Assembly: GCF_009914755.1 (NCBI RefSeq)
Contig: NC_060947.1
Strand: one strand, 5' to 3'
Length of the DNA: 64,000 nt
DNA from: the human T2T-CHM13v2.0 reference genome, Homo sapiens
Part shown: one piece after another, positions 1 through 64,000 of the stretch
Numbering within the stretch: position 1 is the stretch's first letter
How the letters are laid out: every line of letters begins with the position of its first letter
Position numbers and translations under genes: made by a program
Notes under the pieces: model-generated
Database searches by the model: none
What the model was told of the DNA's origin: nothing
What the model saw: the letters and a program-made list of their open reading frames with translations, nothing else

Positions 1-1015
1 GGACTCCAGTCCCCATGACTTGTAGTCACAGACGACCACAGACTAGAGCAGCTAAGAGATCCAACAGCTCAGCTTTACAAAATGAAGAGGGTCATCTTCT
101 TTGAGCAGTTCAGCCTCTCCATTGTGGGTGTAGTAGGCCACATTTTGAACTATTTCCATCTGTTATTGATTATATATCAGGCTTCAGGATGGCTGGGAGG
201 ATACTCTGCCTTTACAAGCTGAGTCAATGCCCTTTCTAATGTCTTCTGCTCATGCTGTGGTCAAAGGCACCCTATAAAACTTATTTGTGTGTATGCTACA
301 TAGCTCAAGGAATACTCCCAGGGTCCTCCTCTATCCTCTTTTTAACAAAAACAACTAACATTCATAGATAACTTACTAAGTGCTAGACACTATACAAAGC
401 ATTTTATAGAGATTACCATATTTAATCTTCACAAGCACCCTGTGATCTATGGGATCTTTTTAATCTCTATTTTTATAGATGAGGAAATTGTGGAATAAAA
501 AGTTTAGCAGTTCATCCAAACTGTCAGCTAAATAAGTGGCTGAGGCAGAATTCAAACCAGGTTTAAATAACTCGCTCAAGGCAACTCAACTTGTATATAA
601 TGGAATCAAGTTGTAACCAGGCCCTTTCAAGCTTTTAAGTAATTTTGCCACTTTCTGCTCTGTTGCCTGGATTATAAATTCTCTTGCTCTACCCAGCCCA
701 TTTGGACTGGCATTTAGATTTAATTGTTTGACTGGCTTTGGTTTCAGTTTCTCCCCAGAATTTTGCCTTTTGGATTGCCCGCCTCTGTTCCACACCCCGC
801 AGGCTGCAGTCCAGCTCTGCCCTATCTCTTCACCAATGGAAGTTTTAGTGATAGTATACTCCAGTCTAAAACCAATGTCTTAGAGCTCCAACTGTCTGGG
901 AGGAGAAATTCAACATTATCTCAGAAAAAAAACTTGACTAAGGGAGAGATATGGAGGCAGACCCACCCTGGTAGATTCTGCAGGAGACCTTCTGGGTTAT
1001 ATGGTCCCAAGTAAA
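1..1015 (-). mobile_element. Possible further Gypsy/sushi-like pol fragment (tail of copy B or a third copy)
   Basis: Minus-strand translations: LGPY (~1000-1011), VLDWSILSLKLPL (~835-875), QKTLE (~234-248), KCGLLHPQW (119-145), SKKMTLFI (81-104). Short degenerate motifs, interrupted by a MIR. Confidence 0.35.
350..562 (-). mobile_element. MIR SINE
   Basis: Matches the reverse complement of the MIR core (tttaatcttcacaa...tttatagatgaggaaa...gaattcaaaccagg). Confidence 0.8.
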
Positions 1016-1234
1016 ATAATAACATTAATCCTATGCTCTAAGTACAGGGATAAATACTTGACACTAATTGTTTCATTTAAATCTTCATAATAATCCTTTG
1101 AGGTTAGTACTATTTTGATCTCTAAGATATTAGGAAACAAATGTTTACATAAATTAAGTGACTTATCTAATGTTGAAGAGCTGGGTTTTGGATTCAGATC
1201 TCTCTGACCGTAAGTCCTACATCACTAAACTCTA
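1016..1234 (-). mobile_element. MIR SINE
   Basis: catttaaatcttcataataatcctttgaggttagtactatt...ttaagtgactt, MIR-like. Confidence 0.7.
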
Positions 1235-1996
1235 CAATTAGCAGATACAATCCAAAGCAGGCTGCAAATGGATGCCTACTTGTAGCAGCACTTGGATGAG
1301 ATCCAGGCCCATGCAGTGAGAGCTCTGAAAGGCCGAGAATGTCAGAGTTGCCTACAATATGAGAGTGGATTCTCATATTTCCCAGCTGGAAAGGCTCAAA
1401 CACAAGTAATTCTCTTGTGCTATGATCCCACCGTGCTGGCCACTGTGATTCATTCAAGTCAAAACCTTGAACATGGTCTTTTTAGCAGTGGCTCCATCTC
1501 TGATACAACATCTCTAATGAGTCATCATTTATGATAGCTGCTTCCAAGTCATGGAGTAAACAAGTAGATCCAAGAGCCTTCCATATCCACTTCAGATTAC
1601 TGAACACCTGAGGAATACCATCTCACAGTGAACTATTTCTAGTATATTCCCTTTTAATGACCCCACACATTCCTGGCAGTGGCAGATGTCTTGAAAAAAA
1701 TGTATCATTCATTGTATACTCAGCCTATCTACTCCAACTGTGGTTATTTTGTTTATCAAAAGAATCTTCTGGTACCAAATTATCCGCCTATGTGATTTCT
1801 GATTATTACCTGCAATTATCATTCTGATTTTAAAGGGCACTGTTCAAGGCCCTTCACATTAGTATCCATTTGTCAACTTCCTACCACTAGTAGACACAAA
1901 GGTCAGATTGGAGATATCAACCAAGTACTCACTTGAGGAGTAAATCTCCTATTTCACCTTTTACTAATAACACACTGGTTTCCTCTCCTTACTATA

Positions 1997-2977
1997 CAGA
2001 TGTTCCTCACCTTATGATGGGGTTGCTTCCGATAAAACCATTGTAAATTGAAAATATCTTACGTCAAAAATGTATTTAATACACGTAATCTACTAAATAT
2101 CATAGCTTAGCCATGCCTACCTTTTTTTCTTTCTTTAAAAAAGGATCTGGCCCCGTCACTCAGACTGGAGTGCAGTGGTGTGATCTCGGTTCACTGCAGC
2201 CTTGACCTCCCGGGTTCAAGCAATCCTCCTGCCTCAGCCCCTCCGGATAGCTGGGACTACAAGTGTACACCACCAAGCTTGACTAATTTTTTTTTTGTAG
2301 AGATGATTTTGCCGTGTTGCCAAGGCTGGTCTCAAACTCCTGGGCTCAAGCAATCTGCCTGCCTCAGCCTCCCAAAGTGCTTGGATTACAGGCATGATCC
2401 ACTGTGCCCAGCTAACTTGTCTACCTTAAACTTGCTCAAACACTTACACTAGCCTACAGTTGTGCAAAGTAATCTAACACAAAACCTATTTTATAATAAA
2501 GTATTGAATATCTTATGTAATATATTGAATACTGTACTGAAAGTGAAAAACAGAGTATTTGTGTGGGTACTCACCATTAATGTACACAGCTGAAAGCACA
2601 CTGAACCTGTAGAATGTTTGAAGCATTGAACTAAAATTAATTGATGAATGATGGGGATACTACAGTGACAGGGTCATCAATTTCTCTGTCTTCTGATGAG
2701 GCTTGAGAATAGCTAGTATTGATGGTTTAGCAGGCATAGTGTTCTTCAGGAAAATATCAAATATCAGTTGTTTACCTTTGTGACTGCATGAATGACTAGG
2801 AGCTGCAGCTCGCTGCTGCTGCTGGCAGAACCACAAGACAGTATTGTACGGCACATCACTAGTCCAGGAAAATATCAAAATTAAAAACTCAAAGTACAGT
2901 TTCCTCTGATGCGTATTACTTTCGCATCACCATAAAGTAAAAATATCGTTAAACCATCCTAAGTCAGAAACCATCTG
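1997..2977 (+). mobile_element. Tigger5/MER47-family DNA transposon (TcMar-Tigger)
   Basis: Termini CAGATG...CATCTG with a TA on each side (1995-96, 2978-79); body matches MER47 (cctacagttg.gcaaa..atctaacacaaa.cctattttataataaag). Confidence 0.9.
2122..2412 (-). mobile_element. AluJ inserted in the Tigger5/MER47
   Basis: Dimeric antisense Alu with J-type gggctcaagcaatc; flanking ctacctt repeat. Confidence 0.9.
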
Positions 2978-4418
2978 TAACTGATTCCTCCCTCAATTTA
3001 TCTCATTCATCAGCCAGAAAGACTTATTTTTATGGTAATTATGGCTTCCACATCCACTGCTTTCCACACTCTCCCATGCAATGTTGGACATAAGGAGTTG
3101 TAGGCTACCAGAATGCTGAAGGTCATAACACGTGAAGTATACTGAATAATCCTGGGTCCTTGAGAAGAACATCAGCATGGGAGACAATCATATATACATG
3201 CATGCACACACATAAACACCATCATATGGAGCACTTCAAGGCAATGAATGTTATCAACACCATGGGTTTCTGACTCCAGCTAACTCCTCTATGTCAATCC
3301 ACCCCATCTGCCACCAATCTTTGCTATATCTGACCTACCAATATTTCTCCACCGTATCAATAGCTAAGTCTTCAGATTCTAGGAAAGCAAGGTTAAGGAC
3401 CGAAGATGGTTGGGAAGTGTGCGATGAGCAGCAGTGTCCAGCTACATCTTCCTATATGCTAATCTATGGAGGTGATCTTGAGGCTCATAGGTCCCCCAAT
3501 CAGAAACAACCATTGGTAGTTGTTGTTTACATGGTGGGGGTTACAAATTGAACCCAGTAGGTGACTGGGTTCCCTTGACCAGAGTTTGGCCTACCAAGCT
3601 GCTTAAGGCTCCTGAATCTATCCTGTCCTCAAGTGAGAGACAAAATGCACTGGCTCCCCTATGACAAGTTAGGCTACCAAATATATTTCTCAGATTAGTT
3701 AAGAGACCAAGTAGTTTATTAACATGCAAGAGACATAAGCCTCACTAACCCATGTCTCTAGGCATTTGGGAGACAAGAAAGACCAATAAAAGAATCTTTC
3801 TTTGGTTCCATGGTGAAAGATAGTTGAATATCTTTATATATAGCAGCATACGGGGCCCAAAGCTGAATCTCTATCAAGCTAGAACATATGCCAGCACAGT
3901 GACCATAACTTCATCCTAGTAGCTGATAGATCGCTATGCCCAAGGAGAAAGTTGCCCTCTAAAATACTGTCTGATGCCTTTCCAATAATGTAAGGATAGG
4001 AAGGAGGGTAGCCCAGATAGTCCCACAAGTCAGGGATGGGAAACAGGATGGGCTTCTTTCTGCAGTCCTTGGTCACAGAACTTGAAGGAAGAAATAGTAA
4101 AATTGTGTCCAGAGGAAAAATCTCTCTAAAGTGGGTAGTCATGCAAGACAATCTTAGGACAGCAATAGAAGTTGAGGGCAGTGCCATATGGGGAGAAACA
4201 GGAGTGGCAAGAATGGCCAGAGGAATATCACTGAGTAGGTCAGAGTGAATAAACAAAATAGGTGGTGTCTGAATGAACACCAAAAGCAGGGGCCCAGTGA
4301 AAGAGGCTAGTGTTATACCTGTTCCAGGTATTACTTGCATGAATGGGCCAAGTCCAGTCAATGGGGCAGAATAAATACTAAACTTAGAGTTTAAATAAAT
4401 AAATAATAAATAAATGTG

Positions 4419-4684
<266 letters not shown>

Positions 4685-4689
4685 ATAAA

Positions 4690-4905
4690 TGTTTGATAAA
4701 CTGCACATACTCTCTGACTCAGTGACTCAACCTCAGCAATTCATCTTCTTGATGTATTTGCAGAAAAGCATAAATGTTAGGATGACAATTGCAGCATTAA
4801 TTGTATTAGTAAAAGACTAGGTAGAATAAAATGTTTATCAATACTGGACTGGCTAAATAAATTATAGTACATTTATAGAATATAATATTATTCAGCCATT
4901 AATGA
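4690..4905 (+). mobile_element. Old L1 (L1ME-like) 3' fragment
   Basis: ggactggctaaataaattatagtacatt...gaatattattcagccattaa resembles old L1 3' ends. Confidence 0.55.
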
Positions 4906-6017
4906 AGAGAAAAATAAACCAACTGAAACCCAATCCAGAACTGACACAGATACTGGAATTAGCAAAACTATTAAAACAGTTACTTTAACTGTAGTCCATA
5001 TGTTCAAAACAGTAAGTAAAGACATGGAAGATTTTTAACAATGACTCAGAGCTTCAGAGAGGAAAATGTACTAAATGGGATGTACAGCAGATTAGATATT
5101 TCAGGAGAAACAATTAGTAAACTACATAATATAGCAATAAAAACTGTTCAAAATAAAACACATAGGGGAAAATACCAATATAATGAAAAGCACATTAGTG
5201 TGCTATGAAGCAACTTCAGGCAGCCAAATGTATGAGTAATTGGAGTCCCCAAAGAAGGACAAGGAGAGGCCAAAAAATATTTGGAGAAACAATCATTGAA
5301 AAATTTCTAATGTTGATAAAAACCATAAACCCACAGATTCAAGAATCTCAGAAAACCTAAACACAAGAAACATGAAGAAAACAACACCAAACCACATCCT
5401 AATCAAATTTATCAAAGCCAATGACAAAGAAAAAATCTTAAGACCAGCCAAATAAAACAGACAAGTTATATAATGAGAAACAAACATAGAGATGACAGTA
5501 AATTTGTCTTCAGAAATGGTGCATGTGAGAAGAGAATGGAACAGTATATTTAAAACAGTAAAACAAAAGAGCTGTCAACCTAGTGTTCTATAACCAGAGA
5601 AAATATATTTTTAAAAGGAAAGACATTGTCAGATATACAAAATTTTGAAAGAATCACCACTAGCAATCCTGAACTACAAGAAATGTTAAAGGATGTCTTT
5701 CAAGCAGAAGAAAAATGACACCAGATGGAAACGTGGATCTACACAAAGGAATGAAGAATACTGGAAATGATAACTATCTGTGTAAATATATACTTTTTTT
5801 TCATAGTACTTAAATATCTTTACAGGACAACCAAGTCTTTAAACAAATACAACAACAATTGTGGTTTATAAGTATGTAAAAATAAAATGTAAGACAATAA
5901 TAGCATAAAGGCTTGGAGGAGAAACATGGAATTATACTATTTTAGGTTATTATACTATATGTGAAGTGGTATAAACTCACTTGCAGGTGGCTTGTAATAA
6001 GTGAAAAAATGTTTTCT

Positions 6018-6125
6018 CCAGGCATAGGTAGTCCCAGCTACTCAGGAAGCTGAGATTGGAGGGTCACTTGAACCCAAGAGTTTGAGGTCAGCCTTGGAAA
6101 TATAGCAGACTTTTGCTGTAAAGAA
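6018..6125 (+). mobile_element. Alu monomer (FLAM-like)
   Basis: gtagtcccagctactcaggaagctgag...cacttgaacccaagagtttgaggtcagcc. Confidence 0.7.
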
Positions 6126-6577
6126 GAAGTATAAAAGTTTCTAAAATAGCCAAACAAAAGTTATAGCTAATAAATCAACAAAGGAGATCAAATGTGATCA
6201 TAAGAAATACGCAATTAATCCAAAAGACGGTGGAAAAAGAGGAAAAGGGGAGAAAAGAAGAGATGAGACAAAAACAAATAACAACATGATACACTAAAAA
6301 CTAACCATATCAATAATCACATTTAGAAGTAAAAGTCTAGTCTTCCTAATAAACAAGTAGAGATTCTCAGATTGGAAAAAAAAGCAAGACACAAGTTTAT
6401 GTTGCCTTCAACTTTATAAACAATTTAAATATAAAGACACAAATAGGTTAAAAGTAAAAGAATGAATTAAGACATACCATGCTAACACTAGCCAGAAGAA
6501 AGGTGACATATCTGAATTAATGTCAGACAAAGTTAACTTAAACCAAAGAATATTACAGTGATGAAGAATGTCATTTC

Positions 6578-6689
6578 CGGGTTGATGAGTGCAGCAAACC
6601 ACCATGGCACATGCATATATACCTATGTAACAAACCTGCACATTCTGCACATGTATCCCAGAACTTAAAGTGTAATGAAAAAAAAAAAA
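6578..6689 (+). mobile_element. L1PA 3' terminal stub
   Basis: gcagcaaaccaccatggcacatg...cccagaacttaaag plus poly-A; TSD aagaatgtcatttc / aagaaagtcacttc. Confidence 0.9.
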
Positions 6690-7701
6690 AAGAAAGTCAC
6701 TTCATAATGATAAAGAGTCAGTTCTTCAAGAGGACATGACAACCCTAAATGTTTATACCTCTAACGAAAGAGCTTTAAAATACATGAACAAAAACTGATA
6801 GAACTGCAAAAAGAAATAGACAAATCTATAAATTATAGTTGGAGATCTCAATATTTTTCTCTCAATAATTAATAGAACGGGTAGAAATTATACAGCAAAA
6901 AATATAATAGACTAGAACAACACCATCAATAAACATGACTGGCATATATAGAACATTCCACCTAACAACAGCAGATGACATATTCTTCTCAAGTATATAT
7001 GGAACATTTATCAAGGGAGATCATACTCTTGGACATAGAGCAAGTTTCAATAAATGTAAAAGGATCCAAGTGGTATAATGTATATTATTTGAGGACAATG
7101 GAAATAAATTGGAAATTAATAACGGAAATATCTGGGAAATTTTTCCAAATATTTGAAAGTTAAACAACACACTGCTAAATAACCTATGAATCAAAGAAGA
7201 GATCAAAAGGGAAGTTAGAAAATTATTTTGAAATGAGTCAAAATGAGAATTCAGCATATCAGAATTTATGATATGTAGCTAGAAGTAGTTTAGAAAGGTC
7301 TTAAATCAATGACTTCACCCTTCATCTTAAAAAACTAGAGCAAAGAAGAGCAAATTACACCCAAAGTAATCAGAAGAAAAAAAAAGAAGGTTGAAGTGTA
7401 AATCAATAATAAGGGAAACTGGAAAACAATAGCAGAAAATAATGAAACCAAAGCTGGGCCTTAGAGATCAAAGAAATTGGTAAACCTCTAGCCACACTAA
7501 TCAGGAAAAAAAGAAAGAGAAAACAAATTTCCAATGTCAAGAATGAGAAAGGGGACATCATTACAGATTCTACTGTTATTAAAAGGTTATTAAGGGAATA
7601 TTATTAATAACTTTGTTTCAATATATTCAACAATTTAGATAAAATGGTCAAACTTCTTGAAAGACACAAACTATCAAAGCTCCTTGTAGAAGAAATAGAT
7701 A

Positions 7702-8071
7702 CACACCATGGAATACTATGCAGCCATAAAAAAGAAGGTGATCATGTCTTTCGTGGGAACGTGGATGGAGCTGGAGGCCATTATCCTCAGCAAACTAATG
7801 CAGGAACAGGAAACCAAATAGCAGATGTTCTCACTTATAAGTGGGAGCTAAATGATGAGAACTTATGAACACAAAGAAGGAAACCACAGACACTGGGGTC
7901 TACTTGAGGGTGGAGCGGGGGAGGAGGAAAAGGAGCAGAAAATATAGCTATCGAGTACTGGGCTTAATTCCTGGGTGATGAAATAATGTGTACAACAAAC
8001 CCCCATGACATGAGTCTACCCATGTAACAAACCTTCACATCTACCTCCAAACCTAAAATAAAAATTATAAA
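7702..8071 (+). mobile_element. Older L1PA (PA13/14-like) 3' end
   Basis: L1 3'UTR sequence; TSD agaaatagata / agaaacagata. Confidence 0.85.
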
Positions 8072-9002
8072 AAGCAGAAACAGATAACCAGAATAGCTAT
8101 ATATCTATTAAATAAATTGAATTTGTAGCTTAAAATCTTCCCACAAATATAACTCTAGGCCCAGATGCCTTCACTGGCAAGTTCTAACAAATACTTAAGA
8201 AAGAAATAATACCAAATCTACCCCAATTTTTCTTCAAGAAAATTAAATGGAAGGGAATATTTCCCAACTCATTTTATGAAGCCAGTATTACCCACATACT
8301 AAAATCAAAGAAAATATGTTGCAAAATAAGAAAACTATCAACTACTGTTCTTCATGAATATTGATAGAAAATGTCTAAACAGAATGTTTGCAAATTAAAT
8401 CCAACAATATATTAAAAGTATAAACACTATTGCCAAGTGGGACTTATTCCAGGAATGCAGGGTTGATAGAACATTTTAAAATAAGTATAATTCACCATAT
8501 TAACAAACTAAAGGAGAAAACCCATATGATTATCTCAATAGATGAAGACACAGCATTTGACAAATCCCAACATCCATTCCTGATTTAAAAAAACCAAAAA
8601 GTCTCATCAAGCCAGGACTAGAAGTGAAATTCTTCAACCTGATAGAATGTATCTAAAAACCTATATCTGGCATCATGTATAATGATGAAAGACTAAAGGA
8701 ATTTTCCCATTAGGTCAGGTGCAAGGAAGGATGTCTGTTTTCACTTCTATACAGCATTGTACTGGTGCTTCTGGACAGTGCAATTAGGCAATAAAAAGAT
8801 ATAAAAGGAATCCCGATTTGGAAATAAAGGGAAATAAAACTGTTTTTATCCAGAGATGATGTTGTTTATTTAGAAAATGTGATAGAATTTACAGAAAAGC
8901 TACTAGAATGAATGAGTTTAGCAATGTTGCCAAATACAGAGTCATCATAGAAAAATCAAGTATATCAATCAAAAAATGAAATCTTAAAAGATACCATTTA
9001 TA

Positions 9003-11658
<2,656 letters not shown>

Positions 11659-12054
11659 AAAGATACCATTTATAGTTACACAAAAATATGAAATGCTTAG
11701 AGATAAATATGACAAAAGATAGGAAAGACTTGTACACTGAAAACTACAAAACATTGTGAAGAAAAACTAGAGTATACCTTCTTCATCGGTTTGAAGTCTC
11801 AATATTGTTAAGGTGTCAGCCTTTTTCAAATTGATCTATATATGAAATGCGATTCTAATCAAAATCCCCACAGGCTTGTTTATGGAAATTGCCAAGCTGG
11901 TTCTAAAATTCACACAGAAGTTTAAAGGACATAGTGCAGCCAGACACCTTTGAAAAAGAAAAAAGTTAGAGGGCTATCTCTATCTGATTTCAAGACTTAT
12001 TATTAAGCTATGGTAATGAAAGCAATATGGTATTGGTATGAAGATAAATAAATC

Positions 12055-12351
12055 TGCCAGGCATGGTGGCTCACACCTGTAATCCCAGCACTTTGGAAGG
12101 CTGAGGTAGTTTGAGGCCAGGTAGTTTGAGGCCAGGAGTTCATGACCAACCTAAGCAACATAGCATAACCCCGTTTCTACAAAAATTTAAAAATTAACTG
12201 GGCACTGTGGCACACACCCATGGTTCCAGCTACTCAAGAGGCTGAGGTGGGAGGATTGTTTGAGTCCAGGTGTTCAAGGTTGCAGTGAGCCATGATCCTG
12301 ACACTGCACTCCAGTCTGGGCAACAGAGCATGACCCTGTCTCAAAAAAAAG
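12055..12351 (+). mobile_element. AluJ
   Basis: Full dimer with poly-A; TSD aagataaata; internal 15-bp duplication. Confidence 0.9.
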
Positions 12352-12879
12352 AAAGATAAATAGGTCAATGGAACAGAATAGAGAGTCCAGATATAGACCT
12401 ACAGATCCACACATATATAGATTACTGATACTTTGCAAAGGTGATGTAGTGGAGAAAGGACAGTCTTTTTAACAAACAGTACTGAAAAAATTGGATATTC
12501 ACATGCAAAAACATGAACTTCAATTCATACCTCAAAATATATGCGAAAGTTAACTTAAAGTGGATAACAAACCTAAATATAAAGTCTTAATCGGTAAGAT
12601 TTCTAAAAGAAAACATAGGAGACAAGTTTTGTGACCTTGAGTTAGACAGAATTTTTGGATACAATGTCCAAAGCATAATCTATAATAGAATAAATTAATA
12701 TAATAGTCATTGATATTTAAAATTCTACTCTTCAAAAAACATTCTTCAGAGAATGACTGGGAAAAAAATCTTTGCAAATAATACATCTGAGGAATGACAT
12801 GTGTCCAGAATATATGAAGAACTCTCAAATCTCTATAATAAGAAAACAAACAATTCAACTAAAAAATGGCCAATGGGTG

Positions 12880-13450
12880 AGGAGCAATTTGTACTTGTAT
12901 AAGTTGTTCTCTTGTATGTAATCTGAGATGCCCTTTTGAAGGGCAATTTGACAAAATAAAAAAAGTGTAAATGTACTTTATTCTTCAATACAGCATGCCC
13001 TTTGTAAATACTGTATTTTTCCTAGAAAAGTATCTGCTCTTGTGCACAAATAGGCATGTACACAGTTGTTTACTAAAACATTGTTTGTAACAGCAAAAGT
13101 GAACACAATCTATGTGTCCACCAGTAGAAAAGTGGTGAGTAAACTATGATTCATCCATCATCATCCATATAACATTGATCTATATAATACAACAGCTAAA
13201 ATGAATGCGAGCTATGTGCACTGACATGAAAAGAATTCTGAGCTTCATAGGTAGACTAACAAAGAAAACTGCAGAAAAAATACACAATGTCATCCTAAGA
13301 CTAAGTAAAATCATTTATTTGTATAGTTATACATACGTATGAAACTTATTTAAATGATCTGGAATGACACATATCGGACTTCCTACAAAAAGAAGAGGAA
13401 GGTGGGCACAGACTATTGTGAAGGGGCATTTTCTTTTTATGCTGCATATA
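12880..13450 (+). mobile_element. L1ME-like 3' fragment
   Basis: Degenerate old L1 3' sequence (cattgtttgtaacagcaaaa...aaactatgattcatccat). Confidence 0.5.
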
Positions 13451-13560
13451 TATGTATATACATATACATATATATATATACTGCTTGATTGAGATATAAT
13501 GTATATAACATACAATTCACACATTTAAAAAGTGCAAGTAAATCGTTTTTAGTATATTCA

Positions 13561-13688
13561 TAGGAAATGAGGTTTCAGAAGGTTAAGTGGCTTACACCAG
13601 ATCACACCTAATAAAGGAGAGACCTGAGATTCAAGCGTCTGCTGTCTGGCTCCAAAGGCCATTCCCTTAATCACTATGCTGTGCTGCC
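13561..13688 (-). mobile_element. MIR fragment
   Basis: gaggtttcagaaggttaagtggctt...gtctggctccaaag...cttaatcactatgct. Confidence 0.75.
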
Positions 13689-14395
13689 AATTGCAATGGC
13701 TTTCTGGTAAGGGTATTCTCTACAACAAAAAGAGTGTTGTGATTATGAAACAGGGAGTAGATTTGTGATCAATCCATAGCAATGGTGTCAAGGGTGTGTT
13801 CGAGGATTGGTAATGGGTATATTAATCTGTTGATCCTTGTAGATCTATTCTTGATTAGAGTACAAGTGCTCCAAGTGCTTGTATACTAAGTGTCATTGTG
13901 ACAGATATGGGGCCACCATAAGTCCCTGCATTCTTTGTTCAAGGTTTTGAATAGGCCACTGTAGCTGAGTCAATGCTCCTACCAGGACATAATGCCTTTG
14001 TATAGTTAGCATTGGCCTTTCTATCTCCCTTACATTAGAATATTCTGGACCCTTAGCCAGTGTTCCAGCATAGAGGCATTTGCCTGCTGTCCATTTCCCT
14101 TTCCTCAGTCAGGTGCACCTGACCTTAATGACAGTAAAGCTCACAGGCCAGAGGACCTCTTGGGGTGAAGCCCTGGCTGCATCCAGACTTAAATAATTGG
14201 GCATCTTCTCAATGAGACACAGTGGATGTGAAAATTCTACCTTTACTAGAACAGTGCCATTTCATCTGGCAAAACTGAGCTTCTAGCTTTGCTTCAACAG
14301 TAAGATGATGCACAGGTTGTGCTATACCATTATAGGTACAGAAACCCTCATGCTTCAAAGATAGCCTTGATTGCCGGCAGTTCCTGTTCCTACAC

Positions 14396-14819
14396 TGATA
14401 TACTTTGGATGTTTGTCCCCTCTAAACCTTATGTTGAAATGTAAGCCCCAATGTTGGAGGTGTAGCCTGGTGGGAGGTGTTTGGACATGGGGTTGGATCG
14501 CTCATGAATGTCTTGGTTCTGTCCTCGCAATAATGAGTAAGTTTTCTCTCTGAATTCATGTGAGATCTGGTTGTTTAAAAGAGTGTAACACCTCCCCCGC
14601 CCCTCACTCTTGCCCCTGCTTTCAATATGTGATATGCCAGCTCCCTCTTTGCCTTCCATCATGATTGAAAGCTTCCTGAGGCCTCACCAGAAGATGAGCC
14701 AATGCCAGCATCATGCTTCCTGTGCAGCCTGCAGAATCGTGAGCCAATTAAACCTCATTTCTTTATAAATTACCCAGTATCACATATTCCTTTAGAGCAA
14801 TGCAAAACAGACTAACACA
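14396..14819 (+). mobile_element. MSTB-like solo LTR (ERVL-MaLR)
   Basis: TGATATA.TTTGGATGTTTGTCCCC...GACTAACACA, 424 bp, TG...CA ends; decayed TSD tacac/tatat. Confidence 0.9.
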
Positions 14820-15814
14820 TATATTGAGTAATTCACCTCAACCTCCGTTGGGGCCATTTTCCCAGAAAGGGAGGCACATGGGTAGGAATGCCTGGGCCGT
14901 GGTCTCCTTCTATTAGGGTCACTTCTACCTCAATATTGGAGGTGTTAGTTTAAATATGTAAGGCTGAATTGGCTCAGGTTAAGTCAGGATCAGGGCAGAA
15001 AGTTTTCTTCACTACCTTATTGAGGTATAACTGATATAAAATATAATGCACAAGCTTCAAATAATTACCATTTATTTCTTTTCTGTAATTTTTCTTTTTT
15101 TTTCAGTCTCACATCACTGGTTGGAATCTCCAGCATAATGCTGAACAGGACTTGTGATAGCAGATATCTTTGTCATGTTTCTTATCTTAAAGGAAATAAT
15201 AGTTTCAGTATTTCCCCAGTAAGTATGATGTCTGCTGTAGTTACTGATATGATGCTCTTTATCAGTTATAAGAAAGCCCCTTCTACTCCTAGGTAGCTAA
15301 GAGGCTGTTTGTTGAAATCATAAATTAATGTTAGATATTATTGAATATGTCTCCCGTATTATTAAGATGATTGTGAGTTTTTGCTTTTTTTCTTTAACCT
15401 GGTAATATGATGAGTTATGTTACTTAATTCTCCAAAATAACCTTGTTATCCTGGAATAAACCCAACTTGGTAAATATTCATTATCTTTTTATACATTGCT
15501 GAACTTACTTTGCAAATGTTTTGTTTACAATTTTTACATCTATAATCATGAGTGAGTCTGACTTGTAATATCCCTTTCCTATATAATACTGGTCAGGTTT
15601 GTTACCAAAATAACCTGGGGAGTGTTACTAATATCCTTTTCTCTGGAAGAGTTTAGCTAATATTGGAACAATATTTTCATTGAATTGTCAGAAGAACTAG
15701 CTTCTCAAGTACAGCAGACTTGGTATTTTCTTTGTGGGAGTAATTTTAAGTATTGACTCATTTTTTTCCTTTATGGTTAGAAGACTTTTTGAATTCTCTA
15801 TTCTTAAGTTACTG

Positions 15815-16200
15815 TTAGTAAATTTCATCTTTTCTAAGAATATATCCAATTTTAAGTCCAAGTTTTCAAATGTATTGACATACAGTTTTTCGTATTATCT
15901 TTTTAATCCTTGCAGCATCTGTAATTATTTCCTACTTTTTATTCCAAAATGTATATTTATGCTACCTATCTTTTTTTCCCTTGATTGACCCTTGCTAGAA
16001 ATTTTCCTTTAGCAAATTTCATTTTTTCAAAGACTGTGTCCAATTTTAAGTCCAGGTTTTCAAATGTATTGACATAGAGTTTTGCATATTATCTTTTTAA
16101 TCTTTGCAGCATGTGTAATTGTTTCCCACTTTTTATTCCAAAATGTGTATTTGTTCTATATGTCTTTTTTCCCTTGATTGACCCTGCTAGAAGTTTTTCT
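15815..16200. repeat. Diverged tandem duplication, 194-bp period
   Basis: ccaattttaagtcca.gttttcaaatgtattgacata at 15846 and 16040; cccttgattgaccc in both units. Confidence 0.9.
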
Positions 16201-16917
16201 ATTTTATTAGTTATTTCAAAGAAACAACTCTTGACTTAGTTGATGTTATTATATATTTGTTTTATATTTCATTCACATGTATTCATATCTTTATTATTTC
16301 CCCCCTCTGCTTTCTTGAGGATTATTCTGATATTCATTCTCTAATTTATCAAATCAAATGTTTGGCTAATTAATTCTGAGCCTTCCTTCTAGTGTGAAAG
16401 CTTTTAAGTCTATTCATTTCCCCCTTAATATCACTTTGGCTAATCCCATGAGTTTTGATATGTAGAATTTTAATTATCTTTCAGTTCTAAGTATTCAGTT
16501 CCAAATCTAGTTTTCATTATGATTTTTCACCTGTAAATTTTATAATATTGTTTTACGTTGCCATAAATGGAATTTTTGTAGTCATATTTTTAGACTGATT
16601 TATAAGTTAATTGTAATTAGAAAAGTTGGTGTGATATGTTACCAATCTTTGAAATTTGTTTAAACTAACTTTAAACAATGATTACATATGTTCCAGATGT
16701 GCTTGAAAATAATGTATATTCTCTGATTGTTTGCTGGAATTGTCTATATATGTCTGTTATCCTAGCTTGTTAATTATGCTGTTCAAATCTTTTATATCTT
16801 TAACAATATTTTTCTGCTTGATTTATCAGTTATTAAGAAAGATGTATTAAAATCTCCCACTGTGATATAGAGTTTACTAATTCCTCCTTGTTGATTTGTC
16901 AAATTTTGTTAAAAAAT

Positions 16918-17259
16918 TGTTTTGAGAGTCTTCAGCTAAATTGGGGTTCCAGTGCCACAGTGGCTAGCAGCCCTGCTCCAACGGGAAATGAAGAAGAGCT
17001 GGACATGGGTATTTACAGTGTGTCTTTCAGGGGATACTTCTTTAACCTCGTGGAAGACCTAATGCCTAGTTGTTCAACCTGTGAACAGGGCATCCCTCAC
17101 AGAGAAACTTGTTTATACTGGCAGATGCCCCTGTGGCTCTTGTCTGACCTGTGTTCAGTTTATGCCTGCCTGACCATCACTTTGGTGCTGGGAGCACAAC
17201 CTTGTGTTCCCCCAGGAATCCCAGGGAAAACTCACCCAGGGGTTGATTCCGAGGCAACA
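16918..17259. mobile_element. ERVL-class solo LTR (LTR32/LTR42-like)
   Basis: TG...CA ends, 342 bp GC-richer insert in L1; aacttgtttatactggcagatgccc...gctcttgtctgacctgtg motif recalled from this LTR group. Confidence 0.65.
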
Positions 17260-17531
17260 TAAAATTATAAGTATTCATTATAATATGTTAAAATTGCTAT
17301 ATTTTGCTGGTTAATTTATTTTTTCCATTATGAAATGACTCTATTTATCTCTTGTAATCCTTTCACCCTAAATTTTAAAATCCGATATTAAAATAGCGAC
17401 TTCAGCTTTCTTTTGGTTAGTTTTTGCCTAGTAGTAATTTTTTTGGTTCTTTGACATTCAGTCTTTCTGTATCCTTACATTGAAATATAAATGAAGATAT
17501 TTATCTTATGAACACTATACAACTGAATGTT

Positions 17532-20241
<2,710 letters not shown>

Positions 20242-21687
20242 ATGTTGTTCTTTTATTCACTCTGATAATCCTTGATATTTTAATTGATGTATTTAATCCA
20301 TTTAGATTTACAGCAATTACTAATCTGTTTGGATTTATTCCTACCCTCTTCATATGTGCCTTTTATTTGTTCTATTTTCTGTTTAATTTTCCTACTCTTA
20401 TTTTCTTGACTTATTTTGAATTAAGCTTTTTTCCATTTTTTTAATTCAATTTTTCCCTCTACTTATTTCAAAGTTACATATTTTATGTCTATGCTTTTGT
20501 TGATTACTCTTGCTATTTTAACATGAATACTTTAAAAAGTCTAAAATTAATTGTTTTCCATTTTCTTCATAATTTAACTTTCAAAGGGACCACTCATACC
20601 ACTCACACTCACCATGTATCACCTCCAACATAGAAATCTGAAAGCCATGGGTTATGTAGCAGTCTTTCCACAAGGCTTCAACTTTTCCTAGTTTTGCAAA
20701 GAGATGTGTGCGTAAAAATTATAACCCCATTTCGTAGATCAAAAAATTGGGTCCTGAAACAATCAAATGACTTGTCTGTAAAATTAAGTCATCTAATCAA
20801 GAAGGGAAATCAGGGCTTCAAATTATTTTTCCAACTGTGAAATTCAGGAGATTGCCTGGGGAAACTTTTTTTCCACATTTATTTTATTTTTTTGTTGCAA
20901 TTTTGATATACATTGACACCTAGTTCTCCAGGAAAGTTATACTAATTTACACAGAGAAATACTTGGAGTCCATGATCAATAGAATTCTGAGTTCTTTCCT
21001 TCCAATACTTAGAGAACAGGAACCATGTCTTTTTTCACATTTGTATTATGGAACATTTCAAACATATACAGAAGTAAAGAGAGTAGTTAATAAATCTCGT
21101 GAGAATTTTCTAATCCCAAATAACTGTCAACTGCTTAGACAGAAAACATGAAGATAAAACAAAGCAAAGCAAACTTAAATAGAGTTGGGTTTTTAATTTT
21201 ATTTTTTAAAGATCAGATTATTTTAAATCATTTCTGTGTTTTGAGATTACAATAAAGCCTTAATTAGTAGGACTCTAATAAACTGGAAACTTTCACTGAC
21301 TAGATTCTTTTTTGGTTCTCTCTGTTTTGAGAAAAGGTTTATTATAATCTACTCATAACAGGGATTTATTCTAAAATTTAAGATTCAATGAGTGATCTAG
21401 ACTCTGTCCACCCTCAGTTTACTCTCATATCTCTAGTATTATTTCCAGTTTTAGGTGCTTAGCATAACAAAGACCATTCTTCATGTTAATCTTGCTTAAA
21501 GTGGCCTCAGGATGAAGCTACTAGGAAAAAAAATAACTTGTGAGGAGAAAGCCAAAAGAAGCAAAAAGAGGACTGCACCTTCCTTCCTCACTTCTATTCT
21601 TGTTTTCATGCCATTCCTATATACCTGAAAAAATGTTTCAAATATCAGTTTCTAAGCAATTGCTCCTAGTTTTCTTCTTGGCTGTTG

Positions 21688-21830
21688 GAGTATCACAGTG
21701 TGGTGGAAAAAGCTCTGTGCTTGGAATTCAAGTCATGGCTCTCTTCTTTGAGCTATGTGCTCTTGGGAAAGTCACTTAACTTTTCTGAGCCTTTATTCAA
21801 TCACTTACTAAACAAAGGGGTTGAGCTGGA
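21688..21830 (+). mobile_element. MIR fragment
   Basis: ctatgtgctcttgggaaagtcacttaacttttctgagcc. Confidence 0.65.
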
Positions 21831-22789
21831 GTAACTAATGCCTCTTAGTGTTCTCCATTTCTGTTGTGTCATGAATTAGAATTCCCAAAGTCTGGTTTTA
21901 TTCATGGAGAGTCTCATACCAAATATGATTTGAAGGCACTCAAAGCATTTCTATCACCCACAGTGCCTGAACTTTTATCATTAGTGATCCATTCATTTTG
22001 CTGGGTTTAGCATTGTCTCCTCCTGTTAGTCTTTCTTTTGAGAAGAAAAGCATGTAAAGGCACTTCTTTGTGAATGCATTACTCACATGGCCCTTTCCCT
22101 GGCTTAGAAAGTAGAGATTTTGATGTCTAGAGGTTGGAAGTGGGAAGAAAAGGGTGAAACACAGAGAGACTAGAAGGGTATCAGAGACAGATTTCACCTC
22201 CTTCATAATTTTTCTGCAGCTTGGCTCTGAGCATTGTTATGACTCAACCTCCTCTGTTCTTGGCAAGGCTCAAACAAGACAAGGTACTATTTGGTAGCAG
22301 ATTGGAACAGGGAGTCCCTGGCTGAGTATCAAATTCAGGTATTTTTGATAGATTCTGAATGGAGTTCTTTATTAGGTCTTTTGATCAACAGGAATGTGTT
22401 TAGAAGAGCCAAAGCACCTCTCTAAGTAAAACATGTACATTGTTGCAGAACCATTAACAGGCATATCCTCCCATTCAATCACAGTAGCCATGATTGGCAA
22501 GAATCTGGGTCATAATCCATCACCCAATCTTAAGTGTCCTCTCTTCATCATCCTCTTCTGGTCCCGTTCTCTTCTAAGTTCCATGTTGGTCCTCAATATT
22601 GTAGAGAATCTCTCATTTTTACTTGTGTATCATGCCTATTTCCTGACACCAACACTTTATCTCTCCTATCCCAGAGAAAAGCAATCTCTTCCTCTGCATT
22701 CCCTCAATGTTGGGACACTATTGGTAATAAATCATTTCTGCCTTTAATGGAGAAAGATTCATTAATGAAGTTGTTTTTTTCTCTAATAA

Positions 22790-22970
22790 TAACAGTTATT
22801 GTTTTACTGAGCCTTGCTGTATCTTAAGCATTTGCATCACTTCATTTCATTCTCACACCTCTACCACCCATTTTACAGGAGAAGCCATTGATATTGGGTC
22901 ATCTTCCAAGGTTTTCCAGCTAAGGCAGTCTGTCTCCAGAGTCTAGCTTTTGTCCACTGCACTAACCTGC
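22790..22970 (-). mobile_element. MIR fragment
   Basis: catttcattctcaca...cccattttacagg...gtctgtctccagagtc. Confidence 0.6.
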
Positions 22971-23419
22971 CTCTCTTGTTTGATATCCACATGCTTGGGA
23001 TTGCCCAGGCTGGTGTGTAGGAGATAGGTTTCCTCCATGGATGGCAAATAATGATTCATTCTCATGACTTAGAGGAGACAGATCTAGCTTGTGGGGGAAT
23101 CATTTACAAGTTTATCACCCTGGGAAATTCAGACTCTTTTCTTATTGTCCTTTCTGCAACTTCATTTCAAATTTTTCTTGTAGTAGCTGGTAGCAGAATC
23201 AAAGGAGTAATTATGTGTGCTGATTGGGGTCTGAGGCCTAAAAGTTAATTCTTTTTTGTCTACTGATCTATGGATTGCATCTGAATGCATCGATTTAACT
23301 GAAAATATTTTTTAAACTCTCATTCTAGTTAGCAATTTCAACTTCCCTCACTAAACCATTACTTCCAATATGGAGATAAATAGATGAATCTGAAGGTTCT
23401 TTCCAAGATATAATTTTAA

Positions 23420-23645
23420 AAAGGAACTTTGGCCTGGAAATCCAAAGGCCTGGGTTCCAGTTCTGGATCTGCCACTTATTAGCATGTAATTTTAGGCACA
23501 TCCACTTAACCATGCTGAGCCCTAGTTTCTTATCTGTAACACAGGAATAATGATATCTTCTGTGCCTAATTTACAGAGATGCCATGGTAGGGAAGTTGTT
23601 ATTAGAAAGTGCTTTGTAAATCTCAAGGTACTCAACAAGCATAAG
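23420..23645 (+). mobile_element. MIR
   Basis: cctgggttccagttctggatctgccacttattagc...agtttcttatctgtaa. Confidence 0.75.
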
Positions 23646-24299
23646 CCATTAGGCAAGATGAAGCAAAATGCTATGCTGAAAAGATCAAGAGTAGGAAGGA
23701 GATTTTCATCAGGGCTCCAAACACCAAGAATTGAATCATGGGGGAAGTTCATGTCTCTGACAATTGGTTTCTTACTTTAGCTTTAGGGATGCAGGTCCAA
23801 ACTGGATCTCCAACTGGATCCGTGATGACCTTCAACCCTCTGATCCCCAAGAAACCAGTCTTGGTCCTCATCTAAACTGAGTACCCCACTCCTAGAGGAA
23901 AAATGCCAAGAGGATTAGTTGACCCCTTGTCACCAGAGAAGCCAGGGGCCAGCGTAATGTTGATTGGATAAACTGACTAAAAAGTAGAGAATTAATTTTA
24001 TGCCACTTGCTTACAGGGACAGAGTTATTGCAATGGAAAGAAATAGAGGAGAAAGGGTAAGGGTAGAATGTAAATGCTGTATGAAGTTATAGGCACTCCA
24101 ACTTGTAAATGTCGATCACAGTGAGAACAGAACTTATCTTCTGACTAGTCCAGGCATTGCCCAGTACGGTGTGAGTGCTCACTCAATGCAATGTGTTGGT
24201 GATGGTAACTGTCCTTGGTCTCTTTCCTTTCTCCTTGGCTATAGAGTTTTCAGAGAGATGTGTTGATGCAAGCTACCAGTGCCCAGAAAGAAGATTGAA

Positions 24300-25270
24300 G
24301 AAAGGGGTACGGGCACCTTCTCCCCGCCCTCGCTCCCCCCAGCCCCCATCCCACCGACCTAAACAGTCAGGCTTGAGAGACTGGAAGGGTTTCACTTCCG
24401 CCTGGCTGCAGGAACCACAAGTTCCAGACTAGGTCGTAATTGGAATAATCACAGTCAAAATACACCCAGATGCTCTCACACACCCAGACGCGCGCGCATC
24501 CCCGGGCCATGGGGCGCACGTGAGCCCGCACCCCGCGCACCCAGCCCTGCCTCTCGCCAGAGCATCCTCAGCAGCTGCCACCGAAGCAGCCTCCTCCTTC
24601 TCTCTTCCTCCTCCTCCTACCACGGCCGCCGCCACCACCGCTGCGGCTGTGATCTCCTATCCCCTCTGGTCCTCCTTCCTCCCCCAGTTCCTGCTCCTCC
24701 TCCCATCCCCTGCTCCTCCTGCCCAGCAGCGAAGGGCAGAACCCTCGGCTGCCGCCCTCCTTCGCTCTGACCAAGAAGAGGCTGGAACAGGTCTGTGCAG
24801 GGGGGGCGCTTTGTTGCGGGCTGCTGGAGCTCTTGTGGCTCCAACAGCCACTGGGAGGGCACGGGGCGGGAGGGATGGTAGATTATTTCCCAGTTTTCAG
24901 TCTTGCTGTATGAATAGATGCAGGGCGAAAGGCTGGGAAGGCAGCTGGTTCCCTTTGCCAGTTCGCCTTCCTTTTTGGTTCATGGCGAGAGAGCACTGAA
25001 GCTGCCCGGACTCCTGCCCCCGCCCACCCCTAAAGCTCTCTTTCTTTGCGTCCCCACTCCCTGCATCCACTTCCCCAGGCTGAGCTTTCTCTTGTTCAGG
25101 GAGCTCAGGGATGGGGGCGGGGAGAGATGGATGGAGATGATCCAGCCGGGCACCTGGGTGCCTGGGGCTTTGTTACATACAACAAAACCAGTCCTCCTCA
25201 GCTTCCAGCTCCAGGCTAGGCTGCGGTCCGCCGGCAATGTGGGGTGTGGGTCGGGCCGACTAGGGAAGTG
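24300..25270 (+). promoter_or_regulatory. CpG-island promoter
   Basis: Only CpG-dense unique region of the window. GC box 24322-24329, ETS CACTTCCG 24393-24400, GCGCGCGCA ~24490-24498, E-box CACGTG 24517-24522, further GC boxes ~24863 and ~25017. Confidence 0.85.
24559..24790 (+). other. PAK3: Probable non-coding first exon (tentatively the distal PAK3 5'UTR exon)
   Basis: ATG-free pyrimidine-rich segment just downstream of the promoter motifs, ending at CAG|GTCTGT. Gene identity and start position come from recollection of the PAK3 5'UTR, not from a search. Confidence 0.5.
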
Positions 25271-25383
25271 AGAGAATGTGAGAGGGCACTCCCTGTATGT
25301 GACTACACACAGGAATGCAGTGGTGTGTGTCGTGGAGATGGTGTGGGTTTTGTGTGGAATTCAGTGAGTGCGAGTTGGAGTGG

Positions 25384-25416
25384 TGTGTGTGTGTGTGTGT
25401 GTGCGTGTGTGTGTGT
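25384..25416. repeat. (TG)n microsatellite
   Basis: Direct reading. Confidence 0.95.
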
Positions 25417-26069
25417 CTGCGCCATGGGGCTGGGCTACTCTTGGCATTACATGTCCTTGGGTCTCATTCCATGCCAAGCCAGACTGCAGCAACACGCAGG
25501 TGGATCAGGTCCAACCTGTTCTGCCCACATTGGAAGGATAATGATCGTTTTCAAAGTGATGGAAATCCCCCCAGCTGGGACTGTTGCTTAGGACTTTCTG
25601 GATGCGGAATTTCGAGCCAGGTTGACCAAGCCCTACCAGATAGCGTTATTGTTCTCCCAAAGATGCCCAACTTTCTTAGCAGGGTTTCCTCTCTCAGCCA
25701 ATGAGGATCCAAAGCTCTTACAGTGATCCCTGCAGTGCCTTCCCACACCCATTTTAATTAGCGCATCCTAATGTCTTCAGGTCTTACTTACTACAGTGAA
25801 GTTAGTGGTGTGCTAGGATGTAGTTCTATGTTTGAACTAAAAAGAACAAACTAAATGCACCTATGTGTTAGTCATGAATTTGATATAGAGGTTTTTTTTT
25901 TCTTTCTTGAATGATAAGGTATGAACTGGTATGGCCACTTTTTAATCAAAGAAAGAAGAGGTCAATAAAAATGAACAAAACTGCTAAACCTTCTCTTTGA
26001 CATTTTTATTTGTGGTTTTAATAAAGCATTGTTTTTCAGGGTCCAAAAATATACAGTTAAAGGTAGTGA

Positions 26070-26430
26070 TTAATCAAACAGCAGACATTTTTTGCATACC
26101 TGCTATGTGTTATTAATGTTAAGTATTGAAAGTATATAAATGAATAAAACATCATCTCAGCTCACAGGGAGTGCACAATCTGGTAGGCAAGATAGAGCGT
26201 GTAAACAGACAATTAGAGTAAAGTATGACAAGGGGCAGGCAGGGTATTGTGGGAGCCCAAGGGAGGTATGCTTGATTGGGGATGGGGGTTATGATCAAGA
26301 AAGGCTTCATGGGCGAGGTGACATTTGAGTTGAGTCTTGAAGAATTAATTCACCAGGTTACTAAGTGGAAAATGGTATCCTAAGTTGAAAGAATGGCATG
26401 TATGAAGGTAGAGAGGTCATAGTTAAGTGA
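26070..26430 (-). mobile_element. L2 fragment
   Basis: gaaaggcttcatgggcgaggtgacatttgagttgagtcttgaaga, typical of antisense L2. Confidence 0.7.
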
Positions 26431-27628
26431 GACTGCAGGGAGACCTTGGAAGTGTGACTGCCAAATTCTCAACAAACTCAGAATGGGTCTTTCTGGTTTG
26501 GAGTGATGACTGGTGGCACATCACATCCAAAAAAAAAAGCCAGTATTGCAGATTGATAAAGACCACAACACATCTCTATATTAAGAAACATCTGGCTCAT
26601 TTATTAATATTAGTGTGTTTTGCTTTAAGCAAATCTGATATATGTAAATGTGAGATTCCAAGGCAAATGAACTAAATGGACAATATTTACATTGCAGAAT
26701 TTGCTGCTTTACAAAAGGATTCATAATCAGATTATGTTAATTAACACTGCCTCTCTGACCTTTACAGTGAATTTCTTTTAACCAAAAATCCACTAACGGA
26801 ATTTTTCCAATAGTCCATGAATGGATAAAGACAGGCATACCTGCATTACATTTACTTTTTGCACAAAAATTTACCAACTTCAACGCAGGAATTTCCTCTC
26901 ATTCTGTGGATGTTTAATAAATACTAAAAGAAAATATGAAAATGCTAGTAATGAATATTAAATCCATTGGCTGTGATCTTTTATCATTCAAACTGTATAT
27001 AAAATAGAAACTAACCTGAACGGGATCTTGAGGAATTTTTACATTTTAGGTACTTTTAGTAGTTTCACTGGTAATTAACAATGGTACAAGATTTCTGTGC
27101 TGTATGTTAGTTTTAAAATGGATATATAATAACTGCTCTAATGCTCGTGCAATTAAGCCAGAACAGGGACACATTCTGAGTCTCCTGTTTTGTTGTGTTG
27201 GTGCTGATTGCATTCATAGGCTGATAAATGGCCCTGGGAGTGAGACTAAGAGACTGATTATTTCTACTGGAAATGCCTGGTGGTCACAAAATTATGCTAG
27301 GTAAGAGTGTGGGTTCTGAGAACATGGATCAGCACCCATCTGGAGCACCTCTCCCCTTAAATGAAGACCAAAAATAGCCCTGGGTTCTATTTGAAAGGAA
27401 TGACAGAAGTAGATGAGCTTGAATGACTTCTTTCCTCGTCTGGACAATACCTTGCTGTGGAGGAGTTGATGGCCTAGGGTACTTTGGGCACATAAAGGTC
27501 CTTTGTTCACTGGCTGTCAATACCAGAAGGTATCAGGCAGTATCTCTAAGATACATTCTCCAAAGCTTGGGCTGGAATGGAATCGATCTGTCAGCTGTGT
27601 TGATGTTCAGATCTGTCTAGTTACTAGA

Positions 27629-27900
27629 CAGTGTTTTTTGATGTAGGTTCTAAAGAAGACTAGTTCCATAGAATGTTAGTAGGGCACACCTCTCCCCATC
27701 CACACACACACACAAACACACAGGGTTTTGTGGTCAAGTTAAGTTTTGGAAATTCTTACTTAAACATAAACAGGTTTCTTTCCTGCAGGGCTTCTAAAAG
27801 TCTTTACTAGGCTAATGAATATTGTGACTCTCCAGGAGTATAAAATATGCAGCATTTCTCAGATGGAATTACCCATAGAGCATGGTGTTCCAACAAGCAT
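27629..27900. mobile_element. hAT-Charlie DNA transposon (Charlie18a-like)
   Basis: gtggtcaagttaagttttggaaa...aaacaggtttctttcctgcagggcttct matches recalled consensus. Confidence 0.65.
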
Positions 27901-27949
27901 TTGGGTCTACTGGTGTTGAGAGACACGTTCTTTGGGTAAAAGCATTCTC

Positions 27950-28175
27950 TGCTGAGTTCTGAGTTCAGAGGCTGTCGGCATCTTGCTGGGTAAGCTTGGA
28001 TGACTTGCTTTACCCCTCCAGGCTTTCCTTCCTTCCCCCCTCTTTAAAATGAGGTTGATAATAATCATCACTCTCACTGACTGTGATGGTGTGATGACAA
28101 CTAAGATAATATCTCTGTAAGTATTTTGAGCTGCTTAGAAGAAAGGCTGTATGTAAACTCAAGGTTATTATTAAA
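27950..28175 (+). mobile_element. MIR fragment
   Basis: tctttaaaatgaggttgataataatc...ctaagataatat...gtaag. Confidence 0.55.
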
Positions 28176-28833
28176 GTGAAGTGAAGAATTAAGGCAATTA
28201 TCCTGATAATGCAGGCCCAAATTCTGTCTTTCTGCTGAATTATTGGGCAGACTGCCTCATTTCTCTGCTCTGCTTTGACTGCAGAGACCTATCCTCATTC
28301 AACCTTGGCTGACTCAGTTCTCTGGGTTTATTTCCTTTCATATTCTGAAAATTTCAGCATGGCCTTTAATATCCTGGTCCAGAGGTATCATCAGTACAGC
28401 CTTCAGAAAAAGTCCATCAATCTGAACATACACTGCTGACTAGAGAACCCTGGAGTTAGGAATTAAGTTTAGTTGGAAAGTTGCTTTTATCCTTCAGACT
28501 AATTGTCTTTCAGAAGCATTTGTAAAGGGCCATGTTGGAAGCTAGCTGGTGCAGGATTTCTCTCCAGTAGCCCCAACACCCAACCTGGGCTGGAGTCCTG
28601 TTTACAGGAGACACTTCTTGAACAACAGTTTCAGGGGTCCATTTTGTCAATGGGAAGCTGAGGCCATCTTTAAGGAAATTTAAAGATAAAGGAAATAGCA
28701 TTCATGTGACTATTGACCCTTCTTGGATCCCTTGACTGCTATTAATTCCCAGAACCTTTTTTTCTTTACAAACTGCCTTGAAAGGAGAATGGAGTTCTTG
28801 AGACTTAATGGCTGATAATCATTGCAAACTGGG

Positions 28834-28879
28834 TTTGGGGTAGAGACTGTTGCACAAGGCATTCAGTCTCTACCCCAAA
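28834..28879. repeat. Perfect 16-bp inverted repeat with a 14-nt spacer
   Basis: TTTGGGGTAGAGACTG (28834-49) and CAGTCTCTACCCCAAA (28864-79). Confidence 0.95.
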
Positions 28880-29139
28880 ATGAACGTCAAGACATTCGGG
28901 TTGCTGGTTCTAGAGTACTCTATACTCAGATTAGCTCTTCTCTGCATGAAAGCAGCAAGCTTCAGTTGTAATAGGAAGGATTTCTGTTAGCCACAAGAGA
29001 TAACTGTGTGACTTTAAGACTGTGTGATGCTGTAAAGCCAGAGTGAAGTTATTCGCTGTTCTGGAGTACATAGTGGAGATGCTTGTTCAGTGGGGGACAT
29101 TCATAGAATGGTAGAGCTACAAATGCCTATGGAAGTTTC

Positions 29140-29300
29140 TCTGTTGTAAACCTTATGTTTGGATGATGAAAATGAGGATGGAAGAAGTGAAGTGAGTTGT
29201 CCAAGGTCACACAGCTACCACATGACAGAACAGAAGTCATTCTAAGAGTTGAAACTCAGATCTGCTGCCTCCCAGTGTTCTTCTCTTTGACTTAACTGCC
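29140..29300 (-). mobile_element. MIR fragment
   Basis: gtgaagtgagttgtccaaggtcacacagcta. Confidence 0.7.
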
Positions 29301-30585
29301 TTCTTGTGTAGTTCAGGGGAGTGAGGATTGGCTCATTTGGTGGGACTTGGAGGTCATGTCCAGTTCTGAGCAGTGTGGGCTCTCACATTGCAGTTTTAGC
29401 AGAGGGATAGGTTTCTAGTGGAGACCTAAAAGACCATGCTTCTCTCTCTCCCTCCTCATTCCTCTTGAGTGTATAGTTGTCTGATTCACCAAGCCAAGCA
29501 CCCAGTTGGTAACCTGAGGACTAGATATTCTACCTGAGATTCATGGTGGATGATTTGATCATCCTAGTCCTTTTACTTTGGTGATTGATTAATAACCATT
29601 TTCTGTGTGCCAAGGATCCCCTTGAAAGTCATGAAAGCTACTGATGCACTCCCCAGAGAAGGCCTCTCATCCATGGACATGTGCATGTAATTTCAAAGCA
29701 TTGTAGGTCGAGAGCTCTTGCTCTGCTTGCTGTTGGTATTGGTACACAGCCTAGGGTGACTGGTAGAAGCTCCCTAAATATGAAAGATTCCCAGAGGTGG
29801 AATTGTCAATCTTAACTCGGAGGGAAATGGAAATGCTGGGATGAGCTTTGTGCCAAATAGACAGGGGACAGGGAGTAGAGTGGAATTTCTTATGGATAAA
29901 AGAATGGAATTGGATCCTGAATTCGAGATAAAAATAGAAAAGGAATTGAAGTGAGCTAACCATGTCCCCTTCCTTCAACCTTATGAAAGAAAGTGAAGTG
30001 GGGAAGCTAGGCAGGTGGGAAATTTGGGAGGACTGGGGAGGGGGTCAGTCCAGAAAGGATGGCAATCATGCCATATTTAAATGAAATAAAAATTCTTCCC
30101 AAAGAATGAGACAACTCTTTCACTTCTCTCCAGATTTCTTACCCTAGTCAAACACCTAAATACCAAAAGCTCAGGGCTTTGGGTATTAGAAGTTGTCTTA
30201 GATTCTGGAACACTGTCTCCTTGAAAAGGACACATTTAAAGGCTGGGAGTGGGGGCTGGACATTGTGGGGGAGTGGCACAGCATGGCTCTCTTCTTGTTT
30301 ACAAAAGCATTTTTATTATCAAAGAACACATGCTCATTCTTGCTTATAAAAATAGAGATATGATGTAGAATGTTCCTTCCTTGTCTCTCCAACACTGATC
30401 CCCCACCATGTTCACAGGTTGGTATGTATCACATTGTGCATGTTTTTATGAATATTCACATAAATACATTCATGTACATAAAATAATCAAAGATGTGACC
30501 ATGTGCTGTTCTACAGAATGCTTTTTACTGAACTATATGTCTGAAGATCTTTTATTGCCAGTAGACATCTAGTTATTTCATTCTT

Positions 30586-30798
30586 GTTTTTAAATTTTAC
30601 TTTAAGTTCTGGGATACATGTGCAGAATGTGCAGGTTTGTTACATAGGTATACATGTGCCATGGCGGTTTGCTGCACCTATCAACCCATCATCTAGGTTT
30701 TAAGCCCCGCATGCATTAGGGATTTGTCCTAATGCTCTCCCTCTCCTTGTCCCCCAACCCGTGATAGGCTCCAGTGTGTGATGTTCCGCTCCCTGTGT
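30586..30798 (-). mobile_element. L1PA8-like 3' end
   Basis: tttaagttctgggatacatgtgcag...ttttaagccccgcatgcattagg; TSD atttcattctt/attttattctt. Confidence 0.9.
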
Positions 30799-31294
30799 AT
30801 TTTATTCTTATAAATAACTGCATAGTATTCTATTATATAATTGTAATATAATCTCTTTAATCCAACCTTTGTTGATGAATTTTTGCATTATTTCTGATTA
30901 TTTTTACATTATTAAATATTGGTGCAATGTACCTTCTTGTACATACAACTCTGCATACCACTGTGAGCAATTTTGTCATATAAATTTAAAGTAGTAAAGT
31001 TGCTGGTTTGGAGTTTGATTTGCACATCTTTGATTTTAATAGAGCCTGCCAAACTGCCTCTCAGAAAGGCTATCACAATTTACCTTCCCATCAACAGTGG
31101 CCATTTCTCCACACTCTTCCTCATCAATTTCAGATATTATTGATCTTTTTAATCTTAGACAATGTGAAGGCTGAAAAAAAATCTCCTTTCTCTTTGCATT
31201 TCATTGAGTACTAGTGAGGTTGAACATCTTTTCATGTGTTTTTTTGGCCATCTGTATTTCTTCTGTGTTGCCATTTCATATCCCTTGCCTGTTT

Positions 31295-31369
31295 TTCTTT
31301 TGAGTTGTTCTTTCTGCTTCTGATAACTGGGTTCTCCTTCTTTTGAGTTGTTCTTTCTGCTTCTGATAA
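31295..31369. repeat. Perfect 32-bp direct repeat with an 11-nt spacer
   Basis: ttcttttgagttgttctttctgcttctgataa at 31295 and 31338. Confidence 0.95.
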
Positions 31370-33424
31370 TGAGGATCTCTAAATATTTTGGATAGTAACC
31401 ATTTAACTCTTCTCTATGTTGCAAATATATTAAGCAGTTTATCGTTTGTCTTTTAACTTTGATTTGGATGTCTTTCACTGTACAGAAATGTTTATGATTT
31501 TTGTAAAAATCACAATTTTCAATCTATTCCTTTATAAGCCAACAATGCCACAATTAGATATCCTTGCACTATGTCATATACAGTTGGCTCATTATTTCCT
31601 TAAGATAAATTCCTAGGATTAGATTTGTTCAGTTAATATTTTTCTCGATATTGCCAAATTGCTTTCTAAAATATTTCTAGCAAGTTACACTCCAACTACA
31701 GTGTATACAAGTACATTTTCCCCCTCCTCCTGACGTCTTCTGATAATTCAGGTTTTGGCTCTTAAATCAAATGCTAGGCTGAAATTCATATTTGACTGGG
31801 AGGAAAGGCAAGACTGAGAAAGGCTGGGAGCAGAAATCCCTAACTGCACGTGGAACACCTGTAATACATGTTTCACCTTCAATTATTTAAGTAAACATGC
31901 TCTTTAATTCATTTCCAACTAGAACTGTGTCGAAAGCGTTTTCCAACGTTAAATCACTCTAAATTCACTGTGAAATGAATGACCATTTAGGGTCATCTCT
32001 GCTGGCAGCATCTGCAACAGCAGGCAATGATGAACTAACTTTAGAGCTCTATCTCATCTTAAGACACTTGGAAAAAATCTACTGCTGCATCTTCACTGAT
32101 CTCTGAGGTCAGCTAGATTGGTTCCATAACTTTCTGAAGGCTGAGTGGTGAGTAGGAATCAGTTTCTATTTAACTTGGCTTCCTGCAAAGAGGACAAGTT
32201 TGAGGTCCTCCCATGAGAAGTTATTCTAACAGAAATAAACAGTGATGTCACACTCTGCAAAGGGTATAGTGCCAAACAAGTACAGGTGTAGCTTTTTCCC
32301 TTACTCTGCCTGGGCTTGCTTCATCTTCTTGTGCCTGTTTTCTGCCAGTATCCAGATATGGTCAAGGGTATTTTGGTGTGTGCTTTAGGCCAAAGGTAGG
32401 GTCTGTGGATTAGAAGATGGAAGTCTGAGTGGTAGTTTATGTAGCTTACGAATATCTTTTGTCTGAAGAGCACAGTAGCAACCTAAAATCCTTTGGAGGT
32501 GGCAGGGCAATGGGGAAACATGAAAAAGTGGTGATGATAGTTGTTGCTTACCCATTTTACAGATGGAGAACACATCTGGAAAGGAGAAATGCTCCAAGAG
32601 TTGGACACTGCTGGAAAAGGATCCTGGCATACCTCCTAATACTTGCTAACTAAAGATTTGGCAACTTCTCTCCTCTAGGGATATATGTATGTGCCTTTAA
32701 AGTGAAGCTTCCTGATTTGATATGTTTAATAATGCCCTTTGTACTTACCCATCATTCACTTTATCTAGTGTGGTACTGACACAGCCCACCCCAGGGACGA
32801 TTTTGAGCTGTCAGAAGATGGGTGGATTATTGTCCCCAAAGGAATAATTTGGATTACTTGAACTATTGACAATTATGAGTTGTGGTTTTCCACTTACCTC
32901 AAAATCTTGGTATTTGGCAAATGACTTTAGATTGTATCTAATATTTGTCTTTTTTTCTCCTTTTTAAAGATTTGGACTAGAGTAAGCATAGTTCACAGAG
33001 GAAATGATGGCCAGATAATATAATTATTAAATTTTGCTGCCTTGAAAAAAGTGGTTTTAGTTTTTATGCTAATGAATGTCCTGTTTTAAAACTAGTGTTT
33101 CTCTTTTTAATTGCCAAATAATTTAAAATTGAAACATCATAGCCACAGATATGGATTCTATGCATAAATCATATGATACATTTATACTTTTTGATGGTTA
33201 CAAGTGGAAAGGTCATCTTTCTTTTTAAAACTATGCTTGGTGCTTTAAGTAGAATTGGAAATTGTCATGTTTTTCTTTTCTAATGAACTATTCTGCAAAG
33301 GTAACATTGTTTTTTTAACTCTGATTAGAACTGGAAGGGGATGTCTGACTCCATACTTAATCCAAAAATAAAAACCTCATTAACAAAGAGGCAAAGAGAG
33401 TCAGTAAATGGAGCTTACATTAAA

Positions 33425-33560
33425 TTGGGAGGCAGAAGTCCAGGGTTCGAGTTCTGGTTTTGTTATTAATTAGTTGTGTGACCCTGAACTAGAGCTTAAA
33501 TGCCTCTGAGCCTCAGATTCCTGACATATAAAATGAGGGCATCGTTAGGAATTGATGATC
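33425..33560 (+). mobile_element. MIR
   Basis: gggttcgagttctgg...tagttgtgtgacc...ctctgagcctcag. Confidence 0.75.
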
Positions 33561-33599
33561 CATATTGTAATTCCTTCAACTTAAACAAGGCATTCTCCT

Positions 33600-33760
33600 C
33601 TCCAAAGTCAATGTTTGCTTTGTGACAGAATCACTTGGGGACATTTTAAAAATATATTTTGAAGGCCCCACCTCAACCAGTTGAATCTGAACTCCAAGGG
33701 TAGACCCAGGAAACCTATTTGTTAACTAGCTTCTTAGGTGATTTGGGAGAAGACTGGAAC
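33600..33760. mobile_element. MER5A-like hAT element
   Basis: cagaatcacttgggg...ggccccacctc..ccagttgaatctgaactc. Confidence 0.6.
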
Positions 33761-34449
33761 ACCCTCCAGAGGTAACTTTCAGGAGGCAAGATCTCCTGGT
33801 GTTTTCTGGCTTGAGGGAATGAAAGCATTTTCAAAAGTGGGGAAGTCCAGGTCACCTAGGAGCTCTGGCTTAGAAATCTATGATATGAAACTGCACTTGA
33901 GGAGGCTGGCTTTTGGCCTAGCTCCCTGGGACTGGTTTCTGCAGAGGTGAATGGAGAGCACAGTGTTCTTCTTAAGAAGAGCGAGTTTGGACGAACAAAC
34001 TGACCAGTCATTTAATAATGAGTATATTTCAAGCCCTTTGGCACACTACCTTGAGAAGAAGCATTACTGAGAGAGGGCACAGTGATTTCCATAACTCCTA
34101 GACTGTTTTGGCCCAAGCTTTCCTTTGAATCCTATTTCAAATTTCTATTCCCTCTTTGACTTTTTCAACTTTTGTTCTTCTTCCCTTCATTAAATTCACA
34201 GTGTTGCAGTGGGTTTTTCCCACTTCCCCTTGATCTCACTGATCTTATTTCCTTCAGCCATAGGCACTCTCTCAATACCATCCTATCTTCTAAATGCCAA
34301 AAAGAAAGGAGTCAGCACTAGTGTACACCAATTTGCCCCACTATTTCCTTCTGCGCCAACTTTCAGCCCTTCACTTCATTATGGGAGTAGTTGGAGCTAG
34401 GGAAATGCTTCTCTAAGGCAAACTTTCAGAGACAGCAAGTGTTTCTTTT

Positions 34450-34700
34450 TATATATAGCTCCCATTTATTAACTGTTTGTTGTGTGTCAGGTATTGCACT
34501 GCTCTTTGCATGTGTTGTCTCATTTAATTTTCTCTGCAACTCTGTTAGGTTAATACTGTTAGCATTCCATTTTACAGAGGAGGGAACTAAGGCTCAGAGC
34601 AGCTAAGTGATTTGCACAAGTTCACTCAGATGGTGAGCAGCAAAGTGAATCTCTGTCTGGTCTTGGGGTCTGAATGGTTAAACAGAGTGTTCTACTATTA
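34450..34700 (-). mobile_element. MIR
   Basis: ccattttacagaggagggaactaaggctcagag...aagtgatttgcacaag. Confidence 0.8.
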
Positions 34701-35658
34701 AGGGCTTCCTGTGGTAATAAGACTGTGTTACACCAAAGGGGAATGTATGAAGCAACAGATCTTCTTGGGTGTGACCAGTCTGAGCCTTGAAGCAACAATA
34801 AAGACCAGGAAAGAAAGGGGAGGTTCATTTTAATGGCAGCAAAATGTTGCCAGAATTATTGTGTGTCATTGTAGGGGTGGGGCTCAGAGATTAGTCTTGA
34901 TTCTTGTGAATTGTTAACTGAGTAAATCTCTAAATATTATCATTGAGAGATAAATTCCTGATATCCCCATGACTATTGTTTGTGTCACAAATCATGGGAA
35001 TGTGGAACATACTTTTTGTTTTCCTCCTCCTACTCCCAGCAGGAGACTAGTGCCAAGGGTATAGAGGACCTCTGGGAGGCAGGGAGTGACTTCCTGGATG
35101 TTTTCAGCTAAAGGGAGCCTGGGTGGGGGAAGACAACCAGGGAGAGGACCCAGAATAACATGAATAACAGTGTCATTGGCTGGGATTATTGGGTTTCCAG
35201 CTCACTCAAGTTCTTCCTGTCTGATTCTCATTATCAAACTTGCAGCATGCAGCAAAGGATATTTGGCATCCAGCAATACAGACTCATTGATCTACGACTG
35301 ATACGATTCAAACTCATGAACATAACCAAAGCATGCACTGCAATTTCCAGACTATACGTATGGGACCAAATCCATCCTTAAACCCTAACCTAATGCCCTT
35401 TTTGAAGTAGCCGAACTTTTCACTTTGACTGTAGTATAGGGCATTGAGCAATTTAACATCACTGCACAAAAACAGACCATTTGTTTTCTTTCCCGCAGCT
35501 CTTTCCTAGAAAGATCTTCTACTGGCTATAATTTCTCTAAAAATTCCCTTCCAATTGGAGCCCTCAGGGGAGGACTTGCACCCATTTCCTGCAATATCTG
35601 TCCTCTTTATTGCCGTTTCCGGTAATGAGAGTCAATAGGCATCAAGAAACCAAAGATG

Positions 35659-35832
35659 AGCCAGGCATGGGGGTGTGCACCTGTAGTGCACCTCAGCTAC
35701 TAGGGAGGCTGAGGTGGGAGGATCACTTAAGCCCACGAGTTTGAGGCTGCAGTGAGCTGTGATTGTGCCACTACCCTCCAGCCTGGGCAAAAGAGTGAGA
35801 CCCTGTCTCTTGATAAAACAGGAAAGAAAGGG
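35659..35832 (+). mobile_element. Free Alu monomer (FAM/FRAM-like)
   Basis: Single right-arm-type monomer; flanking agaaaccaa repeat. Confidence 0.8.
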
Positions 35833-36089
35833 AGAAACCAAGAAACTACGGTCTTGTAAGGCCTCAATTGCTTACTCCATGTCTAATGCCAGATAAGTCA
35901 CTTTGCCTCTTTAGGCCTCAGTTCTTCCATCTGCAATGATTCTAATTCTCCCTTCTCTGTGGAAAACTTGGAGCAATCAGATCACTGAAAACAGACTACT
36001 TTGAAAGAAAAGTGGTCCAAGATATATGACTGTGAATGTCTTCATGTTTTCCCTGGCAAAAGAGCTGTTTTGGAGCAAAAAAGAGGGTA

Positions 36090-36530
36090 GGGTAAAGGTT
36101 AAAAGATCACTTGCTTAAGTTTAAGTCCCTGCTCTGCCTTCTGCTAGCTGTGTGGTCTTGGAAAGTTTCTTAACCACCTAACTGCCTTGGCTCTGTAAAA
36201 TGGAAAAAATAATATTAGTACTTACCTCACAGAGTTGTGGTGAGGAATCAAAGAGATAATCTATGTCTGTCCAATAGATAGTGTTTATTTATGGCAACTA
36301 TTTTTATTTTGAATGCATGAAGCTCCATGAAGAGGTTTGGATCCTGGCTCAGGCACTTTGGACAGTCATTTAGCCTCTCTAAACCTCTGTTTCTTCACTT
36401 GTGTAATGGGGATAATAATAGTAGCTACGTTTTTGGGTTTCTTGAGGAATATATAAGATAATTCCTGCAAAGTTCTCAGTACACCACCTGGTACACAGAC
36501 GTGCTCAATAAGCTATTGCTATTATCATTC
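36090..36530 (+). mobile_element. Two consecutive MIRs
   Basis: MIR cores at ~36140-36260 and ~36360-36525 (taatggggataataatagtagctac). Confidence 0.75.
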
Positions 36531-37339
36531 GGTTGCCATCCTCAGAGGACTTGTGGATCCTTTGGTCCCTGCTTTTCTATATCTGGACCACCTATGGGCC
36601 TGGCTCCCACCCCAGAAAATATTTCTGGTGCCTGTGATGTACAATTATCCTCATTTACCCTTGTTTGGGTTAAGTAGAGGAGATAGCCTTTTTGCATAGG
36701 GGAGGCCCCAAGACTGAGGGGACTTCTTGCTAAAGCACTGCACAAGGGCTGCTTGTGGAGAACAGCTGATTCCTTGACCTCGAAAATGTTTCACACAGTG
36801 ACCAAAATGGGAACAAAGCAGACCCTGCTTTACGACTCCCACTGGAGCCTGGTCCCATGAAGCACAAAGTTCTGTCATTGCCCTCCCCACGCCTCCCCTG
36901 TCGGCTCCACCAGCCATATATTCCCTTCTGACATTCCTCCAAGACAACTGGTCAGAGAGCACTTAGTCTCCTCCCCACATAATATGTTGAGTAAGGCAAC
37001 CAGATGCTGCCATAGTGACAATTCCTACCTGATCAATAGAGCTGGGAATTAAGCCCTGGTGACAGGACCTTCTTTGTGGAGGGCCTCCTCCCAGGGCATC
37101 GCCTAGCTCAGCCTGGTGATGAAGCAACCTGCCCTACCCACCACTGTCTGTGTACTAATCTCTGGGCCTTTCTCTATACATTAATCCACATCTCTGGGGC
37201 CCCAAAGTGACCATTTCAGAGAAATTTTGACCTCATTGGATTCCCCAATGTCTCTGTCTTGGTTCAGACCTTCATGATTTCTTGCCTGAACTATATCATA
37301 TTATTGTTCCTGCTACTTTTACTTCTATGAATAACAATA

Positions 37340-37592
37340 AATTATAGCTAACAGTTATTGTGTACTTATTATGTCCTAGTTGCTGTGCTAGCATTTGCAT
37401 GTATTATCTCATTTAATAGTCACAAAAACCCTATGAGGCAGGCACTATTATCCCCATTTTACAGAGGAGCAATTATAATACCAGCTAACATATATTGAGT
37501 GCTTACCATGTGCTAGGCACTGTGCTAGCTGCCTTATATATTTTTTTCTCATTTAATCCTCATGATAACTGTATGAGGTAGGCATTATTACT
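37340..37592 (-). mobile_element. Two tandem MIR 3' halves
   Basis: ctcatttaat..tca...atgagg.aggca.tatta occurs twice. Confidence 0.8.
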
Positions 37593-37939
37593 ACTAATAG
37601 AGATATCTGTAGGCCTCTGGTAGTAAAGGACTGGATAAGAACCCTGATACTTATGAAATATTCAGAAGGGTTGCATGACCCAAGAGGACTTTGGATGTAC
37701 TTTTACAAGTCCTTCCTCACTAGGTGCTTGGGTACAGTAGACATTGCTCATTTTGAATCTTGCAGGGACCCTGGCCATGGCTGGTGATAGGAGAAGGAGT
37801 GGTGAGTCTTTCTTACCCTGGGTTGTTTTAGGGATATCTGGGATCAGGCTATGGTAGAGGCACAAAAATTTTGATGCCTTGCTCATGGTGTTTTCCTACT
37901 TGGTCTTCTCTAAAAATCCTTCTCAGACCATGTCACTTC

Positions 37940-38820
37940 TTTCTTTCATTCCTTTAGTCATTCATCCTTTCATCCCAAGGACACATGTTGATTACCTACT
38001 ATATACTAGGTAATGTGCTAGACATTCGGAATATTATTATAAGCGAAACAGACATAAAACCTACCCTCATGAAGCTTATGGTCTAATGGAGGAGACAAAC
38101 ATTAAACAAATAAACTCAGACACATATAATTGTAAATTATAGTAGTGCTGTGAAGGAAAAGTATAGGGTAGGAGAGACAATAGCAGGGGAGACTTCATTG
38201 AGATGGTTGAGGAGCATGAAGAAAGGCCCTTCTAGGGGAAATGACACCTAAGCTGAGGCCTGAAACGTGAATAAATATTAACAAAGAGTGTTTCATGCAG
38301 AGAGAGCAAATTGTACAGACACCCTGAGGTGGGTACTTTCCATATTCAAGTGACTAAAAGAGACAGTGAACCGGGAGAAAGTGATGCTCAATGAGGTCGG
38401 AGACCATGCAGAACCTTGAAGGCCATGGTAATGAGTTCCCTTTTTATGCCAAGAGCAGATGGAAGCCAATGAAGTAGAATCAGTGAAGTAAGGGTAGAAT
38501 CAGGGTAATGTAATTCATAGTTTTACAATATCACTCTGGCCGCTATATAAAATGGAACTTAAGAGTGGCGAGAAGAGAAAGAGGGGCAAGCTAGGAGGCC
38601 ATGACAGTAGTCCAGGAAAAGAGATGGTGGTGGCCTGGACTAGAGGTGACAGTGGCCATGAAGAGGAGGGCAAATGCAGCATGTGTTTCAAAAGAGCTTG
38701 CTACTAGACTGGATATAAGGACTAAGAGGAGAGAGGAATCTAGGAAGACTTCCATGTTTCTAGCTTGAATAACGTGATGAAAGGTGTCCATTTATGGACA
38801 TGGGGAAGTATCCTGAAGCA
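37940..38820 (-). mobile_element. L2
   Basis: cattcatcc...ctaccctcatgaagcttatggtctaatggaggagaca, antisense L2 3' region. Confidence 0.8.
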
Positions 38821-39669
38821 GATTGAGTTGAGCTCTCATCCTGTGCCATATTCAGTCTAAAATGCTCATTTAGCATATAAGCTCTATTACCTTGTTTTGA
38901 TGGTAGTTAACATGAATGCATTTGTTCTCTCCCTAGGTAGGTTTTAAGCCCCTTGAGGACAGTAGCTGTGTCTTACTCATCTCTATATTCCCCAAGGCAC
39001 CCAAGATATGATGTATTAAATGCTGTATGATTGATTAACAAAGGGAAGAGGTTCCTTTCTCTTTCAACCTTACTCTTCTTGCCAAGGCATGGGACATTAC
39101 TCTGGATTATGCTTTTTTAAAAAAACAAATGTGACGCACTCAATGATATATATTATTTGATATAGACTTTGAACTTCATTCAATCATTAATCACCTTTTG
39201 AATAACTCCTGCCATATGAGCAAGATACATAAGGCACACATACGTTTGCTCTGCAGAATACCCTTCAGCAGTGCAGTACAGGCTATGGAGTCACAGAAGA
39301 ATGGTCTCACGGGAATGTGTGGGCTAGGTCAGGATTGGCAGAGCAGAAGACTAGAAGTAGCCTAAAAGCCTGAGTTGTTTAGGCAGTTAGTTTTAACTCT
39401 GGAACAACTTCACTCCAATGATTTCCTCCCAAAAGGGTCTATTCAGAGTTTCGAGACATCTTAATTCCCCATAATGCCTCTCCATTTCTGCAATCCACTG
39501 CCACTACCCCAAATGTAAGTTCCTTTCCTCTCCTAGGGATTTTCATCCTCATATATGTTTCTGCTTTCTCTTTACACTCTATCCTCTTTCTCGGGCTTTC
39601 CGTCTGTATCCTTTGAGATCTATGTTGCATATCAACAAACTCCTCTGGTCCTTCACCCTCGTGTACATC

Positions 39670-39842
39670 ACAGTGCTGGCTACATGTTAGCATCACCTGG
39701 GGAGTTTTTTAACGGGTACTGAAGCCTGGACCCCATCCCTAGAGAATCTGATTCATTTGGCCTGAAGAGGGACCTGGGTTTCCGTACTTTTTAGAGCTAC
39801 TCCAGGTGATACTAGTGTGCTGTCAGGTTTTCACACCACTGG
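39670..39842. mobile_element. MER5-family hAT element
   Basis: catcacctggggag...gaatctgattcatttgg...ccaggtgat...caccactg. Confidence 0.7.
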
Positions 39843-40199
39843 TACCTGCTTGCCTTAATTGACACATCAGTTCTCTTGCAGCTTATCAAGTGTAAGCCGC
39901 TCATTCTCCTGGGTTGCACATTCTACAGAGCTGAGGGGTGATAGCCACACTCTCCTATTTCCCCAGAACTATTTTTAGGCCTTTTAAGTTCATCCTGAAA
40001 AAGAAGCGAAAAAAGCCAACAGATAACAAAATTAAATGCAAACTAAATTCATTGTTTTTTTTAAAAAATAAATTGATTTTAAAATAAAAGAAAATAAAAT
40101 GACATCAATGCTCCCTGTAAGTGTCATGGCATCTATACTGCTCACTCTTTTCTTTTGTCAACTCTTGTCTTCCTCATGTACCCACACTTTTCCTAAATG

Positions 40200-42740
40200 T
40201 TTAATACTTGGTTTATCAGTTTCCTCTCCAACCTAAGTCCTGCTTTTCTCCTGGAGGACTTTAGTGCCCTTGTTGGCAATCTATCCAACATTCTGGACTT
40301 ATGGTTCCTTCATCACTTTGACAAATATTTATGGAATGCCTATGTACCAGGCACTGTTGTAAGTAAGTACTAGGTATGGAACAGTGAACATATGGACAAA
40401 ATCCCTGCCCTCCAGAAGCTCATTATCAGGAAGGTGCCAGTGAGGGGGATAATCAACCAATCAGTAGGCAAATAAATGTTAATAAGCATTGTGGAAAAAT
40501 TTAAGCAGAGGATGAGGGAATGCTGGGAGAGAGGGATCAATTTTAAATATAAGGGAATAAATTTCAACAAGAATAGCCTTCACTGAGCTACCCTTGCAAA
40601 TATCTTGAGGGAGAGCATTATAAACATAGAGAACAGCAAGTGCAAATGTCCTGGGACAGGAGTGTACCTGGCTGTGAGGAGGCAAGTCTAGCTTAAGCTG
40701 AGTTAGAAGGTGAGGTCAAGGAGGTAACATGGAGATGGGTCTTATCAGGCCTTACAGGAAATTGTAAGGACACTGGCTCTTACTTTGAATGAGACAGTGA
40801 ACCACTGGAGGGGAGGGTTCTGGGTAGGGAAAGTAATAGGGTGTGACTTTTATTTGAAGTTTCCTTGATATCAGTTATCTCCACTCACTTTCATCTCTAC
40901 TGCACTTTGATAACCTGTCCCCATTGCCAGCTCCTGGATTTTGTCCCCAAACTGTTCTACCTCTGAAATCTTAAACTCTAGTATTTTAATTGAGAGAGCT
41001 TATATATCCAGCTCCCTCATGCTAATTATACTTTCTCTTTTATTTCATCTAAATCTCTCATCTGTTGATTCTACAGTGGTCTTCGTGGATGTTAGTCCCT
41101 CCTGGCTTCCCTCTTTTCCCTCTCCCTCCTAAATTCCATAGTGCATCTTTTCCAGCAATTCTCATGTGTCAATATATTTTTTTTCCTATTTAACCCTATA
41201 TTATAGTGGTTTAGCAAAACCCAAACCATAGATCATTCTAGTGGATCTTGTTCCTGGCTGCACATGAGAATGACCTGGGATGCTTAGAAACATACTGATA
41301 CCTGATTTCACTGGTTTAGGATGGGGTCTGGATATAGATATCTTAATGATCCCCAAGTGATTGTAATGAGCAACCAGATTGAGAACCTGTGGACTAACCC
41401 AGCATCTGCCTCTTCATTTTCTATATCTTGACATCTGAGCAGAAAACCAAATCTCAACTGCTCCCTGTAAATTGCTTGGAAATCTTACAAAGTGACGTTA
41501 GTAAGCTACATGTCACTTTTCTGTTATGTTAAACCAACCTGCACCACCCTCCTCTAGGCTTCAACCTCACTTCTGTCTCTGTCTCTCCTAGAAGATGACT
41601 TCTTTTCCCATTTCATAAAGAAAATAGCAGCTTCTAGCACCCCAAGCTCCTGCCCTTCTACCTCAAACCTAGATGTACCTGTGTCCACTTTTATCCTGTT
41701 GTCTCCTCTGGCACTTCCAAAACTTTCCTCATTCTTGTAGATCTTCAACATCTTGCCACTGGGTCTTTTCAAAATATCTACAATCTCTTTTGTCTTTAAA
41801 AACCTTCTCTTCACCTCTAGATTCTCACTTGCTAGCTACTGCCCTATGTCTCTTCTTCCCTTCACAGCTAAGCTTCTTGAAAAAAGGAGTCTTTAACCAA
41901 TCCCATTCTCTCACCTTCCATTCACTTTTTTAGTCCCCTGGAATTTGGTTTCTGGTTTCATGAAACACATTTTGCTGTGGACACCAGTGATTTCCCAAGT
42001 GACAAATCTAATGAATAGTTCTGTCTTTTTCTTTACTTGTTGTTTCTGAGTCATTAATTTTATACTGCCTGTCTTCCTGAAAATCTGTTCTTTCATGGAT
42101 TCCATGAGAGTATTTTCTTGATTTACCTCCTACTTCTTTGGCAGCTTCTTGAGTTCTTCTTCCTTGTCCTAGACCTGAAATATGAGTTTGGAAAAATATG
42201 AGGAATCTCTTCTTACTAGTTCACATTTCTTTCTCAGCAATTTTATGCATGCCTTTGGCTTCAAGTATCACCTACATGTTCATGACTCCCAGATATATTA
42301 CCCCCACTATGGATTTCTCTCCTGATCCCTAGATCTGTTTATCAGACTGCCTATGGACTGCCTCTGCCTAGAAATTCTGCAGGAACCTCAAAGCAGTGTG
42401 TCCCAAACTTAACTTGGCCTTTTAGAAATACTCTGACTCCACCAAACCAGAAAGCGGAGTCATCCAAGATTCCTCCTTCATCTCCCTCACCTTCCACAAT
42501 TACCAATCCTCCCAAGGCTATCTCTAAAATCTTTGTTATCTATTTGCTTCTTGCATCTTGACTGCCACATCTCTAGATTCTCATCATCTCTCCTCTGGAC
42601 CACTACAATATCTTCCTAACTGGATTTCTTGGCATTATAACAGCCTCCTTCAAGCTGTCTTGCAAAGTTGAATAATCTTTCCACCATGCAAACCTTACTT
42701 GTTATTTCTCTGCTCCTATGCAATTAATCATTAATGACTC
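40200..42740. mobile_element. L2 fragments (antisense L2 at ~40310-40860 nested in a sense L2), plus a MER5-like element at ~41240-41395
   Basis: acaaatatttatggaatgcctatgtaccaggcactg (L2 end); tggcttcaagtatcacctacatg...gactcccagat (L2 sense). Confidence 0.7.
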
Positions 42741-44189
42741 CCAGGGACTTATAGCAGTGGTTTTCAAGTTATACTTCATGCATCCCTGTGTGTGTTCTGG
42801 AGTGAAGTTGGGGGCAGCAGGCCGAGCAGGCCACATAACAGGGCCAAGCCGCCAAGCCTCTAATTTAACTAGGACAGCTGTGCTTTATATCTGTTTATCA
42901 TCCTGGCCTCTGAAGATATTTCCCATTAGAGTGAAAATTCTACAGCCAAAAGAAATATTTGAATGCTATTGATGTTGACCTTCATAACTAATAAGCTTAG
43001 TATTTATCAGGAACAGAAGGGTATCTCTGACATCAAGAATGTGAAAGCTTCATAGGCCTTGTGTCCAGGAACTTTATCCCCCCTAGATGTATTCGTTTGG
43101 TTGCAAGGCCCAGAATGAGGCCTCTCACAGCTTGATGTGACCTTTTGTGTGTTGTAAGGCCCTTTCTCTGCCTTTCAGGGCTGCTGGTGCCTGTTATACA
43201 CATGAAATACAGAACTCTGCCTGAAGAACAACCATGGCCTTGATGCAGGCACTATCCCTGGTCAGCATCAGATATGAAATTGCACATAGTTCTATAATTT
43301 GCATTTTCTACTTAATATATGTCTAATATACTCCTGAGTGATTGTAGAGCCTATTTAAAAGCAGCAGAATATTCCACTGAATTAAAATTTTTTACATGTT
43401 TACTTCATGAAATGAAATTCTGTTGCCTTTATCAGAACTGGGAGAACCTTAAGACATCCTGTCCAGTCCTCATGCTGTGGTCTCCATGGGAACTAATTCC
43501 CAGTGAGCTCTTTGTTCTCAGGGCAGCTTAGTTGCCCTCATTTACTCTTCCAAACTGTGATTAAGCTCAGGCTGTAGGCTTTTCATCTGCATCCAGGAAA
43601 AGGGAAAGTGCACACTCTTACCTATAAAAAGGGAAATTTGCCATTGATAAATCTGGTGGTTCCCAGGCCCATGCTATAAAATTGCCTCAATTTGTCCAGT
43701 TCAGAGAATGTTCATGGTGAGTGGAGCCTATGGCCATGGCCAGGCTTGACTGACCTAAGCCTCTAGTGTCATCTCTCCCTAAACAAATATTCTTATTAAA
43801 ACTGCTGTTAAGTAAAAGCACTGAATTGAAAATTAGGTTTTCATCAGGTTCTAGTGCTGATTGTGCCACTCAACTAACTGTATGACCTTGGGCAAGTCAC
43901 TGAACAATTCTCATTTGAACACAGAAAGGACGATGTTGAACCAAGTGATCTCTAGGATTATTTTCAGTTCTGATACCTTGAGTCTTTGATACTAGGAGAT
44001 AATTGCTATGTAAATGCTTTCAAAAGTTCAAAGTGCTATATCAGCGTGAGGTGTTATGATTAATTAAACTTACTGCTTTAAGTTCCCACAGAGCATAAGG
44101 AGAAGTAAAGGAGCCTTCCTGATACACAACTGGGCAAGTCAACATCCGAATCATCTGAAGTTAGCATGGTAGTGTTATTTACTGGGAAG

Positions 44190-44440
44190 AAAAATAATAA
44201 TAAGAGTTATTATTCATTGAAACATGACCACATGCCAAACAGCATGCTAGTCACTGTCACATACATTTTTATTATTCATCCCCACAATGAATCCATTGTT
44301 ACTATTATTTTTGCCCTTTTACAAATGAGAAAACTGAGTTCAAGGAGGTTAAGTGACTTGATTGCCATCATACCCCTAGCAATCGATGAAGCTAAGGTTT
44401 GAACCACAATTTTTCTGATTCAAAAGCTCAAGCATTTTCA
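44190..44440 (-). mobile_element. MIR
   Basis: ttttacaaatgagaaaactgagttcaaggaggttaagtgacttg. Confidence 0.8.
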
Positions 44441-44479
44441 AGTGTGAGAAAATGTGAGATCCAAGGCCATGTTTTCTAT

Positions 44480-44650
44480 CCCAGTACATCTAAAACTCTA
44501 ATTCGTGTATGAATCACCAGGAGTTCTTGCTAAATTCAAATTGCTGACTCCATAGGTCTGGGGTGGAGCCTGAGCTTCTGCATTTCTAACAAGCTTCCAG
44601 TTGCTGCTTGATGTAGCAGGTCCATGGACCACACTTTGAGTAGCAAGAGA
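44480..44650. mobile_element. MER5A
   Basis: taggtctggggtggagcctgag...tgcatttctaacaagc...ggtccatggaccacactttgagtagca. Confidence 0.85.
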
Positions 44651-44698
44651 CTAGAGACCTTTATATGGAAATCATCTGGCCTATATTTGCCCCTGGAG

Positions 44699-44792
44699 CA
44701 GGGCTGCACAGACTGCACTGCACAACTCCAGGGAGCACTGTTCACATTGCAGTCTCTGTGCAGTGTGCCTCTTGAGTTGTGTACTGTGCTCC
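44699..44792. mobile_element. MER91-like palindromic hAT-Tip100 element
   Basis: gcactgcacaactccaggg...ttcacat...gagttgtgtactgtgc imperfect palindrome. Confidence 0.65.
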
Positions 44793-45008
44793 CCTTGTCC
44801 TAGAATGAGAACATTGTGAGTAGTGAGTAGATCTACAGAATCTTCCTCTACCTGTGCCACGTCTGAAGAACAGGAAGTGTTCTTTCCCTCACAAATGAAA
44901 AATGGATCAATGCTGTTGAGAAAAGCAACACAAATCCAGTCTGCCCACAATGAGGGTGGCCCATTTGGTGTTCTAAGGCAAGATGGGGAGGAGGGGGAGA
45001 AGGAAGCT

Positions 45009-45084
45009 AGCTGGCAAGCTGGCTGGCTGGCTGACTGACTGACTGGCTGGCTTGCTGGCTGGCTGGCTGGCTGGTTGGCGTGGC
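45009..45084. repeat. (GGCT/GACT)n tetranucleotide repeat
   Basis: Direct reading. Confidence 0.9.
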
Positions 45085-45714
45085 AGGCTCCATTCTTATG
45101 CTAACAAAGCTCTGATTCCAGGCAGCAGCTGCTGCTTGTGTGGGTGCTTGGGCCATTCATAGCAGCTTGCTTTACCAGTGCCAGACCCCCAGAACAGGTG
45201 CGGCCGCACTTGTTATTTTGCTCAGTCCTGACCGTCCAGACAGGGAGCTGATTATCACTATGAATCTGGGATTGCTGCTGATATTCCAGCTTCTCCTGAA
45301 CAAAGGGGCCAGCCTTGAGACAGCTGTCTTTTCTGGCCACAGTGAGGCTGACTGCCCTGAAGGCCATGTGGGCCTTGGGGAGGTGGGTTTGCATTGCAAA
45401 TGGGACGGAGAAAATCAGACCCAGGTAAGCAGTTCTTCTGAAACAGTTCAAAGTGTCTGAGAGTCAGAAAGTTTGGGGGCTTAAGCCCACAGTCCCCAAG
45501 CAGGAGCTCCAAACCTATTGAGATCTCTCCAAGCTCCTCTTCTCTGGTCAGGTGCTGTTGCCCTTAGCCTTCCCTTGGCCTAAGGTCTGCTGCAGTGGCC
45601 AAGGGCAAGAGAAGGGCAGCTGGCTGACATTGTCCCCTTCCTCCTTTGCTCAGCCTCAGGACCAGGCTTTGGGAACCAGGAAATTAGCTTCTATTCACAA
45701 AAAGGATGGAGAAC

Positions 45715-46235
45715 TATAGCACTGTGGTTAAGAAGACCAGCTCCAGGGTGAGGCAGCCTGATACAGATCTTAACTTGATTACTCACTAGCAGCAAGCATG
45801 AGCTTAGGCAATCATTTGATTTATTCAAGCTTCAGTTTTGTCACTTCTCATAGAAGAATAACAATAGTACTTCCCTCAGGGACTATTATGAGGATTTATT
45901 ATTAATAATAATGAAAGCTAACACTGACAGAGCACCTACTGTGGACTAGGTACTCTTCTAAGTACTTTACACACTGTAATTCACTAAATCCTCAAAATGA
46001 TCCTGTGAGAGGGACTTGTATTATCCCCATTTTATAGATGTGGAAGCTGAGGATCAAAGGGGTTAAGTAATTCGCCCAACGTCACAAATCTGGTGAGCAG
46101 CAGAGCTGAGAATTGAACCTAGCAGTTTGCTCCAGAGGCCACGTCGTATGCACTATGCTTTACTGCACAAACTTAAAGTGGAGTGAGCACAGTGCCTGGC
46201 ACACATAAATCCTTGCTAAATGAGGGTGGTTATGA
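45715..46235. mobile_element. Antisense MIR (~45905-46167) nested in a sense MIR
   Basis: Sense MIR breaks at atgaggattta and resumes at gagcacagtgcctggcaca. Confidence 0.75.
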
Positions 46236-46769
46236 TTCACTAAACTGATTTAGCCTCACTGTTTCAATGAATAGCTAAATATGTGTCACCTAAAAAAGAA
46301 ATGTATATTTTTTTCAATAAGAATATGGGTTTCCACAGCTGGAGTCTTCATAATGGAAAGAGTAATAGTCTTTCTTGGCCCCAGGGCTCCAGTTCCATTC
46401 ATTCATACACAAAGGAGGGTAGGACAATTCATTTTCCCACTTGGCTTAGCAGACCATTTTTGATTCCCAGAGCAGCTTTTCATCTCTGCCCACCAAACCA
46501 CCTCCTCTTAATTCTACCGCCTCTACAGGCCCACTGCTTCCCCATAACCTTTAGCCCTGTGAATTTGATTCACTTATTATGTGAAAGAAAGGGAGGGACT
46601 CAAAAAAGGAGGGAGGGAGGGTAGGAGAGAAAGAAAGGAGAGAGAGTGAGAGATCAAGAACAGAGAGAGAGAGAGAGATCAGGGGTGGGAAGGAGATACT
46701 TCTAAAAAGAAAACAAGGAAGAAAAAATAGTCAAGACAGTCCTATTCAAATCTAATCTTAAATAAATTT

Positions 46770-47030
46770 TGACTGCAGTTTTAGAAGAATGTTTATTGAA
46801 AAGGGAATATGTCCATAATATACAATTATGTGAGAAAAGCAGGCTGCAAAATAGTGTTACACCATTTTGAAGTGTGTATGTACAAATATAAAAAAAAAAG
46901 ACTGGAAGGAAGTATTCCAAAATGTTAACAGTAATCATCTGTAGGTAGTCAAGTTGTAGATTATTTTTCTTCTTTAAATTTTCTGTAATTTTTCCAGAAT
47001 TCTAATGAATATAAATGCTTTTTGTAATTT
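46770..47030 (+). mobile_element. Old L1 (L1MC/ME-like) 3' end
   Basis: aagactggaaggaagtattccaaaatgttaacagtaatcatct. Confidence 0.65.
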
Positions 47031-47714
47031 TAACAAGATCTAAGGAAAAGGAAAAAGCAGGGATAGGATATGTCGGTACTGCCTGCATGAGGGATGGATC
47101 CTGCCCCCAAGAATGCCCTGTACTAGACAGAAATGATTGTTGTCCTATGTGTATTGCAAAATTGCATTTTCTGTGTGCAAGGGAATGCTAGATTACTCAA
47201 CAAGACCACAGAGAGCTTTGAGGCACATGCTCAGCTCCCAGTCAGCTCTGAGAGTGTCTGATCTTCCTGCCCAGACAAACCCTGACCTGTGGTGTGTCCA
47301 CTTAGAATACCATGTGTCCCTGACTACAGTTTGGGAACCCAGTGGTAGAGTTAACATTCTACAGACTTGCCATAGGGGCAAAAACCAGAACAGGGCCAAG
47401 GGGACAAAAGCAAACAGATCAGGGACTACGAGTGCAGAAGGTCAGAGCTGACAACAGGAAACAGAAGGATAGTATCTTCAGTGAGCTGGAGGGGGTTAGT
47501 GCTGAGGTGTCACGTGCAAGATTCTTGTTTTGGGTATGGCTGTGTTGGAGATGGGTAAAAAGAGTGTAAGTAGGCACAGGGTTAGGGACAAAGGCATAAC
47601 TAGGGGCCACAAACTCAAATGCCTTTGGGGACCAGACTGGTAGCTTAATGATTGCAGGGGCCTGGGTGAGGACTGTGCTGAGCTGAAAGAGAACGATTCC
47701 CATGGAAGAGAGCA

Positions 47715-47870
47715 GTGGGAAGCCTGGGAATTTGGGCCCACATTTACATGTCTTATGAATTTTTAAGAGAAGATAGATATCCAGGTATTTATGTAAAATC
47801 TCTTAACAATTAATTTGTTTTTCAATGTCAAGACACTACGGGCCAAGCAAAATATATCTGTGAGCCACAC
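47715..47870. mobile_element. hAT-Charlie (MER102-like) fragment
   Basis: tttatgtaaaatctc...gggccaagcaaaatatatctgtgagcca. Confidence 0.5.
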
Positions 47871-49188
47871 ATTTAAAAACATTTCACTTTTAAATAATTA
47901 TAGATTCACAGGAAGTTGCCAAGGTGTTACAAAGGGGTCTCTGTGTACCTTTCACCCAGTTTTCCCAATGGTTACATCTACATAACCATCATGTAATATC
48001 AAACCAGGACAATGACATTGGCACAATGTGTGTGTCTAGTTCCATGTCAGTTCATCTCATGTGTGGGTTTGTGTGTCCAACAACACAGTCAAGATACAGA
48101 ACTGTTCTACCATTGCATAGATCTCCCTCGTCACATACTAGTCACATCCATTTTCCTCCCTCCAACATTCCTTACCCTTGGCAACCACTAATCTATTCTT
48201 CATCTCTATAGTTTTGTCATTTCAAGAGTATGACACAAGTGAAACAATATATTATGTGACTTTTTGAGACTAGCTATTTTTACTCAGCATAATGCCCTGG
48301 AGATCCACCCAGGTTGTTGCATATACTAGTAGTTCATTCCTTTTTATTGCTGCATAGCATTTCATGGTATGGATATACCAGAGTTTGTCTAACCATTCAC
48401 CAATTGCAGGACATTTTTGCTGCTTCCAGTTTTGGGCTTTACAAATACAACTGCCATGAACAATCATGTACAGGTCTTTGTGTGGACAAAAGCTTTCATC
48501 TCTAGAATAAGTGTCCAGGAGTCTGATTGCTGGGTCATAAGGTAAGTGCATATTTAGTTTTATAAGAAACTGGTGAACTGTTTTCCAGAGTGGCTATACC
48601 ATTTTACATTTTCAGGAACAATGTATCAGTGATCCAATTTCTCTACATCTTTGCCAACATTTGGTACTGTCACAAATTTTTTACTTCAACCAATCTGACA
48701 AGTGTTAGTGATATCTTGTGGTTTTAATTTGCATTTTCTTAATGGCTAATGATATTAAACATCTCTTCATGTGCTTATTTGCCATATATATAAACTCCTC
48801 AGTGAAATGCTGGTTCATGTCTTTTGTTCATTTTCTAATTAAATTTTGTGGTTTTTGTCATTGAGTTTGAGTTTTTAAAAATATATTCCAGATAGCAGTC
48901 CTTTGTTAGATGCATGATTTGCAAATATATATATTTTTTCAGTCTTCAGCTTTTCTTTTCATTCTGTTAACAGGGTCTTTCATGGAGTAAAGTTTTTAAA
49001 TTTTTATGATGTCTGATTTATTCATTTTTCTTTCATGGATTATACTTTTCGTGTCATGCCTAAGAACTCCTTACCAGCCCTGGGTTTCTAAGATTTTTCC
49101 CTTATGTTTTCTTCTAAAAGTTTATAGTTTTATGCTTTACATGTAAATCTATGATCTATGTTGAGTTAATTTTGTGTGAGGTATGAGA

Positions 49189-49264
49189 GCCCGGGTTTAA
49201 GTGATTCTCGTGCCTCAGCCTCCTGAGTAGCTGGGATTAAAGGCATGTGCTACCAGACCTGCCT

Positions 49265-49298
<34 letters not shown>

Positions 49299-49376
49299 TA
49301 TTTTTAGTAGAGACAGGGTTTCACAATGTTGGCCAGGCTGGTCTCAAACTCCCGACCTCAGGTGATCTGCCCACAT
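49189..49376 (-). mobile_element. Alu internal fragment with no tail and no head, flanked by a 12-bp duplication
   Basis: tgaggtatgaga on both sides; shares private variants with the Alu segment at 49551-49730. Confidence 0.9.
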
Positions 49377-49386
49377 TGAGGTATGA

Positions 49387-49777
<391 letters not shown>

Positions 49778-50317
49778 CTTCCACTGAATTCTTTTTGCAC
49801 CTTTGTCAAAAATCAGGTGGGCATATTTGTGTGAGTCTATTTCTGAGTTGTCTATTGTGTTCCATTGACCTGTGTGTCTATCCTTCCACCAATACAATGC
49901 TCTCTTGATTACTGTAGTTTTGTGGTAAACCTTAATATTGGGTAAAACAATTACTCTTGCTTGATTCTTATTTTTAGAAATTGTTTTAGCTATGCTAGGT
50001 CTTTCCAAATATATTACAGAATTATATTGTCTATAGCCAAAAATCTTGCTGGGATTTCTATAGGAATAGTATGAAATGTGTATGTCAATTTTGGAAGAAT
50101 TGACACTTTTACTATATTGAGTTTTCTAATCCATGGGATCTATCCATTTATCTAGGTCTTTGATTTCTTTCATCATTGTCTTTACATTTCAACATACAAG
50201 TCCTGTATAGATTTTGTTACATTTACACCTAAATAACTCATTTCTTGAGTGATTATAAGTGCTCTTGTATTTTTAATTTTGGTTTTCACATGTTCATTAC
50301 TAGCATATAGAAATACA

Positions 50318-50943
50318 TGTATCTAATGACTAGTGATGATGAGCTTTTTTTCAGATGTTTGTTGGCCACATAAATATCTTCCTTTGAGAAGTGTCTGTTA
50401 ATATCCTTCACCCACGTTTTGATGGGGTTGTTTGTTTTTTTCTTGTAAATTTGTTTAAGTTCCTTGTAGATTCTAGATATTAGACTTTTGTCATATGGAT
50501 AGATTACAAAAATTTTCTCCCATTCTGTAGGTTAGGTTGCCTGTTCATCTGATGTTAGTTTCTTTGGCTGAACAGAAGCTCTTTAGTGTAGCCATAAAAA
50601 AGAATGAGTTCATGTCCTTTGCAGGGACCTGGAGGAAACTGGAAACCATCATCCTCAGCAAACTAACAGAGAAACAGAAAACCAAACACCGCATGTTCTC
50701 ACTCATAAGTGGGAGTTGAACAATAAGAACACATGGACATCGGGAGGGGAACATCACACACCAGGGCCTGCTGTGGGTGGGGGGAAAGAGGAGGGAGAGC
50801 ATTAGGAAAAATACCTAATGCATGTGGGGCTTAAAACCTAGATGACAGTTTGAAAGGTGCAGCAAACCACCATGGCACATGTATACTTATGTAAAAAACC
50901 TGTACGTTCTGCAAATGTATCCCAGAACTTAAAGTAAAATAAA
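50318..50943 (+). mobile_element. 5'-inverted (twin-primed) L1PA8-like insertion
   Basis: Antisense ORF2-end segment 50318-50587 joined to a sense 3'UTR from 50588; decayed TSD aaataca/aagtaca. Confidence 0.85.
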
Positions 50944-52209
50944 ATAAGTACAATTGGTTTTTGTATGATGATATTGTATCCTGCAAACCAAAACTTCATT
51001 GCTAGATCAAGGCTCATTTTTATAAATTCGTTGACATATTATTCTGTGTAGATGTTCATGCCATCTGTAAATAGAGACAATTTTATTCTTTCCTTTTGGA
51101 TGTATAAGACTTTTATTCCCTTTCTTGTCTTATTGCACTGGGTAGTACTACCTCGAATAGCAGTGATGAGAGTAGAAATCAGTGCTTCATTCCCAATCTT
51201 AGAGAAAAACATTCAGTCTTTCACCATTGTGATGTTAGGTTTAGCTTTAGTTTTTAAAAATCAGCTTGAGATAAGATTCACATGCTGTACAATTCACCCA
51301 TTTAAAGTACAAGATTAAAGACTTTGAGTATATTCACAGAATTTTGCATTCATCACCAGAATCAATTTTATTCAGTGCTCTCAAAATAAACCACATACCC
51401 CTTAGCTGTCACCACCCAATCCACCATCTTCCCCGGCCATAAACAACCACTAGTCTCCAGTTGGTCTCTATAGATTTTTCTATTCAGGACATTTCATATA
51501 AATGCAGTAATACAATATGTGGCCTTTTGTGACTGGCTTCTTTCACTTAGCATAATGTTTTCAAGGTTCATCCATGTTGAAGCATGTATTAGTATTTCAG
51601 TTATTTTTATTGCTGAATAATATTGCATTGTATGCACACACCATAATTTGTTTATCCATTCATCAGTTGAATATTTAGGTTGTTTCCATTTGTTGGCTGC
51701 CATAATGTCTTTTTATTATTGAGTTACAAGAGTTCTTTAGATTCTAGATACAAGTCCCTTATCTCATATATGATTTTCAAATATTTTCTCCCATCCTGTG
51801 GGTTGTCCTTTCATTTTCTTGATGCTGTCCTTTAAAGTACAAATGTCTTTAACTTTAATGATGTCCAGTAGTTTATTTTTTCTTTTCTTGACTATGCTGT
51901 TAGAGTCAGATACAAAAACTACTGCCTAATTCAAGATCACTAAAATTCACACCTATGTTTTCTTCTAAAAATTTTCTAGTTTTATTTTGTACATTTACAT
52001 CTTTTTATCCATTTTGGGTTAATTTTTATATGGCATGATGTAGGAGTAAAACTTCATTATTTTGTATGTGGACATACAGTTGTCCCAGCACCATTAGTTG
52101 AAAAGATTATTCTTTTCCTAATAAAACTTCTTGGCACCCTTGTTGAAAATCAAACGGCCATAAGTGTGAGAGTTCATTTCTAGACTCTCAATTCTATTCC
52201 ATTGTTCTA

Positions 52210-52322
52210 CGTATGTATGTAGGTATGTATGTGTATATATACACACATATATATACACACACACACATATATATACATATCTATCAATCTATCTATCTAT
52301 CTCTCTCTATATATATGTATGT
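52210..52322. repeat. Compound (TATG)/(TA,CA)/(TCTA) microsatellite
   Basis: Direct reading; TA-rich remainder at 57390-57430. Confidence 0.9.
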
Positions 52323-52412
52323 ATGTATAAGACTTTTATTCCCTTTCCTGTCTTATTGCGCTGGGTAGTACTACCTCGAATAGCAGTGATGAGAGTAGAA
52401 ATCAGTGCTTCA

Positions 52413-57290
<4,878 letters not shown>

Positions 57291-58818
57291 AAATCAGTGG
57301 TTCATTCTCAATCTTAAGAGAAAAGCATTCACTCTTTCACCATTGCGATGTTAGGTTTAGCTTTTGTTTGAATCATCTTGAGATAAGATAAAATATATAT
57401 AAGATATATATGTATAAGATATATATATATTTTATGACAGTACTACACTCTCTTGATTATTGTACCTTTGTAGTAAGTTTTAATATTGGGAAGTATTAGT
57501 CCTCCAACTTTGTTGTTCTTTTCCAAGATTGTTTTAACTATTTGGGGTAACTTGCATTTCCATACAAAATATTGTAAAAATTTTAGGATCATCTTGCCAA
57601 TTTCTATTTTAAAAATGCAGCTGGAATTTTGATAGGGATTTTGTTGAATCTATAGATCAATTTGGAGAGTTTTGTCATCTTAACAATATTAAGTCTTCTA
57701 ATCCAAGGACATGGAATGTCTTTCCATTTGCTTAGGTTTTCTTTAATTTCTTTCAACAATGTTTTGTATTTTTCATTTTATAAGTTTTCCACTTATTTTG
57801 TTAAATTTATTCCTAAATATTTTATTTTTTGATGCTATTGTAAATGGAATCAATTTCTTAATTTCATTTTTGGTTTGCTTACTGCTACTGTATACAAATA
57901 AAATTGATATTTTGTATAATGATCTTGTACCCTGCAACCCTATTTAACTTGTTTATTAGTTCTAATTATTTTTAGTGGATTCCTCAGGATGTTCTGGACA
58001 CTGGTCATGTCATCTGCAATTAGAGATTATTTAAATTCTTTCTTTCCAATCAGGGTGGCTTTTATTTCATTTTCTTGCATAATTGTCCTGGCTACAGCCT
58101 CCAATACAATGTTGACTAGAAACGACAAAGGTGTTCCTAATCTTAGGGGGAAATCTTTTAGTCTTTCACTATTAATTATGACGTTAGCTGTGGGTTTTTC
58201 ATAGATGCTCTTTACCACGTTGATGAATTTCCTTCCTATCTGTAGCTTGTTGAGTGCTTTATCATAAAAGGGTGTTAAATTTTGTAAAAAGTCTTTCTCT
58301 GTGTCTATTGAAATGATCATGTGGTTTTGTCCTTTATGGTATTGAAGTGGTATATTACATTAATTGATTTTGCAGATGTTAAAACAACCTTGAATTCCTG
58401 GGATGAATCTCGGTAGGTTATAATTGTGTAATCCTCTTTTATTTGTTATTGGTTTCATTTGGCTATTTTTTTGTTTTTGTTTTTTATTTGTTTGTTTGTT
58501 TTAAGGCAGTCCCCCCCTCTACTCCTAGTTTTCTGAGAGGTAGGTTTGGTTTGTTTTTTTTATTGTCAGGAATGAATGTTAGATTTTATCAATTGCTTTT
58601 CTGCATCAATTGATAAGATTATATTATTTTTCTTATTTAACCTATTGATATGGTGGATTACAATGGTTGATTTTGTAATATTGAACTAACTTTGCATCCA
58701 TGGAATAAACCGTAGTTGGTCATGATGTATAATTCTTTTCAAATAATGCTGAATTCTATTGACTAATATTTTGTTAAGAATATTTGAATCATATTTATGA
58801 AGGATATTGGTTTGTGCC

Positions 58819-58965
58819 TTCTTTCTTTTTCTTTCTTTCTTCCTTTCTTCTTTCTTTTTTCTTTCTTTCTTTCTCTCTGTCTCTTTCTTTCTTTCTTTCT
58901 TTCTTTTTCTTTCTTTCTTCTTTCCTTCTCTCTCTCTCTCTTTCTTTCTTTCCTTCTTTCTTTTG
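58819..58965. repeat. (TTTC)n/(TC)n polypyrimidine tract
   Basis: Direct reading. Confidence 0.95.
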
Positions 58966-59468
58966 TACTGTCTTTGTCTGGTTTTGTTATCAGAGAATAA
59001 ATACTAGCCTCAAAAGTGAATTGGAAAGTGTTTTTCTCCCCTTTCCACTTTCTGGAAGACATTGTTGAGAATTGGTGTTAATTCTTCTTTGAATATTTGG
59101 TAGAATTCCTCAGTGAAAACTTCTGATCTTGGAAACCTTGTTGGGGGGCTTTGAAATTACAAATTCAGTTTTCTCAAAAGTTATAGGTCTATTCAAATTA
59201 TCTATTTTATATTGGCTGATTTGTGATGCATTATGCATTTCAAAGAATGATTAATTTCATCTACATTGTCAAATTAATGTGTATAGAATTGCTTGTACTA
59301 CTCCATTTTATCCTTATAATGTTTATAGGGTCTGCAGTGATATTTTCATTCAGATGTTGGTAATTTGTGTCTTCTCTCTTTTTCTTTATCAGTCTTGAAG
59401 GATCAATTCAGTCAATTTTCTTGATCTTTTCAGAAACCAGCTCTTGTTTTATTCATTTTCTCTATTAC

Positions 59469-59766
59469 TTTTTTTTTTTTTTTTTTTTTTTGACAGAGTC
59501 TGGCACTGTCACCCAGGCTGGAGTGCAGTGGCGCCATCTCTGCCCACTGCAAGCTCTGCCTCTCGGGTTCATGCCATTCTTCTGCCTCAGCCTGCGGAGT
59601 AGCTGAGACTACAGGTGCCGCCACCTCGCCTGGCTAATTTTTTGTATTTTCAGTAGAGACGGGGTTTCACCGTGTTAGCCAGGATGGTCTCGATCTCCTG
59701 ACCTCGTGATCTGGCCTTGGCCTCCCAAAGTGCTGGGATTACAGGCATGAGCCACTGCACCCAGCC
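59469..59766 (-). mobile_element. AluY
   Basis: Y diagnostics gcaagctc, ttcatgccattc, gttagccaggatggtctcgatctc; TSD tactttt. Confidence 0.92.
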
Positions 59767-60004
59767 TACTTTTCTCTTTTCAACTTCACTGATTTCTGCT
59801 CATATATTTATTATTTTATTCCTTCTACTTACTTTGAGTTTATGTTGTTTTTCATTTTCCAGTTTCTTGAGGTGGGAGCTTGATTACTGATTCAAGACTT
59901 TTCCTCTTTTCTAATATATGCATTGAGTGCTATAAATTTCCCTCTCAGCACTGCTTTAGCAGTGTCCCACACATTTTGGTATGTTGCATCTTCATTTTCA
60001 TTCT

Positions 60005-60527
60005 GATCTGTAGGTTAGAAGTCCTGGCAGACTTGACAGGGCTTTCTGTTTAAAGTGTCAGCTGGGTTGGACTCATATCTGGAGGTTCTGTGGATGAATC
60101 TACTTCCAAGCTCATTCAGGTGTAGGCAGAATTCAGTTTCTTTGGGTTGTAGATTTGAAGTGCCCATTTCCTTGCTGATTGTCTGCTAACAGTCACATTC
60201 TGCTCCTAGAAGCCACTTGAATTCCTCCTTAGTGACCCACTCCATCCTCAAAACCATCAACTAGCAATCTCGCATGTCAAAATATTCTCATGCCTCAAAT
60301 CTCCCTGACTTCCTCTTCCATTTATCAGTCAGAGAAAACCATGTTATTAAAGGGTTCCTATGATGAGATTACACACACTCAGATAATCTGTTTTGCCATG
60401 TAATGTAACATAATCATTGGAGTAATTTCTCATCATGTTGATAGGTTCCACCCACACTCAGAGGGGAGGGGATTATACAGAAGCAAGGGTCATTTGGGTG
60501 GTCATAGTTAAAATTCTCCCTACCACA
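60005..60527 (-). mobile_element. MLT1 (F/G-like) MaLR LTR
   Basis: cttccaagctcattcagg...ggcagaattcagtttc...ccctaccaca end. Confidence 0.75.
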
Positions 60528-60694
60528 GTAATTATCTAATTCAAAGAAAAATATTGGGAAAATGGTATGACCAAAATATTGAGGAGTGCATGACAACAGT
60601 TTGGGACCCAACGGAGTAGTTCATTTTAAGGTCCATTCCAAATTCTATGATTCTGTAGTAGGGAAGTCATGGAATATTCTGCTTTTCTGTCTAT

Positions 60695-61327
60695 TGTAGG
60701 GGCCAAGGGATAACTTTCCCCTTGGCCTTCTGAAGGTTCCCTGAAAAATCAACTCATAAAAGGCAGATGGATAGGAGAAACGACATACACATTTAACATA
60801 CGTGTACATGGGAGCCTTCAGAATGAAGACCCAAAGATACAGAGAAAATTTTCCATTTTATGCTTAGGTCAAAAAAGTATGGACAGCCATGTAGAAATAT
60901 GATTAGACATAAAGAGCATAATCCAATGCAATAGACTCAGTGGGGAAATACATCAAAGCCTCTCTGTCTAGATTCTTCTAGGCCTCTCTGAACATGAATT
61001 CCTTTCTTCTGGGTGTGGGGCATGACCCTCTCTGGAACAGAGATCTTATGACCTGCAGTCAAACAAGGTAGGTCAGATCGTTTCTTTGTGGTTAGTTTAT
61101 ACACAGAAAGACAGAGGGAAAGTTAGAGTAATATTTTTAGGTTTCATGGCTGGATTTGGGGAGAAGGGGTCGGTTTCTATCACTCGTCTTAGGGAAAAGA
61201 GATTCTAGGTTCTGTGGCTAGCCTCCAGGGAGGATGGGATTGAGAGACAAGAGGGCAGGAGAAGGTCAGAGAATAACATTTGCTTCTGAGGCCTTCATTT
61301 TGGGGTACTGTTTTCTGAGCTCCAACA
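60695..61327 (-). mobile_element. ERV1 solo LTR (LTR29/MER34-group-like)
   Basis: TG...CA ends; the reverse complement begins TGTTGGAGCTCAGAAAACAGTACCCCAAAATGAAGGCCTCAGAAGC. Confidence 0.8.
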
Positions 61328-61334
61328 CTCCAGT

Positions 61335-61850
61335 GAGGTGAGGTACAGCAAAAACCAGAGGCCAGTATATTCTTTAAAAATATCAAGGTCATGAAAGATA
61401 AGAAAAACTGAGAAACTGTTTCCAATTAAAGGAGACTGAAGAGATATGGAAACTAAAGTTAAGAATTCATTCATATTTGGATCTTTTACTAAATAATTTT
61501 TGACCTTTTGTTCTAAAGGTTGACATTGGGATAATTGGTGACATTTGAAAGAGGTTTTTAGATTAGATCATAATGTTGCATGAATATTAATTTCCTGATT
61601 TTGATAATTGTGGTTATGTAAGAGAATGCTCTTGATTTTTAGAAACATGAACTAAAGTATTTAAAGATAAAGGGGCATGATCTCCATCTTACTCTCAAAT
61701 GATTGAGAAAAAATAGTGTGTGTGTGTGTGTGTGTGTGTGTACAGAAAAAGAGAAAAGGATAAAGAAAATGTTGCAAAGGTTAACATTTGGGGAATCTGA
61801 GTGAGGAGTACGTGGAAATTCCTTGTACTTACATTTATCCTTTCTACTAA
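61335..61850 (+). mobile_element. L1MC-like 3' end with (TG)n at 61716-61741
   Basis: tcaaggtcatgaaagataag...aaaggagactgaagaga. Confidence 0.7.
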
Positions 61851-61854
61851 CAGA

Positions 61855-61990
61855 GCTTCAGATGAAAATCACAACCCTGGCCAACACCTTGATTTCAATG
61901 CAATGAGACCCTAAGTAGAAGATTCAGGCATACTGTGCCTGTACTTCTGACCCACAGAAACTGTACAAAAATAAATTTGTGTGTTTTTTA
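61855..61990 (+). mobile_element. MLT1 LTR fragment
   Basis: ggccaacaccttgattt...ttctgacccacagaaactgt...ataaatttgtgtg. Confidence 0.7.
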
Positions 61991-61999
61991 AAAGTGAGG

Positions 62000-62410
62000 C
62001 CAATGGTGTGTAAGAAGAATTTGAAGTGGGAAAAAAGGGTAGATTCAGGAGACATTATGGAGAGAAAATTGCCACAATATGGTGTTTTCCTTGGCTAGAT
62101 ATGGGTAGAGAGAGAAGAGTTGGGGATGATTCTGAAGTTGGGAGCCTAGAAATTGGGATAATGCTGGCAGAAAGAGGCAAATAGAGGGAGAGCTGGGTGG
62201 GAGAAAAAAAATGATGTTTTAGAAATTCTGAGCTTGAGTGAACAGAGGACATGAGTAAAAGGGAACCATCTAGTGGAAAGGAATTGGTTAAGGATTGAAG
62301 CTGAACAGAGAGGTCAGGGCTGCAGCCAGAGGTTTGGGAGGCATCACCATTGTTTTGGATGTATTTGGAATCCCTGTTGTAAAGGGAAGAAAGAGGCTGA
62401 AAATAGAACG
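62000..62410 (-). mobile_element. L2 fragment
   Basis: Purine-rich degenerate L2-like sequence. Confidence 0.5.
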
Positions 62411-62439
62411 ATATATTTGAGTCCACTCCTGCACACCAA

Positions 62440-62700
62440 GTTGGTTGTGAGGACTTGCACTGAAGACAGACAGATCTAGGTTTAAATCCTGGCTTTGCTC
62501 ATGCCTAGCTCTGTGACGCTGAACAAGTGCCTAAACCTCTCTGAGCCTCTGCTTTTCTTTTATTCAGCTATGAAATGGTGACACTGATCATACCTGCCTT
62601 GTGGTGAGGACTAAATGAGATAACCTATATATAAAGCACTTAGCTCATCGCCTGGAACATAGGTTGCGCTGAAGAAATTGGGGTTATGATTGTTACTGTT
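62440..62700 (+). mobile_element. MIR
   Basis: ctagctctgtgacgctgaacaagtgcctaaacctctctgagcctc...taaatgagataa. Confidence 0.8.
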
Positions 62701-63640
62701 GTTTCCTTTCATGTGATTTTCTGCATTAGGCAGCCTTCTCCCGAAAAGAACCCTGACAATTCAGATCACTGTGTGTTTTGTTTTGTTTTGTTTTGCTGGT
62801 GGGAATGAGGCAAGGCGACCATAGCATGGCATCTTTTGCTTATGGAGGGCAGGTCCACAACCTGTTACTGAAAAGGGTGAACTTTTTCTTTTTCTGTCAA
62901 TACGGGCAGATGAAGAGAAAAGCACAAGGAGCTCTAGGAAGGGAAAGTTGGAGCTGTGGCTAATGGAGCAAGGGCAGACCCCAAAGACTCATCTAGATCA
63001 TCAGTGATGATTCATTCCTCCGAAGCCTTTCCTAGGCCATTCTGAGAAACACTGGAGGAAGTGGGATGGCATGATCTAGTGTGAGTGATGGGCACTGTGC
63101 ACAAGGGGATGATTTGTATTTATGAAAGGTTCTTGGTGCCTAGGCTGCCTGATGCATGTCTAAAAAGGCAGTGGGTTCCAAGTCAATGTGCCTGGAGTGA
63201 GGAGATTTAGCTTCACCTGCTGGCACTGACTTTCCCTACAGAAGATGTAGCTCTGGGCACCACACTCCTAGCTTACATTTGATCCCTCCTGCTGAAGCAG
63301 TAATCAATCTGCAGTCTTCTGCTATTAGATGTTAATGCAATCAAAGAGATCACAATGACCTTAAGATTTCCTGATTAATTCACTTTTTCCCCTAGTCAGC
63401 ATTACCTTCTTTAATTTCTCAGCACTTGGCTCGTTTTCTCAGCTCACTTGGCTCTGTTTCATGCTACAAGTACCTTTTTCCTCTACTGAGGAGAGGGTTT
63501 GGGTAGAGTGATGGCGTTCTGGGCTGCCTGGTAGTGGAAGATGGAGAATCCCTGTCCTTGAATAAAGGTGTACTACCCAAAAAGAAAGGTTTTGGGGTTT
63601 TGACAAAAAGCAATCTTAGAAAAGGACATTTGGAAATGGT

Positions 63641-63647
63641 AAGAGAA

Positions 63648-63686
<39 letters not shown>

Positions 63687-63755
63687 GTGTGTTTGTGTGC
63701 ATGTGTGTGTATGTCTGCGTGTGTGTGTGTGTGTGTGTGAAAGAGAGAGAGAGAA
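63641..63755. repeat. Compound (GA)n-(TG)n microsatellite
   Basis: Direct reading. Confidence 0.95.
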
Positions 63756-64000
63756 ATCTTGAGAAACTGGTAGGAACAAAGTAAAATTATTATTTCCTCT
63801 CAAGTCAAAGAAGGTACAGAAAGAAAACTGCCGAGGTGAAGATACGTATCAGGGATTACCAATTTTCCAGAGCCCCCCACGCATAAAGTGCTTTAAGATC
63901 CTCAGTGAGGAGAAGCTTAAGATACAGAGACTGATGATCTGCCACCATAGGTGGGCAGCTGGAGTTGATACAAGCTGCCCAAAGCAGAATTTGTGATTTT

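What the first reader, a model, noticed from the sequence alone, without database searches (positions are those of the whole stretch)
13690..22130. Hidden near-complete sushi-ichi/RTL-like Gypsy gag-pol fossil, split by younger insertions
Seen in sequence: after removing the MSTB, L1, LTR and MIR inserts, the remaining minus-strand pieces give domains in Gypsy order. These are a Gag knuckle with exact CX2CX4HX4C spacing (codons TAC/AGC/TTC, each one base from Cys TGC), protease-like IKVQAL, RT-like ELR/SIDHGL..YNFP, RNase H and integrase (KTL..WWP..Y..C, PLPI....IAMD, NTLFVV). The RNase H frame PCASLSGKMAPTEVEVNYS|V*EQELPAIKAIFEA* reads straight across the MSTB target site, with stops at conserved Trp positions. 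Established knowledge: PCAFxSRKL..ERNY..ELLAIK.A..W is the sushi/chromovirus RNase H signature, the lineage that gave PEG10, RTL1 and the X-linked RTL genes. Inference: this is either an old MamGypsy-type insertion or a dead domesticated RTL-like gene.
Basis: partly seen in the sequence, partly recalled or inferred. Interest (0 to 1): 0.8.

Follow-up and report, generated by a model that had tools for sequence, protein, structure and literature searches.

The report
Short ancient Gypsy retrotransposon relic
Only about 1.3 kb of the claimed 8.4 kb is a real, fully decayed piece of an ancient Gypsy-type retrotransposon (part of RNase H plus the start of integrase); the rest is other repeats or unassignable DNA, so this is ordinary genomic debris, not a hidden gene.

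Summary
Partly confirmed, ordinary. On the minus strand, 13,703-13,960 encodes the N-terminal part of a Ty3/Gypsy integrase. The best solved-structure match is the Ty3 Gag-Pol polyprotein (E 5.3e-5). It scores 31 bits against a Gypsy profile I built and hits 118 of 122 Gypsy proteins, against at most 20 bits on 30 human integrase-bearing loci, mostly taken to be endogenous retroviruses. Just upstream, the RNase H reading across the MaLR LTR (14,816-14,887 and 14,180-14,398) is colinear and modestly supported (2 of 6,000 position controls reach its score).

Nothing supports gag, protease or RT at 20,575-22,130. The "Gag knuckle" pattern occurs 81 times in the window, and the cited one has no cysteine.

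The L1 is not a removable insert. It maps to ORF2 residues 2-683 and stops at 15,098, so a 3'-truncated L1 abuts a 5'-truncated Gypsy piece. There is no special likeness to RTL1, no gag, and stops are not depleted (17 in 235 codons).

A second, longer Gypsy pol fossil (RT, integrase) lies on the plus strand from about -655 to 3,341. Whether Dfam annotates either copy, and whether they are conserved in other mammals, could not be tested.

The parts
13703..13960 (-). Copy A: Ty3/Gypsy integrase N-terminal part (zinc-binding HHCC region through the first segment of the catalytic core), 2 stops in 86 codons
   Evidence: Ty3 Gag-Pol 7q5b_A E 5.3e-5. 4 Gypsy proteins by tblastn, E 6.4e-9 to 7e-4, all other hits E>=0.15. 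31-32 bits on my own profile, positions 31-117. 118 of 122 Gypsy proteins hit, median 38 bits, against at most 20 bits on 30 human integrase-bearing loci. Pfam Integrase_H2C2 only E 0.26.
14180..14395 (-). Copy A: RNase H, part downstream of the MaLR LTR (EL.AIK motif and beyond), same frame as the integrase; heavily decayed
   Evidence: Profile positions 73-87 at 14,354-14,398, -1.2 bits alone. Colinear with the upstream piece; X-read-through 6.9 bits, 2 of 6,000 controls reach it. Alignment to the best Gypsy protein runs on to the ..F...NF.I motif.
14396..14819 (+). Solo MaLR (MST/THE1-like) LTR inserted into the RNase H, flanked by TACAC/TATAT (3 of 5 alike)
   Evidence: Sequence read. 62-78% repeat families shared with the two LTRs at 17.5 and 19.8 kb. 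74% over 427 bp to another LTR left of the window. The family name is recalled, not tested.
14816..14887 (-). Copy A: RNase H piece upstream of the LTR (..PCA.LS.K....E.NY)
   Evidence: Profile positions 55-77, 4.3 bits, rank 5 among window loci. Joint test. No alignment at all to L1 ORF2.
13570..13687 (-). Sequence abutting the integrase fragment; looks like the 5' part of a MIR by recalled consensus only
   Evidence: Read. Not supported by tools: no other copy found in the window, and the genome hits fall on 13,456-13,569 instead.
15098..20574 (-). Old L1, 5'-truncated in the ORF1 tail and 3'-truncated at ORF2 residue 683; carries nested inserts
   Evidence: Colinear tblastn of an uninterrupted 1,275-aa ORF2: residues 2-27 at 20,344-20,267 through to 556-683 at 15,490-15,098, nothing further. 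PDB L1 ORF2p E 2.1e-7. 26 of 39 non-self genome hits fall on 20,260-20,574. DNA homology to other copies ends at 15,063 or higher. Translated homology to 7 L1 loci ends at 15,024 or higher.
17552..20250 (+). Full-length MaLR element nested in the L1 (LTRs about 17,552-17,960 and 19,842-20,250, roughly 82% alike) with an Alu at about 18,150-18,490
   Evidence: Repeat families D1, D5, D6, D8 and Alu families D2, D4, D7.
20575..22130 (-). Claimed gag knuckle / protease / RT region: no Gypsy signal. Contains a short multi-copy element at 21,025-21,101 and a MIR-like stretch near 21,700-21,830 (recalled)
   Evidence: Best RT 0.4, PR -0.2, RH 1.2 bits. 0 of 45 tiles above the controls. Knuckle pattern at chance. 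L1 ORF1 finds nothing here. 12 of 39 genome hits fall on 21,025-21,101.
1783..1902 (+). Copy B (second fossil): Gypsy integrase catalytic-core segment
   Evidence: 10-17 bits, second best of the window on the integrase profile. 48 of 122 Gypsy proteins at >=25 bits, against at most 2 in 100 shuffles. No PDB or Pfam hit.
2995..3341 (+). Copy B: integrase C-terminal motifs (2,995-3,057 and 3,285-3,341), colinear with the core segment
   Evidence: 8.4 and 3.8 bits. 37 of 122 proteins at >=25 bits, against at most 1 in 100 shuffles, for 2,950-3,099.
1..123 (+). Copy B: weak RNase H match (starts at -41, left of the window). Its position fits the spacing from the RT at -655..-388
   Evidence: 5.5 bits, top of the RNase H list in the extended region; -1.6 bits in whole-frame mode. 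Not supported by blastp: 0 of 122 at >=25 bits.

Best explanation
The real feature (copy A, about 13,703-14,887, minus strand) is a dead, neutrally decaying fragment of the pol gene of an ancient Ty3/Gypsy LTR retrotransposon. It holds the C-terminal half of RNase H followed, in the same frame and in the Gypsy order, by the zinc-binding N-terminus and first core segment of the integrase.

Shown:
- A MaLR solo LTR later inserted into the RNase H.
- At its 5' side the fragment abuts an old L1 that is itself cut off inside ORF2.
- At its 3' side the integrase stops after the first core segment.

Inferred: both ends are therefore products of deletion or rearrangement, not of simple nested insertion, and no gag, protease or RT of this copy survives nearby. 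The fragment does nothing today: it has no open frame, no depletion of stops and no gag.

A second, independent and longer Gypsy pol fossil (copy B: RT, weak RNase H, integrase) lies on the opposite strand from about -655 to 3,341. Both belong to the known class of ancient Gypsy relics of mammalian genomes. Membership of a particular Dfam/Repbase family is inferred, not tested.
For: Integrase:
- The Ty3 Gag-Pol polyprotein is the best PDB match, E 5.3e-5.
- 4 of 7 library hits are Gypsy/chromovirus integrases.
- It is the only significant tblastn hit of 4 Gypsy proteins in 64 kb.
- 31 bits on my own profile of 120 Gypsy Pol proteins, top of 8,502 chunks.
- 118 of 122 Gypsy proteins hit, against at most 20 bits for 30 human integrase-bearing loci.

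RNase H:
- The two pieces are colinear, in one frame, directly upstream of the integrase.
- 2 of 6,000 position controls reach the read-through score.
- 1 of 60 shuffles reaches it.
- There is no alignment to L1 ORF2.

Decay: 17 stops in 235 codons against 5.9% expected; the longest stop-free run is 84 aa.

L1 truncation: ORF2 residues 2-683 only; homology to other L1 copies stops at 15,024-15,098.

No gag/PR/RT.

Copy B: four colinear pieces each exceed all 100 shuffles; RT 13-19 bits.

Known class: the Repbase review lists MamGyp-int, MamGypLTR1-3, LTR85/88/104 and X1-X4_LR as Gypsy traces in human (passages of PMC5753468).
Against: - Pfam gave no Gypsy family at its own thresholds. The best was Integrase_H2C2 at E 0.26, 11.9 bits, against a cut-off of 25.5.
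- The RNase H support is modest and rests on a reading frame chosen after the fact.
- No paralogous copy of copy A was found in the genome by protein or DNA search: self hit only, plus 2 hits at E>1. Membership of a multi-copy family is therefore not shown.
- No LTRs were identified for either copy.
- Copy B has no PDB or Pfam support and rests on my own profile and on blastp against the same 122 proteins.
- Neutral decay in other species was not tested.
Confidence: 0.85

Rival explanations
1. One reading: one near-complete Gypsy gag-pol fossil on the minus strand from 22,130 to 13,690, merely interrupted by younger MSTB, L1, LTR and MIR insertions that can be excised to restore gag-PR-RT-RH-IN.
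For: The RNase H and integrase parts are real and in Gypsy order. The MaLR LTR is a true insertion that keeps the frame.
Against: - No RT, PR or RH signal at 20,200-22,300: best 0.4, -0.2 and 1.2 bits, where the integrase of the same copy gives 31.
- 0 of 45 blastp tiles stand above the controls.
- The knuckle pattern is at chance: 81 in the window, and 0 cysteines in the cited one.
- No Retrotrans_gag match.
- The L1 ends at ORF2 residue 683 without a 3' end or tail, so it is not an excisable insert.
- 20,260-20,574 is L1.
Confidence: 0.04
2. A dead, once-domesticated RTL/SIRH-like gene: a sushi-ichi-derived gene that was under selection and later lost.
For: The locus lies on Xq23. A 1,389-codon open frame with a Retrotrans_gag match lies about 0.47 Mb proximal (I take it to be RTL9 by recall). 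The first RNase H piece shares 7 of 14 residues with RTL1 at the homologous position, E 0.033 against RTL1 alone.
Against: - No gag in the window.
- The RTL1 ORF finds nothing in the interval.
- RTL1 ranks 81 of 121, and 50 of 500 shuffles reach its score.
- Stops are not depleted.
- What survives is RNase H and integrase, which to my recollection the known RTL genes (apart from RTL1's RNase H) do not retain.
- No annotated gene or transcript covers it (hub annotation).
Confidence: 0.04
3. Copies A and B are two parts of one ancient element, torn apart by inversion or transposition within the 17 kb. A's strong parts (RH 55-87, IN 31-117) and B's strong parts (RT, IN 147 onward) are nearly complementary.
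For: - The strong matches are complementary: A ends at integrase profile position 117 and B's strong match starts at 147, on opposite strands.
- Both ends of A are breakpoints rather than insertion boundaries.
- Two pol-bearing Gypsy relics within 12 kb would be unusual for a rare class. This is an inference; density was not measured.
Against: - B has its own weak but correctly spaced matches for RH 81-136 (at -41..123, where the spacing from its RT predicts it) and for IN 62-141 (1,536-1,769, abutting IN 147 at 1,783). B therefore seems to hold the parts that A also holds.
- A single inversion cannot produce the present order.
- Apart from MaLR LTRs and Alus, the two neighbourhoods share no sequence.
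Confidence: 0.1
4. The integrase-like stretch comes from an endogenous retrovirus, or the RNase H-like stretch is the continuation of the adjacent L1 ORF2, rather than from a Gypsy element.
For: - ERV integrases are far commoner in this genome: the best 150 scored of 990 Integrase_H2C2 candidates all exceed the cut-off, and none is in the window.
- The L1 lies on the same strand directly upstream.
Against: - Against 30 human integrase-bearing loci the best score is 20 bits (E 1.6), with 6 of 30 giving any hit. Against 122 Gypsy proteins the median is 38 bits, with 118 hitting.
- No retroviral integrase in the PDB reached E<=10, while Ty3 did.
- The RNase H read-through gives no reportable alignment to ORF2, and ORF2 maps no further than 15,098.
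- 7 L1 loci show no translated homology below 15,024.
Confidence: 0.02

Closest known systems
Ancient mammalian Gypsy relics catalogued in Repbase/Dfam (MamGyp-int with MamGypLTR1-3; LTR85/88/104; X1-X4_LR; MamGypsy2)
   Same: Heavily decayed Ty3/Gypsy internal sequence in the human genome, older than MaLR LTR activity and without open frames. The class is described in the Repbase review (passages of PMC5753468). MamGyp-int is named as the source of PNMA2 (passage of bioRxiv 10.1101/2023.02.09.527862).
   Different: Membership of any one of these families was not tested, because no Dfam or Repbase consensus is available to the tools. No paralogue of copy A was found in the genome. Whether RepeatMasker already annotates these two copies is unknown to me.
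RTL1 (sushi-ichi-derived domesticated gene; 1,358-codon open frame found on contig C14 of this genome)
   Same: Ty3/Gypsy origin. RTL1 keeps RT and RNase H domains that my profiles recognise (142 and 83 bits). The first RNase H piece of copy A aligns at the homologous RTL1 position with 7 of 14 identities.
   Different: RTL1 is an intact gene with gag. Copy A has no gag, no open frame and an integrase start. My integrase profile gives only 5.8 bits on RTL1. There is no significant overall similarity.
Yeast Ty3 integrase (PDB 7q5b, Ty3 Gag-Pol polyprotein)
   Same: Best solved relative: residues 1104-1195 (zinc-binding region to the start of the catalytic core) align with 13,703-13,960, E 5.3e-5.
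   Different: Ty3 is an active element. Here only about 85 codons of the integrase survive, with 2 stops, and the rest of the core is missing from this strand.
NYNRIN and ERV integrases of the human genome (Integrase_H2C2-bearing loci)
   Same: They carry the same Pfam zinc-binding integrase domain.
   Different: Copy A shows no significant similarity to them: best 20 bits, E 1.6. The names NYNRIN and ERV for those loci are recalled from their positions, not given by a tool.

Membership tests
Ty3/Gypsy (Metaviridae) LTR retrotransposon, pol | Integrase with an N-terminal HHCC zinc-binding region and a DDE core, of Gypsy rather than retroviral type | tested here: met
   N-terminal region and first core segment only. 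The rest of the core is absent on this strand.
Ty3/Gypsy (Metaviridae) LTR retrotransposon, pol | Domain order RT - RNase H - integrase on one strand | tested here: inconclusive
   RNase H lies upstream of the integrase in the same frame, with modest support. No RT for copy A. Copy B shows RT, then weak RH, then IN in order.
Ty3/Gypsy (Metaviridae) LTR retrotransposon, pol | Reverse transcriptase and aspartic protease domains | tested here: not met
   Copy A: best RT 0.4 bits and best PR -0.2 bits at 20,200-22,300/22,600; 0 of 45 tiles. The fragment is therefore a piece of such an element, not a near-complete one.
Ty3/Gypsy (Metaviridae) LTR retrotransposon, pol | Gag with capsid domain and CCHC knuckle | tested here: not met
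   No Retrotrans_gag match in the window: 7 of 7 genome candidates lie elsewhere. The knuckle pattern is at chance and the cited one has no cysteine. Pfam tiles gave no zf-CCHC.
Ty3/Gypsy (Metaviridae) LTR retrotransposon, pol | Flanking long terminal repeats and target-site duplication | tested here: inconclusive
   The only direct repeats found at 9-27 kb are MaLR LTRs, Alus and an L1-internal duplication. Old LTR pairs below about 65% identity would be missed.
RTL/SIRH (sushi-ichi-derived domesticated genes) | Intact gag-like open reading frame | tested here: not met
   plus the hub annotation (no gene).
RTL/SIRH (sushi-ichi-derived domesticated genes) | Closer to RTL1/sushi-type Pol than to other Gypsy lineages | tested here: not met
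   RTL1 ranks 81 of 121; 50 of 500 shuffles reach its score; RTL1 tblastn finds nothing. Sushi-ichi itself was not available.
RTL/SIRH (sushi-ichi-derived domesticated genes) | Conserved at an orthologous position under purifying selection in eutherians | not testable with these tools
   No other mammalian genome is held.
Dfam/Repbase MamGyp-int, MamGypsy2-I, X*_LR | Significant nucleotide or translated match to the family consensus | not testable with these tools
   No Dfam/Repbase library is available. The families are known to me only from passages in PMC5753468 and from search listings.
L1 ORF2 (as the source of the RNase H-like strings) | Colinear continuation of ORF2 beyond residue 683 | tested here: not met

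The most novel reading that the evidence does not exclude
The two (possibly three) Gypsy pol relics within about 17-27 kb, in opposite orientations just upstream of a PAK3 promoter and 0.47 Mb from a large gag-derived gene, are not independent debris. Instead they are the torn remains of one ancient Gypsy-derived locus, either a rearranged single element or the discarded pol part of a once-domesticated X-linked Gypsy gene, whose break-up could be dated in outgroup genomes.
Probability: 0.06. Interest if true: 0.4.

Novelty: new member of a known kind. Interest (0 to 1): 0.14.

Why it matters
It matters little in itself. Ancient Gypsy relics are a catalogued, if rare, component of mammalian genomes, and this one shows no sign of function.

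The useful results are negative and methodological:
- By-eye motif chains ("one base from Cys", short protease- or RT-like strings) produced a gag-pol model that statistics do not bear out.
- The adjacent L1 is truncated at the junction, so "excise the inserts and read through" is not valid here.
- Pfam's speed filters hid both the true integrase and the L1 ORF2, which an unfiltered custom profile found.

The second fossil and the double truncation of copy A would be of modest interest for reconstructing old rearrangements upstream of PAK3.

Tried and rejected
- Pfam on whole frames and on 81 tiles of 300 aa: no retroelement family. 9 tiles gave 10 unrelated weak rows (E 0.037-4.2). The scan also missed the L1 ORF2 later shown, so I did not take it as evidence of absence.
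- Genome-wide Pfam family searches (Integrase_H2C2, RT_RNaseH, RT_RNaseH_2): only the best 150 of 990, 1,513 and 2,250 candidates are scored, mostly ERVs. The window is not among them, which is uninformative for a weak relic.
- Paralogue search with copy A as protein and as DNA: self hit only, plus two hits at E 1.13 and 2.33.
- tblastx of the chr15 Gypsy RNase H relics against the window: swamped by Alu and L1. Their translations against the extended region gave only low-complexity hits.
- Copy A against copy B by blastn and tblastx: nothing significant (best E 0.036 for 15 nt, 0.11 for 20 aa). An inverted duplication is rejected.
- A single-inversion model joining A's integrase start to B's integrase core: considered, then set aside after searches showed that B has its own correctly spaced weak matches.
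- Adding a candidate RNase H N-terminus (14,901-15,044) to the read-through: no gain.
- PDB searches for the L1 ORF2 start (50 aa) and for copy B's RT and core: no hit. Searches were in the wrong frame and were repeated in the right frame as 46 and 47.
- L1 ORF1 against the window: no match at 20.4-21.5 kb, so the L1 does not extend far beyond 20,574.
- A MIR label for 13,570-13,687: no tool support. It is kept only as a recalled resemblance.
- Literature: searches for 'MamGypsy2' (3 papers, listing only), 'MamGyp-int' (7 papers) and sushi-ichi/RTL/pseudogene/eutherian (65 papers, listing). Passages of PMC11011659 hold no mention of PAK3, MamGyp or chrX. I found no description of this locus in those searches. 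Supplements were not consulted.

Full report
WHAT WAS CLAIMED. The parts would be a Gag knuckle, protease, RT, RNase H and integrase. It would be either an old MamGypsy insertion or a dead domesticated RTL-like gene.

THE INTEGRASE START IS REAL. I read the region and translated the minus strand with stops as X.
- The frame containing the quoted integrase strings (13,691-14,395) was compared with all PDB sequences. The best of 5 hits at E<=10 is the Ty3 Gag-Pol polyprotein (7q5b_A, E 5.3e-5), residues 1104-1195, which run from the zinc-binding region to the start of the catalytic core. The other four hits are prolactin receptor chains at E 0.011-0.026.
- An unfiltered HMMER search of 1.84 billion representative proteins gave 7 hits at E<=0.001. 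Four carry Integrase_H2C2 with rve and/or RT and RNase H (two of these also carry a chromodomain) and match the same query stretch. Three are unrelated bacterial-type proteins that match another, X-rich part of the query.
- These four Gypsy proteins, run by tblastn against the whole window, hit only 13,703-13,975 significantly (E 6.4e-9 to 7e-4). Every other hit has E>=0.15.
- I built a profile from 120 Gypsy/chromovirus Pol proteins and domain sub-profiles, and searched without filters. 13,703-13,957 is the best of 8,502 translated chunks (31.3 bits, profile positions 32-116). The third-best locus scores 7.3.
- The piece hits 118 of 122 Gypsy proteins (median 38 bits, maximum 52). Against 30 human loci that carry Integrase_H2C2 it reaches at most 20 bits, with 6 of 30 giving any hit. 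By their positions I take these loci to be NYNRIN and ERVs.
It is therefore of the Gypsy type, not the retroviral type.

THE RNASE H READING IS PLAUSIBLE BUT ONLY MODESTLY SUPPORTED. The two pieces flanking the MaLR LTR lie in one frame and are colinear on the RNase H sub-profile. These are 14,813-14,887 (positions 55-77, 4.3 bits) and 14,354-14,398 (positions 73-87, -1.2 bits). Alone, the better one ranks only fifth in the window.
- The LTR (14,396-14,819, 424 bp) with its 5-bp duplication (TACAC/TATAT) adds 429 = 3 x 143 bases, so the frame is kept (limits agree).
- Read through with X at the break, the pair scores 6.9 bits. 2 of 6,000 constructs of the same geometry, taken at random places in 84 kb, reach that. 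Against 120 Gypsy proteins, 1 of 60 shuffles reaches its maximum or its median score.
- The obvious rival is that these strings continue the L1 ORF2 lying directly upstream on the same strand. That was tested and rejected. An uninterrupted 1,275-aa ORF2 maps colinearly from 20,344 down to 15,098 (residues 2-683) and no further, and it gives no reportable alignment to the read-through. Seven other L1 loci show no translated homology below 15,024.
- A candidate RNase H N-terminus at 14,901-15,044 adds nothing.

THE REST OF THE MODEL FAILS.
- On the minus strand of 20,200-22,300 (to 22,600 for PR) the best RT, PR and RH sub-profile scores are 0.4, -0.2 and 1.2 bits.
- By blastp against 122 Gypsy proteins, 0 of 45 tiles of 20,575-22,300 have five or more subjects at 25 bits. 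Two control regions of 81 tiles each gave 1 and 0 such tiles. The copy A region gave 2 of 36, both of them the integrase.
- The 'Gag knuckle' is a C-x2-C-x4-H-x4-C spacing in which each Cys may be any codon one base from Cys. Sixteen codons qualify. The pattern occurs 81 times in the window, and the cited instance (starting at 22,113) has no cysteine at all.
- A genome-wide Retrotrans_gag search scored all 7 candidates, and none is in the window.
- Part of the claimed region is other repeats. 20,260-20,574 is the L1's ORF1 tail and ORF2 start (26 of 39 non-self genome hits). 21,025-21,101 is a short multi-copy element (12 of 39 hits).

THE ANATOMY IS NOT 'A FOSSIL PLUS INSERTS'. The L1 (15,098-20,574, minus strand) carries a nested full-length MaLR element (LTRs at about 17,552-17,960 and 19,842-20,250, with an Alu inside). 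It is 5'-truncated as usual but also ends inside ORF2, at residue 683, without a 3' end or tail. A 3'-truncated L1 thus abuts a 5'-truncated Gypsy RNase H. On the other side the integrase stops after its first core segment at about 13,700, next to what I recall as the 5' end of a MIR (no tool support). I infer that deletion or rearrangement made both ends of copy A.

NO SIGN OF A FORMER GENE, AND NO SPECIFIC RTL/SUSHI AFFINITY.
- The Gypsy frame of 13,691-14,395 has 17 stops in 235 codons. That compares with 5.9% expected from base composition, and with 8 and 9 stops in the other two frames. The longest stop-free run on this strand of 13,691-15,097 is 84 aa.
- The 1,358-aa open frame that I take to be RTL1, whose RT and RNase H my profiles recognise at 142 and 83 bits, finds nothing in the interval.
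- Its RNase H does align with the first piece of copy A at the homologous position (7 of 14 identities, E 0.033 against RTL1 alone). Over the whole read-through, however, RTL1 ranks 81 of 121 proteins, and 50 of 500 shuffles reach its score.
- Sushi-ichi itself was not available.

A SECOND FOSSIL. The unfiltered profile also showed a colinear series on the plus strand. With 20 kb fetched to the left of the window, it extends outside the window.

| Part of copy B | Window coordinates | Profile score | Gypsy proteins at >=25 bits (of 122) | Most in any of 100 shuffles |
|---|---|---|---|---|
| RT around the catalytic box | -655..-488 | 13-19 bits | 93 | 3 |
| RT, next segment | -495..-388 | 5.5 bits | 32 | 0 |
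| Integrase core | 1,783-1,902 | 10-17 bits | 48 | 2 |
| Integrase C-terminal motifs | 2,995-3,057 | 8.4 bits | 37 | 1 |
| Integrase C-terminal motif | 3,285-3,341 | 3.8 bits | 0 (best 24.3 bits; shuffle maximum 22.3) | 0 |

Scores are; counts are. Weak matches for RNase H (-41..123) and the integrase N-terminus (1,536-1,769) sit exactly where the spacing predicts, but blastp does not support the RNase H one (0 of 122). PDB and Pfam give nothing for copy B.

Copies A and B share no detectable DNA or translated similarity. Their surroundings share only MaLR LTRs and Alus. I therefore read them as two separate relics. A single-element rearrangement model remains possible at about 10%.

COMPARISON WITH WHAT IS KNOWN.
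- Traces of Gypsy elements in the human genome are catalogued in Repbase: MamGyp-int with MamGypLTR1-3, LTR85/88/104 and X1-X4_LR (passages of PMC5753468).
- MamGyp-int is cited as the source of PNMA2 (passage of 10.1101/2023.02.09.527862).
- A T2T-based survey of metaviral capsid genes does not mention PAK3, MamGyp or chrX in its main text (PMC11011659, passages; supplements not read).

VERDICT. This is an ordinary ancient Gypsy pol fragment, much shorter than claimed, with no evidence of function or of an RTL-like past. Interest is low.

Noticed in passing
window 1-123, 1,536-1,902, 2,995-3,341 (+), and left of the window at G000:C23:109,367,345-109,367,612: A second, longer Gypsy pol fossil on the plus strand: RT, weak RNase H, integrase core and C-terminal motifs, all colinear. 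It straddles the window's left edge and shows no similarity to the minus-strand copy.
   Followed up: yes
window 15,024-15,098: Junction of an L1 cut off at ORF2 residue 683 with a Gypsy RNase H that lacks its upstream domains. Both elements are truncated there, so it is a deletion or rearrangement breakpoint rather than an insertion boundary.
   Followed up: partly
window 15,806-15,979 and 16,000-16,173: Tandem duplication of 174 nt (86% identity, 194-nt spacing) inside the old L1 ORF2.
   Followed up: no
window 13,456-13,569: Multi-copy element just beyond the MIR-like stretch, followed by TA-rich simple sequence. 39 other genomic loci match at 76-87% identity. Possibly the 3' end of another LINE; family not determined.
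   Followed up: no
window 21,025-21,101: Short interspersed element of about 65-75 nt, 78-94% identical to 12 other loci. Family not determined.
   Followed up: no
L060 6,600-6,842 and L061 4,246-4,449 (G000:C15, about 69.12 and 69.18 Mb): Two Gypsy RNase H relics 58 kb apart on chromosome 15. One is unusually well kept (Pfam RT_RNaseH 94 bits despite 5 stops; 51 bits on my profile), with no other pol domain beside it.
   Followed up: partly
left of the window, about -10,877..-11,092 and -12,354..-12,518 (minus strand; L068/L069): A weak, colinear pair of integrase-profile matches (7.0 and 6.4 bits, positions 29-94 and 118-169). Scores are at noise level. It could be a third relic or chance.
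   Followed up: no
G000:C23:108,902,203-108,902,364: The nearest Retrotrans_gag match is a 1,389-codon open frame about 0.47 Mb proximal to the window. I take it to be RTL9 by recall.
   Followed up: no
method, window-wide: Pfam hmmscan at E<=10 reported neither the Gypsy integrase in 300-aa tiles nor the L1 ORF2. Both were plain with PDB phmmer or an unfiltered custom profile. Negative Pfam scans of decayed translated DNA should not be read as absence.
   Followed up: yes
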